Positions 1 to 64,000 of a DNA stretch of 64,000 nucleotides are shown piece by piece. Below the pieces are notes generated by a model. That model made no database searches, was not told where the DNA came from, and saw nothing but the letters and a program-made list of their open reading frames with translations. How positions within the stretch are numbered: position 1 is the first letter of the stretch; every line of letters begins with the position of its first letter. Position numbers and translations under genes: made by a program. The DNA lies in assembly GCA_021792255.1 (NCBI GenBank), contig JAJYUZ010000002.1, forward strand, positions 256,001 to 320,000. Direction: 5' to 3'. This DNA is from Thermoplasmata archaeon (GTDB taxonomy: Archaea > Thermoplasmatota > Thermoplasmata > Thermoplasmatales > GCA-001856825).

Positions 1-72
1 TTTAGCGACATACGTCTTTCCTGTTCCGTCAATTCCTTCAATCGCGAGATAGATGCTAGAAGAACGAGTCAA
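1..72 (-). CDS. tmk: Thymidylate kinase, 5' part (runs off the window edge)
   Basis: Manual minus-strand translation from TTG at 72 gives (M)TRSSSIYLAIEGIDGTGKTYVAK, the dTMP-kinase P-loop EGIDGxGKT; overlaps the fen stop. Confidence 0.75.
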   Translation of the reverse strand, partial: MTRSSSIYLAIEGIDGTGKTYVAK

Positions 73-1066
73 TGCTACGTTGCACCCCCTGCTTCCTGGC
101 TTCTTTCACTCTGTTCAGGGCCGATGTGACTCTTTCCTGTGCGAAGTCGTGGCCCGTTACCAGAATGTCAATCACTTTTTGCTCATTCAGTTCCGGTATC
201 CTTATGTGTCCAGGATCTACCACTTCAGGATTCAAGAAAATGTTCCTAATCTCATCGTAATTCTCTATCTTAATATTGGATATGTTTTTTAGCGAACCAT
301 TCTTTTTTATTAGTTGATATGCCTTCTTGGGTCCAATCCCCTTTACGCCATCATTAAAATCGGTACCAATAAGAATCCCCATGTCTATCAGCTGTTCCCT
401 GGTGATTCCCAGCTTCCTGAGAATTTCATCATTCACTATTATCTCGGGCTTCACATCGATTAACCTGCCAGTTCTTCCGTATCTTCTCTTTCCGCTAATA
501 GTGAGATTCCTGATAAGGCGTGGAGAGCCAAACAAAAGTGAATCGTAGTCTTGAGATACGGCGGAATAGACGGATCCAAGTCTGCAGAGAAATGAGGCCT
601 CTGCCTCTCCCTCCGAGGGGGCATCTATGACCGCTATTCCTATGGAGTTGAGAAGTTCTTTGGACTCGGAAATCATCTCCCCAGTGAGTCTAGAAGTCCT
701 GGACGCAAAGCTCTTCGCACGCTCATAATCTCCCATCGCCAATGAGAGACGGTATTCTTCTTCCGCCTTCTCCTTCAGCGCGATTCTTTCTTTTATTGTC
801 TTATCTTTTAATGCTGGAGGCTTCCCATCGAAAACGTAAACTGGTATGACGCCTGTCTCCAAGAGACTAATGTTTCTGTAGAAGAGTCCGGAGAGGTGCG
901 AAGTTATCTTGCCGTGTTTATCCTTTAGAGGACTGCCGTCGTACTCCCTTATATTGCTCAAGAACTGGTATATAACATTGAAAGCGTCTATTGCCAGCAT
1001 CCTTCCCTTGAGGGTCTTTAGATCGACTTCGCTCGATTCGAGCAGAGAAGAAATGTCTACTCCCAT
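56..1066 (-). CDS. fen: Flap endonuclease-1
   Basis: MGV start, IDAFNxIYQFL, SHLSGLFYR, VFDGKPP, APSEGEAEA, SQDYDSLLFG, GTDFN-GxKGIGPKKA and C-terminal PIP box QRSIDSFF. Confidence 0.97.
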   Translation of the reverse strand: MGVDISSLLESSEVDLKTLKGRMLAIDAFNVIYQFLSNIREYDGSPLKDKHGKITSHLSGLFYRNISLLETGVIPVYVFDGKPPALKDKTIKERIALKEKAEEEYRLSLAMGDYERAKSFASRTSRLTGEMISESKELLNSIGIAVIDAPSEGEAEASFLCRLGSVYSAVSQDYDSLLFGSPRLIRNLTISGKRRYGRTGRLIDVKPEIIVNDEILRKLGITREQLIDMGILIGTDFNDGVKGIGPKKAYQLIKKNGSLKNISNIKIENYDEIRNIFLNPEVVDPGHIRIPELNEQKVIDILVTGHDFAQERVTSALNRVKEARKQGVQRSIDSFF

Positions 1067-1098
1067 CTGATTTATATAAGGAAATCAGGCTAAAAAAC

Positions 1099-1767
1099 CT
1101 ATTCAATTCCCTTTTCGGTAATGATGAACGAGCATTTCACATCTTCTGAAATACTCCTATGTTTGACAACGACAAGCTCTCTCCTCCCACCGCCGAGTTT
1201 CTGTAACCTGAAAATTGCCTTCGCTATGTGTGATAACGCGCTTCCTCCAACCGGCTGCGCTTCGCTAGTGGTCCTGTCCATATAGACCTGGTTGACGAGA
1301 ATCACAGGAATGTTCTTGGAGAGAGCTATGTTGTTTAGCATCTCAATCTGTGTAATGAGGGTGTTGGAAGTCTTCTTCCTGAGTTCTGCCCTTATCTCTC
1401 TTTCTACACGATAGTGAACGGTTATAGTGTCAAAGACAAGAAGGGCTACGTCGCTCATCGATTGGATTAAGTTAATAATTTTTGGAACCGATTCCAGCTG
1501 TTCTTCGTAACTCCTTATCCTGAAGAACTTTAGGTTGGAAAGAGAAGACTCCTCACCAGTCATTTGGGAGATCCTCTCAGTCGAAACTCCTTCAGTATCG
1601 ATAAATATTACCTTTCCGACTTCGGTAGACTTGATTGACGTAAAAAGGACTAGATTTGTCTTTCCAGATCCCGGCTCTCCATAAATCTCGGTTATTATCC
1701 CTTTCTCAAAGCCACCCTCGATGCATTTGTCTAATCGTGCTAAACCCGTGGAAAGTCTATCTTTCAT
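1099..1767 (-). CDS. radB: DNA repair protein RadB
   Basis: Short RecA fold (222 aa); Walker A GEPGSGKT, IDTEG, NQV and the RadB basic patch KHRS. Confidence 0.93.
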   Translation of the reverse strand: MKDRLSTGLARLDKCIEGGFEKGIITEIYGEPGSGKTNLVLFTSIKSTEVGKVIFIDTEGVSTERISQMTGEESSLSNLKFFRIRSYEEQLESVPKIINLIQSMSDVALLVFDTITVHYRVEREIRAELRKKTSNTLITQIEMLNNIALSKNIPVILVNQVYMDRTTSEAQPVGGSALSHIAKAIFRLQKLGGGRRELVVVKHRSISEDVKCSFIITEKGIE

Positions 1768-2381
1768 TTTAGGTCTTTCAGAACTCTGGTCAGTTCCCGA
1801 AGGTCGTTACCACGTACTATGCAATCCACAAAATCAAAGTCAGAGTCGGAATTAAAAAGTATCGAATAATCTGAACTCTTGAACATATCCTTGTCCCACT
1901 CTGAATCTCCTACTGAAACTTTCTTACCGTCGTACTTCTCCAGGAATCGCCCCTTTTCATGCGGGTTCACGATTGCTTTTCCTCCCTTAAGAACGTCCTT
2001 TTCGAAGACCAAGGCGTTGGAGTATATATCATCGAGGTCAAAATATTCCCTCGCCTTTGAAACAATGACGTCTATACCTCCAGAGATGGCTATCTTGTTT
2101 CCCTTGAACTCCTTCAGAAACTCCCTGAGATACTGAAAGTTTGGATTGGGCGCTATATCATTTGCGATCTTCTGAAAATCACTTCTCGTTATCTCTCTTT
2201 TCTTTCCAAGCCACAAGTTCACGTCACGGTCGATGAACTCCTGGTACTCTATGTCGCCATTCAAGAAAGCACGAAGCGATTCCTCATTTTCTACTCCGAA
2301 ATAATTATGAATAGTGTTCCAGCTGCTCTTTGGTTTGAGAAGCACTCCGTCGACATCAAAAGCAATGAGGGAAGGCCGCAT
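1764..2381 (-). CDS. HAD-family phosphatase (phosphoserine phosphatase-like)
   Basis: FDVDGVL motif I, ISGG motif II, GDSxxD motif IV. Confidence 0.85.
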   Translation of the reverse strand: MRPSLIAFDVDGVLLKPKSSWNTIHNYFGVENEESLRAFLNGDIEYQEFIDRDVNLWLGKKREITRSDFQKIANDIAPNPNFQYLREFLKEFKGNKIAISGGIDVIVSKAREYFDLDDIYSNALVFEKDVLKGGKAIVNPHEKGRFLEKYDGKKVSVGDSEWDKDMFKSSDYSILFNSDSDFDFVDCIVRGNDLRELTRVLKDLK

Positions 2382-2423
2382 TGTTATGGCATAATTACTG
2401 GCTATAAGAATTTGCTATGAAGT

Positions 2424-2546
2424 GGAGGCGGCGAACCGCATTTCCCATGCCCTCGCGGAACACAGTACGCGTGCGGAACGTGGACGGGCTTAACCTTCGG
2501 GTTCGGAATGAGACCGGGTGTTTCCCCGTCGCTATGGCCGTCAACC
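2424..2546 (-). rRNA. rrf: 5S rRNA (stand-alone)
   Basis: Reverse complement reads GGTTGACGGCCATAGCG...ACACCCGGTCTCATTCCGAACCCGAAGGTTAAGCC...GTACTG...GGGAAA...TCGCCGCC, the archaeal 5S pattern; ends approximate. Confidence 0.93.
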
Positions 2547-2593
2547 GACAAGACATAGGGAAAGACTATTTTATTCTTTCTTTTCCTCTGCAC

Positions 2594-3457
2594 TTAGACT
2601 CGAACGAAGGTATTCCTTAGCGTTCCCAGGCCTTCAATGCTCACATCCACATTGTCCCCGGGCTTCAACCAGTGGTCTTCTTTATCCTCCATTCCCAGTA
2701 TCACGCCCTCTGGAGTTCCGGTCGAGATAACGTCTCCTGGTTCTAGTGTCAAATAACGTGAAATGTACGAAATGAGCTTGCCAACCGAGAATATCATGTT
2801 AGCAGTGTTGGAGTCCTGTCTGGTCGATCCATTTACCATCGTTTTGATCCAGAGATTCTGCGGATCCTCGATTTCGTCTCTCGTCACGATGGATGGACCA
2901 TTTGGATAAAAGCCATCGAGAGTTTTTCCAAGGAGATATTGAGAGGTTCTGAACTGTAATTCCCTCGAGGATACGTCATTTCCTATGAAATAACCAAAGA
3001 CGTATCTTTCGAAATCGCTACCTACGTCCTTTGCAAGTTTACCTATGATCACTCCTAGTTCACCCTCGTAATCCACCTTAAGATCAGACCCAAAAATCTT
3101 GATCTCATCTAAATGACCCGCAAGTGAATTAGAATATTTGCTGAAAAGGACTGGATATTCGGGCTTCTTTTTTCCTGTCTCCTCTATGTGCGACAGATAA
3201 TTAAGACCGACGCAAATGATCTTACCGGGATTACCGACTACGGGGGCGAATCCAAAGTTCTTTGACTCCAGATAAGAATAGTTCCCCTTTTTCAATTCTT
3301 CTTTGATTCGAGAAACTTGGGCAAAAACATCGGCCAGGTCAGTTTCGTTTTCCCGTTTGTTCAACAGTTCAGCCACTGAAACGTACTTTCCTTCAACCTC
3401 TACTGCTAAGGTCACTTTGCTACCAACTTTCAGACGAAAGAATCTCATGTAATTCAA
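2594..3457 (-). CDS. Fumarylacetoacetate hydrolase family protein
   Basis: KIICVGLNY, DYEGELGVIIG, NDVSSR, LEPGDVISTGTPEGV. Confidence 0.93.
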   Translation of the reverse strand: MNYMRFFRLKVGSKVTLAVEVEGKYVSVAELLNKRENETDLADVFAQVSRIKEELKKGNYSYLESKNFGFAPVVGNPGKIICVGLNYLSHIEETGKKKPEYPVLFSKYSNSLAGHLDEIKIFGSDLKVDYEGELGVIIGKLAKDVGSDFERYVFGYFIGNDVSSRELQFRTSQYLLGKTLDGFYPNGPSIVTRDEIEDPQNLWIKTMVNGSTRQDSNTANMIFSVGKLISYISRYLTLEPGDVISTGTPEGVILGMEDKEDHWLKPGDNVDVSIEGLGTLRNTFVRV

Positions 3458-3594
3458 TGACTTAGTGCGTTCAAGATATAGAAATCATCGAGAACTGAGT
3501 AAATTGCCGGTCAGATCGCTGGTTATTTTTAATGAATTGAGATAAGAAAATAAGAAAAACTCAACTCAGTAGGTACTCATCTCTACCGAATTTA

Positions 3595-5253
3595 CTACAG
3601 CCTCTTCCTCAATTCATCCTTCTGTGCTTTTCCAACGGGATTTCTTGGGATGGAGGTCACCTCTTCCACTCTCTCTGGCCACTTGTATATTGCAACGTCA
3701 TTAGCCTTCATGATACCCTTAATTTCATCAAGTCCTAGCTTCTCGCCAGGCTTGGGAACGACAAAAAGACAGACTTTTTCTCCGAGTACCTCGTCAGGCA
3801 GAGGAACGGCAGCAGCATCAGCTATTCTCGGATCCCTCTTTGCAATGTCCTCAATTTCTGCGGAACTTATGTTGAAACCTCCTCGAATAATGATATCTTT
3901 CAGTCTATCAAAAAAGGATATCCTGTCGTTAGACACGATGGTGAACAAATCACCCGTATGGAAAAATCCGTCTTTGTCGAACACGTGACTTGTCAGATTG
4001 GGCTGATTGAAGTATTCTGGAATTGTGAATGGGCTTCGGAAGCATAGCTCACCAATGCTACCTATTTTAGTGGTCTCTTTTCCCGTGTCCGGATCCACTA
4101 TCTTTGTTTCCGTCGCCTTGAAGAAGGGTATATCTTCCATCTTTCCCGGTCCAGGCCAGGGAAAGCTTCTTGCTCTATCCGAGAGATCCCGGACACTGTC
4201 TTTAGTAGAGAAAAGTCCTGTCCCTTCATTCTGCCCCCATACGTTGATCGACTCTATCCCCCATCTCTTCTTGAATTCCAGGAAGGTCCATGGAGGTGGG
4301 GGAGCCGATCCTTGAACGAAAAATTCCGTTGCCTTCAAGTCAAACTTATCCACGTCCGGATGCTTGAGCATCGCCACTGCAACGGCAGGTGGGGCAAGGG
4401 TAAAGTTGACCTTTTCCCCTACCAGCTGTTTGAGGTACAAAACAGGGTCGAATGGGTGGTGAAGGACAAAGGTTCCCGATACCATCAACCAAGGAACGAC
4501 TCCCACACCTATTCCCGTCATATTTACAAGGGGTGCTGGATTCATGATGATAGCGCCATCGCTGAGGATTCCGCCCTTGAATTCTTTCCTGTAAAAGAAT
4601 CTCAGAAAACCCCAGTTGTTGTGGCTCATAGGACACGCCTTTGGTTCCTTCTCGGTCCCCGATGTCCATTCTATTACGGCGACATCGTTTCCCCGAATTT
4701 CGTTGGTAGCTCTGTCCAGATCGGATGAGACTGGCTCATTTTTCATTGCTTCTCTAATTTCTTCAAGGGAGAACAAGTAGAGGCTTTTCGAGCTCCCAGT
4801 GTCCAGATTCTTAACCATATCAAGATGGTCAAAGTTTTTGAATTTTGTTGAAACAAAGGCCGAAGCCCTTGTGGTCTCCACGACGCTCTTTAGTTCGTGC
4901 GACCTCCACTGCATTGGCACGGGAGAAATTATCCCCCCAAACCGCCACACTGCCAGATAGGTTATCAGTAGTTCGTTTATGTTCGGTAGCTGAATTACCA
5001 CCACTTTGTCCTTTGTTAGACCCTTACGCAGGAAAAAGGAAGAAAGTCTGTCAACCCTTTCATTAAGTTCATGGTAGTTTATCCTTTCGGGCTTTATCCC
5101 AACAAGATCTTCCTTGTTTGGAGGATCCACTATTGCAGTCCTGTTCGGATTTCTGGATGCGCTCTCAAGAAACCTTCCGATTAGCGTCCTGTCGTCCCAC
5201 CATCCTTCCCTGCTGTATTTTTCGGCCCTCTCTTTTGAAACAAGAACAACCAT
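3595..5253 (-). CDS. AMP-dependent acyl/aryl-CoA ligase
   Basis: TSGTEKEPK A3 motif, FHTGDL, DRLKDIIIRGG, PRNPVGK. Confidence 0.92.
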   Translation of the reverse strand: MVVLVSKERAEKYSREGWWDDRTLIGRFLESASRNPNRTAIVDPPNKEDLVGIKPERINYHELNERVDRLSSFFLRKGLTKDKVVVIQLPNINELLITYLAVWRFGGIISPVPMQWRSHELKSVVETTRASAFVSTKFKNFDHLDMVKNLDTGSSKSLYLFSLEEIREAMKNEPVSSDLDRATNEIRGNDVAVIEWTSGTEKEPKACPMSHNNWGFLRFFYRKEFKGGILSDGAIIMNPAPLVNMTGIGVGVVPWLMVSGTFVLHHPFDPVLYLKQLVGEKVNFTLAPPAVAVAMLKHPDVDKFDLKATEFFVQGSAPPPPWTFLEFKKRWGIESINVWGQNEGTGLFSTKDSVRDLSDRARSFPWPGPGKMEDIPFFKATETKIVDPDTGKETTKIGSIGELCFRSPFTIPEYFNQPNLTSHVFDKDGFFHTGDLFTIVSNDRISFFDRLKDIIIRGGFNISSAEIEDIAKRDPRIADAAAVPLPDEVLGEKVCLFVVPKPGEKLGLDEIKGIMKANDVAIYKWPERVEEVTSIPRNPVGKAQKDELRKRL

Positions 5254-5333
5254 ACAATGAATATTAACTTCCTCAGGTTAATATCTTTTTGTGCGGCTAA
5301 CTTCTCAAGACATTCCCAATATTTAGAGTGGAT

Positions 5334-7298
5334 TCACTTACCCGTCCACCTTGGCTTTCTCTTTTCAAGGAATGCTTTCTGTCCTTCTATAAAGTCGTTA
5401 GAGGAAACCAGGCCCGTAAGTGCCCTTTCACCTGAGGAAATGTTTTGGGAGAAGTTATTTTTAACTCCATTCAGAGTTTCCTTGATTTTTTGAGATGAGA
5501 GGGGTGCAATCTTAGAGAATCTATCTGATAGCTCATTCATAATCACTGCAAGTTGCTCCTTGGGTACGACTATGTCGACGATACCGAGTTCCATTGCTTC
5601 ATGAGCAGAAAATGACTCTCCTGTAAGCGCGAACCTGCCAAGCTTTCTGCTGATGGCTCCGACTCCATACGATGAGGCAATTGGTGGCATTGCACCTATC
5701 AGACCTTCGGGCAATGAGAAGACTGCGTCTTCGCTAGCCACTACTACGTCTAGAAGCATGTTGATTTCACACCCTCCTCCATAGGCCAGTCCGTTGACCA
5801 GTGAGACCACGGGTTTCGGGTAGTTCATGATCTTGTTGATGAGAGGATGTGCATGCTTTTCCATCCAGGCATCTGCATCTTCCGGCCCGTTCCAGTTCTT
5901 CATCATTTCGATATCATCTCCTGCACTGAATGCCCTGCCATTTCCCGTTATGAAAACTGACCGGACACTATCATCTTTAACGGCGTGCTCAAGACCATCC
6001 AGCATGCCCTTCCATGTAGCCTCGTTTAAAGCGTTCAATCTATCCGGTCTGTTGAGCATAAGCAGCACAAAATTTTCCATTTTCTTGTAATTCACTGGAC
6101 CAAACGTTGTCTCCTCAAATTTCCATCTCTTGAAACCTTCTCCAGTTTTTCTACCCAGTTTCTTTCTATCCAGCATCTCTAGAAGGAGAGGGTCAGGATC
6201 ATACCTGGACTCATCATAAGCGGAATGTCTCTTGTTCAGAACATCAACAACTTCGTCAAGTCCGAATTTATCGGCCATTGTAAATGGTCCGTCAGGCCAG
6301 TTCATTGCCTTCGTCATAGCCTTTTCGACATCCTCCATGCTTGCCACTCCATTCCTGACGATCCAGGCAGCCTCATTAATTGCCAGACCGACCAATCTTA
6401 CTGGATTAACTCTGTACATCCCCTCTGTCGGAATCAGTGGCGGACGTTCATACAAGTTCGGCCCAGAATATTTATAAAAACCTTCACCGCTCTTCATTCC
6501 AATTTTTCCCGATTCAACTTTCTCTTTCAATATACTAGATGACCTTGTATTGAATCCTCTGCTGATAAGTTCCTTGTTGGCTAGGTAGGCTGTATCGATG
6601 CCCACAAAATCTAGAAGTTCACACACACCCATGGGAAAATTTAGTCTGAATCTTACCATTGCGTCAAGGTCTTCTTTCTTCACACCCTCCTCTAGAAACG
6701 TCATTGACTCCGTGATTACCCTATCATTCAGTCTGTTTATTACAAATCCCGGTACGTCCTTCTTGACGATTACATAATCTCTTCCAAGTGCTCTCACAAG
6801 GTCCTCTGTCCTTCGTACCGTGGCATCACCCGTTTTGTCACCCCTTATTATCTCTATGAGAGGCATCATAACAGGAGGATTCGAAAAATGAAGGCCAATG
6901 AACCTTTCCTCCTTCGTGGTCATGGATGCAAGTTCGGATATTGGAATGGTCGAAGTGTTTGAGGATATTATGCAATCTTCAGCGATGACTTCACTAAGTT
7001 TTTCCAACACAACCTTCTTGACACCTGAATCTTCTTTGACGGCTTCGATTAAATATTCTACGGACCTCAAATCTCTCAGGGTGGTGGTCGTTCTTATTCT
7101 GGAAAAGATATCGTTCGTGGCTTCTCTCAGGACTTTCTTCTTTGAAAGACTCTCAAGACTCCATTTGATTTTCTGCCTAGCGTTTGAAAGGACTTCATCA
7201 CTGATATCAGATAGAAGAACATCGAATCCAGCAATGGCACAGAGTTCAGCTATCCCATGACCCATAACTCCAGCGCCTACAACTCCGACTCTTTTCAT
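5334..7298 (-). CDS. 3-hydroxyacyl-CoA dehydrogenase / enoyl-CoA hydratase fusion
   Basis: GAGVMGHGIA, SNTSTI, GLHFSNP; C-terminal crotonase with NRPDRLNAL, FSAGDD, GGGCE. Confidence 0.94.
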   Translation of the reverse strand: MKRVGVVGAGVMGHGIAELCAIAGFDVLLSDISDEVLSNARQKIKWSLESLSKKKVLREATNDIFSRIRTTTTLRDLRSVEYLIEAVKEDSGVKKVVLEKLSEVIAEDCIISSNTSTIPISELASMTTKEERFIGLHFSNPPVMMPLIEIIRGDKTGDATVRRTEDLVRALGRDYVIVKKDVPGFVINRLNDRVITESMTFLEEGVKKEDLDAMVRFRLNFPMGVCELLDFVGIDTAYLANKELISRGFNTRSSSILKEKVESGKIGMKSGEGFYKYSGPNLYERPPLIPTEGMYRVNPVRLVGLAINEAAWIVRNGVASMEDVEKAMTKAMNWPDGPFTMADKFGLDEVVDVLNKRHSAYDESRYDPDPLLLEMLDRKKLGRKTGEGFKRWKFEETTFGPVNYKKMENFVLLMLNRPDRLNALNEATWKGMLDGLEHAVKDDSVRSVFITGNGRAFSAGDDIEMMKNWNGPEDADAWMEKHAHPLINKIMNYPKPVVSLVNGLAYGGGCEINMLLDVVVASEDAVFSLPEGLIGAMPPIASSYGVGAISRKLGRFALTGESFSAHEAMELGIVDIVVPKEQLAVIMNELSDRFSKIAPLSSQKIKETLNGVKNNFSQNISSGERALTGLVSSNDFIEGQKAFLEKRKPRWTGK

Positions 7299-7509
7299 AA
7301 TGAAAGCACAAATGATGCATTGTTTCCTGCGATATTAACGATTTTGGAGCCGTTATATTGGTCGATTACGATGGCGCGAGATCCTGGTTTAAGGAGAGGG
7401 AAGATAGGGAAAGAACATGAAAATGTGCAATGTGGTTTTCCGAAGAGTAGCCAGTGCAAATCTGAAAAAGCACAGGAACGCTTAAGTAACCATCGGGATT
7501 TTAAAATTC

Positions 7510-8691
7510 ATGAAGAGGGAAATTTCAGAGGCTTACATTATTGATTCCATAAGAACTCCACTTGGAAAGAGAAATGGATCACTGAAAGATGTACATCCAG
7601 TAGATTTGCTTGCCGGTCAACTGAATGCGGTAGTCGCGAGAAATGGAATACAACCTGAGGCCATCGAGGACGTGATAATAGGCTGCGTTTCTCAGATAGG
7701 GGAACAGGGTGCTAATGTTGCAAGGAATGCTGTTCTTTCTGCTGGATTTCCTGAATCGATGCCCGGAACGACCGTAGATAGGCAGTGTGGTTCCAGCCTT
7801 CAAGGTATTCAATTTGCAGTTCAGGGGGTCCAATCAGGGTTCTATGATCTAGTGATAGCAGGCGGGGTAGAATCAATGAGTCGCATTCCGATTGGTAGCA
7901 ACATATCTCCGGACAAAAACCCAATTACGAAGAGTATCGGAGAAAGATACTCCCTAAATGGTCAATGGTTCAGCCAAGCGTACGGTGCGCAGCTCATTGC
8001 CAAGAAGTATGAATTTAAGAGGGAAGAACTAGATACATTCAGTCTTAGGAGTCATCAGCTCGCCGCCAAGTCGCGGGATCATTTTCGCAAGGAGATAATA
8101 CCGGTCACTGTAACCGGTAATTTGGGAAGCGAAGCCAAAGTGACGGAATTAGATTTTGACGAAGGAGTCCGTCCTAACACAACACTTGAGAAAATGATGA
8201 GTCTGCCTCCAGCTTTCAATGGACTCGATCTCATCACTGCGGGAAATTCCAGTCAGATAACGGACGGTGCTAGCGTCACACTGATAGCCTCGGAAAGGGC
8301 GGTAGCAAAGTATGGTCTTAGGCCTCTTGCAAGATTCCTTTCTTTCTCGGTTGTTGGTGTAGATCCCATTACAATGCTTACAGGCCCTATACCTGCAACC
8401 AGAAAGGCGCTGGACAGGGCTGGGGTAACGAAAGAACAGATAGATGTCTTCGAGGTCAACGAGGCATTTTCTCCGGTACCTCTTGCTTGGCTTCATGAAT
8501 TCGATGTTCCAATCAATAAGCTGAATCCTCACGGAGGGGCAATTGCGTTAGGGCATCCGCTTGGGGCGACGGGCTCCCGTCTCGTCGCTACAATCCTGAA
8601 TGGTCTTCGATCTTCGGGAGGAAAGTTAGGTCTGATAGCAATTTGTGAAGGCGGTGGTATGGCAAATTCGGCAGTTCTGGAATTAGTATAA
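7510..8691 (+). CDS. Acetyl-CoA C-acyltransferase (thiolase)
   Basis: RQCGSS, GVESMS, NEAF, GHPLGATG, CEGGG. Confidence 0.95.
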   Translation: MKREISEAYIIDSIRTPLGKRNGSLKDVHPVDLLAGQLNAVVARNGIQPEAIEDVIIGCVSQIGEQGANVARNAVLSAGFPESMPGTTVDRQCGSSLQGIQFAVQGVQSGFYDLVIAGGVESMSRIPIGSNISPDKNPITKSIGERYSLNGQWFSQAYGAQLIAKKYEFKREELDTFSLRSHQLAAKSRDHFRKEIIPVTVTGNLGSEAKVTELDFDEGVRPNTTLEKMMSLPPAFNGLDLITAGNSSQITDGASVTLIASERAVAKYGLRPLARFLSFSVVGVDPITMLTGPIPATRKALDRAGVTKEQIDVFEVNEAFSPVPLAWLHEFDVPINKLNPHGGAIALGHPLGATGSRLVATILNGLRSSGGKLGLIAICEGGGMANSAVLELV

Positions 8692-8965
8692 CCAGTCCAA
8701 TAAGAGGAAGAAGGATTATTATTGAAAACAGTTCCCTCTTCCACTATCTTCTAACCAGCACACGGAAGTCAAGTCCGACCTAATGTGATGGATGCGAAGA
8801 TAATGCCTGCTAGCAGTATCAGATGATTCCGGATAAAAGTTCGAACACATTTTATGATGATAGCGCCATACGTATCAGCAACTGCAATATTCCGTTCATT
8901 TCTGGCTGAAAGAGAGCTTAAGAACTCATTCGCTTGAATGCGTGATTTTGAAACAACCAAAGCGG

Positions 8966-8990
8966 TATGGACTTGTCCGAGTTTATACCG
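8966..8990 (-). repeat. Degenerate direct repeat of the tRNA-Pro 3' end (putative attR)
   Basis: tatggacttgtccgagtttataccg versus tatgggcttgtccggatttgaaccg at 15579-15603: 20/25 identical, same orientation. Confidence 0.6.
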
Positions 8991-9363
8991 ATTCAGGTAT
9001 AAGTCCTTAACAAAAAAACCCTCCTTGACTAAACGTTACTCTAAGTCCCGAAGGTACGATGATCATTAAAAACAGCGTATGAAACCCTTTTAAGCTAGGA
9101 AAGAATTGGATGGTTCGTATAGGGAACTGAAATTTCAAAAAAGTAGCTTAAGTCCGTGGACTGCAGATAACCCAGCAACGAATCACGACATAATTAAGCC
9201 ACATATGGTTTGACTTGAGTTTTTTCGGATATTTGTTGTCTTAATCCTGGGTGATAATGGCCGCAAAGGAATCTCCCATAACCATGAAACACTTTTAGGG
9301 CATCCTGCATTTGGAGAGTTTTACTGATTTCTCGTAAAACTATCATTTATAAATAAGTAAATT

Positions 9364-10281
9364 ATGATTATTATGTACGTATCCATGACATCCGTGACAT
9401 ACCAGATCAGTGACATGGAAAAAACCATACTGAAGACGATCTCTGAAGAAGAGGAGATATATGGGTACGACCTCTGGAAAAAACTTTCACTGAAAGGGAT
9501 AAAGTGCCACACAAACCATCTCTACGTTGTTCTGAAAGAGATGGAAAAAAAAGGTATTTTAAAAGGAAGATGGGTGAATGAAGGCGGACATGGCGGTGCA
9601 AAGAGACATCTTTATTCCATAGGAAGTAAAGGGAGAGAAGCTATCAATTCCAGTCTAAAGGATTCCCTCAATCTTCTCATGACGGGCTACTTGAATCATA
9701 TGCGTCAGGTGAAGGACTTTTCAGGATTTGTCAAAGTCTTGATACAGGCATCAACTCAGCTCAGCCTACCTGTTCCAGCCGAAGGAGATCGAATAGTACT
9801 CGCTGTTCCCTATCACGATCCTCTCACATGTTATCAGCTTATTTTTTCCATGACTGACTCCTTCCCTCTTAGCTCTGTTTACCTCGTAACACCGCCCAAA
9901 ATGGAAATTTTTGAGCGGAGATCAAATATGACAGTGCTTCACGGGTGGAGATATGATATGCCCCTTAGGGATGGATTTGCAGATTTCGTAATTCTAGAGG
10001 GTATACCTTCTCAAGCTTCAGAGGAGGAAACGGTAAGAGAGTGCTGTAGGGTCTTACGAAAAGGAGGGAACTTCGTTGCTCAAATCAAGAATACGATGGT
10101 AGAAGAGAAAGTACCGGAATTTCCCTTTTTCTCCGAATACGTGGAAATGTTGTACTATGAGCTCTTTGAGCAGGATAGAAAGGTGAGCATTGAGAAGATG
10201 AGAACGATGCTATCAAAACATTTCGTGGGGGTAAGGGATATTGACATAAATGGAACAACGATGTTCTACGGGAAGACCTGA
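9364..10281 (+). CDS. PadR-family wHTH fused to a degenerate class I methyltransferase-like domain
   Basis: YGYDLWK...LYVVLKEMEKKG...KRHLYSIGSKG (PadR); C-terminal DMPLRDGFADFV...ECCRVLRKGG; true start may be slightly downstream. Confidence 0.75.
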   Translation: MIIMYVSMTSVTYQISDMEKTILKTISEEEEIYGYDLWKKLSLKGIKCHTNHLYVVLKEMEKKGILKGRWVNEGGHGGAKRHLYSIGSKGREAINSSLKDSLNLLMTGYLNHMRQVKDFSGFVKVLIQASTQLSLPVPAEGDRIVLAVPYHDPLTCYQLIFSMTDSFPLSSVYLVTPPKMEIFERRSNMTVLHGWRYDMPLRDGFADFVILEGIPSQASEEETVRECCRVLRKGGNFVAQIKNTMVEEKVPEFPFFSEYVEMLYYELFEQDRKVSIEKMRTMLSKHFVGVRDIDINGTTMFYGKT

Positions 10282-10586
10282 CACCCAAATATTAACTCAG
10301 GCAATCATTTTAACTTCAAAATTTTAAGCTGTTTCCTGAAATTTGGGAGAATTAGAAACATTCGCAGCGGCTTGAAAGAATTCTATACAATCAGAATTTC
10401 ACTACTCGGACGACTATTTTTTTAAATGATTCAAGCAGGGTGAATTTGGTTGAAGAGTAATCTGTGTTTCTTGCAAAACCATTCATTCAGACAGCACATA
10501 TGTAAGTCTATCGTACTCTGTGGCGTTTACTTATCAGGTTAATAACTACAAAAGAGTATAAACCTTGAAAATAGGAGAGACGGAAA

Positions 10587-11027
10587 TTGGAAAGTTCAAC
10601 TAAGGGGAACGACACAAATGGCAAACAAATACGGGCGGCAAGCGGTCAACTTATCGGGGACGGCAACATCGAGATTGCAGGAGCAGTTTTCGTTATGATA
10701 GTCTTTGGAATTATCAATGTTGTCTCTGCGGTTCAGTTCATGTATTTCTTCGGTTTTCATGGGCTTGCTCAGACGGGTATTCCAACTAGTATTGTTTTTG
10801 GGGCTTTGCTCTTTGTATCGGCTTATTTTGGTTTGAAATTTAAATTGTGGGCATTCGTGGTCCCGATAGTTCTAGGTGCGATAGACATAATGCTTACACC
10901 GGTTGTTGATGGCTTCAACAATAACATCCCTGTTTGGGATACTATCTTACTTGTAGCTGGATTCTTAACTTTTTACACAAGTTTTCTGGGATTAGTGAAA
11001 GTGCGATCACTACACTACCAGACTTAG
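10587..11027 (+). CDS. Hypothetical membrane protein (~4 TM)
   Basis: Four hydrophobic segments; upstream TATA-like tataaa and ggag. Confidence 0.65.
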   Translation: MESSTKGNDTNGKQIRAASGQLIGDGNIEIAGAVFVMIVFGIINVVSAVQFMYFFGFHGLAQTGIPTSIVFGALLFVSAYFGLKFKLWAFVVPIVLGAIDIMLTPVVDGFNNNIPVWDTILLVAGFLTFYTSFLGLVKVRSLHYQT

Positions 11028-11488
11028 GAAATTATATTTGGCTTAATTAATGAATTAGTACTACAATCTCGTTCTTATTACTTGAACAGAAGTTCCTTCA
11101 AGAAATGGAATACTCGATCGCAGAATTAGTAGAGTGGGCTTCACTAATTTTTCAGTTTCTAGTAATCTATAGAATATCTAACAACTCAATGGATTGTGCC
11201 CGTATCTCCTCCGGAATCAGCTCATCTTAAAAGGTAAAAGGATGGCGTAGCAGAAGGTATATTACAGGAAACAATCACAGGTTTCGAACTAGTTAAATCC
11301 AAGGAACTAGAGAGATATAATTGAAACGATGATGGGACCTAGATTGAAAGGAGGCGGAAATAAGGTTCAATTGACGGACAAATAATTGGCCTATATGTAA
11401 TCAGAACGTACTGATATCTCCTTACATACGACGTTATAAACGAGCTGGAATTGATATTTTAGCAGCAAGACTGCAGGGATTGTGAAAG

Positions 11489-11962
11489 ATGCCAAAATTT
11501 ACGAAGAGTATAGATATTTCAACATCCCCGGAAAGGGTGTTCGATTTTGTTTCCAAACTTGATTCTACAGAATATGCAAAGCTCAACATGATAGAGATGA
11601 AGGTAGAAAAGATCACTAAGGGAAAGACTGCAAAGGGAACAATATTCCATTTCTCAAATAAAGTACCAGGGATGTCTAAGAGTCTTGAACAGGACTCAGA
11701 AATGTTAGAGTGGGATCCTCCAAAGAAGTTTACAACAATGGTCAAGAATGGGCCTCTCAAGGGGACAACGTTTGAATACAAGGTAGAAGAAAAGGGGAAT
11801 GGAGGGACTAAATTTAAGGGGACAGTTGATTTCAAAATGAACGACAGCCTGGAGGGAATCTCTGAAAAAGATGCGTTTCAGCTACTGGATAAACAATGGG
11901 ATGAATTCGTCAAGAGGCTGAAATCCGTCCTTGAGAAAAATAAGGAAAATGACAGACAATGA
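11489..11962 (+). CDS. SRPBCC/START-like (polyketide cyclase family) protein
   Basis: SIDISTSPERVFDFV...EWDPPKKF and a C-terminal helix ending LKSVLE. Confidence 0.8.
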   Translation: MPKFTKSIDISTSPERVFDFVSKLDSTEYAKLNMIEMKVEKITKGKTAKGTIFHFSNKVPGMSKSLEQDSEMLEWDPPKKFTTMVKNGPLKGTTFEYKVEEKGNGGTKFKGTVDFKMNDSLEGISEKDAFQLLDKQWDEFVKRLKSVLEKNKENDRQ

Positions 11963-12497
11963 GGCGGAAATAATGGAAAAAGGTTCGTTTCAAATTGGTC
12001 AATTGTATGGTAGGCGGTTTATAATAATTTCCCTTATCTACTTCATAATAGGCACTACCTGGATGGGACCTATAGGGACGATCTTGCCAGGACCATCAGG
12101 TGTGGCAGGAAATGTTTATGATACTGCGCACTGGCATGTTGTTTTCGTGGGGTTTCTTGCATTCTTTATTCTCGGCTCCCTATATTACACCGCACCAAGG
12201 TTGGGTGGGAAGGATATGTACAGCAAAAGGCTTGCGTCCATTCACTTTTGGGGTTCAAACGTGTTGTTCCCAATGGCAGTTGTACTTTTCACGTGGATTG
12301 CGTTCGCTTTCGAGAACGTACTGAACTCGCCAACATTCAGTGTTTCTTCCATGCCTTCATCATTACTCTTAACATACTTCACTGTGCTCATCATAATGTT
12401 TGTAGGAATAGGACTTCAGGGTGTCATGGCTTACAACGTTTTCATGACCTTGAGAACTTTACTTCCAAGACAAGGAGAGCATGCAGTCACCAGATGA
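11931..12497 (+). CDS. Short membrane protein resembling heme-copper oxidase subunit I helices X-XII
   Basis: YDTAHWHVVFVGF...GSLYYTAPRLGG..YSKRLASIHFW; true start probably near 11949. Confidence 0.65.
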   Translation: MRKIRKMTDNEAEIMEKGSFQIGQLYGRRFIIISLIYFIIGTTWMGPIGTILPGPSGVAGNVYDTAHWHVVFVGFLAFFILGSLYYTAPRLGGKDMYSKRLASIHFWGSNVLFPMAVVLFTWIAFAFENVLNSPTFSVSSMPSSLLLTYFTVLIIMFVGIGLQGVMAYNVFMTLRTLLPRQGEHAVTR

Positions 12498-12870
12498 ATC
12501 AGCTTTCCACAATAGAAATGAAGAGTTCATTGAGAAGATAAGTCGCTACTCCGAATTCGTGATTTCGGATGAAATAAGCTATGTCCACAGGAAGGCTAGG
12601 ATTTTGGGAGATGATGAGAAATTATTCTACGAAGTGCTGAATGCACTCTCCAACAAACTGCTAGACCCAATCATAGAATCCTTAAGAATAGGGGGCTCTC
12701 AGGACAATTTATTCGCAGAGAATTTAAGTGGGATAATCGACCGAAGATATCCTGAATACTTTAGGGATGTGGAAATTGAATTCCCTGAATCCGAACACCT
12801 AACAGCCGAGTTTGGGTCCAGAGAAGGCCGCAAAACGACGTTTCCCAATGGAACCGATGGTAGGGAATGA
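12481..12870 (+). CDS. Hypothetical protein, weak resemblance to the glutamyl-tRNA reductase dimerisation domain
   Basis: EVLNALSNKLLDPIIESLR; overlaps both neighbours operon-style. Confidence 0.45.
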   Translation: MQSPDESAFHNRNEEFIEKISRYSEFVISDEISYVHRKARILGDDEKLFYEVLNALSNKLLDPIIESLRIGGSQDNLFAENLSGIIDRRYPEYFRDVEIEFPESEHLTAEFGSREGRKTTFPNGTDGRE

Positions 12871-13352
12871 ACTACGTATCTCTTATATTACTCTGGCTCC
12901 ACGTGTTTTTTGTAGTACTTTGGTTAGGAGGATTTCTCTTTCAAATTATAGTCATATTTCCTGCGCTATCTTCCCTTTCCTCTCAGGGTAGAATGGAACT
13001 ATTTCAGAAGGTTATTGGCAGGGGAGAAAGAGTGTTTGTGCCTGTTATGGGTTTAACACTACTGTTTGGTTTCATCCTTCTGGTAGCTATGTTCGGGTTG
13101 AATCTTAGAATCCTTCTTAACTCGAGGCCCTGGATATATCTGATCTCTGGGGGTTTGCTTGGACTCATTGCGTTTCTAAAGTTTATTTTCATAGACAGAC
13201 GAGGGATAGTAGCCTTGACTTCTGGGAAGGGTGGAGAGGCAGCATTTTCTGGGTCGAGCAGACCGCCGCCATCAATGATAATCCTGCTTGTCATGCAGCT
13301 ACTGTTGTTGATGGGTGCCTTTACCCTTATGATAATAGGGGCAAATTTTTGA
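12867..13352 (+). CDS. CopD/DUF4149-like membrane protein
   Basis: WLHVFFVVLWLGG N-terminal motif; 4 TM. Confidence 0.6.
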   Translation: MNYVSLILLWLHVFFVVLWLGGFLFQIIVIFPALSSLSSQGRMELFQKVIGRGERVFVPVMGLTLLFGFILLVAMFGLNLRILLNSRPWIYLISGGLLGLIAFLKFIFIDRRGIVALTSGKGGEAAFSGSSRPPPSMIILLVMQLLLLMGAFTLMIIGANF

Positions 13353-13593
13353 GTATTCCTAGAGAAATCGGAGAGGGTGTACTTTGTACCCCTTCCTTTT
13401 AACGGGCTTAAGCTCCCTCTTGCACATGTTCTAATCAGACGGTCATCACTTTCACAAGAAATACACATCTGAAAACCTCTTTCTGTATCCCCGTACTACG
13501 GGCCCCCCTCAAGTATAGTGAGCAACCTGAATATTCCGGAGAGTAGTTCTATAATTAAGGGGGAAATTATGTGAGCCTCTAGTCAAGCCCCTC

Positions 13594-14073
13594 TTATTGC
13601 CTAACAGGGTCAAGCGAGGCAGTCTCCCCCCGTCTTCCATTACCAGATTTAGATGACGACGTCCAACTCTTCACACTGAATATCGCCAGAAACACATCGA
13701 CCGGCAATATAGCGAAATCACTGAAATCAGGGCGTCCGCCGCCCATCAGGATTATAGTCGGTACAAGTATAATGAGGGTAACAGAATAGAAGGTGGAAGC
13801 GATTAAACCTGCCCTACTCCGCTTCCATGTAAAGTACATTATCGGAACCCAGACTGCGGCTGCAATAACAAAGCGTAGTACTAACAAAAGACTCGGCATC
13901 TGTTCATGCGGTAAGTACTCAGAAATAGAACCTGGTGAGAACATCACCACCAAATACCACGGAGCCAAGAGGAACTGCATCATGGCAACGAAAAACTGGA
14001 AAAAAAATGTAGCATGCAGCCAAGTTACATCTTGAGTGTATCGTCGTTGCAAGGTCTGAGCAGAGAACTCCAT
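13594..14073 (-). CDS. Hypothetical membrane protein (~4 TM)
   Basis: Hydrophobic segments; divergent from the AsnC gene. Confidence 0.6.
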   Translation of the reverse strand: MEFSAQTLQRRYTQDVTWLHATFFFQFFVAMMQFLLAPWYLVVMFSPGSISEYLPHEQMPSLLLVLRFVIAAAVWVPIMYFTWKRSRAGLIASTFYSVTLIILVPTIILMGGGRPDFSDFAILPVDVFLAIFSVKSWTSSSKSGNGRRGETASLDPVRQ

Positions 14074-14331
14074 TGTTCTTTCTCGTGTTTATGATCCAGC
14101 GCAATAAATTTGTTTGCCGAGAAAAATTCGGGAAAACGTCTGCTTGTTTCTATATTCATCGAAAGAGATCCTTGGCTGTAACTCTAACGATCGCATTGCT
14201 CAAAAGTGGCTTTCGTATTGACAATTAGAGAAAAGAGAAAGGCTAACAAAATTGAGTTCCTTTGTCGATCTATAGTATATCAAATTTAGTCATATTTATA
14301 ATCTTAATGTACATTTATTTGTGAAACTTGA

Positions 14332-15294
14332 ATGGATGATTTAGACATTAAGATACTGCGGGAATTCATTACAGATGTACCTAATAGGTGTCTTCAACCA
14401 GACGTTACGAAATCGTACATTGCAATATCGAAAAATGTGGGCACTACTGAGGATACGGTCAAGAACAGAGTGGATAAAATGTGCGAGAATGGGATACTCA
14501 GGGGATGGAAACTAGGGGTGAACCCGACATTGTTTCGGTATAGAACAGATTTCTTTTATTTCAGCACGTCTTCTTATAATGAAAAGGATAAAGTTATAGA
14601 GAAGCTCAAGTCTATATCTGGAGTCCTCTGGATTGTTGACTACCTTGGAACATTTGTGGGAGTACTCATATCTTCCAGAGATGAGAAGATGCTTGAAAGA
14701 AAGATGTTGCCAATATTTAGCGTTATTAGTTCTAAGTCATTTGTCCGTGTCAGCAACCAGTTCCCTGAGGTCAAGAAATGTTTGACGACCACAGATTGGA
14801 AACTAATCCGAAGCTTAATGAATGATCCTCGTAAGAAATATTCTGATATCTCTAATGAGCTAGGAATTTCCTCTAGAATGGCTCGAAGAAAATTGAAAAC
14901 GATGATTGAAGAGCATGCATTTTTTATGTTTCCAGATATCAATGTGAGGAAGATAGAGGGAAGGGTAGTAGTTACATACGCAATTTTTTACTCAGACGAC
15001 GTGGGCAAAAAGGAATCGGAGAAAAATTTACTGACAAAGTTTCGAAATTACTTTCTTGTCGCTCTACCCCCTGAAAATGCATACGCAGCCTATACATTCA
15101 TACTTCCAAACCTATCGATAGCCGACAGGATAATGGAATATGTGAATGCGTTGAATGGGGTTAGGACTTCTACCATGAGGCCAATCGTAGACTTTATAAA
15201 CCTCCTAGACAGGACATTTAATAAGGAAATAAGGCAGAAAACCGTAGTAACTCCTCTTTCTCATTCCGCTTCAGGGCATCCTAATCGTTGCTGA
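14332..15294 (+). CDS. Tandem AsnC/Lrp-type transcriptional regulator
   Basis: Two HTH units: MDDLDIKILREF...TVKNRVDKM and TDWKLIRSL..DPRKKYSDISNELGISSRMARRKL. Confidence 0.85.
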   Translation: MDDLDIKILREFITDVPNRCLQPDVTKSYIAISKNVGTTEDTVKNRVDKMCENGILRGWKLGVNPTLFRYRTDFFYFSTSSYNEKDKVIEKLKSISGVLWIVDYLGTFVGVLISSRDEKMLERKMLPIFSVISSKSFVRVSNQFPEVKKCLTTTDWKLIRSLMNDPRKKYSDISNELGISSRMARRKLKTMIEEHAFFMFPDINVRKIEGRVVVTYAIFYSDDVGKKESEKNLLTKFRNYFLVALPPENAYAAYTFILPNLSIADRIMEYVNALNGVRTSTMRPIVDFINLLDRTFNKEIRQKTVVTPLSHSASGHPNRC

Positions 15295-15580
15295 GAGATT
15301 TGCCCTCTTAAACAAGCCTTTTGCTCTCAATACACTAGTTCCAATAACGCAACGATAACCGTTGATGGAGGCAAAACATTCAATTATGCAAATAAATCAT
15401 CAACTACTTTGCCCTGTACTTATTTCAAATCTGGCGCAAGATATCAGGTCATAATGAATGGAACAACAGTACCTTATTTCATTTCTGACGATGATATTAT
15501 CGCCTCTTTAAACGGCTGTTTTGAGGCAGTATCTTCGATTTGCTTTTAAATATGTTTTGGGGTTCAAATCTTCCTATATA

Positions 15581-15655
15581 TGGGCTTGTCCGGATTTGAA
15601 CCGGAGTCTCCGACTCCCGAAGCCGAAAGGATGGACCAATCTACCCCACAAGCCC
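15581..15655 (-). tRNA. tRNA-Pro(CGG)
   Basis: GGGCTTGTGGGGTAGATTGGTCCATCCTTTCGGCTTCGGGAGTCGGAGACTCCGGTTCAAATCCGGACAAGCCCA forms a cloverleaf with anticodon CGG; no CCA encoded. Confidence 0.95.
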
Positions 15656-15704
15656 TTGTTGTGGAATTTCAAAGGATTTAAAAACGTTTACTCAATTCCA
15701 TTCT

Positions 15705-16403
15705 GTGAAGAGTAACAGATTTCCCTCTTCAGACGCCCTCATTTTTAACGTATCAGGAGAGATTGTTATGTCCAGCGACCCAGGCAAGACCATAAAGAAG
15801 TGGAGGGAAGAGTTCAACGTGACCCAGAAAGAGCTCTCGGCCAGAATGGGAATGAACACTTCGGTGATAAGCGACTATGAAACGGGTCGGAGAAAGTCTC
15901 CAGGGGCTCAATTCTTGAAGAGTCTGGTGACAGCCCTCGTTGAAATAGACGGAGAAAGGGGGAATCCGGTCGTATGGAAATATTCACTGGGTACAGAGAA
16001 AGACGTGATAATTGACATCAAGGAATTCTTCTACGACGTAGACATCAAAAAGTTCATCAGGATGATCGAAGGAAAAGAGGTCAGTCATCTGGATATCAAG
16101 AGAAGCATAAGGGGATACACGATTCTCGACTCTCTAAATGCTATACTTAAACTCACCTCCTTTGACTACTTTAGAGTATATGGCTGGACTTCAGAAAGAG
16201 CCCTATTTTTCACAAATGTCGAATTTGGAAGATCGCCCATGATTGCCGTGCGAGTCCATCCAATAAAGCCTGCGGTAGTTGTTTACATCAAACCAAAGAG
16301 GATAGACCCTCTTGCAATCAAGCTTGCTGAAATTGAGGGAATTCCGTTGATAACCACTGAACTCTCACCAAACGAAATTAAGGAAAAGATGAAGTCAATC
16401 TAG
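15705..16403 (+). CDS. Archaeal XRE-HTH regulator with C-terminal DRTGG-like domain
   Basis: TIKKWREEFNVTQKEL...SVISDYETGRRKSPG; FTNVEFGRSPMIAVRV. Confidence 0.85.
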   Translation: MKSNRFPSSDALIFNVSGEIVMSSDPGKTIKKWREEFNVTQKELSARMGMNTSVISDYETGRRKSPGAQFLKSLVTALVEIDGERGNPVVWKYSLGTEKDVIIDIKEFFYDVDIKKFIRMIEGKEVSHLDIKRSIRGYTILDSLNAILKLTSFDYFRVYGWTSERALFFTNVEFGRSPMIAVRVHPIKPAVVVYIKPKRIDPLAIKLAEIEGIPLITTELSPNEIKEKMKSI

Positions 16404-17326
16404 TTCAGCAATCTGTTCAGATACCAGTCGAGACTGAACTGAACTAGATCTGAATAGGTCTGCCCAGTTCCGATGTAGAGAATTGGTTTCTTCGTCTCCG
16501 AAAGGAGGGATATCACGCACCCACCCTTTGCATCAGCATCGATCTTGGTGACAATGTATCCGTTTATCCCAACGGCTTCATCGAACAGCTTTGCCTGAGT
16601 CAGTACATCAGTTCCCGATAGGGCATCGAGCGTGAGGAGAATCAGATCAGGACTTGAAATTCTCTTTATCTTCTTCATCTCTTCTAGGAGGTTCTTGTTG
16701 TTTTGCATCCTTCCTGCGGTATCGATCAGTACGACAGACTTTTCGATCTTTGAGGCGTGCTTTACAGCATCGAATGAGACCGCTGCAGGATCGCCTCCTG
16801 CCTGGTGCTTTATAACTTTCACTCCAATCTTTTCACCGTGGAGGGCGATCTGTTCTATGGCTCCTGCCCTGAAAGTATCGGAAGCAGCTATTACCACGTA
16901 GTATCCTTTTTCTTTGAAATTTTCAGCGATTTTTGCAATCGATGTCGTCTTGCCAGTCCCGTTCATACCCACGAACATCACGACGAAAGGTGACTTCTTG
17001 CTTGCCATCTCTACCAGGTCAATAGGTGTCACAGCAGCAATTTCCTTTAACGTAGTCCGGACAGCCTCCTTGAAGACTGCATTCCTATCGCCCTTCAACC
17101 TTACGCTCTTGTCGTCAAGTTTCTTCAGTAGTATGTTTGAGATCCTGTCCGCAACGGGCAGAGCGACGTCCGCCTCGATTAAAGAGATCTTGAGGTTTGC
17201 TGCGATCTCATTTAAGTCCTTGGAGGAAGTGCCAATGCTGTCCGCAATCCCGCCATCGTCTCTAGTTACCGTCGGAGTTTCGTCCTTCTTCGAGAGCCCT
17301 AGTTTTTCCTTGAGCTTTTCAAACAT
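16400..17326 (-). CDS. ftsY: Signal recognition particle receptor FtsY
   Basis: GMNGTGKTT, DTFRAGAIEQ, DTAGRMQ, TKIDADAKGG, GTGQ. Confidence 0.95.
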   Translation of the reverse strand: MFEKLKEKLGLSKKDETPTVTRDDGGIADSIGTSSKDLNEIAANLKISLIEADVALPVADRISNILLKKLDDKSVRLKGDRNAVFKEAVRTTLKEIAAVTPIDLVEMASKKSPFVVMFVGMNGTGKTTSIAKIAENFKEKGYYVVIAASDTFRAGAIEQIALHGEKIGVKVIKHQAGGDPAAVSFDAVKHASKIEKSVVLIDTAGRMQNNKNLLEEMKKIKRISSPDLILLTLDALSGTDVLTQAKLFDEAVGINGYIVTKIDADAKGGCVISLLSETKKPILYIGTGQTYSDLVQFSLDWYLNRLLN

Positions 17327-17330
17327 TCAT

Positions 17331-17735
17331 TCACTTTTTGTAAACTTTGTTTAAATAATCTTCTAACTGAGCGTACCTCTGCTGGAGATCTTCTTCCGAT
17401 TTCCGACTGCTCTCTAAGGCCTTTGCGGCATCATTTTTCCTCTCTTCCAAGATGCTGAGGGCATCTTTCACAGTGGCCTTTTTGTAGGCATTGGAGCCTA
17501 TATTCACCACGACTCTTTCCTTGTTCTTTACCTCTCCCTCTATATAGAGTCCCCTCCCGATTGGTATGAGGGAATCACCCTCTACTTGAGACATATTTTT
17601 CAAGAAGTCAGTCGTACTGACCAAATCCTGAAGAATTACGGCTAGAGACTGGATCTGTCCTTCTATCTCCTCTAACTGCTGTCTGATTACTTCCATGCTG
17701 TACACAATCTGGTCGATCTTTGCGTCCTGTGTCAT
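17331..17735 (-). CDS. pfdA: Prefoldin alpha subunit
   Basis: Coiled coils flanking LIPIGRGLYIEG...VVVNIGS; conserved linkage with ftsY. Confidence 0.9.
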   Translation of the reverse strand: MTQDAKIDQIVYSMEVIRQQLEEIEGQIQSLAVILQDLVSTTDFLKNMSQVEGDSLIPIGRGLYIEGEVKNKERVVVNIGSNAYKKATVKDALSILEERKNDAAKALESSRKSEEDLQQRYAQLEDYLNKVYKK

Positions 17736-18983
17736 TTATTCTCCTCCAAATTTTTTCTTAGAAACCATCAACGATTCTATCCCCGGCATGGGCTCACCAG
17801 CAAGATAGCTAATGAGGGCCCCCCCTCCAGTTGATATGTGGTCTATATCGCTCCCGTTAATGCCCATTTTCTCAAGGGCAGCAAGAGTGTGTCCTCCGCC
17901 GGCGACCTTGTAGCCCGAAGATTTAGCTACCATAGAGAAAATTTCCTCAGTGCCCGCTGTGAATTCCTCCAGTTCGAAGACTCCCATCGGCCCATTCAGC
18001 ATTATGGCATCTGAATTCTTAATCTGAGATGCATATGATGCTATCGTATCCACTCCAATGTCCATTGCAGGTAGATCCCTCCTGAAATCATCGATCTTGT
18101 AGTGCTTGACTTTTCCATTCTCATTACCCAGAAAGTCGATAGGCATTAGGATAGAATCCCCGTAACCCCCAAGCAAGATTTCGGCTTCCTTCAGAACAGC
18201 GTCGTAATTGCTTACTTCCTTCCTCAACACTTCCTCATTCTTCTTCCCTAGATCCATTCCATTCGCAGAAAGGAAAACGTGTCCAACGAGTCCTCCAGTC
18301 ATGACTTTGTCCAGTTTCCCTTCTTTTAGCATTTTGCCTATGATCTTGATGGAGTCGTCAGCCTTGGCACCGCCAAATATGCCAATCCTGTTCCTGCCTT
18401 TTATTGCAAAGAACCTCTCTATACCGAGGATTTCGTTCTCCATAAGCTTTCCAGCAATGTTTGGCATCATTTCACTGAAGCCTACAAGAGTTACGTTACT
18501 CCTATGAGCCGCTGCAAATGCATCGTTGACGAAGTACTCCGCACGACTCGCGAGGTTCCTGACTATGTGTGTCTTTTTCATCACTTCTAGCTTCTCTTCT
18601 GCCAGGACCACTTCTTCCGAAAAGAACCTCGTATTTTCCAGCATTAGGATGTCCCCAGGTTCAGAGGCATCTATCTCCTCTAAGGTCTGGTCGTCGAACA
18701 CTCCGTTCAGGAACTTTACCCTCCGCTTCAGCATGTTCGAAAGGTGAGAGGCATGGGCTCTCAGGCTTACGAAATCGTTCTTTCCTGGTCTACTCTGGTG
18801 GGCGAGAATAGTGACTTTCGACTTTGAAAGTGCGTCGATGGTCTCCTGGTGTGCTCTGAAGCGCGAATCGTCGAGTATGTTTCCAGTCTTGGGATCGATA
18901 GGAGAGTTGATGTCGATTCTCAGGAGAATGGACTTGCCTGCTAGGTCAAAATCGTTTAAAGTGAAGAAGGGAAGCTGGGTCAT
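17736..18983 (-). CDS. pgk: Phosphoglycerate kinase
   Basis: LRIDINSP, AHQSRPG, LENTRF, NDAFAAAHR, GGAK, NGPMGVFE, HISTGGGA. Confidence 0.97.
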   Translation of the reverse strand: MTQLPFFTLNDFDLAGKSILLRIDINSPIDPKTGNILDDSRFRAHQETIDALSKSKVTILAHQSRPGKNDFVSLRAHASHLSNMLKRRVKFLNGVFDDQTLEEIDASEPGDILMLENTRFFSEEVVLAEEKLEVMKKTHIVRNLASRAEYFVNDAFAAAHRSNVTLVGFSEMMPNIAGKLMENEILGIERFFAIKGRNRIGIFGGAKADDSIKIIGKMLKEGKLDKVMTGGLVGHVFLSANGMDLGKKNEEVLRKEVSNYDAVLKEAEILLGGYGDSILMPIDFLGNENGKVKHYKIDDFRRDLPAMDIGVDTIASYASQIKNSDAIMLNGPMGVFELEEFTAGTEEIFSMVAKSSGYKVAGGGHTLAALEKMGINGSDIDHISTGGGALISYLAGEPMPGIESLMVSKKKFGGE

Positions 18984-18996
18984 ACTACCTGATTTT

Positions 18997-20181
18997 TTAG
19001 TGCCTTAAAGCAGTTTCTGAAGTGCTCCTAATGTCTCTCCCGTTGACGATGACCCTCTCTATAGGATCCTCTCCGAATGTGTACCCGAGCCTGTTGAAAT
19101 GGTCCTTAAGGACTATTATGTTCGCCTCCTTTCCCGGATGGATAGAGCCCGTCTTGTCGGATAGAGAAAGGGAATGGCTCGAATTGATTGTACTCATGTT
19201 GATCAGATTCTCTATGGTGAAGGGAAACAACTGTCTGCCTAAGGCAATAGCCAACGGGAAAGACGTGATGTAGGTGTTTGGCGATATATCAGAACCCATC
19301 GCAAGCACTTTCCCACGACTCTTCATTTTCGAAAATATGGATACCCCTTTCCTCAGACTGATGGCAGTGAAAGGAAGAACTGTTATCGTGCTCTCTATCA
19401 TATCAATCTCGTCTTCTCTTGTCTCTATCATGTGATCGTACGATCTGATGTCCAGACCTTTGAAGAGCTTCACTCCATCCAGATTGCGCAGCTCGTTGAG
19501 GTGGATCCGTCCCGGTACACCAAGGGAGTTTGCGTGTTGAATTGCTTCCTTGGCAAAAGGAGGAGAAAACGCGCCTTCATCGACGAAGACATCAACGAAA
19601 TCTATACGTTTCCTGAATTCTTCGGTCATTTCCATAAACGTCCTGAGGTAAGAGGCTTCACTCATCCCCTTGGGAATAACGTGAGCAAGGAGCGTCTTCT
19701 TCATTCTCATCTTGAGATCCTTTTCTATTCTCTCCATAACTTTGAGCATCTTCTCTTCTGTTTCTGCGTCACCGCCATAACCAGTTTTTGATTCGAATAC
19801 GGCGGTACCATTTCTCATCATGCTGAGGACTCTCTCTCTCGATTCCTGATAAAGAATATCCTCGTCGCATTCCGTGGTCGCCTTAATAGTGCGATAGATG
19901 CCCCCTCCGCTCTTCAGGACGCCCTCATATCCCAGGGTCTTCTTCAGGTCTATCTCGTTTTCCCTCGTTCCGCAGAAAACCACGTGTGTGTGGGGATCAC
20001 TGAATGCTGGAATGACCCATCTGCTTTCTTTAGGTCCACCGGACGTCGGAGTTATGCTCTCTATCAACCCATTGGTTATCCTGATGTCCTGGTGCTCCAG
20101 GAACTCTAGCTCGTCAAAAGAAGATCCCGATGCGAACTTTTTGTTAAACGGAGATGCTATGTTTACGTTCTCAACGAGCAT
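18997..20181 (-). CDS. hutI: Imidazolonepropionase-like amidohydrolase
   Basis: DPHTH, GGGIYRT, ESKTGYG, DVFVDEGAF, GSD.SP. Confidence 0.8.
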   Translation of the reverse strand: MLVENVNIASPFNKKFASGSSFDELEFLEHQDIRITNGLIESITPTSGGPKESRWVIPAFSDPHTHVVFCGTRENEIDLKKTLGYEGVLKSGGGIYRTIKATTECDEDILYQESRERVLSMMRNGTAVFESKTGYGGDAETEEKMLKVMERIEKDLKMRMKKTLLAHVIPKGMSEASYLRTFMEMTEEFRKRIDFVDVFVDEGAFSPPFAKEAIQHANSLGVPGRIHLNELRNLDGVKLFKGLDIRSYDHMIETREDEIDMIESTITVLPFTAISLRKGVSIFSKMKSRGKVLAMGSDISPNTYITSFPLAIALGRQLFPFTIENLINMSTINSSHSLSLSDKTGSIHPGKEANIIVLKDHFNRLGYTFGEDPIERVIVNGRDIRSTSETALRH

Positions 20182-21130
20182 TATTCAGGTATAGGTCCCT
20201 GTAACAAGAATCTGCCGCTATGGCACCATCAGATGCTGCCACCACTATCTGTGCAAAGGATCCTGCCACGTCTCCTGCAGCATAAACCCTTTCCACATTG
20301 GTCCTGCCGCTTCTGTCTATTTTGATGTACCCTCTGTCTGTAACTTCCACTCCTAGGCTCTTAGAGAGTTCCGATTGAGGTTCCAGTCCAACATAAATGA
20401 ACACACCGTCAAAACTTTCTTCGTATTCCTTGCCATTAATCCTGTCCCTGAATTTTACGGTCTTGACCAGTCTTCCTTCTCCTTTAATTTCAATGACCTG
20501 AACGTTTTGTCTGTAATCAATCCCCATCGACTGTATCTGTTTGACGTACGCGTCTTCACACATGTACCTAGGCATAAATTCAAAGATCTTCACTTCAGAC
20601 ACTATGTTCTTCATAGAAATCGCGGCAATTGCCCCCGAATTTCCTCCTCCTATTACGAGTACCTTCTTGTTCTTGTAGAGCCAACCATCACAGGTGCTGC
20701 AGTACGAGACTCCCTTCCCGTAGTACTCTTTCTCTCCGGGAATGCCTAGGTGTTTGTGTTTCGTTCCAGTAGCGAAAATGATTGCCTTTGAATGGAATTC
20801 TCCCTTCTCGGTTTCCAGCAAAAATCCGTTCTCCTTTCTGATGGAAATTACCATGTTGTTGTCAACTATCTTGGTATAGTTTCGTGCGTGCTCCAGGAAC
20901 TCTTTTGCCAGATCAGTTCCCGCGATCTCGGTGAATCCGAGATAGTTCTCAACTAGAGGTGCTTCCAGCGTCAATCCCCCAGCCGTAGTTCCATCGATCA
21001 CGACGTTAGAGAGTCCTGCTCGAGTCGCATAGACAGCCGCAGAAAGCCCGGCTGCCCCAGCTCCTATAATGACAAGATCAAAGTCTCTTTTTTCTAACTC
21101 TTGTCTCTCTTCTCCTAAGATGAGCTCCAA
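20171..21130 (-). CDS. trxB: Thioredoxin reductase
   Basis: GAGAAGL, CSTC redox motif, GGGNSG, AAGD; probable TTG start at 21130 after GGGGGA (the ORF-track extension overlaps the thermosome gene). Confidence 0.92.
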   Translation of the reverse strand: MELILGEERQELEKRDFDLVIIGAGAAGLSAAVYATRAGLSNVVIDGTTAGGLTLEAPLVENYLGFTEIAGTDLAKEFLEHARNYTKIVDNNMVISIRKENGFLLETEKGEFHSKAIIFATGTKHKHLGIPGEKEYYGKGVSYCSTCDGWLYKNKKVLVIGGGNSGAIAAISMKNIVSEVKIFEFMPRYMCEDAYVKQIQSMGIDYRQNVQVIEIKGEGRLVKTVKFRDRINGKEYEESFDGVFIYVGLEPQSELSKSLGVEVTDRGYIKIDRSGRTNVERVYAAGDVAGSFAQIVVAASDGAIAADSCYRDLYLNNAR

Positions 21131-21143
21131 TAGGAATCCCCCT

Positions 21144-22793
21144 TTACATCGGAGGCATTCCGCCCATACCTTCAGGGCCACCCATTCCCGGAGGCATGCC
21201 TCCAGGCGGGCCCTCGCTCTTTGATTTCCTAGATGAGATTACGTCGTCAATCCTCAGTATCATTGTTGCGACTTCGGTTGCGCTTTCGATAGCGTGACTC
21301 TTCACTCTGACCGGCTCTAATACGTTCTTCTTGAAGAGATCGCCGACAGTTCCGTCCATCGCATCAATTCCCACATTCTTGTTTCCTGTCTGGTGTTCCG
21401 ATCTCAGTTTGAGCAGCGAATCAATTGGATCCATACCTGCGTTTTCAGCCAGAGTTCTAGGGACTATCTCGAGTGCATTTGCGAATGTTTCAATGGCCAG
21501 CTGCTCTCTTCCGCCCACAGTCGGGGCATACTTCTTTAGTTGATACGCTAGCTCTGCCTCTATCGCTCCTCCACCCGTCACAAAAGATTGATCCTCAATT
21601 GCCACACCTACTACCTTGAGTGCGTCGTGGAGTGCCCTTTCAACTTCGTCTATAGTGTGCTGCGTCCCTCCCCTTATAAGAATTGAAACCGCTTTAGGAT
21701 ACTTGCATCCGGTGATGAAAGTCAACTTGTCGTCCCCAATCTTTCTCTCCTCGGTCTTCTCTGCGTTTCCCAGATCTTTCGAAGTAAGATCATCAAGATT
21801 TGTAACGATCTTTGCCCCAGTTGCTTTTGCAATCTTTTCCATATCGCTCTTCTTGACTCTCCTGACCGCATATATGCCTTCCTTTGCAAGGAAGTGCTGT
21901 GCAAGATCGTCAACTCCCTTCTGGCTCATTAGAACGTTTGCGCCAGACTTCTTGACTTTATCTACCATCGCCCTGAGGGTTTCTTCTTCTTGGTCGAGGA
22001 ATGCCTGAATCTTGGATGGATCCGTAATTTGAACCTTGGCATCGATCTCAGTTTTCTTGATTTCCAGACCGGAATCGATAAGTGCTATCTTAGAGCTCTT
22101 AACTTCATTCGGCATTCTCGGATGAACCTTTTCTTTGTCTATGACAACTCCTTCTATTAGCTCAGAATCTGTGATTCCTCCCCCGAACTTTTTCTGGATG
22201 AGTATGTTGTCAACATCCACAATCTTTTTTCCGTCTCTCTCTTCGACGATACTCTTGACAGCCTTCATTGCCATCTTTGCAAGAAAATCGGTCACACCAC
22301 CAACGTTCTTTCCTGTCATAGCGGTCAGTGCAACGTTCTTAAGAACTTCATCACTAATTTTCTTCTCAGATATGCTAGACAGAATCTCAGCGGTCTTATT
22401 GGACGCCAACTTATATCCGTTGGCTATGACGGTTGGATGGACGTTCTGATCTAGTAATAGCTCAGCCTGTTTCAGTAATTCTCCGGCAATAACCACTGCA
22501 GTAGTCGTACCATCTCCCACTTCTTGATCCTGTCCTTTTGCAATTTCAATAATCATTTTTGCGGTGGGATGATCGACATCCATCTGCTTCATTATGGTAG
22601 CCCCATCATTAGATATGGTAATATCTCCCAGCGAATCTACTAACATCTTGTCCATTCCTTTCGGGCCAAGTGCCGATTTGACTGTATCTGCAATAGCCTT
22701 GGCGGCCTCAATATTATTTCTTTGAGCATCTTTTCCAGATTCCCTGGTCGAACCTTCTTTCAAAACTAGGATAGGGATTTGTCCCGATAACAT
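21144..22793 (-). CDS. thsA: Thermosome (group II chaperonin) subunit
   Basis: LGPKGMDKML, NDGATI, GDGTTT, GGGAIE and GGM-rich tail; alpha versus beta assignment tentative. Confidence 0.95.
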   Translation of the reverse strand: MLSGQIPILVLKEGSTRESGKDAQRNNIEAAKAIADTVKSALGPKGMDKMLVDSLGDITISNDGATIMKQMDVDHPTAKMIIEIAKGQDQEVGDGTTTAVVIAGELLKQAELLLDQNVHPTVIANGYKLASNKTAEILSSISEKKISDEVLKNVALTAMTGKNVGGVTDFLAKMAMKAVKSIVEERDGKKIVDVDNILIQKKFGGGITDSELIEGVVIDKEKVHPRMPNEVKSSKIALIDSGLEIKKTEIDAKVQITDPSKIQAFLDQEEETLRAMVDKVKKSGANVLMSQKGVDDLAQHFLAKEGIYAVRRVKKSDMEKIAKATGAKIVTNLDDLTSKDLGNAEKTEERKIGDDKLTFITGCKYPKAVSILIRGGTQHTIDEVERALHDALKVVGVAIEDQSFVTGGGAIEAELAYQLKKYAPTVGGREQLAIETFANALEIVPRTLAENAGMDPIDSLLKLRSEHQTGNKNVGIDAMDGTVGDLFKKNVLEPVRVKSHAIESATEVATMILRIDDVISSRKSKSEGPPGGMPPGMGGPEGMGGMPPM

Positions 22794-22848
22794 CTAAATT
22801 TCACCCTAAAACGGTAATTCGTTCTTCTATATAAATGTTGTAAGCTCA

Positions 22849-22897
22849 GGTTCTGTTAATATGACGGTTGATAAATTTGGTTGTAAATTTTCGGTTG
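22849..22897 (+). repeat. Degenerate 49-bp direct repeat, copy 1 (possible IS end relic)
   Basis: ggttctgttaa...tggttgtaaattttcggttg matches 27910-27958 at 36/49; lies at the left edge of the island. Confidence 0.5.
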
Positions 22898-23039
22898 GTG
22901 AAAAGTGCAAAAGGAAACACAATTTGATTCTAAAGATAGGAGGGGCAACAAAGTGCGTATAAATCTATCAGAAACAAAAAGTCAGGGGCTTGAGTGTGAT
23001 GTCTGCCGTTTTCACGACCGAATAATCAGGATGCACCTT

Positions 23040-23432
23040 TCATGACTTCGAACTTAGAGTATGTTCCTTGGCCCTCACTAAATGTTTCAGTTTTATGAAA
23101 TATAATATAGCAGTCAGTATACTGCCGACAATCATAGATATCTGAAATGCAGCCATAAAATGCTCTCCACCTACTACTTGTGGTGTATCGAAAATTTTGG
23201 GGTTTCCGTTGTAGATCACGGGAAGCTCCCAATAAGCATGGAAATATGTCTCAAGAATGTAATTCACTCCTGGAAGATAGCTGTAATGAGGAGGGCCTAA
23301 CCCAGTTGTATAGACGAAGTCCCACAGTGCCACCAGATAGTACAAGATAGCTCCCTCTACGACTGCAAAGATAACAGTAACACTTACTATTTTATGAGAG
23401 CTTTTCATAGTGTCAAGAGCCTGAGCTCCCAT
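23040..23432 (-). CDS. Small membrane protein downstream of the G1 peptidase
   Basis: Two TM segments around an aromatic-rich loop; overlaps the peptidase stop. Confidence 0.65.
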   Translation of the reverse strand: MGAQALDTMKSSHKIVSVTVIFAVVEGAILYYLVALWDFVYTTGLGPPHYSYLPGVNYILETYFHAYWELPVIYNGNPKIFDTPQVVGGEHFMAAFQISMIVGSILTAILYFIKLKHLVRAKEHTLSSKS

Positions 23433-24711
23433 ATAAGTTATACTTGGAGTTTACCCATGTCATATTCGGTTCCATATATCCGCTTTGAGTCGTGATTGCA
23501 TCATTTATGTTTTGATTCACATTTCCCCACGATTGATTTAGTATGTATTTGTTGTAATATCCATTGTTCAGCAATGTGTTAAGGTTGCTATAGCCATTAA
23601 TAGTCAGGACTGATGGTGAAACAAAGGTAACTGCAGGACTAAATACGGCCAGTTGTGAGATTACATAGATCCCAGATCCGGCTTGATCCGTTTCCGGTGT
23701 TTCTATAATATACTGTGCATACTTAGGCGAATTGTAATATGGAGTGGTAACAGTGTAGGTGTAATAATTGTTCAGAGTAATAGCGACATATGTCGCGATA
23801 TCATTCGAATTGTAGACTATTGAAAATTCTATGCTTGTTCCACTTGAAGGAGCTGGCATTCCAGGATACCCCCCGGAGTAGGCAGGCGATGTTCCATTAG
23901 ACCAAGTCTGGTACCATATAGTATATGCACCCCAGTTATATCCTCCAGTCCATGAATCATACCAGAAGATTCTTTGGAATCCCGTTTGTACTATGTTTGT
24001 AGCATTAGAATTGCTTGGATCGCTGCCTCCAACATATGGAGAGATGCCGATCCATCCGTTCATTGCTTCATTATATCCCGATGGATGGGAAGAAAGTGTT
24101 ATAGAAGGGATCGTAAGGGAAGCAGTATTCTGTGTTATAGAATAACTTGGATCGTAACACTCATATCCAGCCCAGTTTTCGTTGTATTGGGTGGTTGAAG
24201 AGTATACAATTGGCCCCACTGAGATTTCTGGACCGTAGACTGTCTCATTCAAAGAGGAGTATCCGTAGGTATAACAAGTCTGATTTACGTTCCCTTGTAC
24301 AGTCATAACAAGATAAACGTTGTAACTTTGGTTCACAAAGTCATAGCTTTCTCCTTGAGTAAAGTAGATTTCATTATACTGTTCGTAGGAATTATAACCT
24401 TCCTGAAAGACGGCGCTATTCTCGATGTCGTGAAGAGCTTCTATAGAATCTCTCTCCAACGCACTAAGGGAATTGCTATATTTGAAATTCCACTCGTGAC
24501 TTACTGCCACTTCTTCTATTGCCAGTACACTAGAATTTGTAACGCCATCAGAAAGCGAATTGAAATTCAGTAGCGCATTGTAAGAAGTTGAATGTAGCCC
24601 ACCCTGTACACCTTCGGTACTGCCGAGCAATGAAACATTGACAGAAAGCATGACTAAAGAAATAAAAATGCTTATCATCACTTTCTTCTTGAAATTTTTC
24701 ATATTATCCAT
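23413..24711 (-). CDS. Secreted glutamic peptidase (G1/eqolisin, Peptidase_A4-like) with prodomain
   Basis: Signal/anchor peptide, NENWAGY, WIGI, IVQTG (catalytic Q), AQYIIETP (catalytic E); many N-x-S/T sequons. Confidence 0.75.
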   Translation of the reverse strand: MDNMKNFKKKVMISIFISLVMLSVNVSLLGSTEGVQGGLHSTSYNALLNFNSLSDGVTNSSVLAIEEVAVSHEWNFKYSNSLSALERDSIEALHDIENSAVFQEGYNSYEQYNEIYFTQGESYDFVNQSYNVYLVMTVQGNVNQTCYTYGYSSLNETVYGPEISVGPIVYSSTTQYNENWAGYECYDPSYSITQNTASLTIPSITLSSHPSGYNEAMNGWIGISPYVGGSDPSNSNATNIVQTGFQRIFWYDSWTGGYNWGAYTIWYQTWSNGTSPAYSGGYPGMPAPSSGTSIEFSIVYNSNDIATYVAITLNNYYTYTVTTPYYNSPKYAQYIIETPETDQAGSGIYVISQLAVFSPAVTFVSPSVLTINGYSNLNTLLNNGYYNKYILNQSWGNVNQNINDAITTQSGYMEPNMTWVNSKYNLYGSSGS

Positions 24712-25195
24712 CCAAAATGACTATATTTCCATATCACTTAACCTTACCGGAGAATTAATTCAAAATAAGTGAATTAACTACCTTTAATCACTTAAAGTCG
24801 ACAAAAAGTTGTAAATATCGCTTCCTAAGACAATGGGTTTATTCAGACACACTTTTAGACTCTATAGTGTCGGGTTAAATCTTAAATGGTTTAGCAGGAA
24901 TATTCTTTGCAGATCGTTAGAATTTGATATTTAGTACTCGCTTTCTGGGACTACAACTATCACCATTTTGTTATCACTAATTTGGACTGAAGGAAAAGCA
25001 ACGGTTGAATTGGACGATTGAAGTTAAAGATAACAAAATGGTGATAGTAATAACTCTTGAAATTACTTAGTTGATAGCCCTTAGCTCGTAACTTTGAGTT
25101 GATGGCTCTAAGCAGGTACTCTATTTTTCTAGGAACTTTGGAAAAATGAAAGAATTGAAAAAGAAATAAATAAAGTATAAAAATGAATCTTATCG

Positions 25196-27047
25196 TCAGG
25201 TCTTTATGTCTAGTAAGAAGCCGTTATCTATGAAATCATTAACCCCGTTTGTCACCACATCAAACACTTTGATTTGTTTTTCGACCATACTCACGGTAGA
25301 AACGTTAACCCAAGTGTTATTTACTGGATTGAACAGTTGATCTCCAACAGTGAGATTTTCAGGGTTTTTCAGCCAACCCGTAAAGGTGGAGTTTCTGATG
25401 TAAATGGGTTGATCAGTTGGGGTCAATAACAATGCGCCGCCATTTACGATTACCTCTTGAGATACTTCTGTCTTGTTGTTAAATAGAAGAGTTCCTATGA
25501 ACATACTTCCATTTTGAAGATTATACTCTTCAACTTTTCCCCCCTGTTTCAGGTCTTGAATTGGTATATAACCGTTTGGCGTCAGGATTAGACTTCCCCA
25601 GGCAACACAGCCTCCTCCAGAAGTAGAGACATCAACATAGAATTGACTTTGTGTGACGGAATAGTCATCAGTTACCGACATTGTAAGTCGATAACTTCCA
25701 GTGCTTGCACTACTCGGAACCTCAATATTGACGTAGAAAGAGAATGGCGGAGACCCGCTTGAAGGCACAAAGCCATAAGTCCAGCCATTAGGGAGGTTTA
25801 CCATACTGAGAAAGACATCACTGCCTCCACTATACGCCTGGTAGGTATTTCCATATATCTCGACGCCTGAGCCAGGAGAGACAGCTGTAGAACCTAGGTA
25901 GCCCGCGCCAAGATCCACTCCGATAGTGGACAAGAACCATTCATTGGCAATAGTTACATCGTTTCCGCTCGTTAGGACTCTAGTTGTGATATTTGATGGC
26001 AGCGGACCCGTAGAAAAGGCTGACCAACCAGATTCCGTATTCCCAGTAAAATTAAAGTTCCAATACGGCCAGTACTGAGTTGTGGTATCGTACACCTCTT
26101 CCCAGTCCGTGTAATCATAATATCCATCATACGTTGACTGTGCTACGAATTCAGTCCCTCCTGTATGATACCACTTTATAAAGATAGGATAGGGATTTAC
26201 GCCTTGTCCTGTGTATGCTGAAAACTCTACTGTGCCATTGCTATTCGTGCTCATTACAAAGGTATAATATTGGTTTTCTTCAAGGTTGTAAGCGTCAGGA
26301 TTGTAGACATAAGTTTGATTGGTCCATCCAACGGACCAAGTTAGCCCCCAAGAACCATAATCTCCAGAGAAACCAATCTGGTCATACGCATTGCTGTTAT
26401 CCCAAATGGAGAGGATTACATAATAGAAATCTGTTGGGGCCTGAATTCGATTCTGGGGTTAATATGGTGACCTGTACCTGAGTGAGCGTGGTTGAACCTC
26501 CCCATGATGCCCCTTCCACATATGAAACATTGGAAGAGTATCTAGGAGGAAAAGAGGCAGACGGAAAGCTGGCATTACTAGACACCGAAACTTTGTGCAT
26601 GGTAGGAGGAGGTAGGTTTCCGCTGTACGTACTGGGCGATGTGATATAATACTTGATAATAAGTAAAGTTACTTCTTTAGTACCTGACCATTCAATACCG
26701 ACGTAATTGTCTGGAGAGAGCCAAGTCTTAAGAGATGGGCTCGGTATACCACTGATGGATATAGAATAATTTGTTCCATTCGTTTCAACCACCCAACCCT
26801 TCAATCCCGTACCTGCAGGAGAATATAGGTTGACTCCAAATAATGTAAAACTCACAAAGTGAAAGATGAAAGTTTGTGTGGAAGTGGTATTCCCTCCGAG
26901 GAAAGATAATGCAAGAGTTACATTTTCAGAAAAATAGTTATTGAGATTCGGAGTGGCCCGATCGTTCGAATAAAGCGCTAAGCTCATAGAAGACGTTGCA
27001 GTTATAATAGAAACTATTATCACAAGACTTTTTAAGTTCATGTTCAA
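25196..27047 (-). pseudogene. Secreted G1-like protein with C-terminal Hint domain, split by a +1 frameshift near 26437
   Basis: ORF 26397-27047 carries the signal peptide. The frame of ORF 25196-26254 stays open upstream to 26458 (PTDFYYVILSIWDNSNAYDQIGFSGDYGSWGLTWS). Removing one C from GGCCCCAAC gives a ~616-aa protein. Hint domain 25199-25609 follows TSGGG|C. Confidence 0.75.
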
Positions 27048-27085
27048 ACATCTCCTGCTTTAAATGAGTTGAACACATTTTACCG

Positions 27086-27106
27086 TTTCCCAGACAGTCT
27101 GGGAAA
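27086..27106. promoter_or_regulatory. Palindromic operator, copy 1
   Basis: TTTCCCAGAC-A-GTCTGGGAAA (perfect 10-bp arms) between divergent genes, directly before TATA-like ttaaata. Confidence 0.8.
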
Positions 27107-27137
27107 TCATTAAATACGGTTTATTTCTGGTATAGTT

Positions 27138-27668
27138 GTGAGGAAGGACGGCCTAGTCTTGGTTATCACGATAGGTATCTCTCTTGCGAACTCCATATTC
27201 TCAATAGTTTTCGTTTTGCTAATTCTCACTTCAAATATTCCACCAGTTAAGGGGTCGCCTGGAATGGTAAAGGTACCTGGTTATTCAGTTGCAGCAATTC
27301 CAATTTCAACTGCGGCACTTGGTTGGTTAATTATCTGCTATGAATTGATATCGCATAGAAAGAACGATATTTCGAAGATTCTGAGGAAAAGACTATCAGA
27401 AAAATGGGATAACCGAGCACTGTACGATGCATTTAGGGGGAGGGGCGGACCGAGAAGGCTTTCAATAATGGAGAGCTTGGGTACACCGAAGATGAGAAAT
27501 GAAATAGCCCAGCTCACTGGCACTGACTGGAAAGAGGTCGATAGGAATATAAGAATTCTTGAGTCAATTGATTTAGTAAGAATACAATACAACCACGGCA
27601 CGGTATCAGTATACGAATTAACTGGTAAAGGAAAAGAGTTCCTGAACCTTGTCGAAACAGAGATTTAG
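27138..27668 (+). CDS. Membrane-anchored (2 TM) ArsR-like wHTH regulator
   Basis: Two hydrophobic helices, then FRGRGGPRRLSIMESL..PKMRNEIAQLTGTDWKEVDRNIRILES..LV...YELTGKG. Confidence 0.8.
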   Translation: MRKDGLVLVITIGISLANSIFSIVFVLLILTSNIPPVKGSPGMVKVPGYSVAAIPISTAALGWLIICYELISHRKNDISKILRKRLSEKWDNRALYDAFRGRGGPRRLSIMESLGTPKMRNEIAQLTGTDWKEVDRNIRILESIDLVRIQYNHGTVSVYELTGKGKEFLNLVETEI

Positions 27669-27909
27669 GCTCGGGCGTTTCGTTAAGGGGTTTCGCACGC
27701 TACTCTGTCACCTCCATTTGTTCGCTTTGAATGTACATTGTTGTAAGGGCCCAAGTGCAAGTCTTATGATAATCTAGACAACGGAGGATCTTTAGGTACT
27801 GCGCAACATACTTCTCTATTACCGTATCTTAATACAAACTTACTCAGCTCTTATCTCATAAGTTGATTTCCTATTAAATTAAGGGTGATACATGTCACAC
27901 CCGAAACAG

Positions 27910-27958
27910 GGTTCTGTTAACTTGCTGGATGCTGGACATGGTTGTTAATTATCGGATG
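27910..27958 (+). repeat. Degenerate 49-bp direct repeat, copy 2 (possible IS end relic)
   Basis: ggttctgttaacttgctggatgctggacatggttgttaattatcggatg matches 22849-22897. Confidence 0.5.
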
Positions 27959-28338
27959 CTACCAAAGACATTAAAATTCGGATCTTAACCATAGAAACTA
28001 AGACAAGGCACTGGTTTAAATCATCAAAGATGTTTTGATTTTTAGACCAATTTTAAGAAAGGCAAATAATGAGCTCATCAGAAAGAGACCAATTTCTAAA
28101 GAAGAGTGATTCGTTGGTTTTGGCAGAGTTAGGAATATCAGCCTATAGGTCCCTAGTATTTACCGTCGTAAATCTCTCAATCACTATTTCAACAGCAAAG
28201 TCTTCACTGATGACTGGAACTGCGACAACATTTCTAACCATTCCTCTCGTATTCGATTTACTTGTTATTTCCTTTTGACGAGCACTAAGAGAGATAATTA
28301 GACTGAATGCTAAAACTGATTGATTTCTTCTTGTTGGC

Positions 28339-28650
28339 TTAACTGTAGCTAATTCTGCGATGTATCACTAGGACTACACCAGTTGCAGGGAGCAGGAATA
28401 TCAAGAAATCTAAAAATAATGCGAGAAAATCTATAACCCCTATGGTAAAGATAGCGTGATTGCCTTGATAAATTCCCCAAGCATAAGGAAAAGGAAAACC
28501 TCTCTGCCAGGTTGTCCAGAGAATCCCGGCTGTATGAACTACTTTAAAGTAGAGATAGCTGAGCAATGTTAGTCCCACTGAGATTAGAACAGAATATATG
28601 GTCAGCAAGAATGCCCTCCTATACTCTGTTTTTATCATTTTAACCTCCAC
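28339..28650 (-). CDS. Small membrane protein downstream of the S53-Hint gene
   Basis: TM, then RGFPFPY loop, then TM; Shine-Dalgarno-like AGGAGG just upstream. Confidence 0.7.
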   Translation of the reverse strand: MEVKMIKTEYRRAFLLTIYSVLISVGLTLLSYLYFKVVHTAGILWTTWQRGFPFPYAWGIYQGNHAIFTIGVIDFLALFLDFLIFLLPATGVVLVIHRRISYS

Positions 28651-28665
28651 GCCTCCTTTAATCTC

Positions 28666-30894
28666 TCAAGTCTTCACATCCAAAAGTATTCCATTAGCAA
28701 TGTAGCTGCTTCTGAGATATCCATCTTGGTAGAACAATTTGGACCCTTGGATGTCATAAACAGTGAAATTTCCATTGGTCATCTGTATTGAAGTGACTTG
28801 TATCCAAGTGTTATTTAAAGGATCAAATATGGCGTCTGATGTATTCAGATAACCGACCATTATCCATTCTACTGTTCCGTTTGAAAGTTTTACATAGATG
28901 GGTTGATCGCGTGCACCTGAAACGAACAGTAATCCGTTATCAATATTGATTATTGAATTTACGTTTGTGACATTAATTTCAGTAACTTCCTCTTCAACAA
29001 AGTTGCCTCCGATTGGATCATAGGAAAGTATTTGATCTCCCACTTTTAGATCTTGAACTTGGATGGTCTTGTTCAAAGAAGTCTGAATAAGAGTTCCATT
29101 CAAAACACAACCGCCACCACCTCCACTTGAGGTATAATAGTTGCGAAGGGCTTGAACAAAATTATATGCATTAACGCTGCCAATGCCAGTAACATAATCC
29201 CATCCGCTTCCCGCCGACATTCCGTTATTTCCAGTTGTTATGTCCGTGTATGCTCCTGACGAGTAGCCTATGCTGTAAATCCCTTTATTTATGAAACCGT
29301 AAACATCCCCCGTCCCATTGAGGTAAGTATCAGCTATTATACCTGCCATCATTGGAGTAGCGTAACTAGTACCATCTACACCGCCATAGAAGGTGCCATC
29401 GAAGTATACCACGATAGATGGCGCCGCGGCAAAAGAGATGTCCGGAATGTCTCTGTACCCATTGTTAGGCGCAACGCCACTTTGGTATGAAGGTTGGGAG
29501 AATATGGGATTATTAGTCACGTATCCTCTTCCACTTCCACTCCAGCCACTTTGGCCGCTGATATCTGAACTCGTCAAAGATAAAGTTACACCTCCAACTG
29601 CTATTGAGTTAGGGTCCAATGCAACCATATCTATGTTATTGCCACTTGACGAGTATCCATTGTCTCCTGTGGCAGCCACAATCGTAATTCCTTCAGTAGT
29701 TGCCTGAGCAAGAAAATCATGGATATTATCAACTTCGCTAGTACTTATGGAGTTGTAAGTTGGCGCAATGCTAAAGCTCATCACAACGGGAACTAAAGTA
29801 TTGACCATATAACTAAGCTCTTGATCAAATTCGTATTCGAATCCAGTATCCCCTCCAGATGGAGCGCTATAAATGACATCGTCGATAGTGGCGCCTGGAG
29901 CAATAGTACCTGCCCACTCAACGTCAAGAGTCTCCTCTAGACTAGCTCGATTATTCCCCCACGGTGGTAGCCCTCCTCCACCGATTATTATTTGCGTATC
30001 GGATGGATAATAACTCTGACCATTGTAGGTGTATTTTATGTTGTAATGTTCCCAGAAATTTTGGGGATCTGTCCCGTAATACCTCCAGTCAGGATAACCT
30101 ATCAATCCAATTGTTATCCACTTTCCATCATACCCATTTTGTAATAAAGGAGTAATATTGAAGTATGGGTTTATATCATAGGGGTTTGCCGTTAGCACTG
30201 TCTGTCCTGGTAAGCCCCCATAGACTTGATCCCACTCAGTATAAACAAATGGAGTATTATTTACTAACTCAGCTCCGTAATCGTTTAGACCACTGATTGT
30301 AGTTATCTCGTTGACTATGTTGTTTGGAATAATGGGATCATTGGAATTTGCATAAAAGTAGGTTCCATTGAGTTCATAATTGATCAAGGTAATTCTCAAT
30401 AATTGTTCCACGAATCCAGCTGTCTCTTCAAAGGAGATTTCTCTTCCGTTAGAGAAATTCATTTCTTTCACTCCAGAAGAACTCAGCCAGTCCTCCACAG
30501 AACTTATCGCGCCTGCCATTGGTCCAAATTTTGACATGAACTCAGATGGAGTCAAGAACTTGTGAAAGAGGCTGCTGCTTGTATTTGAAACTAACTGCGA
30601 ATAACTCGTTGCTGCAGAAATATCAATCGAAAGATATATTTCCAAAGATAGTTCAGTAGTATTGTTCAGTTGAGATAGGTCCATAGCTTGGGAAAGAAAA
30701 GGAAGAGTATCATTCAATGGCACTTCTAGTACCTCGTTTACCATGGGTGGGGTGCTTGTTCCGTCTAAATAGGATATCCCAGCTATTGAGGAGCTAGATA
30801 ACAAACTGAAAGAAATCGCTGATACGAGAACAAAAAGTCCGTACTTTTCAAAAATAGCTTTTACTAGGACTCTGAAATTCATACTTTGTATCAT
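28666..30894 (-). CDS. Secreted S53 (sedolisin/kumamolisin) peptidase with prodomain and C-terminal Hint domain
   Basis: Prodomain FLTPSEFMSKFGP; catalytic EETLD, GDNG and GTSYATP; Ca site GWDYVTGIGS; SSGGGGG|CVLNGT Hint at 28669-29109 ending YIANGILLDVKT. Confidence 0.9.
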   Translation of the reverse strand: MIQSMNFRVLVKAIFEKYGLFVLVSAISFSLLSSSSIAGISYLDGTSTPPMVNEVLEVPLNDTLPFLSQAMDLSQLNNTTELSLEIYLSIDISAATSYSQLVSNTSSSLFHKFLTPSEFMSKFGPMAGAISSVEDWLSSSGVKEMNFSNGREISFEETAGFVEQLLRITLINYELNGTYFYANSNDPIIPNNIVNEITTISGLNDYGAELVNNTPFVYTEWDQVYGGLPGQTVLTANPYDINPYFNITPLLQNGYDGKWITIGLIGYPDWRYYGTDPQNFWEHYNIKYTYNGQSYYPSDTQIIIGGGGLPPWGNNRASLEETLDVEWAGTIAPGATIDDVIYSAPSGGDTGFEYEFDQELSYMVNTLVPVVMSFSIAPTYNSISTSEVDNIHDFLAQATTEGITIVAATGDNGYSSSGNNIDMVALDPNSIAVGGVTLSLTSSDISGQSGWSGSGRGYVTNNPIFSQPSYQSGVAPNNGYRDIPDISFAAAPSIVVYFDGTFYGGVDGTSYATPMMAGIIADTYLNGTGDVYGFINKGIYSIGYSSGAYTDITTGNNGMSAGSGWDYVTGIGSVNAYNFVQALRNYYTSSGGGGGCVLNGTLIQTSLNKTIQVQDLKVGDQILSYDPIGGNFVEEEVTEINVTNVNSIINIDNGLLFVSGARDQPIYVKLSNGTVEWIMVGYLNTSDAIFDPLNNTWIQVTSIQMTNGNFTVYDIQGSKLFYQDGYLRSSYIANGILLDVKT

Positions 30895-30914
30895 GGCATC
30901 CAGTTCATTTATTG

Positions 30915-30937
30915 ATTTCCCAGAATTTCTGGGAAAT
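30915..30937. promoter_or_regulatory. Palindromic operator, copy 2
   Basis: ATTTCCCAGAA-T-TTCTGGGAAAT (perfect 11-bp arms), followed by TATA-like ttatatata. Confidence 0.8.
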
Positions 30938-30968
30938 TGTTATATATAGATTACCGCTAATTTGAGCA

Positions 30969-31742
30969 ATGGGAAAAAGAAACTACGTCATTATTCTTCT
31001 ACTCACGTTATCAATAGTTAGTTCTGCATATTCCGTATTTCTTTTCCTAAGTTCATATTTTTCTCAGTCCATTTTTTTTGTTTATACTTCTAAGGCAATC
31101 CTAGCATATCCATATAACATACTTCCTGTATCCTCCGCAATGTTCGGCTGGGTCTTGTTAAGTTATCAACTGATTTACAATAATAGGAGACATATTGCTA
31201 CAATTATTAGAAAAGAGATTTCTGGTAAGTCAGATGATTGGACTATTTATTATGCCTTTAAGGGCAAAGGAGGTGCAAGGAGACTAACGATAATGGAAGC
31301 CCTAACCTCACCCAGACTGAGGAACGAAGAGGAAATGCTTAGGGAACTAGAACTCCCATACAGAGTCGTGATGCTGAGTTCAGGAGATATGGGTGTCAGA
31401 GATTTCAAGCAGTTAGATCTTGAGGTATTCATGCCCTACCAGGCAAAGTACAGGGAAGTAATGTCCAACGACAACTGTACGGACTGGATATCCAGGAGAT
31501 CTGGCATTAGACTTACTGACGCAGAAGGCAACAAGATCTTCGCTCATACAGTAGACGCAACAGGACTTGCAATTCAACGTACCATCAAGTCTATACTGGA
31601 AGTACACCAGAGGAAAGACGGGACTGTCCGTGTACCTGAGCCCTTGGTGAAGTTTACGGAATTCTCGACCATCAGAACAAGGATAAGAAATAAAGATGTG
31701 TTGACCCTTGATGATCAGCAGTCTTGGGATTCAATTCTTTGA
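30969..31742 (+). pseudogene. Chimera: truncated membrane wHTH regulator fused in frame to a seryl-tRNA synthetase C-terminal fragment
   Basis: N-terminal half parallels 27138-27668 up to RNE. It then reads EEMLRELELPYRV..GDMG..DLEVFMP..YREV.S..NCTD..SRR..HTVDATGLAIQRT..ILE.HQ..DG.V.VPE.L (SerRS motif 3 region). Confidence 0.8.
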
Positions 31743-32359
31743 TACAGGACGTAAAATTTCCTATCGTTGAAATAGAACCTGACTATTCTGTAGCCCTTGA
31801 AAAAAGTCCTCAATTCCCTCTCTGTAAAGTAGTGATAATAGCTGCCGTCCTTATGGATGTATGTTCCTCTCTCTGATGTGCGGGTTTGACCCCAGTGCTT
31901 TCTCTGTGACCATATAGTCCTTTGGTCGCTCTCCAGGTACAGGTACCCTCTCAACCTCGTAACTCTTCTGATCTCTTCAATGTCCTCTCTGATTCGTTGA
32001 ATATCGGCTTGATAGATCGCTCTCACTGCGATAACTGCGTCATAATATCCATCTTCATATGGAAGGGCGTGCTGATAGTTGAATATCTGGAACGAGGCGC
32101 TGCTTTTGGCATTTCGCTGACCTTCGATCGCCTTTTCTATTGCCATCTTTGATCCATCGAAGCCGGTCAGTTCAAATCCTTGGTTCGACAAGAATATTGA
32201 ATTTCTCCCAGCCCCACAGTAGAAGTCAAGTATTCTCTTGACAGTATTCGCCTTGAAGAATATGCTCAACTTTTTCATGCTCCGTGATGGAGATTGTTGC
32301 CCCAGAAAGTTTCCTTCATAATATGCTTGATAAGGATCTCTTGACGCTTCTTTGTCCAT
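31715..32359 (-). CDS. Class I SAM-dependent methyltransferase
   Basis: ILDFYCGAGRN, GFDGS, LPYEDGYYDAVI, IRRVTRLRG. Confidence 0.85.
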   Translation of the reverse strand: MDKEASRDPYQAYYEGNFLGQQSPSRSMKKLSIFFKANTVKRILDFYCGAGRNSIFLSNQGFELTGFDGSKMAIEKAIEGQRNAKSSASFQIFNYQHALPYEDGYYDAVIAVRAIYQADIQRIREDIEEIRRVTRLRGYLYLESDQRTIWSQRKHWGQTRTSERGTYIHKDGSYYHYFTERELRTFFKGYRIVRFYFNDRKFYVLYQRIESQDC

Positions 32360-32508
32360 TCCGACTCACTGGTATTTCCTCCTCGTATTCCATTATTGCT
32401 ATTGAAATTGATTGCGTATCTAGCTTCCCACCGAGTTTCGAATATTCCAAATTGCTTCGCGTGACCGTTGTTGGTAATGATTAAGTACCGAGCCGTTTTT
32501 TGAATTTT

Positions 32509-32922
32509 ATGAGATTCCTTGCGTGGCATGTGGGGAGGTTTAGAGCGGTTCCTTCGGAAAAGGGAAGGTCTCCTATAGTTGAGGATGCGAGAACGGTTGA
32601 AACGGAGAACGCCATCTTGGTATTTGCAAACTTCGAGAAGAGTGACGAATCGCATCAACCCGAAATAGTTGCAAAAGCATCCACCGAGATGTCCTCCATA
32701 GCTAGCAACCTGAAGGTTGGAAACATCGTACTCAATCCATTTGCCCACCTATTCGCCGAGTCGTCCACTCCAGAGTCTGCAGTCTCTATGTTAAGGGCTC
32801 TTGAGACATCTCTTGCAGCGGACGGCTTTCAAGTTCAAAGGCTCGCCTTTGGAATGTTCTACGAGTTGGAGCTAACAGCTAAAGGTCACCGCTATTCAAG
32901 GATCGCAAGAAGGGTCGACTAG
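32509..32922 (+). CDS. Free-standing archaeal-type ThrRS editing (DTD-like) domain protein
   Basis: MRFLAWH, FEKSDE, VLNPFAHL, FGMFYELELTAKGH.YSRIAR. Confidence 0.8.
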   Translation: MRFLAWHVGRFRAVPSEKGRSPIVEDARTVETENAILVFANFEKSDESHQPEIVAKASTEMSSIASNLKVGNIVLNPFAHLFAESSTPESAVSMLRALETSLAADGFQVQRLAFGMFYELELTAKGHRYSRIARRVD

Positions 32923-33053
32923 TAGAACTGATCCTCCCACAATGGTCTGATGTCGCACTTGCTAAAGAATTTCAGCGAACCGATACAGGAACTTATCTTG
33001 TAGTCCTACCTTCAGGTACCTCGGGTAGGGCGTCCGTGAAGCCTGAGATGCGT

Positions 33054-33446
33054 CTAAACCAAGTGCTTTATCTTGCTCTCTTTTATTTTATTTGTGAACA
33101 TTCTCATCTTTTCTGACAGATCATCATCAATGAAGTGCTCAAAGAAGCAAGCTCTTTCCTTTGCCGTTTCCTCATCACATCCCATCAGAGTCAGCAGCTC
33201 ATAGATAGACTTCTCTTTTCTGTTCAGATTCTCGAGCAGTTCCATTCCCTTCTCTGAAAGAGTCATTCCCCTATATTTCTGATAATTGATTAGCCCATCC
33301 TCTGACAGCTTGCTGAGCATCTGAGATACAGATGCAGGGGTTACCTTAAGGAACTGGGCAACCTCTAGGGGCCTTGCGTAACCCTTTTCCCTTATGAAAT
33401 GGTCGATCGATTCCAAATATTTCTCTCTGTCTTCACTGCTTTTCAT
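33054..33446 (-). CDS. DtxR/MntR metal-dependent regulator
   Basis: EKYLESI, VTPASVSQML.KL..GLINYQKYRG..LSEKG, ACFFEH. Confidence 0.9.
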   Translation of the reverse strand: MKSSEDREKYLESIDHFIREKGYARPLEVAQFLKVTPASVSQMLSKLSEDGLINYQKYRGMTLSEKGMELLENLNRKEKSIYELLTLMGCDEETAKERACFFEHFIDDDLSEKMRMFTNKIKESKIKHLV

Positions 33447-33603
33447 TCTACCTAAATAATTTCGGCGAGGTATATCTTTTTTTGTGCACGTATTTGCACA
33501 TCCTGGCGCCTTTCGATCTAACAGAGCAAGTTGCGGACGTGGGATCGTTAAGAATCACAGTATTGAGTCCCAATTATTTAATATCGCAAATCATTCAACG
33601 AAG

Positions 33604-33888
33604 ATGAGAAAATATCCTTGCAGACAGGAAATCACTGAGCAGCTGCTTGAATCCAAGATGAAGGACATTTTCGGTAAGACGGTGAAAAGAGAGAATCACT
33701 ACATTTCTTCTTACTCAGAATCCCTGGAAGTAATTGCCGAAATTACAGGAAAGAAAGAGATATCCGTCGAAACCAAGTCCACTCCAGGAACGGATCAAGA
33801 AATGATCGTAAAGCTCTACAACAAATTTCTTGAGGATGTCACTGGCTACAACGCAAAGGAAAGAAAAAAGATGGTGTCCAAGGGATGA
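33604..33888 (+). CDS. Conserved archaeal small protein (DUF5611-like)
   Basis: MRKYP...YNKFLEDVTGYNAKERKK; ATG at 33604 follows a TATA-like element. Confidence 0.7.
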   Translation: MRKYPCRQEITEQLLESKMKDIFGKTVKRENHYISSYSESLEVIAEITGKKEISVETKSTPGTDQEMIVKLYNKFLEDVTGYNAKERKKMVSKG

Positions 33889-35273
33889 GCATCGACCTCT
33901 TCTCGGTAAACTCGGTATGTCTCATCGGCGCTTCACGAGAAGAAGGCAAAGTAGGGAGTATAATACTGAAGAACCTGAAGAGAAGTTTCAAGGGAGAAAT
34001 TTTGCTAGTTCATCCGACCGCGGATGAAATAGATGGAATCAAGTGTTTCAGGAACGTAGAGGAGATACCCCACAAGATTGATCTTGGGATCATCTCACTT
34101 CCATCCAAGAAGGCAGTCGATGCAGTCAAATCTCTATCGGTAAAAGGATGCAAGATATGCATACCCGTTGCCGGCGGGTTTGGGGAACAGGGAGAAGAAG
34201 GAAAGCAACTAGAAATGGTAATGAAAGAGTTGGCCTCAAAGTATGGGTCCAGAATAATCGGACCTAATTGTGTTGGCGTCATAATTCCGAGGATAGGACT
34301 TAACACCGCCTTGACCAGTGAGGAGAAGAGCAGGTTTCCTTCCGATGGTCCCGTTGGATTTGTTTCTCAGAGCGGCGCACTGGGGCTGCTGACGATAGAC
34401 GAATTTTCCGATTTCGGAGTAGGGTTTTCATCTTTTATTTCGCTGGGTAACGAAATAGACGTAGACGAAACGGATGCAATTGAGACATTGGGAATGGACG
34501 ATGGAACAAAGTCCATTGCCCTTTACATAGAGAAGATTGCAAGAATAGATGACTTCCTGAAAGCGTGCAAGAAAGTCTCTCCGAGCAAAGGCATAGTCAC
34601 GCTCAAGGGTGGACAGACAGATTCTGGGAACAGAGCGACTTCACTCCACACGGGCTCACTTCTCAAGACAAGTTTTTCTCTAAACGGTATTTTCAGGCAA
34701 AATGGAATTATACAGGCGTCAAATGAAATAGAACTGATGGATTACGCGTCCGTATTAGCGCTTGGGAAACCAATATGGGGAAAGAGAGTAGCAGTAGTCT
34801 CCTCTGCAGGAGGAGTAGGCGTGATCGCCACAGATACGCTAGAAAACCAGGGCTTCAAGGTGGGCAGAACCTCAGACGAACTTGCGTCTGAGATAAGGTC
34901 TAAAATCTCCCCGATTGGTTCGCCTTATAACCCAATTGATATGACCGCCGAAGCTACCAACTTCCAGTATGAAAGCGTGATTAATCAAATAGACAAATCC
35001 GGCGAATTCGATTCAATTTTAGCTTTTGTTTTGTTCCAGACGTTTGGGGTCACTGAGGATATCATCGAATTTCTGAAAAGTTACAACAAGACAGGGAATA
35101 CTCCTATCGTGATTGGAGCAGTGGGGGGAGAATACACGAGGAAAACAATGAGGAAGATGATCGAGAACGGAGTTCCAACGTATCCATCAATTTCAAGAAG
35201 CGTTGCCGCTCTAAAAACTCTGGAGGAAAGGGGAGAGTACCTTAGGAGATTCGAAAATGCCAGTAGTTCCTGA
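33885..35273 (+). CDS. acdA: ADP-forming acyl-CoA synthetase alpha subunit
   Basis: IGASREEGKVG, IIGPNCVG, SQSGAL, SLHTGSL (phospho-His), NPIDMT. Confidence 0.9.
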   Translation: MSIDLFSVNSVCLIGASREEGKVGSIILKNLKRSFKGEILLVHPTADEIDGIKCFRNVEEIPHKIDLGIISLPSKKAVDAVKSLSVKGCKICIPVAGGFGEQGEEGKQLEMVMKELASKYGSRIIGPNCVGVIIPRIGLNTALTSEEKSRFPSDGPVGFVSQSGALGLLTIDEFSDFGVGFSSFISLGNEIDVDETDAIETLGMDDGTKSIALYIEKIARIDDFLKACKKVSPSKGIVTLKGGQTDSGNRATSLHTGSLLKTSFSLNGIFRQNGIIQASNEIELMDYASVLALGKPIWGKRVAVVSSAGGVGVIATDTLENQGFKVGRTSDELASEIRSKISPIGSPYNPIDMTAEATNFQYESVINQIDKSGEFDSILAFVLFQTFGVTEDIIEFLKSYNKTGNTPIVIGAVGGEYTRKTMRKMIENGVPTYPSISRSVAALKTLEERGEYLRRFENASSS

Positions 35274-35862
35274 ATTGGAATTCAAAACTATGCTAGATAA
35301 GATGGGCTTCCACCAACCAAAGCGCTTCTTGATAAACGACCGGGAGGATTACAAGGGAGAATTTCCCTCAGTCCTCAAAGTTAGTTCGGAAACAATAACT
35401 CACAAAACAGAGATCGGAGCAGTGGTTGGAGACATCAAGACAAGACAGGACTTCAAGGAAGTTCTGAAGGATATGAAGAGAAAGTTTCCGGGGGAAACAC
35501 TTTATGCAGAAGAAATGGCTAAGAAAGGAGTTGAGCTCATTATTGGGCTCATAAAGGATCCGATGTTCGGAAAGCTCTTGTTATTTGGAGTGGGCGGTTT
35601 CTATTCAGAGCTCATAAGGGACGTGACATTTAAGAGAGTTCCAATAGACAGATATGATGCTGAGGATCTTCTCGGAGAGTTGAAATTTAACAGAGTATTT
35701 GATGGCTACAGAGGCCACAAGGTAAACAAGGAAATCCTGATAGACCTCCTCCTGAAAATCTCAGATTTTTCTATCAAGAATGAGTTCTCGCAGATAGATT
35801 TCAACCCAGTTTTTCTGTACGAGGACGGGTACCTTATCATAGATGCCAAATTGGTAGTTTAG
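35257..35862 (+). CDS. acdB: ADP-forming acyl-CoA synthetase beta subunit (ATP-grasp)
   Basis: VLKV..HKTEIG, ELIIG..DP.FG...FG.GG, DFNPV, DAK. Confidence 0.9.
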   Translation: MPVVPELEFKTMLDKMGFHQPKRFLINDREDYKGEFPSVLKVSSETITHKTEIGAVVGDIKTRQDFKEVLKDMKRKFPGETLYAEEMAKKGVELIIGLIKDPMFGKLLLFGVGGFYSELIRDVTFKRVPIDRYDAEDLLGELKFNRVFDGYRGHKVNKEILIDLLLKISDFSIKNEFSQIDFNPVFLYEDGYLIIDAKLVV

Positions 35863-35967
35863 TACTATTGGAAAACCCGTCCGTGAATTATTCACTTTCC
35901 ATAAAGGGTTGAAAATTTGACTGACCAAGAAGCATAGGCCGCTTATCCAACTAGTTCTCTCTACTTC

Positions 35968-36933
35968 TTAACTCTCGTCTTTTGCAAACTTCAGAAGTAC
36001 CCTTCCGTCTCTATTTCCATATTCCGCTATTGCTTTTTCATATTCTTTGAAATCATACACTTTCCAGAGCCTACTTTTGATGCGATTCTCAGAGACCAGT
36101 TTTATCAGTTCTGTGAATTCTTTTCTGGTGCCTCCGGTCGATCCAATGATCGATCGCTCTCCCGTATACAGGTGAGCGAGATTCACTTTCACTTCTCTCC
36201 CAGTGAGTGTTCCGAAAGTAACAATCCTCCCATTAGTTTCCAAATAATCCACGTACGGCTCCCAAGCCTCGGCACCCATTGAATTGACTATCACATCCAC
36301 TTTCTCCTGCTTCCATTCAGATGCATTGGTTTCAGCGACCCATTTCTTTCTAGAGACGTAGTATACTGTTGCACCCATCAGTTTTCCAAGGACGACGGAA
36401 TACCATCCAGTATTTCCAGATGCACCAATTACCAGCAGTTTTTCACCGCTCTTCACACCTACCCTCTTGAGTGCGTGATAAGCGGTCAGGCCACCCACCG
36501 GGATCGAAACTGCATCCTCAAAGCTCAAGGAATCGGGGAGAAGTTCCAGATGAGCTTCGTCAGTTCCATAGAATTCAGAAAATCCTCCATTTTCTCCCAC
36601 CCCCAAAACTCCTCCAGTCTTGCATAGCTCCTCCATTCCAGATCTGCATCTTTCACACGTTCCATCATAGATTCGAGGATAGATCAGAACCCTATCACCG
36701 ACCTTGAATTTCTTGGATGAGGAAACACTCTTTACAACTCCAACGAACTCTGCTCCTGGTATATGGGGATATGGAGCTATGTTGTAGTTCACCTTACCAA
36801 GTATTACATTTATGTCCACCGGGTTCAAGCCAGCGTAAACGACCTTTACTACCACTGGACTCTTTGGGTTCTCTACCTCCTCTACCTTCGTATTCTCTAG
36901 TCCTCCGGGTCTCCTTAGCAATAATGCCTTCAC
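35968..36933 (-). CDS. MDR-family (zinc-binding) alcohol dehydrogenase/oxidoreductase
   Basis: GLNPVD, PGAEFVG, DGTCERCRSG.E.LC structural Zn site, GASGNTG. Confidence 0.9.
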   Translation of the reverse strand: MKALLLRRPGGLENTKVEEVENPKSPVVVKVVYAGLNPVDINVILGKVNYNIAPYPHIPGAEFVGVVKSVSSSKKFKVGDRVLIYPRIYDGTCERCRSGMEELCKTGGVLGVGENGGFSEFYGTDEAHLELLPDSLSFEDAVSIPVGGLTAYHALKRVGVKSGEKLLVIGASGNTGWYSVVLGKLMGATVYYVSRKKWVAETNASEWKQEKVDVIVNSMGAEAWEPYVDYLETNGRIVTFGTLTGREVKVNLAHLYTGERSIIGSTGGTRKEFTELIKLVSENRIKSRLWKVYDFKEYEKAIAEYGNRDGRVLLKFAKDES

Positions 36934-37090
36934 CGTTTTTTATCAAATTGTGGTTAATTAGACCTTTGCTGTGAGAGAGTGTTCGAAAGAATAGAACCCA
37001 GGTAGCTACCAAAAGCTCCCAAGACTGCAGGAGCCTAATTTATAATTAGCACATCAGCAAAAACTTAAACCATGGAGACATTAACTTTTC

Positions 37091-38416
37091 ATGGTATATG
37101 ACGCACAAGAAATCATCAAGATTTCAGAGCAAAAGGATTTGAAATATTTTTATCTCCAGTTCACAGATATTCGCGGGACACCAAAGTCAGTCATGCTTCC
37201 AAGAAACAGGTTAGAAAAAATCCTGGAGGAGGGAGTGCTTTTTGATGGCTCTTCAATCCTTGGTTATGCCACAATTGAAGAAAGTGACATGAGGGCGTTT
37301 CCGGATTACTCCTCCTTTGAAATTCTACCTTGGGCTGTAGATGGAGGTAGGGCTGCCAGATTCGTGTGTTCAATAATGAAACCAGATGGAACTCCCTTTA
37401 AAGGGGATCCGCGTTACATCCTCCAGCAACAACTCTCGAGAATAGAAAAGAAGGGGATGCAATTCTTTGTCGGCCCCGAGTTTGAGTTTTTTTTGCTAGA
37501 GCAAAAGGATGGGAAGTACCAGCCACACGATACGGGAGGCTACTTCACGTTCGGTCCTCTCGACAAGGGAGAAATAGTGAAGAAGGAGATACTCAATTAT
37601 CTGGATTTCTTGGGTTACATGCCAGAGGCAGCCCATCACGAAGTATCTCCAGGGCAACACGAAATAGATTTGAGATACGCTCCAGCTCTTTTTATGGCCG
37701 ATAGAATCATAACGATGAGAACAGCAATAAAGACGGTAGCGGCAAGATTCGGTCTCTATGCTACTTTTATGCCCAAACCGTTCTTTGGCATAAATGGCAC
37801 TGGAATGCATATACATCAAAGCTTGATGACATCTTCAGAAGATCAGAACTTCTTCTGGGATGAAAAAGACAAGAACGGGCTGTCTGAAATGGCGTACCAT
37901 TATCTCGCGGGTGTGCTTTCTCACGCGGTTGAACTCTCACCGATATTTGCCTCTTGGGTAAACTCCTACAAGAGATTGGTGCCAGGGTATGAGGCCCCAG
38001 TCTACATAGCGTGGGGCACTAAGAACAGATCTGCGCTCATAAGAATTCCTGCAGGCGACAAGATCAAGAAGCGTTTCGAATTCAGGGCTCCTGACTCAGC
38101 GGGAAATCCGTACCTGCAGTTTGCCACTATACTGGCAGCCGGACTGGATGGCATAGAGAAGAAGAAAGAATGCCCGGATCCGACCGAGCTGGACATCTTC
38201 CACCTTTCACAGAAACAGAGAGATTCGATGGGAATTGGCTCGCTGCCTGAATCTCTGGGAGAGGCGCTTCATCATCTTAGAAATAGCGAATTCATGAGGG
38301 AAGTGCTGGGAGAACATATCTACAACAATTTCCTTTACATAAAACAGAAAGAGTGGGACGAATTCAGGTCGTACGTGACCGACTGGGAGATCAACAATCT
38401 GCTCCCCATCCTTTGA
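37091..38416 (+). CDS. glnA: Glutamine synthetase type I
   Basis: FDGSSI.G, HHEVSPGQHEI, FMPKP..G.NGTGMH, NSYKRLVPGYEAP, NRSALIRIP, RFEFRAPD. Confidence 0.97.
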   Translation: MVYDAQEIIKISEQKDLKYFYLQFTDIRGTPKSVMLPRNRLEKILEEGVLFDGSSILGYATIEESDMRAFPDYSSFEILPWAVDGGRAARFVCSIMKPDGTPFKGDPRYILQQQLSRIEKKGMQFFVGPEFEFFLLEQKDGKYQPHDTGGYFTFGPLDKGEIVKKEILNYLDFLGYMPEAAHHEVSPGQHEIDLRYAPALFMADRIITMRTAIKTVAARFGLYATFMPKPFFGINGTGMHIHQSLMTSSEDQNFFWDEKDKNGLSEMAYHYLAGVLSHAVELSPIFASWVNSYKRLVPGYEAPVYIAWGTKNRSALIRIPAGDKIKKRFEFRAPDSAGNPYLQFATILAAGLDGIEKKKECPDPTELDIFHLSQKQRDSMGIGSLPESLGEALHHLRNSEFMREVLGEHIYNNFLYIKQKEWDEFRSYVTDWEINNLLPIL

Positions 38417-38465
38417 AGTCTTCGGGGAGTAGTTAACATTAATATCCTTCATAAATTCAGATTGA

Positions 38466-38538
38466 GGGCTCGTGGTCTAGCGGCTATGACGTCGCCCTTA
38501 CAAGGCGGAGACCGCCGGTTCGAATCCGGCCGGGCCCA
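38466..38538 (+). tRNA. tRNA-Val(TAC)
   Basis: GGGCTCGTGGTCTAGCGGCTATGACGTCGCCCTTACAAGGCGGAGACCGCCGGTTCGAATCCGGCCGGGCCCA. Confidence 0.95.
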
Positions 38539-38851
38539 TCTGTCATTTGATGATTGAAACTCCGGACCATAGCAAGAGACGAATGACTTACCAAGTCCAA
38601 TTAGTCCTTTCAGTCTTTGTTGGGCCTGAAATCCCGAGCACACAGTCGAGTGCAATAGATTCCCGTTAGAAAGAGCCGTACTAAGACGGACGAGGGGGAA
38701 CTGCAAACTTACGATGCCTCTCTGGCTATCGACGTGATCTGATTTTGCATGGAGAATTCTCGACCTATCTTTTTTCTTAAAACTCGTTATTTGTCTCCAA
38801 ATTAGCTACTAATCACACTATTTGACGGTTTCAAAAACCTTCCAGCCTATC

Positions 38852-39079
38852 TTATTCTTCTTTGTCTTTTTGACTTCCCATCACTGATGGCAGGGGTAAC
38901 TTCGTTCCTATTATGATCTTTCTTACCCTTTCTGGATCTCCCTTCGTCTTGAGCAGTGTTTCTTTTGCCGTCTGCCACAACTCACCCTTGCTTGTGGGAC
39001 AGAAGTTTGGAAGTTCCTGATATTTCAGTGCGTCTCATATCCACTCATCGGGATTGAGTTCAGGGGAATATACAGGAAT
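38852..39079 (-). mobile_element. IS630-family transposase C-terminal relic
   Basis: Manual translation IPVYSPELNPDEWI*DALKYQELPNFCPTSKGEL...DPERVRKIIIGTKLPLP; has the P.YSPELNP.E motif and an internal TGA. Confidence 0.75.
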
Positions 39080-39216
39080 TAGCCAATTTCTGTCCAACAA
39101 GTGAAGAAGAACTTACAACAGCTGTCACAAACACGATGACCAAGCTGAAGAATGATCCTGAGAGGATCAGGAGGGCAATAAGGGGATCGAAACTTCCTCT
39201 ACCTGCCTTAACGTGA
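39073..39216 (+). mobile_element. Second IS630-family C-terminal relic, opposite orientation
   Basis: QELANFCPTSEEELTTAVTNTMTKLKNDPERIRRAIRGSKLPLPALT*, paralogous to the minus-strand relic. Confidence 0.7.
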
Positions 39217-39328
39217 ATAGATTAAACCAAAGTGGAACAATATGAGATTGCCTATTACAAGTAGTTTGTCTTTAAGATTTCAATTACGCTTTCAGTCTTA
39301 ACACAGTTTTCTTTCCCTATAAAATCAG

Positions 39329-39625
39329 TTAATAATGATAGACCCTGATTGAGATCATTGCAAGAAGGATTATCGTTACCAGAATCAGAGTCAGGGTAAG
39401 TATACCCACAGTGTGAAGATGCCTGCTCTTCCTTAATAAAAAATAAAGCATAAAGAACATTATAGCGATGATCAATAAACCTACTACTTCAATATTTAAG
39501 TACCCTTGGTTACCAGAGAAAGGGAGTATAAATAGTGAAGAAGCTACAACCCAAGCTAGAATAGAGAAAATAGGGTAGAAAAGGAAAAAAATCTTACGAT
39601 TTCCAGCCGAAGAGTTTCTGTACAT
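39329..39625 (-). CDS. Small 3-TM membrane protein downstream of the G1 peptidase
   Basis: Three hydrophobic helices; begins 6 bp after the peptidase stop. Confidence 0.7.
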   Translation of the reverse strand: MYRNSSAGNRKIFFLFYPIFSILAWVVASSLFILPFSGNQGYLNIEVVGLLIIAIMFFMLYFLLRKSRHLHTVGILTLTLILVTIILLAMISIRVYHY

Positions 39626-39631
39626 GATAAC

Positions 39632-40852
39632 CTATCCATTTACGTACGTCCAGTTGTAATAGGAATTTGACCATGTGACTTCTGGGTAATTTCCATTATC
39701 GCTTATCCATCCTTCCTGTGTATTGTAATCGTTGTTAGAGTTTTGAAGAAGGGTGTATTGATTATAGTATCCAGTCGTATAAAGCGTCCAGAGACTTGAT
39801 CCTGCTGAGTTTTGGAGGAAATATCCAGAGGACAGGAACTCCGATTCTGAAAACTCTGGGATCTGCACTATCCAGGTTTTAAGGTCTTGTGTTATTGTTG
39901 GCGCTTCAGTAATGAACTCAATATAGTAGGGTACAAACGTAGGGTCGCTGGAAGACGTACTGACCGCGTACTCCGTACTTGTATTGTAGATGTAAGCCTC
40001 AAATTCAAACCCAGGATTGCCATAGAATACGTAGAAGTTTATATCCCATCCCGGGTTCAGATTGGGCGCACCTGGGTAATTGTACGAAGCTGCAGGATAA
40101 TCTTCGTACCATATGTAGTAAGGACCCCATGACGGCCCCTCAAAAAGGTTTCCGAAATAGTTTCTTTCGTACCAAGTTTGAGCTAGCCCTGTAACTCCGT
40201 TTCCATTTCCTCCCGGTCCTGGTGCCAATGAGTCCCATGTCGCATCAGACTCGTAATTGTTATTCGGGTTTTGGCCGGTGGGGGGAGATTCTATCGTAGA
40301 AACTGGTGTTTCTGCGTACACATAAGAGATTGCTTCATGCGATGGGTCATAGAATTCCCATCCGGACCAGTTTGTTGACGTGCTTGTATACTGATATGTT
40401 TCGTGAAAGAAGCTGACGTTCGCAGATTTGGCCAACCAGCCTTGATTGCTTGCACCCCATTCGAGTTCCATTATTGTCCCATTATGAACACTGACCAGTC
40501 TAACATAAACTGATAGATTACTGTCGCTGAAGTTGTAGGAAATTCCCCACTGAAAATTCGTAGTTAAATTCCTGTTGTTGTAATTGTTTAGGAAGGAAGA
40601 ATTAAGCAAAGTCGAAGTTGTAGAAACTACTTCCGAGTACAGTGTTCGATTGTCGAGATTAATTCCTAATCTACTGGCTTGTGTTGTAATAGCGCCCACA
40701 TTATTTTCAATTTGGTGATTGCCTAGCAAGGCAGTCACGCCAACAGAAGTTTCCTGCGCGTGAGTGACAGAGGCAACGGAAGCAGAAAAAATAAAAATCA
40801 GTGCTAAGACAAAGACTAAAAGCATCCTTAGCAACTTAATCATAACTAACAA
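39632..40852 (-). CDS. Secreted G1/eqolisin-like glutamic peptidase (paralog of 23413-24711)
   Basis: Signal peptide, STNWSGWEFYDPS, LAQTWY, WGPYYIWYE, EFITEAP, GYYNQYTL, VTWSNSYYN. Confidence 0.72.
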   Translation of the reverse strand: MLVMIKLLRMLLVFVLALIFIFSASVASVTHAQETSVGVTALLGNHQIENNVGAITTQASRLGINLDNRTLYSEVVSTTSTLLNSSFLNNYNNRNLTTNFQWGISYNFSDSNLSVYVRLVSVHNGTIMELEWGASNQGWLAKSANVSFFHETYQYTSTSTNWSGWEFYDPSHEAISYVYAETPVSTIESPPTGQNPNNNYESDATWDSLAPGPGGNGNGVTGLAQTWYERNYFGNLFEGPSWGPYYIWYEDYPAASYNYPGAPNLNPGWDINFYVFYGNPGFEFEAYIYNTSTEYAVSTSSSDPTFVPYYIEFITEAPTITQDLKTWIVQIPEFSESEFLSSGYFLQNSAGSSLWTLYTTGYYNQYTLLQNSNNDYNTQEGWISDNGNYPEVTWSNSYYNWTYVNG

Positions 40853-40879
40853 TTTCTAACAAACTAATGAATCTGTCGG

Positions 40880-41883
40880 ACTTCTGCCATAGCGGGTTAA
40901 AAGACGCCTGAATTGTGAAGAAATTAAACAAAAGTGGAATAGATACGATAGAGAAGAGAGATAAAAAAAAGTTTGGAGCAAGTACAATCCGTCACTCGTC
41001 AGGAGGATAGACATCCTCACGGACACATCTTTCCTTGATTCCTGGAACGATGACGTAGAGAGGGAGAACGATGGCAAGGTAGGCCACCCTTATGAATATC
41101 CGAAAGAATTCTTCGTCTTCCTCTCGAAGGCGAGGGAACTGTGGAACATCCCGTTCAGGGAGCTGGAGGGGTTCGTGAGGAAATTGTCAGAACTCACTGG
41201 GAAGTTCAAGCCGTTGAGCTACGTCGCCATATTCCAGCGCATAAGGGGTATCCCCATTTCAGGTATGATAGAGGAGATCAACGGTTCCTCAAGGGACGGG
41301 ATGACCGTTATAATCGACTCCTCCGGGTTGAAGATCACACAGAGGGGCGATTGGCTGACCAACAAGTGGCATACGAAGAGGAAAGGGTGGCTGAAGATTC
41401 ACGTCGCTATAGATGCGGAGAGGATGAACGTCGTCTCACTCACGGTAAGTAAGGAGTTTGCACATGACACGAAGGAGTTCCGCAAACTCCTCTACCCTGT
41501 GGCGGGTAGAGCATCGTCAGTCTACGGGGATGGAGCGTACGGCAGCAGGGGAATCGGGGCGGTGATACCACCACGCAGCGGTTCAAGGTCGCTCTCCAGG
41601 AGTGGAGGTCCGGCAAGAGGCAGGGTGGTGAGGCGCATCAGGAAGATCGGTCTTGAAGAGTGGAAGAAGGAGGTGCAGTACGGCAAGAGGTGGAGGGTGG
41701 AAATATTCTTCTCAGCCTTAAAGCGCACCGTTGGAGAGATCATAATGGCAAACAAGCTGGTCTACCAGATACAGGAAGCTGTGATGAAGATATACGCATA
41801 TTTCCTGATGAAAAAGAACACCGTGGTGAGTTGAGTTGATTGTCATTTACAATTGCTTAACACACTTTTTCTATGCATAAAGT
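40880..41883 (+). mobile_element. IS5-family (IS903-like) element, probably defective
   Basis: Frame 40965-41834 has WSKYNPSLVRR, GKVGHPYEYP, IIDSSGLK..RGDW, WLKIHVA, YGDGAY, AVIPPR, Y.KRWRVE.FFS..KR. Imperfect TIRs acttctgccatag / ctatgcataaagt. Confidence 0.85.
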
Positions 41884-41919
41884 TAATAATTATTATTTGA
41901 ATAAGACGGAGCGATTAAT

Positions 41920-42306
41920 ATGGTCTCAAAAAGAACCATGAGGTATCAGAACAAGAACAGGAATTTGAATGAGCTCTCACAGCAGATAGAACAACAACTA
42001 CAGAGCGAAAGGTACAAAGTTCAATCGAAGCAGCTCCCGACCGGTAACGTGATCCAAGCCCAGAAGGCAGGTATCCTGCGAGACATAATAACCGCAGATA
42101 GGGCATTTACAATAGCGCTTGAGGGTCAGCCAGACGATTTCACCGTGACAGTCGGAATCGGGAAATTCATCCAGAATATAGCGGTTGCAGCCGTGGAAGC
42201 GATTTTACTTTCCGAGCTATTTCTTGTGGTCGATGTACCAGAAATGTTGTGGACGGAACACGTGGAAAAAGGAATAATAAAAGAAATAAACACAATCGTT
42301 GGATGA
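41920..42306 (+). CDS. Conserved hypothetical protein
   Basis: Coherent 128-aa ORF (IQAQKAGILRDIITADRAFTI...DVPEMLWT). Confidence 0.7.
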   Translation: MVSKRTMRYQNKNRNLNELSQQIEQQLQSERYKVQSKQLPTGNVIQAQKAGILRDIITADRAFTIALEGQPDDFTVTVGIGKFIQNIAVAAVEAILLSELFLVVDVPEMLWTEHVEKGIIKEINTIVG

Positions 42307-42406
42307 AAAGCCTATAAGCACTCAATCATGAAATGCTTGAAGGATCCGGTCTCAAGAATATAAACAAGAGTCCAATGGAGCTATTCAGGAAAGCGCAAAT
42401 TAATTT

Positions 42407-42640
42407 ATGGAAGGTCATTATACCCCTCAAATGAAGTTCACCGGAAACTACGTAATGCAGTACCTATCATTCGCCCTTTTACTAGGTGCAGTAGCGTTCT
42501 ATGTTGGATGGTCTATAGCGTACGGTGACTGGAACGATATTGGATTGTATTCAGTTTCTGTAATACTGATACTCTTTGGAATACTGGGAACAGCTCTGTT
42601 TCATTTTAAGATAAAGCAAGAGGAATCGAACTTAAAATAG
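42407..42640 (+). CDS. Small 2-TM membrane protein
   Basis: FYVGWSIAYGDWNDIGLYSV between two TM helices; true start probably near 42430. Confidence 0.65.
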   Translation: MEGHYTPQMKFTGNYVMQYLSFALLLGAVAFYVGWSIAYGDWNDIGLYSVSVILILFGILGTALFHFKIKQEESNLK

Positions 42641-42746
42641 ATAAGAGCACTAGCAGATGTACAAGTTTCATCGACAATACGCTGGTAAGACTGGAACATA
42701 ATATTTTTTATTCAAGACTTGCTCAAGTAAGAAAAGCGGTGGTTCC

Positions 42747-44195
42747 TTGGAGACAGAGCAAAAAAAATATTTACTCACAGCAAAGAAGAGCGAAAACATC
42801 ACAGACTGGTACACACAGGTGATAGTCAACTCCGAGTTTGTCGATTATAGTGCTGTATCGGGTATGATGGTCTATCGGCCGGACTCCTATTTTGCATGGG
42901 ACACGATAAAGGAGGCCACTGACAAATTGTTCAAGGAAGCGGGGGTGCAGGACGTGTACTTCCCGCTGTTCATCCCAGAACGTTTTCTGATGAAGGAAAG
43001 CGAGCACGTCAAGGGATTCTCACCAGAAGTAGCATGGATTACCCACGCAGGGCAGTCTCAGCTTTCGGAGCGCCTAGCAGTCCGCCCAACTTCGGAGACA
43101 ATAATGTACGACAGTTTCTCCAGATGGATTCGTTCTTGGAGAGACCTCCCTATAAAGTTCAATATATGGGCAAGTGTGGTTCGCTGGGAATTCAAGCACC
43201 CTACCCCGCTGCTCAGGAGCAGAGAATTTCTGTGGAACGAGGGACACAGCGCATTTGCCACGCTCGAGGAGGCAGAAGCAGAGCGTAAAATAATTCTCGA
43301 TATCTATGAGAAGATTTTGCGTGAATATCTTGCCATTCCTGGAATAAGAGGGAGAAAGACGGACAACGAGAAGTTTGCAGGCGCTGTAGCGTCTTACAGT
43401 ATAGAACACCTCATGCCAGATGGCTGGGTACTTCAGGGACCGGATCACCATAGCGATGGTCAGAACTTTGCGAGAGCGTTTGACATAAGATTCATAGACA
43501 AAGATGGACAGAGGAAGTACGTTTATCAGAACACCTATGCCATAAGTACGAGAGAACTCGGTGCTATGGTGCTTACGCACGGAGACGACAAGGGGCTCGT
43601 ACTGCCGCCAAAGCTTGCAAGGATACAGATCGTACTTGTGCCAATATACAACGACTTGAAGAAGGAAGAAGTCCTGAGATATTCCAGATCTGTGTACGAG
43701 TCGTTAAGGAGCAATTTCCGCACGTATCTAGATGATCGCGATGAATACTCTCCAGGATGGAAGTACAATGAATGGGAGTTCAAGGGTGTACCAGTGCGCT
43801 TAGAGATTGGACAACGTGAGGTAGATTCAAATTCCGTGACTACCGTGCGCCGTGACACTGGAAGGAAAGAGGGCATGAAACTTGAACAACTTAGAGATTC
43901 CCTGGTTTCACTTCTGGAAGACATACACACAAATCTGTACACTAGAGCCTTGAAATTCCTCGAGTCCCACACATTTGCCGTTAAGAGTTATGAACAACTG
44001 AAGAAGTTGGTTGGCAACGGTATCGCGCAGGCACCCTGGTGTGGATCATATGAATGTGAGGCAAAGATCAACGAAGAGACTGGCGCAAAGATAACAAATC
44101 TTCCCTCAAGTGAGGAGGAGAATGTCAAGGGACAAATGTGCATTTACTGCGGAAAAGAGGCGAAGTATATCGCTAATTTTGCTAGATCATACTAG
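42747..44195 (+). CDS. proS: Proline--tRNA ligase (archaeal/eukaryote type)
   Basis: RPTSET.MY, VVRWE..P.LRSREFLWNEGH, HGDDKGLVLPP, KGVPVRLEIG, Zn-type Cys residues, C-terminal ARSY. Confidence 0.95.
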   Translation: METEQKKYLLTAKKSENITDWYTQVIVNSEFVDYSAVSGMMVYRPDSYFAWDTIKEATDKLFKEAGVQDVYFPLFIPERFLMKESEHVKGFSPEVAWITHAGQSQLSERLAVRPTSETIMYDSFSRWIRSWRDLPIKFNIWASVVRWEFKHPTPLLRSREFLWNEGHSAFATLEEAEAERKIILDIYEKILREYLAIPGIRGRKTDNEKFAGAVASYSIEHLMPDGWVLQGPDHHSDGQNFARAFDIRFIDKDGQRKYVYQNTYAISTRELGAMVLTHGDDKGLVLPPKLARIQIVLVPIYNDLKKEEVLRYSRSVYESLRSNFRTYLDDRDEYSPGWKYNEWEFKGVPVRLEIGQREVDSNSVTTVRRDTGRKEGMKLEQLRDSLVSLLEDIHTNLYTRALKFLESHTFAVKSYEQLKKLVGNGIAQAPWCGSYECEAKINEETGAKITNLPSSEEENVKGQMCIYCGKEAKYIANFARSY

Positions 44196-44408
44196 CGTAT
44201 CGGAAAAGGCGCCTTGGTAGAAATCAGCAAGAGAACCAAACTCGCAAAGACGGTACCCTCTTAGACTTAATACTCTCGTACTGAAGAGGAATAAGGTGGA
44301 CTGTCGATTGGGGCTCTCACCGGTAATGATCTCTAATATTCCGCAGCAAAGCTTTCTTTAAACCAAATTGAATAGCACTGTCTGCGTTTGGGAAAAGGTG
44401 TGCGAGGT

Positions 44409-45179
44409 CTAATCGGCCTCGCTCAGAAAATCCTTTACTTCTTCTATTTTTGATTCAAAGAACTCAGTTCCAGTTCCCTTTGCGACAAATTTTCCGTCGT
44501 AGATCAAGTTCGTATAATCCGATACCTTCCTCGTGAGATTCATGTCGTGAGTGACCAGTACGACGGTGTACTTCTGTTTCAGAGACCTTATCAAATCAAC
44601 GATCTTTCCTTTAGCTATAGGATCAAGGGCACTCGTAGGTTCGTCAAGCATCAGTACCTTTGGTCTTAGCACTAGGGCTCTTGCAATGCACAATCTCTGT
44701 TGCTGTCCTCCCGATAGAGATGTTCCCATCTGTTTCAAGTTTCCCCCCAGTTCCTCGTAAAGATCTGCGTCCTCTAAGGCTTGAACTATAACCTTGTCCA
44801 TTTCCTCCCTCTTCAGTTTCTTACCCTGGATCCTCAGTCCGAAGGCTACATTGTCATATACCGACATTGGAAAGGGATTTGGTTTCTGGAATACCAGACC
44901 TATCTCCCTTCTCAACTCTACAGGATCGAAGTCCCTGATGTTTCTTTTTTCGAAGAGAATATCTCCGGTGACTTCCATAGCAGGATCCATCTCAAGGAGC
45001 CTGTTAAGAGACCTCAACAAAGTGCTCTTTCCGCTCCCAGACGGACCAACAATGGTGTTAACGTTGTTTCTGAATATGTTTAGATCCACTCTGTCAAGTA
45101 TCACCTTGTTCTTTGTCTTAATCTTCAGTTTCTCTATCTCAATTACTTTCTCAACTTTTTCGACACTTTTTTCTTCCAT
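44409..45179 (-). CDS. pstB: Phosphate ABC transporter ATPase
   Basis: GPSGSGKST, VFQKPNPFPMS.YDNVA.G, LSGGQQQRLCIAR, DEPTSALDP. Confidence 0.95.
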   Translation of the reverse strand: MEEKSVEKVEKVIEIEKLKIKTKNKVILDRVDLNIFRNNVNTIVGPSGSGKSTLLRSLNRLLEMDPAMEVTGDILFEKRNIRDFDPVELRREIGLVFQKPNPFPMSVYDNVAFGLRIQGKKLKREEMDKVIVQALEDADLYEELGGNLKQMGTSLSGGQQQRLCIARALVLRPKVLMLDEPTSALDPIAKGKIVDLIRSLKQKYTVVLVTHDMNLTRKVSDYTNLIYDGKFVAKGTGTEFFESKIEEVKDFLSEAD

Positions 45180-45181
45180 CT

Positions 45182-46051
45182 CTATTTCCTCCTGACAATA
45201 TACTTTGAAATCAAAATCAGGGCAGTTACGCTCAGTACGAGTATCATGGCCGACACGAATGCCAGATCGTGAGAGTAGGTAGTTGGCTCGTTAATTCCAG
45301 TCCATACAACGTATGTTAAATACGCTACCTGAGAGTGCAAGAATCCCGTCGGAAGTGCATTGTTGAACCCCGCTGAATAGATAAGCTGTGCAGTCTCTCC
45401 CGCAGATATGCTGACTGCAAGAAGTATTCCGGACAGAATACCGACCTTTGCTTGTGGAAGGTATATTCTTGATGCAACTCTTATGTCGTCCGCCCCCAGT
45501 GCATAAGCGTTCTCTATCTGTTCCTTTGGGATGTTCTTGAAGGAAATTTCTATGATTCTCAGTAGATATGGGAGCATCATCACTGATAGCGCAAGACCAC
45601 CCGCGATCAGCGAAAACCCCATGTGATATCTTATCACTAGAACCAGGTACGCAAATAGACCTATTACTATGGAAGGAACGCTCGTAAGAACATCAGTAAA
45701 GAGACGAGCCGCAGAAGATATTGTACCATTTGATTTGGCGTTGACTATGTAGAGTGCCCCAAGGAGGCTGGGTGGGAGGGAAAACACAAGTCCCATCCCG
45801 ACTAGCATCCAAGTCCCAACAATTGCATTTAGTACCCCTCCTGAAGACGTATTTCCAAACGTGCTCAGAATTTTCCAGGTTATATGTGTAGCTCCAGCAT
45901 TGAGGACGTAGATGAAGATCGAAATCAGGATTACTATCATTGTGCCAAGGACCACGAAGCTAAGTGCATTAGCTACCTTGTCCTTGACCCTCCTCGTACT
46001 GACACTCTTCCACTTCAATTCTGTCTGATCCTTGGCATAAGAGTTAGTCAC
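45182..46051 (-). CDS. pstA: Phosphate ABC transporter permease
   Basis: PSIVIGLF, ENAYALGA, GETAQL; operon position. Confidence 0.92.
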   Translation of the reverse strand: MTNSYAKDQTELKWKSVSTRRVKDKVANALSFVVLGTMIVILISIFIYVLNAGATHITWKILSTFGNTSSGGVLNAIVGTWMLVGMGLVFSLPPSLLGALYIVNAKSNGTISSAARLFTDVLTSVPSIVIGLFAYLVLVIRYHMGFSLIAGGLALSVMMLPYLLRIIEISFKNIPKEQIENAYALGADDIRVASRIYLPQAKVGILSGILLAVSISAGETAQLIYSAGFNNALPTGFLHSQVAYLTYVVWTGINEPTTYSHDLAFVSAMILVLSVTALILISKYIVRRK

Positions 46052-47021
46052 TTTCGTACCCCCTTAGTGCCCCTCTCCCTGCGATCTTTCTTCCAATGAC
46101 GCTCGCGGCGAGGGCAATTAACATCAGAACCATTGCCAGCTCTGCGAGTGCGGCAAGATTCATTCCAGTCGAGTCAGTGAATGCGCTGTCCAAGAGGGAT
46201 GCGATTGCAGCTGCCATAGTATTGGTTGCTGAATATAGGTTACTAGGCAGAACATTGGTTACTGCGCCGCTGACCATAAGGACGGCCATAGTTTCTCCAA
46301 GTGCTCTCCCGATTCCGAGGAGAGTTCCACCTACGGTAGAAGCCCTGGAATAGCGGGTAATCAAGTATTTGCCGACCTCCCATTTTGTTGCACCCAAAGA
46401 AAAAAGGCCGTCCTTGACTTCCTTGGGTACTGTGTCGAACGAATTCACTATGACCGAGGTGACGATTGGTGTTATCATGAAGCTAAGGATGATTCCCGAA
46501 GCTATCAGTCCCGCACCGCTGTATATCTCTCCCTTGAATCCAGGGATAAAAGAGAGGTGCTGTGCCATCCACGGTTCTATATTGTTGAAGAGCAAGGGTT
46601 CAAGAACGATTATTCCCCACAGTCCGTAAACGACGCTAGGAATTCCAGCGAACAGCTCAATCATAGACACCACGAATTTCTTTATCCTAGCTGGAAGATA
46701 TAGCTCAACGTTCAGTGACACCAGGAAGCTAACAGGGAAAGCGATAAATATGGCCAAAGCAGACGTGCTCAGGGTCCCTAAAAGGAATAAGTCCAAACCG
46801 AAGGATGATCCAGCCGGGGCAGGCACTCCGTGTCTTATTATGGGGGCCTGGAATTGGAATCCGGGATTCCACAGATAGGTCGTAAAGAATGAAATTCCGT
46901 TGTACTTTATAGATGGTATTGAGTAGTATACTACAAAAACGATAATGGAAATGAGGACCACCGCTGGTACGGCGGCCATCAGTAGAGTAAGAAAATTGAA
47001 AAATTTATTAGACGTTTTCAT
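46044..47021 (-). CDS. pstC: Phosphate ABC transporter permease
   Basis: ELFAGIPSVVYGLWG, SLGATKWE, GRALGETMAV. Confidence 0.94.
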   Translation of the reverse strand: MKTSNKFFNFLTLLMAAVPAVVLISIIVFVVYYSIPSIKYNGISFFTTYLWNPGFQFQAPIIRHGVPAPAGSSFGLDLFLLGTLSTSALAIFIAFPVSFLVSLNVELYLPARIKKFVVSMIELFAGIPSVVYGLWGIIVLEPLLFNNIEPWMAQHLSFIPGFKGEIYSGAGLIASGIILSFMITPIVTSVIVNSFDTVPKEVKDGLFSLGATKWEVGKYLITRYSRASTVGGTLLGIGRALGETMAVLMVSGAVTNVLPSNLYSATNTMAAAIASLLDSAFTDSTGMNLAALAELAMVLMLIALAASVIGRKIAGRGALRGYESD

Positions 47022-47030
47022 TCGCTGCCT

Positions 47031-50000
47031 CTATCCCGTTATCTTGTTTACCATTGGGTCCACTATCTGCTGGACAACCGAAGATGGTAGAGCAACCAGA
47101 TTGAAAGACTGAAGGTACGTCGCCGCTGCTCCTCCGTTAGGGCTCACCGCCCACTGTATGAAAGCCTGAAGTGCAGATGCAACTGCTGCACTGGTCTGAT
47201 TCTGTTTAACGATGATGTACTCCATGTCCGCTATTGGATACGAGTAGTTACCTGGTGCATACTGAAGTCTTACGGTTCCGTTAGAAGGTATCTGTGATAG
47301 ATAGTGTGAAGCTGCATTAGACACATTTTGAACCGTGGGAGCAACGAACTGGCCCTGCTGATCTTCGAGGTTGGCTACTCCAAAGTGGTCTGCGACAACC
47401 GAGCTTTGGTATGTGGCAGCTATGTAGCTTATAGAGTAGGGTGTCGAGGCCATTGTTGATATGATGCCAGAGTTTCCATTTCCCGTTTCGGATCCTGCAA
47501 CCGATGGCCAGTTCACTGCCGTTCCATATGAGACTCTATTGTTCCAGGTCGCATTCGAGTAACTCAGGAACGAAGTGAACATGAACGTGTCTCCGCTCCC
47601 ATCCGATCTATGTACGGGTACTATCGTGTGATTCGGTAGTGTGACTCCTGGATTCAATGCCGCAATCGCAGGACTGTCCCAGTTGGTTATTGTTCCCATG
47701 TATATTCCCGAAATCACGTTTCCGTTGAGATTCAACGAGGTATTCAGTCCAGGTACATTGTATGCAACGTACTGGTACGATATCATTATCGGAATATTCA
47801 TTGCCCATGGGTCCTTCTGGGCCAGGCTGGGCGGCATGTATGCATCAGAGGCACCTATGACTACAGTCCCTGCGATAGCACTAGAAATTCCGGTCCCACT
47901 TCCTGTCGCTAGAGTCGTTATGGTGGAACCGGTGTAGTTGGCAGACCACGAGTTGAACACAGGATATAGTAGAGTGGACCCGGACTCCGAAAGTGTCACG
48001 AGCTGAGCCGAAGATATAGACGTCGAGATTTGGTTCACTAATGGCTCTACGACTTTTGCTATAACGCTGGAAGGTAGAGGCACAAGGTTGAACTCACTCA
48101 GATACTTTGCCTCAGCGCCTCCATTTGCTCCTACCGCCCAGAGTATGAAATTCTTTAGTGCTGTAGCCGTAGCCAGGTTGGTCTGATTTTGCTTGACGAT
48201 TATGTACTCCATATCAGATATTGGGTATGAGTTGTTACCCGGGGCATATTGGAGTCGGACCGTACCATTCGCAGGTATCTCCGTGAGATAGTGTGAGGCT
48301 GCAAGAGAAACATTCTGGACTGTCGGCGCTACAAACTGGCCGTTCTGGTTCTCAAGGTTTGCAACGTGGAATCCAGCCGAATTGACCTGAGTCTCGTAGG
48401 TCGCCGCGATGTAACCTATTGAATATGGTGTGGTAGACATTGTGCTTATAATCCCAGAGTTTCCATTGCCCGTCACTGAACCCGCTATAGAGGGCCAATT
48501 GACAGAGGTACCGTACGAAACCTTACTGTTCCAAGTAGAATTTGAGTAACTCAAGAACGAGGTGAACATGAAAGTGTCGCCACTGCCGTCAGACCTGTGT
48601 ACGGGAATGATCGTATGGTCTGGTAGTGTGACGCCAGGATTCAGACCTTGAATTGCGGGGTCGTTCCACTTTGTGATAGTCCCCATGTATATTCCAGCAA
48701 GCACATTTCCGTTAAGATTCAGAGACGTATTTACACCCGGAATATTGTAAGCTACATATTGGTAAGATATCATTATGGGTACATTCATAACCCAAGGATA
48801 TTTTTGAGCAATGCTGTACGGCATATAGGCGTCAGATGCCCCAATTATAACGGTTCCAGAGATGGCACTCGATATTCCAGTACCGCTTCCTGTGGCTATC
48901 GTCGTAATGGTGTTATTGGTGTAATTTCCAGCCCACGCATTGAATACGGGATACAAGAGAGTCGATCCGGACTCGGAAAGAGTTACTAGAGTTGCTCCAG
49001 ATATGGATGTGGATATCTGACCTACCAGTGGAACTACAACCTTCGTGACAACATTTGAAGGTATGGCTACAAGGTTGAACGCACTCAGATACCTGTCAGC
49101 TGCTCCTCCGTTCGGACTTACTGCCCAGGTGATGAACGCCTTTAGGGCATTAGCTACTGCTGCACTGGTCTGATTCTGTTTTACAACAATGTACTCCATA
49201 TCCGCTATTGGATAAGAGTTGTTTCCTGGTGCATATTGAAGAGCTACCGTTCCATTCGCTGGTATCTCGGTGAGATAGTGGGAAGCAGCAGTCGAAACGT
49301 TAGCAACTGTTGGGGCAACGAATTGTCCCACTTGGTTTTCCAATTTAGCTGTGTGGAAGCCAGCTGCATTGACCTGGGTCTGGTAAGTCGCAGCAATGTA
49401 TCCAATGGAATATGGCGTGGAGTTCATCGTGCTGATGATCCCTGCATTCTGTTCTCCTGTACGTGCTGCTGGTACCGATGGCCAGTTAACGCTGGTTGCA
49501 AATCCAACTTGCTTTGCCCAGGTAGAATTTGATTTGCTAAGGAACGAAGTGAACATGAACGTGTCTCCGCTCCCATCCGATCTATGTACGGGTACTATCG
49601 TGTGATTCGGTAGTGTGACTCCTGGATTCAATGCCGCAATCGCAGGACTGTCCCAGTTGGTTATTGTTCCTAAGAAGATTCCTGCTATGACGTTTCCATT
49701 GAGGTTTAGAGTAGCCGCAAAACTAGGAATATTGTAAGCAATATACTGGTACGATATCATTATCGGAATGTTCATTGCCCACGAATTTTGGTTGGCTACG
49801 CTATAGGGCATGTACGCATCCGAAGCACCAATAACCACAGTCCCCGCAAGGGCGCTCGATATTCCGGTTCCACTTCCTGTTGATAGTGTCGTAATCGTAG
49901 CGTTAGTATAGTTACCAGCCCAGGCATTGAAAACTGGATACAACAAGGACGATCCAGACTCTGAGAGAGTGACCTTTGCTGGCTGTGTGTTGTGGTGTTC

Positions 50001-50084
50001 CGAAAGGACCACCGTAGCTACGGCTCCGACAACAACAATTAAGACGACTGCAACTGCAATAATTGCTATTGTTGATCTATTCAT
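47031..50084 (-). CDS. pstS: Membrane-anchored phosphate-binding protein with three tandem PstS domains
   Basis: Three copies each of SESGS(S/T)LLYP, TGSGTG, GASDA, VHRSDGSGDTFMFT and YPI.DMEY. Confidence 0.93.
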   Translation of the reverse strand: MNRSTIAIIAVAVVLIVVVGAVATVVLSEHHNTQPAKVTLSESGSSLLYPVFNAWAGNYTNATITTLSTGSGTGISSALAGTVVIGASDAYMPYSVANQNSWAMNIPIMISYQYIAYNIPSFAATLNLNGNVIAGIFLGTITNWDSPAIAALNPGVTLPNHTIVPVHRSDGSGDTFMFTSFLSKSNSTWAKQVGFATSVNWPSVPAARTGEQNAGIISTMNSTPYSIGYIAATYQTQVNAAGFHTAKLENQVGQFVAPTVANVSTAASHYLTEIPANGTVALQYAPGNNSYPIADMEYIVVKQNQTSAAVANALKAFITWAVSPNGGAADRYLSAFNLVAIPSNVVTKVVVPLVGQISTSISGATLVTLSESGSTLLYPVFNAWAGNYTNNTITTIATGSGTGISSAISGTVIIGASDAYMPYSIAQKYPWVMNVPIMISYQYVAYNIPGVNTSLNLNGNVLAGIYMGTITKWNDPAIQGLNPGVTLPDHTIIPVHRSDGSGDTFMFTSFLSYSNSTWNSKVSYGTSVNWPSIAGSVTGNGNSGIISTMSTTPYSIGYIAATYETQVNSAGFHVANLENQNGQFVAPTVQNVSLAASHYLTEIPANGTVRLQYAPGNNSYPISDMEYIIVKQNQTNLATATALKNFILWAVGANGGAEAKYLSEFNLVPLPSSVIAKVVEPLVNQISTSISSAQLVTLSESGSTLLYPVFNSWSANYTGSTITTLATGSGTGISSAIAGTVVIGASDAYMPPSLAQKDPWAMNIPIMISYQYVAYNVPGLNTSLNLNGNVISGIYMGTITNWDSPAIAALNPGVTLPNHTIVPVHRSDGSGDTFMFTSFLSYSNATWNNRVSYGTAVNWPSVAGSETGNGNSGIISTMASTPYSISYIAATYQSSVVADHFGVANLEDQQGQFVAPTVQNVSNAASHYLSQIPSNGTVRLQYAPGNYSYPIADMEYIIVKQNQTSAAVASALQAFIQWAVSPNGGAAATYLQSFNLVALPSSVVQQIVDPMVNKITG
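47566..47696. repeat. 131-bp exact repeat within pstS (other copy 49540-49670)
   Basis: Base-by-base identity from aggaacgaagt to gttattgttcc. Confidence 0.9.
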
Positions 50085-50245
50085 ATACTCTCAAATCAGC
50101 GAGCCACTGTCAATATTAATTTAAATTCCAATGAGTTTACGCTAAGTCACCAAATGAAAGTAGCGGCACTTACAATACGTAGCCGACAGTACTCTCTATA
50201 CTACTATTTTCTCTAAGGTCACAAAGAAGTTAACGCATCATAGGG

Positions 50246-51694
50246 TTGATAACTATGAGTACCAGCGTATTCAAAGACTTAGACAATACTCCGCTGGGGA
50301 TGAACCATCTCAAGGTCTGGTTCACCTCAGGCATGGGCTTTTTCACAGACGCATATGACCTTTTCATCATAGGCATTGTTCTGTTGCTATTGGAAGGAAG
50401 CTTGCCGACCTCTTTTCATATAGCCTCGGGCAACGCTTTTATCGGCGCAGGACTCCTCGGATCGTCTGCGATAATAGCAGCAATCTTCGGCCAAGTGATC
50501 TGGGGTACTCTAGCAGATAAGCTAGGTAGAAAGTCAATTTATGGAATAGAGGCGGCTATTCTCGCCACGGGAGCGCTGCTCAGCGCATTCGCCTGGAGTT
50601 ATTGGTCACTCTTTTTGTTCAGATTCATACTCGGATTTGGAATCGGAGGAGACTACCCCATAAGTGCTACGATTATGAGCGAATACTCGAATTCAAAAGA
50701 CAGAGGGAAATTGGTAGCGTTAACCTTTGCTAATCAGGGAATTGGATCGGTAGCAGCAGTTCTAGTCGGCCTGGTGGCAGTCACTATTTTGCCTCCTGAG
50801 TTCGCATGGAGATTCATGCTGGGCTTTGGAGCAATTCCAGCACTATTAGTTGTATACTTGAGAAGGAAACTCCCAGAAACACCAAGGTTCTCAGCCCTTG
50901 TTAAGAACAACGGCGCCGGAGCAAACAAGGCAGCGAAATTCATAAACAAGGACGCTAAAATAGATACTTCCGCCAAATCCAGTGTATCTTCGATCAGGAC
51001 GTTCTTCAGCAACTATTGGTCGATGTTGATTGTTACTGCAGGCAGCTGGTTCCTTCTAGATATGGCTTTTTATGGTACCGGAATTTTCTCAGGACCAATT
51101 ACCAGTCAAATCTTACCGACTTCGTCACTAGCAGGAAAAATCGTAATCGCAGGGATTCCTTTCATGGTAGGGTTTTTCGGTTACTTCACATCAGTTGGCC
51201 TGATGGATAGGGCGGGGCGAAAGACCCTTCAAATTGCAGGATTCATAGGCATGGCAGTACTGTACTTTGCTGTTGCTTCACTGATGTTGACCAAAGGAAC
51301 AAAGATTACAGGTTTTCTCCTACCCTCTACACTGATGCTAGCTCTGTACGCTTTGACCTACTTCTTTATAGACATGGGACCAAACACAACGACATTTGTA
51401 GTGCCAGCCGAAATATATCCAGTAAAGTACAGAACGACGGGCCACGGTATATCGGCCGCATCAGGAAAGATCGGTGCTGCAATCACCACTTTCTTCTTCG
51501 TTGATCTACTTGCATCCGTTGGTCTGAGAGAAGTTCTTTTCCTACTTGCAGGCGTCTCAGTAGTTGGAGCGTTGCTCTCAATATTCCTTAAGGAGACCAA
51601 GCACCTGAGCTTGGAAGACGCTTCTTCAGATAGAATAGTGGAGAACAAGAAACTCGACTCTGAACCTTCGGTTCCAACCCCAACCAGTGAGTAA
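50246..51694 (+). CDS. MFS phosphate:H+ symporter (Pho84-like)
   Basis: GMGFFTDAYDLF, GIGGDYP.SATIMSEY, PETPRF, WFLLD.AFYG, GPNTTTFVVPAE, HGISAASGK.GA. Confidence 0.92.
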   Translation: MITMSTSVFKDLDNTPLGMNHLKVWFTSGMGFFTDAYDLFIIGIVLLLLEGSLPTSFHIASGNAFIGAGLLGSSAIIAAIFGQVIWGTLADKLGRKSIYGIEAAILATGALLSAFAWSYWSLFLFRFILGFGIGGDYPISATIMSEYSNSKDRGKLVALTFANQGIGSVAAVLVGLVAVTILPPEFAWRFMLGFGAIPALLVVYLRRKLPETPRFSALVKNNGAGANKAAKFINKDAKIDTSAKSSVSSIRTFFSNYWSMLIVTAGSWFLLDMAFYGTGIFSGPITSQILPTSSLAGKIVIAGIPFMVGFFGYFTSVGLMDRAGRKTLQIAGFIGMAVLYFAVASLMLTKGTKITGFLLPSTLMLALYALTYFFIDMGPNTTTFVVPAEIYPVKYRTTGHGISAASGKIGAAITTFFFVDLLASVGLREVLFLLAGVSVVGALLSIFLKETKHLSLEDASSDRIVENKKLDSEPSVPTPTSE

Positions 51695-51720
51695 TTTTTT
51701 TCTATTTTCTTTTTTTTTGA
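51694..51720 (+). terminator. Archaeal oligo-T terminator
   Basis: T-rich run (ttttttctattttcttttttttt) directly after the stop. Confidence 0.6.
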
Positions 51721-51832
51721 AAATTTTAAGTTCACGATTTCTGTCAATCAGTTGGATAGTTGAAAAGACCCAATGTCTAAAAGATAATTACCAAAAGGTA
51801 AAGATTTTATCACGTCTCTAATATGATGGTGC

Positions 51833-53287
51833 ATGGAACTTACCAATGGAGAAAAGAAGCTCATAAAATATCTGACGGGGAAGGGGTATGTCCTAACAGA
51901 CGATCTCTTCAAGGTATATGACAAGAATGAAGTTACGAGTTCCATCTCGTGGTTAAGAGAAAAAAAGATAATCAGCGTCATAGAGAAACCTATCACTTAC
52001 TTTTCCATTGGACCCGAAGGAATTAAGGTAATGGCGTCAGGTCTTCCAGAAGAGAGGCTTCTACAGCTTTACAATTCTGGACAGAGGAAGACGATCGAGC
52101 TGGAAAGCATAATGGGGGACGACTTGAGGTACGGTCTCGCTCAGGTGTTCAAGAACGGAGGAAGGGTGGTGAACGGAGAACTGTTCATCGAGGGAGATCA
52201 AAAGATTCAAGATCAAATCTCGCGGACTAAGCATGCTCTGGAAATGGCAAAGGAAGGAAAGCTGAATAGTCAAGATGCTCAACTCCTCAAGCCCAGGAAG
52301 GGCTTCATCAGCGAGAAAGTGAGGATGGAGAGAACGATCAAGTTGACCGCCTTAGGCGAACAGATTGCACCTGAATTGCTGGAGGAAAGCGAGGAAATTA
52401 GTCAGATTACTCCCGAGATCATAGAGAAGTTCGATTCCAGCATGCGTCTTAGACCCTATGATCCCACCCTATATGCTCCGAGATACCTGCCGGGGAAGAT
52501 ACATCCACTATCGGAATTCATAGAAGAAGTGCGAGCGGTCATGCTGGAGATGGGATTTAAGGAGCTCAAAGGGCAGATAGTAGAGACGGCTTTCTGGAAC
52601 ATGGACATGCTCTTCATTCCACAGGATCATCCTGCTCGGGACATGCAGGATACGCTGTACGTTAAAGGAAATGGTGAGATAGACCCAGTACTCGCAAGAA
52701 AGGTAAAGAGAGTCCACGAAAAGGGAATAGCGGGTTCCAAGGGATGGCAGTATAAATGGTCTAAAAAAGAAGCCGAGAAGCTACTCCTGAGGACACATAC
52801 CACAGTGAATACCATCAGATATATCGTTGAACATCCCGAGGAAGAATGCAAGATATTCTCGGTGGAAAAGATCTTCAGGAGAGAAAATCTGGATGCGAAG
52901 CATCTTGCAGAATTTGCACAAGTCGAGGGAGTAATTTCAGGAAAGGGTGTGACATTCGGGGTGTTAATCGACACTCTTGAGTCGTTCTATCACAGACTCG
53001 GTGTCAAAGACGTGTGGGTCAAACCCAGTTACTTCCCATACACGGAACCTTCGCTAGAAGTTCACGGGACCTTCAGAGGAAAGGACATGGAGCTAGGAGG
53101 TGCGGGGATGTTCAGACCAGAAATTCTAAGACCGTGGGGTATCAAGTACAACGTCGCAGCTTGGGGACTTGGCCTGGAGAGGCTTCTGATGACGGTACTG
53201 AACCTAGAAGATATCAGGGACATATACAGGAATGACCTCTCTTTTCTTAAAGAAAGAAAGATTCTGAAGAATCTGTTCGAAGTCTAG
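51833..53287 (+). CDS. pheS: Phenylalanine--tRNA ligase alpha subunit
   Basis: FWN.D.LF.PQDHPARDMQDT, LLRTHTT, FRRE.LD..HL.EF.QVEG, YFPYTEPS, WGLGLERL. Confidence 0.96.
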   Translation: MELTNGEKKLIKYLTGKGYVLTDDLFKVYDKNEVTSSISWLREKKIISVIEKPITYFSIGPEGIKVMASGLPEERLLQLYNSGQRKTIELESIMGDDLRYGLAQVFKNGGRVVNGELFIEGDQKIQDQISRTKHALEMAKEGKLNSQDAQLLKPRKGFISEKVRMERTIKLTALGEQIAPELLEESEEISQITPEIIEKFDSSMRLRPYDPTLYAPRYLPGKIHPLSEFIEEVRAVMLEMGFKELKGQIVETAFWNMDMLFIPQDHPARDMQDTLYVKGNGEIDPVLARKVKRVHEKGIAGSKGWQYKWSKKEAEKLLLRTHTTVNTIRYIVEHPEEECKIFSVEKIFRRENLDAKHLAEFAQVEGVISGKGVTFGVLIDTLESFYHRLGVKDVWVKPSYFPYTEPSLEVHGTFRGKDMELGGAGMFRPEILRPWGIKYNVAAWGLGLERLLMTVLNLEDIRDIYRNDLSFLKERKILKNLFEV

Positions 53288-53880
53288 AGTACGTTTTCAA
53301 GTTCCTTTTGAATTCCTTTCTTCTCTCTCTTTACCTCGTATTTTTCTGAAATTATGTTTCCCAGAACCTTCAGTGCAAGTGCGGGGTACGATGTGGATGG
53401 TAAGGGGAGGTATGCATCCGAATCGGAAGATACTTTCAGGCTCTTTACGTCTACCTTCTCTATGAGCCTCCTTCTCTCCCTTTTGTCAAGTCTCTTGCCT
53501 TTGACAGTTCCCGTCACTCCGGCTCTCTCTAGCTCGACATCAAATATCGGTCTGTCAAAAAGCGTGTATAGGATGTACAGAATTTCCTCTCCTCTTTTTT
53601 CGGCAGGTTCCTTGGATATCTGTTCTCCTATCAGTTCGTAGATGGAAGTTTCGTCCTTCTTCAGAAGAAAATACAGTTTGGAAGGCTTGACGTACTTCTC
53701 CTTCAAAACGCTGAAATCGGCCATTGCCCAGAGATACCCCGTCAGAGCAAGGCGGTGGATTTTTGTCTCATCCTCCATGTTTATTTCCTTGTATATCTCT
53801 GAAATGGACTTACCGTCTCCTCTTAGAATGTCAACAATCCTGTCTTTGAGTAACATTCCCCTCAGGCTACCGTTCGGCAT
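53284..53880 (-). CDS. Conserved hypothetical HTH-type protein
   Basis: SISEIYKE...HRLALTGYL.AM. Confidence 0.7.
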   Translation of the reverse strand: MPNGSLRGMLLKDRIVDILRGDGKSISEIYKEINMEDETKIHRLALTGYLWAMADFSVLKEKYVKPSKLYFLLKKDETSIYELIGEQISKEPAEKRGEEILYILYTLFDRPIFDVELERAGVTGTVKGKRLDKRERRRLIEKVDVKSLKVSSDSDAYLPLPSTSYPALALKVLGNIISEKYEVKREKKGIQKELENVL

Positions 53881-54986
53881 TATAGGTCAACCATTCTAGA
53901 GTGTAACTTCTTCTGTATAGCGGGAAGCATTGTATACTCCATTTCGGGTTCAGGTAGCCTGTGAGGCTCGAACGGGCCATTTCTTCTCATGTAGTCAGTG
54001 ACCTGGACTGCGAGTTGCCTTGCCCCATCAAATGCCTTGTCTCCCAGGAGGTCTGCTGGGCCTATTAGTTTCCCCTCGGCCAGTTGGAATCCCAATCCAA
54101 TCACTCTAGGTGGACCATCGAATCTCGACGGGGTAGCATCTGCGACTGAAACAGGCATCATAGGCCCATTGTGACTCCCTCTCATCCATCCAGAGACCAG
54201 ATGTGGGAATGAAAACGCCTCGAGAATCTCTCCCATTGCAGGTAGGCCAGCCTGTGATCTGAATATGGCTACAGGGTCATCTTTACCAACGTACTTGCCT
54301 GCAATTTCGTGAAGTATGTCTGTACTCACCACAGCAACTGCCTCCTTTGCTAAGCCACTCTTCTCAGACGGAAATACCCTCTTTATAACGTATCTTTCCT
54401 TTGAACCGATGAGGGCCAAGATGTCGTATGTTTCTTCCGGGGTCTTTAGAAAGACCTTCTTGTGATTTATCGTATCCCATATCTCGAAGGTAAAACCATC
54501 GTGCATATTAGGATCGATAACCAGGCCCGGCGTATTGAAAGCGTCGGCGAAAATTTTGAAAACCGGAAGGTTGAATGCACCAGGCTCCGTCTTGTCCATC
54601 ATGAACGCGGCAATTGGCTCACTCTTTCTTTCCTCGAATTCCAGCTCTGCCACTCCTGGTCCCATACCCTTAAGATTTCCTGAGAAAGAATCCTTGAGAA
54701 GGTCTTGGCCCGCACCATAGAGCTTAAGCTTCTTTGCCATTTCCGTAGCCTTCAAAAATGCATCCCATGCAAGACCATGGATAAATTCTGAATCCACGCC
54801 GTTCTTGTGAGTCATGATCAACTGTAAATCGTCTCCAACGGACGTGACGTGATAATCAATAATTTTCGATTGATTCTTGGCCTGTTCTAGGACTAACCTT
54901 GCTTCATCCTTCAGCTGAGGGTGAACTCGCGAATGTCCCGCCAGTCCGCCTACGTCTGCCTTAATCAAACTAACTGTTATCTTCAT
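53880..54986 (-). CDS. fbp: Bifunctional fructose-1,6-bisphosphate aldolase/phosphatase (class V)
   Basis: IKADVG, GDD..LIMTH, YGAGQDLL, DKTEPGAFN, YVGKDDP, GWMRGSH, RFDGPPR, GPFEPHRL. Confidence 0.96.
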   Translation of the reverse strand: MKITVSLIKADVGGLAGHSRVHPQLKDEARLVLEQAKNQSKIIDYHVTSVGDDLQLIMTHKNGVDSEFIHGLAWDAFLKATEMAKKLKLYGAGQDLLKDSFSGNLKGMGPGVAELEFEERKSEPIAAFMMDKTEPGAFNLPVFKIFADAFNTPGLVIDPNMHDGFTFEIWDTINHKKVFLKTPEETYDILALIGSKERYVIKRVFPSEKSGLAKEAVAVVSTDILHEIAGKYVGKDDPVAIFRSQAGLPAMGEILEAFSFPHLVSGWMRGSHNGPMMPVSVADATPSRFDGPPRVIGLGFQLAEGKLIGPADLLGDKAFDGARQLAVQVTDYMRRNGPFEPHRLPEPEMEYTMLPAIQKKLHSRMVDL

Positions 54987-55263
54987 AAAGATAAATCACC
55001 CTTGCCAGAGTATATCGCTGTACGCTTACAAATAGTTTCTGAATTATGTCAGTTAAAATTAGTAGCGTAGCTACACTACAGCCCTCCGCGCTTTGGCTCC
55101 ATCGTCCATTCATTCTATGATTTTTCTCTTTTACAAAGTCCAAAGCACTGACCAGATATTACATACTCAACAATTTAAAAATAGATAACGGAATAAGCGA
55201 AGTCTCAATTGTATCTATGAAAATGAGCTTAAATCCAAGAGTCTCCCTTTTTCTTCGATCTAG

Positions 55264-56163
55264 TCATTCTTGGATTTCCCGAAGGATCTTCGAAACAGCC
55301 TCTTCGCGAGTAATCTCTTCATCGACGACTTCCCTTGCACATCTCTCTACCAAATTATCCTTCGTTTTCAGAACGGCAAGAATCTCTCTCCTGATTCTCT
55401 CCTTTTCCCTGTTTAGCTCAAGATTTCCTTTGCCCTTCTCGTTCCTTGCCGCATTTATCATTCCTGCAAGTTCCCTTATTCCCTCCCCCGTGAGAGCTGA
55501 AACTTTCACAAAACTATGCTTCTTCGAAAGATCCGGTATGCTGATCGTTTCCATCAGTTCCTTTTCAGCAATTATCGCTTCGGGTTTGTCGGCCTTGTTT
55601 AATACGACAAAATCTCCTATCTCCATCTGTCCCGCCTTGATAGCCTGGACCTGGTCTCCCATTCCGGGTGAAAGAACCATCACGATCTTATCAGAGTAGT
55701 GCAGGATGTCTGTTTCGTCCTGTCCGGTTCCGACAGATTCAACCATGGTCATGGTGAAACCCAGGTAAGAGAGCAGATCAATAGAATCACCAAGTGCGAG
55801 GTTCAACCCTCCAGTCGAGCCGCGTGTCGCCATGCTCCGAACGTATATGTTGTCCGTGCTTTCCAGTCTGAGCCTATTGCCAAGCAGAGATCCTCCACTA
55901 TACGGTGATGTGGCATCGATCATGATGATAGCCAGTTTCTCTTTCTTCGAAAATTCAGTAGATAGCCTCGAAATCAGGGAGCTTTTTCCCACTCCCGGTG
56001 GCCCAGTTATTCCGACCACGTACGTACTGTTTTTCTTCTTTTTTATCTTCTTCAACAGGTCAGAGTAACCGCCACTCCTGTTCTCAATGATCGTGACAAG
56101 TTTCCCAATATCCCTCCTGTCACCACGCTCGGCGGATGAGATAAGCTCAGAGACCTTTGGCAT
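55264..56163 (-). CDS. meaB: MeaB/ArgK family GTPase
   Basis: GITGPPGVGKSS, GG.LLGNR.R, RSMATRG..GGL, ESVGTGQDE, NKAD. Confidence 0.88.
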   Translation of the reverse strand: MPKVSELISSAERGDRRDIGKLVTIIENRSGGYSDLLKKIKKKKNSTYVVGITGPPGVGKSSLISRLSTEFSKKEKLAIIMIDATSPYSGGSLLGNRLRLESTDNIYVRSMATRGSTGGLNLALGDSIDLLSYLGFTMTMVESVGTGQDETDILHYSDKIVMVLSPGMGDQVQAIKAGQMEIGDFVVLNKADKPEAIIAEKELMETISIPDLSKKHSFVKVSALTGEGIRELAGMINAARNEKGKGNLELNREKERIRREILAVLKTKDNLVERCAREVVDEEITREEAVSKILREIQE

Positions 56164-56189
56164 CCTTTTCCTATCTCTTCAACGGTAAA

Positions 56190-56549
56190 TTACTTTTCTT
56201 TTGTTCCCCGCTTAAATGCCTTCAAAGGAAGCATTACACAGTTTATCCTGCCCGGTGAAATTTTGATTGGAAAATTCTCCACGAATGCAAGCTCGTCCTG
56301 TTCCTTGATCGCACTGATCTCTTTATTCACGGCACTCTCACAGAAGAGATCTGTGGAAACTATTGAGAGGATGCACCCCTCTCCCTGCCAACTCATGTCC
56401 GTTATCCTTCCACCGTCAATTTTTAAGTAGAGGACGATCTTGTCTCCGCAGGTGGTCGAAGCCTCGTCTATTTTGATATCATATCTTTCCATCTTTCCGT
56501 TCTTGACGGGGTTCTGGTATCTGTCCATCACTTCATCATTGTACATCAT
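56190..56549 (-). CDS. sufU: SufU/NifU-like Fe-S sulfur-transfer protein
   Basis: TCGD, GEGC.LS, GRINC. Confidence 0.88.
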   Translation of the reverse strand: MMYNDEVMDRYQNPVKNGKMERYDIKIDEASTTCGDKIVLYLKIDGGRITDMSWQGEGCILSIVSTDLFCESAVNKEISAIKEQDELAFVENFPIKISPGRINCVMLPLKAFKRGTKEK

Positions 56550-57798
56550 TCAACTCACTCAATGAATTGACAAATGCCTGTACGTCATCTATCCCATTGT
56601 AGACGTAGAACGAAGCCCTCGCCGTACCTGACACACCCAGAGTTCTCATTAAAGGCTCCGCACAGTGATGACCAGACCTCACGTATACGTTCTTGTCATC
56701 CAGAAAAGTCGCGATGTCGTGAGAATGATAGAGGTGGTCCACTATCACATTTCTGCCCTCGAGATTCTTCTTTAAGTTGGAGACGTCCCTCACATTGAAG
56801 GCTATTACTCCTCCTCTTTCCTCAACGTCCGTAGGGCCATAGTACGTTACATTTTTCAGATCCTCTAGGCTCCTCAGTGTCACCGATGTCAGGTTTTTTT
56901 CGTGACTCCTCACGTTTTCCATCCCGATAGTCTTCAGGTAATCTATTGCGGCAGACAGACCGACTGCACCCTCCACGTTTGGGGTGCCTGCTTCAAATTT
57001 TATCGGAGGATCTTCGAAGATAACGCTATGAAAATCAACGTTTCGTATCATTTCTCCTCCCCTGTTGAAGGGAGACATCTCCTCAAGGAGATGATATTTA
57101 CCATAAAGCACTCCTATGCCCATTGGACCCAGCATCTTGTGCCCCGAAAATGCCACAAAGTCATACTGTTCCCTCATACGGAATGGCATGTGGGGTACGG
57201 ACTGTGCAGCGTCAATGATGAAAATAGAATCGTTCTCTTTTGCCATCTTTCCGATTTCCTCGATCGGGTTTATTGTTCCCAAAACGTTCGACTGGTGGGT
57301 GATCGAAACTATTTTTGTTTCCTTCTTTAGTTTTGATTTCAGATCACCTATGTCGAGATGCCCTTTTTCGTCAAAACCGACGTAATCGAGTTTCACTCCC
57401 TTCTCTTCCAATCTCATCCAGGGAAGTATGTTGCTGTGGTGTTCCATTGAAGTGATGAGAATGTGGTCTCCCTTTTTCAGGGATTCTCCTATGGTGAAGG
57501 AAAGCAGATTTAGACTCTCGGTCGTATTCCTCGTGAAAACGACTTCATTGCTCTTTGAACCTATGAAGTCTGAAACGTTAGTTCTGGAATTCTCGTAAAG
57601 TTCTGTAGCCTCATCCGCTAGCTTGTAAACGGAACGATGCACGTTCGCATTCGCTCCCTCATAGTAGCTGATTATGGCGTCAAGTACCTGCTTGGGTTTC
57701 TGCGTTGTCGCCGTGGAATCAAGATAGACTATGTCCTTTCCGTTTACTTTTTTCTTGAAAATAGGAAAATCTTCTTTCTTTCCGCAGGTATTAGTCAT
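56536..57798 (-). CDS. sufS: Cysteine desulfurase SufS
   Basis: YLDSTATTQKP, EHHSN, FSGHKMLGP, FEAGTP, RSGHHCA. Confidence 0.96.
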   Translation of the reverse strand: MTNTCGKKEDFPIFKKKVNGKDIVYLDSTATTQKPKQVLDAIISYYEGANANVHRSVYKLADEATELYENSRTNVSDFIGSKSNEVVFTRNTTESLNLLSFTIGESLKKGDHILITSMEHHSNILPWMRLEEKGVKLDYVGFDEKGHLDIGDLKSKLKKETKIVSITHQSNVLGTINPIEEIGKMAKENDSIFIIDAAQSVPHMPFRMREQYDFVAFSGHKMLGPMGIGVLYGKYHLLEEMSPFNRGGEMIRNVDFHSVIFEDPPIKFEAGTPNVEGAVGLSAAIDYLKTIGMENVRSHEKNLTSVTLRSLEDLKNVTYYGPTDVEERGGVIAFNVRDVSNLKKNLEGRNVIVDHLYHSHDIATFLDDKNVYVRSGHHCAEPLMRTLGVSGTARASFYVYNGIDDVQAFVNSLSELNDVQ

Positions 57799-58948
57799 TG
57801 CCTATCACTTCTTCCACAATTTGAAGATACTTCCTGGATATATCTTCTGGAAGAGGATAGATAATAGGACTAATAAAGCCTTCTATAACGGCCCTTTTGG
57901 CGGTTTTTAGATCGAGTCCCCTACTCATTAGATACAAAATCTGTTCCTCCGAAATGTTTGAGACCGATTCACCGTGCTTTGCCTTTACCTCGCCGTTAAA
58001 TATCTCCAGGACTGGAAGAGCGTTTCCGACCGCTTCCTTTGTCAGGAGTAGTAGATTTGCCATAAGGAAAGACTCCACGTTCAAGGCCTTCTCCTCAATC
58101 CTTATGAATCCCCTGAAAATCAAAGATGACTTTCCTCCCAGAATTCCCTTGAAGGCCGTGTCGTTCTTTCCATGGACAGCCCTGTGATCCGTGAACACCT
58201 CAAGGTCTAGGTGTTCCTGTTTCTTACCCAAGGCCGCCCCATAATAGCCAGACTCGGCGTGTTCACCGATCTGGACGATCCTGAACCTGGAAATGCTCTT
58301 ATTCCCAGGAAGGGAGAGGTGATGTATCTTCAGGGTGGAGTATCTCTCCATGATTATTGTCCTCTCCAGATAACTTAGCTCCGTGTTTTCTTCATCTTCT
58401 AGCAGGAAATAGTCGAGTGAAGAATTCTCTCCCACTCTTATTACCGTCCCTTGGGACACGGATGAATTACCTGTGACGACAAAATTTTCGAGGATTTTTG
58501 CAGACGAGTTGTTTCCTATGGAATACAGGTTCCTCACGTTGAAATCCCGATCTCCAGTGTGAAGAATATTTATCATCTTGTCGCTCTGGTATTTGTCAGG
58601 AACTCCTAGATAGAAACCGTCATTGAAGTAACCTTGATTGATCGCACTCAGCTTGTCATAACTGTCATTGAAGAGGTCCTCAGCCTTCATAAATCGCTGC
58701 GAAATAGCTTCGCTCACTGAAAGGAATTTAACTGTTCCACCACCAAATAGTCTACACGGAGACCCATTGTGAGTAGTAATATTCCTCTGCATCCCCGGGC
58801 ATCCGGACCTGGTAGATCGCAAGAGAGGAAGTAGATCGTTCTCTTTTAGTGCTGTGTAGCTTTTGACCGACGGAGAATCGTGTTCTGACAAAATGGGAAG
58901 GGAATCGGCTATCTTTTTTTTCTCAGTTATTATATCTTCAAGAGTCAC
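57791..58948 (-). CDS. sufD: Fe-S assembly protein SufD
   Basis: Beta-helix region, P.LEI...V.A.HG, YLMSRGL. Confidence 0.88.
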   Translation of the reverse strand: MTLEDIITEKKKIADSLPILSEHDSPSVKSYTALKENDLLPLLRSTRSGCPGMQRNITTHNGSPCRLFGGGTVKFLSVSEAISQRFMKAEDLFNDSYDKLSAINQGYFNDGFYLGVPDKYQSDKMINILHTGDRDFNVRNLYSIGNNSSAKILENFVVTGNSSVSQGTVIRVGENSSLDYFLLEDEENTELSYLERTIIMERYSTLKIHHLSLPGNKSISRFRIVQIGEHAESGYYGAALGKKQEHLDLEVFTDHRAVHGKNDTAFKGILGGKSSLIFRGFIRIEEKALNVESFLMANLLLLTKEAVGNALPVLEIFNGEVKAKHGESVSNISEEQILYLMSRGLDLKTAKRAVIEGFISPIIYPLPEDISRKYLQIVEEVIGND

Positions 58949-61413
58949 CCTACAGCACCGTACTTGTTCATCTCTAATTTCACTAGCTTGTTGAATTCTA
59001 TGGAATATTCAAGCGGTATTTCCTTGAGCACATCGTCAAGGAAACCAAGCACGATCAGTGATCTGGCATCTTCCTCCCTGATTCCTCTGCTCATGAGATA
59101 GTCAACCTGGTCCTCAGAGATCTTGCCCACCGAAGCCTCGTGCGAGAACGACGCACTTTCCTCCAGTATTTCGTTATGGGGGTAAGTGTTGCTCTTCGAT
59201 ATGTCGTCCAGAATGAGGGCATCGCACTGCACAGATGCCTTGGAATTGTAAGCACCAGGATTAATTCTCAACTGTCCCCTGTAGACGGACATTCCACCCT
59301 TGCCGGATATGCTCTTGGCTACCACCTTTGAGCTGGTGTGCGGCGCAGCGTGAACGACTTTTGCACCATTATCTTTCCACACAGGTCCGATTCCAAGGGC
59401 GACGTTGAGATTCGAGGTGCTTGCGTATTCTCCCCTCAAAATTGATGACGGATAAGTCATCGTTATCTTTGAGCCAAGGGAACCCTGTACCCATTCCATC
59501 CTCCCGTTTGCCTCCACCCATGACCTCTTTGTCGGTCCGTTGATGATGTTGTCTGACCAGTTCTGAACCGATGTATATCTTACTTTCCCTCCGTTTTTCA
59601 CATACACTTCAACAATAGCCGCGTGAAGCGAGTATTGACTATAAGTAGGGGCGGTACAATTGTGGACAGCGAATCCCTTCACCAGGTAGGAGTTCTGATT
59701 GCTGACCTCGAGGTTGTAGACCTTGTCCTTGAATCTTTCCCTAATTATCTTTCTTATCGGCACATAAAAATTATTTCCAACCTTCCGTGCCTGTGAGAAT
59801 CGTCCATCTTTTGTGTACTTTAATACGTACACCTTTCTGAGCTTCTTAAAGGAAATATTTGCGAAGAACCCGTTTCTCGCAATAATTTCTTGGAACTGGA
59901 ACGCTAGCAACTCGCTGGAAGTTGACGCCTTAACTGCATCGGATTTTAATGATCCATCAGTGCTATTGGTGCCCCCTTCTCCGATATAATTTTCAAATAG
60001 GATCTTCTGTTTCTCAGGGGGAAGTTCCATGATGACTTTTGAGAGTTTTTTCACCGTGTCTCCATTTCCAACGTGGGTCTGGCATAGATCTATCAGCTTC
60101 TGAGAGTGAGAGGTTACAGTCCATTTACCGTCCGCATTCTCCGATATACTTGCTTCTTCTCCCAAAGATCTTGTGAGTTCATAAAGCTCGGTGGCCATTT
60201 TCCTTTCTTTCGGAGACTTGCCAAAGCTTAAGACGAGCTCTCCTGCCTCCCTTACCTCGTTGTAGCGTATTGATCCCCTGGAAGCATACACACCCAGTAC
60301 TATTAGCAGTTCTGGAGTAAACTTGCTGTCGTCTCGGGATCCGGTAGGAGCAACATAAACGATGAAGTCCCCTTCTTCCAGCTTCTCTGCTCTTATGTAG
60401 TCGGGCTTGGCAGAAATTAGCTTCTGCATCGACAGGACTGACGTCCAGCCATTTCCAAGTTTTCTCGCGGTGACTACTGAAGCTCTCTTTATTGCAAGCA
60501 CTGGATGTTCGACCGTAAGTCTGAATGCATTGCCTCTTGAAGAGGGAACGAACGTTAGCATAGTTCCATCGTAGGGTCTCACGAAAGTTCTGGTTACGTT
60601 TGAGCTTTCTCCCGAGTGCGTCATCACATTCTCGGACACTCCAACTGCGCTAATGGGAACGAACGAGTCACCCTTGCTAACGAGCTCTTCTGCGGGCAAA
60701 CAGCCCTCGATATAATGCACAGACCCTCCTGGTTCAGAAATGATCATCGTCCTTTCAAACTGACCTTCAAGTGCCCCGTTCATTCTAAAGTAGGCCTGGA
60801 CGGGAAGATCGAGATGAACTCCCCTCGGGACGTACAGAAATGAGCCACCAGACCATACTGCCGTGTTCAAAGCAGCAAACTTATTATCCGATGGTGGGAC
60901 CACTTTCCCGAAGTGTTCCCTGACTATATCTGGATGCTTCTGGACGGCGCTATCCATGTCCATGAAGATCACACCTTTGTCTTCCCACTGCTTCTTCAAT
61001 CTTGAGTAGACGCCCTCTGATTGCAGCTGGGCAACGGATCCGGCCAGGTACTTCTTCTCCATCTCCGGTACTCCCAACTTGTCAAAGGTATCTTTTATCT
61101 CTTTGGGGACTTCCTCCCAATTGTTTGCCTTTCTGTCCTCGGGTCTTATATAATAAGTAAGGTCATCAAAATTCAGTTCTGAAAGATCAGGGCCCCAAGT
61201 AGGAACGGGCTTTGAAAAGAATATTTCAAGTGCTTTCAGTCTGATGTTTTTCATCCATTCGGGTTCCTTTTTCTCCCTCGACATCTCCTCTACGACGCTT
61301 CTGCTCAGACCCTTCTGTGCTTGATAAGCTGGTTTCAAATTAGTGGTGAAATCGTACTTAATCTCGTTCAGTTTCTTGACTTCATCAATCTCATCTTCAT
61401 TCAATCTTTGCAC
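58945..61413 (-). CDS. sufB: Fe-S assembly protein SufB containing an intein
   Basis: WSGGSF.YVP, GQFERT, HYIEG|intein|CTAP, RYTSVQNWS, HEASVGKI. Confidence 0.95.
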   Translation of the reverse strand: MQRLNEDEIDEVKKLNEIKYDFTTNLKPAYQAQKGLSRSVVEEMSREKKEPEWMKNIRLKALEIFFSKPVPTWGPDLSELNFDDLTYYIRPEDRKANNWEEVPKEIKDTFDKLGVPEMEKKYLAGSVAQLQSEGVYSRLKKQWEDKGVIFMDMDSAVQKHPDIVREHFGKVVPPSDNKFAALNTAVWSGGSFLYVPRGVHLDLPVQAYFRMNGALEGQFERTMIISEPGGSVHYIEGCLPAEELVSKGDSFVPISAVGVSENVMTHSGESSNVTRTFVRPYDGTMLTFVPSSRGNAFRLTVEHPVLAIKRASVVTARKLGNGWTSVLSMQKLISAKPDYIRAEKLEEGDFIVYVAPTGSRDDSKFTPELLIVLGVYASRGSIRYNEVREAGELVLSFGKSPKERKMATELYELTRSLGEEASISENADGKWTVTSHSQKLIDLCQTHVGNGDTVKKLSKVIMELPPEKQKILFENYIGEGGTNSTDGSLKSDAVKASTSSELLAFQFQEIIARNGFFANISFKKLRKVYVLKYTKDGRFSQARKVGNNFYVPIRKIIRERFKDKVYNLEVSNQNSYLVKGFAVHNCTAPTYSQYSLHAAIVEVYVKNGGKVRYTSVQNWSDNIINGPTKRSWVEANGRMEWVQGSLGSKITMTYPSSILRGEYASTSNLNVALGIGPVWKDNGAKVVHAAPHTSSKVVAKSISGKGGMSVYRGQLRINPGAYNSKASVQCDALILDDISKSNTYPHNEILEESASFSHEASVGKISEDQVDYLMSRGIREEDARSLIVLGFLDDVLKEIPLEYSIEFNKLVKLEMNKYGAVG
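59659..60702 (-). mobile_element. SufB intein (348 aa) with degenerate LAGLIDADG endonuclease
   Basis: CLPAEE start, LTVEHP block B, VYNLEV..SYLVKGFAVHN|C end. Confidence 0.92.
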
Positions 61414-62164
61414 TCATCTCGCCTCCCTTGTAATACTCGTAACCTCTCTCTTCGATCACTTTTGCCAGGTCTCCATTTCCGCTTTCAGCTATCCGGCCAT
61501 TTATCAGGACATGAACGAAATCAGGTTTAATGTAATCGAGAATCCTCTGGTAATGCGTAATTATGATTATTCCTGCGCCATTTTCCTTTGCCCTAGCAAT
61601 CGCTTTTGAAACTACCCTGAGCGCATCAACGTCAAGTCCCGAATCGATTTCGTCCAGTATGATGAACTTCGGTTTGAGAATCAACATTTGGAGGGCTTCC
61701 ATCCTCTTTTTCTCCCCTCCAGACAGGCCATCGTTGAGCCCCCTTTCTATGAATGAGCTATCTAGGCCAAAGTACTTCAGAAGTTCCTTCACTTCTTCAA
61801 CGAACTTCTTGTACTCCAGTTTTTCGTCAGGATGGAGAGAAGAATAAGCCGTCCTCAGATAATTGATGAATCTCAGGCCCTGTACCGAGACGGGTTCCTG
61901 GAATGCCACGAAAAGGCCAGCTCTCGCTCTTTCGTACACCTGGAGATCTTTTAGATTTACTTCATTTATTAAGAGATCGCCGCTGTTCACTTTGTACCTC
62001 ACACTTCCGACCACCGTATGGGCTAGGGTGCTTTTTCCCGTGCCATTGGGTCCCATAAGTGCGTGGACCTCTCCGGATTTGACGGTAATCGTAACGTCCT
62101 TCAGTATTTCCTTGTCTCCTACCGAGACACTCAGGTTCTTTATAATGAGAACATTAGGAACCAT
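61397..62164 (-). CDS. sufC: Fe-S assembly ATPase SufC
   Basis: MGPNGTGKST, N.GLSGGEKKR, LDEIDSGLDVD, THYQRIL; likely start at 62164. Confidence 0.95.
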   Translation of the reverse strand: MVPNVLIIKNLSVSVGDKEILKDVTITVKSGEVHALMGPNGTGKSTLAHTVVGSVRYKVNSGDLLINEVNLKDLQVYERARAGLFVAFQEPVSVQGLRFINYLRTAYSSLHPDEKLEYKKFVEEVKELLKYFGLDSSFIERGLNDGLSGGEKKRMEALQMLILKPKFIILDEIDSGLDVDALRVVSKAIARAKENGAGIIIITHYQRILDYIKPDFVHVLINGRIAESGNGDLAKVIEERGYEYYKGGEMSAKIE

Positions 62165-62253
62165 TGTAATTTGTATGGAATGATGATATTTAAACATTTT
62201 TTACTGTCTAAAGTAATAAAAGTTAAATAGAGTATTTAATTCCCTTCAGTGGT

Positions 62254-62877
62254 ATGGAAGAAATAACCACTCTAGGCAGTAGCAAACGGAGGATACTAGA
62301 GGAACTTCTGGAGAAGCCTAGAGTAATTTATGAGCTTTCAGATAAACTCAGCATTAGAAATAATGCGGTGAGAGAACACCTGACTATGCTTGAAAGCATG
62401 GGATACGTAGAGTCCAAATTCGTAAAGACAAAAATTGGAAGGCCAAAGAAGACCTATAGAATCTCTGCAGACGGGATGAAGTTGTTCCCAAAAAAGTACG
62501 ACCTTCTGCTAAAAATTCTGCTCGACGAACTCACTACAGAAAAGGGGACTATATGGGTAAAAGATTTCTTGAAGAGAGCTGGTGAAAGGATCGTCAAAGA
62601 GGACGGTTCCAAGTCAAAAGACATAAAAGAACTATTGACCTTTTATAACAACCTTGGATGCATGGCCACTGCAGTGGAGAGGGACGGCAACATAGTCATA
62701 AAGAGGAACAATTGCATTTATTATTCAATGGCCCTGGACACAAACAATGTCTTCTGCGGAACCTTCGAAGACGCGTTAATAGAATCAATGCTTCCTTCCT
62801 ACAAGGTAATCAAGAAAGACACGGTTTCGAAGGACAAGTACGACTGTGAGATCACGCTGTCAAAATCAGAATCGTAA
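62254..62877 (+). CDS. SufR-like HTH regulator
   Basis: AVREHL..LE..G.V, GRPKK.Y, FPKKY and three C-terminal Cys (NCIY, FCG, YDCE); divergent from suf. Confidence 0.8.
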   Translation: MEEITTLGSSKRRILEELLEKPRVIYELSDKLSIRNNAVREHLTMLESMGYVESKFVKTKIGRPKKTYRISADGMKLFPKKYDLLLKILLDELTTEKGTIWVKDFLKRAGERIVKEDGSKSKDIKELLTFYNNLGCMATAVERDGNIVIKRNNCIYYSMALDTNNVFCGTFEDALIESMLPSYKVIKKDTVSKDKYDCEITLSKSES

Positions 62878-62912
62878 ATATTTATCTCCCCTGTCGTATT
62901 ACATCACAAGAA

Positions 62913-63959
62913 ATGCTCACGGTAATAGAAACTTTTTACTCTATCGAAGGTGAAGGGCCCTTTATCGGCGTTCCCACGTTCTTCATCAGGCTCTCAGGAT
63001 GCAACCTGAGGTGTTCTTGGACACCAGTTGGTTCGACCAGGATCCTGATGAGCGATCGTAGCTGGAAGCTCGCTAAGGACATCACCGTCGGAGACGTTGT
63101 TCTGGGATTCGAAGGAGAGCATTTCAAGAAATCACGGGTCTTAAACACAGTCAAAACGAGGTCGGAAACGGTAAAGCTCACCATGGAGAGCGGTGGTACG
63201 ATTACGGTCACGCCTGAGCATCCCTTCTATTATCGGGGTTCAAAGACCAGAAGGGCGGATAGAACGATTGGTAAGACAATAAGAACCATAAACCAGGGGA
63301 AAACTGACCTTGAGTATAAGATAAATGGAGAGAATGATAAGGTCATAAAGATCGAGACAGCCGGCATCGCCGATATAAATCATTTTGAGACCGAGACACA
63401 CAACTACATTTCTGAAGGCTACCTCTCCCACAACTGCGATACTAAGTACTCATATTCTGGGGGTGAAAAGATGACGATCGAAAGTCTGGTGGAAGAAGCA
63501 GCCTCATATGGGGCAAAGTACGTCTGCCTCACCGGAGGGGAGCCTCTCTTGCAAAAAGAAGTCTATCCCTTGATGTACAAACTTCTCGACAAGGGATACA
63601 AGATTATCCTAGAGACGAGTGGGTCCATCTCTCTTGAGGATGTTCCGACGGACGACAACATGATAATTTCGATGGACATCAAAACGCCTTCTTCCAACAT
63701 GGTAGAGCACAACGTGTATCAGAACATCGAGCTGCTGGCCGAAAAAGACTATCTAAAGTTTGTGATTGTTGATGAAAAGGACTATTCGTTTTCTAAGTCC
63801 ATAATAGAGAAATACCCATTTGACGGTGAAACAATCTTTCAACCTGAAGGAGGGAAAAACTTGAAGGAGCTAACTGAAAAAGTATTAAAAGAACGATTAA
63901 ATGTCAGAGTACTGCCGCAACTGCATAAATTAATTTGGGGGGACAAAAGAGGAGTATGA
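62913..63959 (+). CDS. queE: 7-carboxy-7-deazaguanine synthase (radical SAM) with mini-intein
   Basis: ETFYSIEGEG, FIRLSGCNLRCSW|intein|CDTKY, TGGEPLLQ, ETSGS, D.K.PSS, QLHKLIW. Confidence 0.9.
   Translation: MLTVIETFYSIEGEGPFIGVPTFFIRLSGCNLRCSWTPVGSTRILMSDRSWKLAKDITVGDVVLGFEGEHFKKSRVLNTVKTRSETVKLTMESGGTITVTPEHPFYYRGSKTRRADRTIGKTIRTINQGKTDLEYKINGENDKVIKIETAGIADINHFETETHNYISEGYLSHNCDTKYSYSGGEKMTIESLVEEAASYGAKYVCLTGGEPLLQKEVYPLMYKLLDKGYKIILETSGSISLEDVPTDDNMIISMDIKTPSSNMVEHNVYQNIELLAEKDYLKFVIVDEKDYSFSKSIIEKYPFDGETIFQPEGGKNLKELTEKVLKERLNVRVLPQLHKLIWGDKRGV
63021..63434 (+). mobile_element. Mini-intein (138 aa) starting with Thr
   Basis: TPVGSTRILMSD...ITVGD.V, TVTPEHPF, THNYISEGYLSHN|C. Confidence 0.88.
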
Positions 63960-64000
63960 TGGGGCAGGAATACACTGACGAGGATGGAGAGATAGCGACC
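63956..64000 (+). CDS. 5' end of the next gene (unidentified, truncated by the window)
   Basis: ATGA overlap with the queE stop after gaggag; MMGQEYTDEDGEIAT. Confidence 0.5.
   Translation, partial: MMGQEYTDEDGEIAT

Follow-up and report, generated by a model that had tools for sequence, protein, structure and literature searches.

The window analysed in this work, a 64,000-nt stretch of a Thermoplasmata archaeon contig, contains two divergent gene pairs, each composed of a minus-strand gene encoding a predicted secreted protein that ends in a Hint domain and a plus-strand gene encoding a regulator or its remnant. In the first pair, gene A (25196..27047, minus strand), as delimited from ORFs, three-frame translation and ortholog alignment, encodes a predicted secreted passenger with an Ig-like stretch, an SGGG linker (25610..25621, minus strand, from the translation) directly ahead of the first Cys of the domain (Cys1), and Hint1 (25199..25609, minus strand), a domain of 137 aa ending in ...NGFLLDIKT-stop that was recognised by domain comparison, Pfam Hint models remaining below threshold. 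The gene is broken by a +1 frameshift (26427..26444, minus strand; one extra base relative to the frame of an intact ortholog, as judged from frames and alignment) into ORFs 26397-27047 and 25196-26254, residues 1-205 of the 614-aa ortholog aligning in one frame and residues 204-614 in another; the sequence at the frameshift site is identical, with 0 gaps, in contigs of two sequencing runs, X8 and X9. Judged against this ortholog, Cys1 of Hint1 is the sole in-frame Cys of the protein. The gene A passenger gave no Pfam match, Peptidase_A4 (PF01828) included, no PDB match and no usable atlas match, and its AF2 model is of low confidence (pLDDT 37); the G1-like character is a resemblance at the level of motifs, namely YAGS..., YDQxGF and DYEEVY, which we liken to those of peptidase G1 (eqolisin).

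In the second pair, gene B (28666..30894, minus strand) is intact and encodes a hydrophobic N-terminus and, according to Pfam, a pro-kumamolisin activation domain and an S53/S8 catalytic domain, followed by an SSGGGGG linker ahead of Cys1 (29110..29130, minus strand, from the translation) and by Hint2 (28669..29109, minus strand), a domain of 147 aa ending in ...NGILLDVKT-stop. Its 742 aa include a single Cys; translation probably begins at the Met at 30882, and a database copy has 738 aa. The prediction of an S53 sedolisin passenger was borne out, since Pro-kumamolisin activation (PF09286; E 2e-22, 80.4 bits, cut-off 23.5) and the subtilase-like Peptidase_S8 (PF00082; E 2.8e-7, 30.6 bits, cut-off 21.8) both score above their cut-offs; GTSxAxP and ExxLD, found by eye, were taken as sedolisin motifs. 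As for the signal peptide claimed for each passenger, hydropathy supports a hydrophobic N-terminal segment on both. Directly downstream of gene B lies a gene for a 103-aa hydrophobic protein (28339..28650, minus strand; ORF and hydropathy), with no homolog detected at the other Hint loci examined.

A wHTH regulator with two transmembrane segments had been proposed opposite each passenger; both genes are present with two hydrophobic segments, but only one is whole. Reg1 (27138..27668, plus strand) is an intact protein of 176 aa whose two hydrophobic segments span approximately residues 4-38 and 49-71 and whose C-terminal part is a putative wHTH, assigned from hydropathy, from orthologs 91-92% identical, and from weak sub-threshold matches (HTH_20, 15.8 bits, cut-off 27; HTH_45, 14.9 bits; HVO_A0114; NCBIfam SSO5209_fam, 24.2 bits, cut-off 140). 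Reg2 (30969..31328, plus strand; family alignment) comprises residues 1-120 of a paralog, 35% identical to Reg1 over residues 1-121 (E 5e-25), and stops after ...LRNE. As its homology to the family ends there, inside the wHTH, and runs in frame into the core fragment of a class-II, seryl-like tRNA synthetase (31329..31742, plus strand; Pfam tRNA-synt_2b, E 3e-8) that is 37% identical to the full-length copy on another contig of the genome, the recognition helix and wing are missing. Each copy is half broken in this genome, Reg1 and the S53-Hint gene being the two intact members.

A C-terminal Hint domain on unrelated passengers

The oligo-Gly/Cys junction and the C-terminal Hint of 137-147 aa expected in both passengers were seen in the translations, with TSGGG/CVAWG in gene A and SSGGGGG/CVLNG in gene B, where the slash marks the junction and the domain then closes the protein. 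Hint1 and Hint2 share 32-34% identity (E 2e-16). The AF2 model of Hint2 (pLDDT 92, pTM 0.85) displays the horseshoe all-beta fold of the HINT superfamily, and Foldseek placed the BUBL BIL2 domain of Tetrahymena thermophila first (6y75, 6tmm; E 1e-8, TM 0.75-0.78), the BIL of C. thermocellum next, and then inteins and Hedgehog (1at0, E 6.7e-6); 55 PDB matches were obtained at E<=0.001, and among the 39 matches listed all were BIL domains, inteins or Hedgehog domains. In a profile search of PDB sequences the best match was the same C. thermocellum BIL (2lwy, E 2.3e-10), whose DHP pairs with DQP of the Hint. Conversely, none of the Pfam Hint models reached this clade at its curated cut-off: the Hedgehog Hint (PF01079) scored at best 11.5 bits (cut-off 29.7), Hint_2 (PF13403), which we assume to be equivalent to the B-type BIL, 12.3-21.3 bits (cut-off 28.4), and Pretoxin HINT (PF07591), the weak best Pfam match of Hint1, 15.6-18.4 bits (E 0.02-0.003, cut-off 27.7).

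The family is large. It comprises 239 clusters at E<=1e-30, a figure that rises to 923 representatives at E<=1e-10 and to 5506 at E<=1e-3; of the 150 best matches, 137 carry a last Hint that stops no more than 12 aa short of the C-terminus. In HINT domains, block B bears a TxxH motif, with the His next to the scissile bond. Of 131 proteins with one terminal Hint, all have Cys1 (as do 11/11 of a smaller set), 128 have Gly at position -1 and 126 carry [DEN]QP in block B, where Gln replaces the His in 11/11 of the smaller set, whereas the nucleophile at the first residue is kept; 109 of the 131 domains have just one Cys. An alignment of 87 sequences displays as invariant this Cys, the Gln, a Trp and the Lys of the tail, which reads NGxLLDxK plus 0-4 residues before the stop; the block-F Asp is retained. 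Furthermore, N-x-S/T sequons are dense in the Hints, at 4.4-4.8 per 100 aa (genome median 0.47), which, like the hydrophobic N-terminus of both passengers, points to a life outside the cell.

The passengers are diverse: Hints 65-70% identical are borne by proteins with no detectable similarity, and those of the 87 members include CarboxypepD_reg (13), Thermopsin (5), Peptidase_A4 (2) and Pro-kumamolisin (1). The archaea carrying exported proteins that end in oligo-Gly and this Hint have source names that say Thermoplasmata or Thermoplasmatales. Together with the terminal position, this agrees with the original prediction of a portable C-terminal tag on unrelated, predicted secreted passengers. 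The prediction that the domain cannot splice is likewise supported, because it has neither a terminal Asn nor a C-extein.

The superfamily is usually split into inteins, Hog domains and two BIL types, the latter described from bacteria as domains of non-conserved, secreted or surface proteins that self-cleave rather than home. On the features compared, the terminal Hints fit none of these. They lack the terminal Asn, Gln or Asp of inteins and the C-extein beginning with Cys, Ser or Thr, and do not lie inside a conserved host protein. With the A-type BIL 2lwy, a top match of both searches, they share the HINT fold and the N-terminal Cys; however, A-type BILs have a His-Asn end and lie inside proteins, whereas here Asp-x-Lys (LLDxK) occupies the aligned positions at the end of the protein, Gln replaces the block-B His, and the hosts are archaea. 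BUBL BIL2 retains His69 and ends in Asn (C1A-N143A being the mutant that was crystallised), and it is a cytoplasmic domain lying between ubiquitin-like domains; the terminal Hint has no C-terminal partner, and its passengers are exported enzymes and adhesin-like proteins. The Hog domain of Hedgehog resembles it as a terminal autoprocessing module after Gly/Cys in secreted proteins with varied N-terminal passengers, but has the TxxH motif plus, behind the Hint, a sterol-recognition region, neither of which is found here, where the protein stops 0-4 residues past the domain. Pretoxin HINTs of polymorphic toxins self-cleave in secreted proteins, yet a toxin domain follows them and is released, whereas nothing follows the terminal Hint. 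Lastly, a Hint-like domain distinct from inteins, Hog and BIL was reported earlier at the C-terminus of bacterial proteins bearing signal peptides (Burglin, 2008, PMC2362128; also Dassa and Pietrokovski as cited there); these proteins come from Myxococcus, Photorhabdus, Serratia and other bacteria and have two conserved upstream Cys, although the group may overlap with the present clade. The terminal Hints thus belong to a sizeable, uncharacterised HINT clade, with BIL domains as closest solved relatives; no description of the family was found in the literature searched, although GenBank automatically names its members "Hint domain-containing protein".

Fate of the Gly-Cys junction

On balance, we favour an account in which two separate things meet at these loci, a C-terminal Hint tag that is most likely shed after an N-to-S acyl shift, and a genus-local regulator. 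The acyl shift, the cleavage and the fate of the thioester are the steps that we infer. Once exported and folded, the Hint would undergo the shift at Gly/Cys; resolution of the thioester, in the simplest case by water, would then release the Hint and leave a mature passenger ending in oligo-Gly. Several features sit uneasily with this self-shedding: Gln stands at block B instead of the His that is the catalytic residue best conserved in inteins, and the penultimate His and terminal Asn are absent, so the domain could be chemically inert; the sequon density suggests a domain that persists outside the cell rather than a throw-away one; and simple hydrolysis gives no reason for an invariant Lys where inteins place the +1 nucleophile.

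This Lys would speak for a transfer in which the Gly thioester made by the Hint is passed on instead of hydrolysed, as in Hedgehog or BUBL, to an acceptor of the envelope such as a tetraether lipoglycan hydroxyl, an amine or a Lys of a surface protein, an analogy that we regard as unlikely to hold here. Hedgehog is processed at a Gly/Cys junction of the same form as that of the terminal Hints, and the passengers are surface-type proteins. BUBL BIL2, the nearest structural neighbour, activates as a thioester an N-terminal partner ending in Gly and joins its C-terminus to Lys by an isopeptide bond without ATP, as described in PMC8616854. Most Thermoplasmatales have no S-layer; they possess a lipoglycan membrane and a disordered glycoprotein layer whose attachment is unexplained (PMC12448462). 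By such a transfer, secreted enzymes and adhesin-like proteins might, with similarly low probability, be fixed covalently to these cells. In its fullest form, the terminal Hint would be the sortase- or Hedgehog-like anchor of wall-less archaea, handing the thioester of the oligo-Gly to a lipoglycan or surface protein and so building a covalent glycoprotein coat that replaces the S-layer, with the exchange of His for Gln allowing the reaction to proceed at the very low pH outside the cell; this we consider a doubtful proposal. No sterol-recognition-like or other acceptor-binding region was found, 0-4 residues following the conserved Lys, and no candidate acceptor gene is conserved in the neighbourhood, since downstream genes vary between lineages at the loci compared. 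Furthermore, at the very low external pH expected of mine drainage, amines would be protonated and hence poor nucleophiles.

The same missing residues could instead mean that catalysis was lost (His to Gln, no His-Asn) and that the Hint stays on surface proteins as a glycosylated module for binding, tethering or oligomerisation. Three canonical catalytic positions are indeed missing, the sequon density is very high, and conservation extends beyond catalytic residues, for example to the invariant Trp and the tail motif. Nevertheless, a non-catalytic domain would not need an invariant Cys1, a nearly constant Gly at -1 or the Gly run, and Cys1 is usually the sole Cys of the domain, and of the whole protein in the S53 case; the block-F Asp is retained, and inteins reportedly can compensate for a missing block-B His (Friedel et al., 2019). 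An inert Hint is therefore improbable in our judgement, and self-shedding remains our preferred reading.

The regulator, the dyads and the Hint genes

The same operator had been claimed for both loci, and the two dyads are indeed identical in their half-sites: a search of the window and genome located TTTCCCAGA-CAG-TCTGGGAAA at 27086..27106 and TTTCCCAGA-ATT-TCTGGGAAA at 30916..30936, both perfect 21-nt matches to TTTCCCAGA-N3-TCTGGGAAA with 0 mismatches. The expected count is 0.02, and at least two matches occurred in 0/100 shuffles; when as many as 2 mismatches to the 19-nt core were allowed, the complete 1.59-Mb genome yielded only the two dyads and one 2-mismatch site within the S53 gene. 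Assignment of promoters at the dyads was by eye. A putative TATA-like, A/T-rich hexamer of gene A (27077..27082, minus strand) lies 3 nt off the left edge of dyad 1, and a putative TATA-like TTAAATA (27110..27116, plus strand) begins 3 nt after it, with the GTG start of Reg1 22 nt further on; at dyad 2, the corresponding candidates are a hexamer of gene B 2 nt off the left edge (30908..30913, minus strand) and TTATATATA (30940..30948, plus strand), which follows the dyad by 3 nt and lies 20 nt ahead of the Reg2 ATG. An alternative candidate for the gene A element is located at 27059-27065. With putative hexamers 2-3 nt away on either side of each perfect dyad, a single bound dimer could shut both divergent promoters, and Reg1 probably serves both dyads. 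The TCTGGGAAA half-site is also frequent in the promoters of the regulator genes themselves, adjoining the putative TATA box, and is present in just 4/7 promoters of permease-linked regulator paralogs; given that this 9-mer occurs 44 times in the genome against approximately 13 expected from base composition, a lone half-site constitutes weak evidence.

Reg1 may be compared with membrane-tethered one-component regulators such as ToxR and CadC, in which transmembrane segments of the protein itself anchor the DNA-binding wHTH; its topology is reversed, with two N-terminal hydrophobic segments and a C-terminal putative wHTH, its predicted external loop has just ~20 aa, the ArsR/HTH_20 resemblance of the putative wHTH stays below threshold, and the family is archaeal and genus-restricted. 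The family was found in 10/17 congeners of the window's genus and in 0/42 other relatives, and a scan of 185,579 species genomes returned 15 regulator loci, all under titles beginning with Thermoplasmat. Its commonest neighbour is a downstream, co-directional gene for a polytopic, amino-acid-permease-like membrane protein of ~450-470 aa, and locus L083 pairs the regulator and a full dyad with a divergent 270-aa predicted secreted protein without a Hint. When 13 Hint loci from 9 related genomes were compared, the co-occurrence proposed by the original prediction reappeared at one intact congener locus, an ortholog of the gene A locus, and failed at the other 12, where neither regulator nor dyad is present. 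Hence, although the window has two copies of the arrangement, their half-sites identical, and a congener has a third, a co-evolving unit of regulator, operator and Hint-tagged protease, in which a membrane sensor controls Hint-mediated display, is highly improbable and was largely rejected, given this distribution and the partial decay of both window copies.

Significance for the HINT superfamily and the Thermoplasmatales

The terminal Hint clade would constitute a further, archaeal HINT type, recognisable by its Asp-x-Lys tail and by Gln where block B normally has His, and numerous, as its 239 clusters attest, yet beyond the reach of Pfam Hint models at curated cut-offs. If cleavage is true, an N-to-S acyl shift would be possible without the "essential" histidine, and, should it proceed at low pH, the domain would provide a natural acid-working, self-cleaving tag for protein engineering. 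For the organisms themselves, it offers a testable route to the question of how S-layer-less Thermoplasmatales (PMC12448462) keep their surface glycoproteins and acid proteases in place or let them go.

Terminal domains of the secreted proteins

The original prediction that the C-terminal domains of the two secreted proteins, Hint1 (137 aa) and Hint2 (147 aa), belong to the Hint class was confirmed by structural and profile comparisons. The two domains are 32-34% identical, and Pfam returned only sub-threshold matches for Hint1 (PT-HINT, E 0.02; Hint_2, E 0.027), while gene B matched no Pfam Hint model and no NCBIfam family covered the Hint proteins. Using an alignment of 11 sequences (A3), consisting of the two window Hints and nine from relatives, an AF2 model with a pLDDT of 92 was obtained, for which the top Foldseek match was BIL2 from the Tetrahymena BUBL locus (E 1e-8), followed by the bacterial intein-like (BIL) domain of C. 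thermocellum, inteins and Hedgehog (1at0); likewise, the best match of the A3 profile among PDB sequences was 2lwy, the C. thermocellum BIL (E 2.3e-10). In this alignment, the invariant D-Q-P of the Hints is placed on the D-H-P of 2lwy, Gln standing at the block-B histidine. Cys1 and this Gln are kept in 11 of 11 A3 sequences, as is the Asp in a block-F-like V-Y-D. When aligned to BIL2, the tail NGxLLDxK falls where inteins carry ...H-N and the +1 residue, with Asp at the penultimate His, a variable residue at the Asn and an invariant Lys at the +1 nucleophile. The terminal Hint is a domain of its own kind, a variant that departs from the canonical catalytic set.

Gene B (28666-30894, minus strand) is intact and encodes an S53 protein of 742 aa with pro-kumamolisin activation (Pfam, E 2e-22) and subtilase/S53 catalytic (E 2.8e-7) domains, followed by an SSGGGGG linker and the 147-aa terminal domain; Cys1 of Hint2 is the sole Cys of the entire protein. 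A small hydrophobic protein encoded downstream of the Hint gene, at the window S53 copy and at loci L018, L019 and L020 of other genomes, was considered as a conserved partner and rejected: the 103-aa protein of the window had no BLAST match to any of its three counterparts, which are interrelated by BLAST (L018 weakly), and the genes downstream of the Hint differ in other lineages.

Gene A (25196-27047, minus strand) falls into two ORFs. Its 614-aa ortholog in a congener is intact, and matching this protein to the window takes two frames (aa 1-205 and aa 204-614), which indicates a one-base insertion near 26427-26444. The same sequence, identical and free of gaps, was found in contigs of two sequencing runs, X8 (25221-27082) and X9 (25885-27099), the latter not flagged as a possible source; therefore, the frameshift is a property of the population and not a one-off assembly error. 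In runs X1 and X2, gene A was covered by no contig, which does not speak against its presence there. The ortholog of a third congener (L050, G007:C122, 4104-5458) carries a frameshift at a different place and can be aligned no further than aa 453, short of the Hint; no Hint was found in the genome of this congener (76% complete). These features point to the gene having decayed independently there.

The gene A passenger had been described as G1-like, an identity for which no confirmation came from Pfam, PDB sequences, the atlas, the AF2 fold (pLDDT 37, from a 9-row alignment) or the 10 proteins retrieved in a homolog search. A neighbouring secreted ORF of 432 aa (23413-24711, minus strand), followed by a hydrophobic ORF of 130 aa (23040-23432, minus strand), had no Pfam or PDB match and no detectable similarity to gene A; its motifs NWAGY, VQTGF and YIIE are reminiscent of G1 peptidases. 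Just upstream of the region, a gene for a putative thermosome-like (group II chaperonin) subunit was recognized by eye in the translation (21144-22793, minus strand).

The Hint family and its predicted chemistry

The A3 profile was scored against 1.84 billion representatives, yielding 239 matches at E<=1e-30, 923 at E<=1e-10 and 5506 at E<=1e-3, the last a tail that will take in other Hint types. Among the best 150 matches, the last Hint ends no more than 12 residues from the C-terminus in 137, and the remaining 13 comprise seven proteins with 3-4 tandem Hints and six in which the protein is truncated or carries one internal Hint. Conservation was assessed in the 131 proteins of the best 150 having one terminal Hint: all 131 have Cys1, preceded by Gly at -1 in 128; block B reads [DEN]QP in 126 (DQP in 108); at least three Gly lie within six residues before Cys1 in 109; Cys1 is the only Cys of the Hint in 109; and the conserved tail Lys is followed by 0-4 residues in 116, with 12 proteins falling outside the tail pattern used. 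Two to four tandem Hints were observed in proteins P0001, P0002, P0006, P0021, P0031, P0098, P0133 and P0145; in P0001, Cys1 of the next Hint comes directly after the tail Lys, a polyprotein-like arrangement reminiscent of BUBL loci. A second Cys was present 3-8 residues before Cys1 in 13 of 60 listed junctions (e.g., ...GCGGGG immediately before Cys1), and in neither window copy. Disulfide traps have been described for some inteins, and by analogy such a second Cys could form one.

Pfam domains of the passengers were surveyed in 87 full-length members out of 103 eligible; most had no match, and the remainder included CarboxypepD_reg (13), Thermopsin (5), Flg_new_2 (5), PKD (3), Peptidase_A4 (2), Pro-kumamolisin/S8 (1) and assorted Ig-like domains, which show passengers of extracellular type. 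The closest relatives of Hint2, 70% identical, are carried by CarboxypepD_reg proteins whose passenger parts have no similarity to the S53 part, and the congener relative of Hint1, 65% identical, is carried by an unrelated passenger. The proposal that the Hint behaves as a portable tag holds, given such closely similar domains on dissimilar passengers.

The window lies on contig C6, within an archaeal genome of 1.59 Mb in 11 contigs; the source names of close homologs are "Thermoplasmatales archaeon" or "Thermoplasmata archaeon", and the full word share of the stretch was found in metagenome runs from mine drainage, mine tailings and sediment (three studies). A Hint match at E<=1e-3 was found in 10 of 60 close relatives, the genome of the window included, several of the copies in relatives being broken by stops. 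Across 401 genomes sampled evenly from the phylum, 28 gave a match at E<=1e-10; strong matches were confined to the same order and class, and weaker ones, often in tandem, occurred in very long proteins of one other family. A single-contig genome from that order, G298, carries two members.

The Hints contain 4.4-4.8 N-x-S/T sequons per 100 aa, whereas the genome has a median of 0.47 and a 95th percentile of 2.48; this composition fits a domain living outside the cell. In the mechanism that we propose, the domain would fold after export and Cys1 would attack the Gly carbonyl in an N-to-S acyl shift. As originally predicted, splicing is impossible for these Hints, since there is neither an Asn in the tail nor a C-extein; the thioester would be resolved by water or another nucleophile, leaving the passenger with an oligo-Gly end. 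On general chemical grounds, an acidic medium would displace the N-to-S equilibrium towards the thioester, the liberated amine being protonated, and Gln can donate hydrogen bonds even when the medium is acidic enough to protonate His completely; both features would suit a mine-drainage acidophile secreting acid proteases. Friedel et al. (2019) reportedly found that inteins can compensate for a missing block-B His.

Cleavage of some kind by the Hint is likely, and shedding of the domain is the mode of cleavage towards which we lean, if only slightly. For transfer of the Gly thioester, as opposed to its hydrolysis, the closest structural match, BIL2, provides a precedent, as it forms a Lys isopeptide (PMC8616854); in the present case we regard transfer as doubtful. 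An inert Hint domain we hold to be improbable.

The regulator and dyad as a separate module

The 21-nt dyad TTTCCCAGA-N3-TCTGGGAAA was found in the window without mismatches at 27086-27106 and 30916-30936 (expected count, 0.02; two matches in 0 of 100 shuffles). When its 19-nt core was searched in the whole genome allowing up to two mismatches, both window sites were recovered together with a single 2-mismatch site, TTCCCAGAAATTTTGGGGA, located within the S53 coding region (30049-30067) and probably due to chance. To the left of each dyad lies a minus-strand gene whose product has a hydrophobic N-terminus, and to the right a plus-strand gene whose product has hydrophobic N-terminal segments. 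By eye, A/T-rich hexamers flank both sides of the dyad at 2-3 nt in both window loci, and the spacing from the dyad to the regulator's own TATA is conserved.

Reg1 (27138-27668, plus strand) is intact and has 176 aa. Reg2 resembles Reg1 only up to residue ~120 (35% identity, E 5e-25), exactly where its likeness to a full-length paralog from another genome also ends; therefore, its recognition helix and wing are missing. From there it continues in frame into a 138-aa core fragment of a seryl-like class-II tRNA synthetase (31329-31742, plus strand). This fragment shares only 37% identity with the full-length copy that the genome carries on contig C11; it is therefore left over from a second or foreign gene and records a rearrangement. 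The dyads, junctions, terminal domains and divergent regulators of the described two-copy architecture are all present, and each copy is half broken; the observation was real but idealised. Reg1 probably serves both dyads, given the truncation of Reg2 and the identity of the half-sites. A dimer bound to the dyad could hinder both divergent promoters, and we infer auto-regulation together with control of the neighbouring secreted protein. A 40-nt segment of the Reg1 wHTH-coding region (27524-27563) matched contigs of 281-372x depth in two runs, presumably derived from the conserved paralog in more abundant relatives.

Regulator, operator and Hint had been regarded as one system, a view that the distribution of these elements does not support. 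Among 13 Hint loci from 9 relatives, searched by tblastn and for the dyad (some contigs being short), the regulator and dyad accompanied the Hint only at L017. Among 60 relatives, the regulator family was found in 10 of the 17 congeners, against 0 of the 42 genomes from other genera. A third paralog in the window's genome (183 aa, 47% identical; L034, G000:C6:336765-337160), 16.8 kb past the window end, has no Hint gene nearby. The gene that follows it immediately, in the same direction, encodes a polytopic membrane protein of 453 aa which, read by eye, resembles an amino-acid permease; as an operator the dyad was sought there and discarded, a half-site only being present. The regulator-then-permease order was found in 9 of the 12 loci listed, and this pair, which most congeners share, looks like the original context of the family.

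A scan of 185,579 species (one genome each) returned 15 regulator loci, all titled Thermoplasmatales, Thermoplasmata or Thermoplasmatota MAGs, one of them "I-plasma". The full dyad lies beside the regulator in three of the 15: L081, with an intact gene A ortholog; L082, with no Hint match; and L083 (4070-5504), where TTCCCAGAGGTTCTGGGAA separates a full-length regulator of 189 aa from a divergent, sequon-rich secreted protein of 270 aa with no Hint. L081 and L082 are arranged like L017 and L050, and may belong to those same genomes. The regulator and dyad constitute a separate, local module.

The half-site TCTGGGAAA occurs just upstream of a TATA-like box in four of seven permease-linked paralogs; this 9-mer is not rare, with 44 occurrences in the genome vs. 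~13 expected. At G000:C11:114433 it is followed by TTTGTATATAG, ~50 nt upstream of the gene for a 202-aa protein with a hydrophobic N-terminus, which may be a further regulon member.

Relation to described Hint domains

In a review of the field, HINT domains comprise the Hedgehog autoprocessing domain (Hog), inteins, and A-type and B-type BILs, the BILs being bacterial and located in variable regions of non-conserved proteins (PMC7765530). Vint was added to these types by Burglin (2008), who also reported bacterial signal-peptide proteins whose C-terminal Hint-like domain differs from those types (PMC2362128), a group that may have a bearing on whether the present clade has been noted before. 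According to Aravind's group, the Hint of Hedgehog derived from polymorphic-toxin Hints (PMC3417536). A paper on the thermopsin family (PMC3842238) mentions neither intein, Hint nor C-terminal; in the full-text literature, with subscription journals largely outside, we found no link between a Hint domain and Thermoplasmata, thermopsin or sedolisin, and no description of an archaeal terminal Hint. Members are automatically named "Hint domain-containing protein" in GenBank, and the presence of the Hint is therefore already on record; as far as could be seen, the clade, its motif set and the role of the terminal Hint are not. The terminal Hint clade is numerous and uncharacterised; its importance lies in a predicted chemistry that differs from the canonical set, and in a possible bearing on the way in which wall-less archaea retain their surface proteins.
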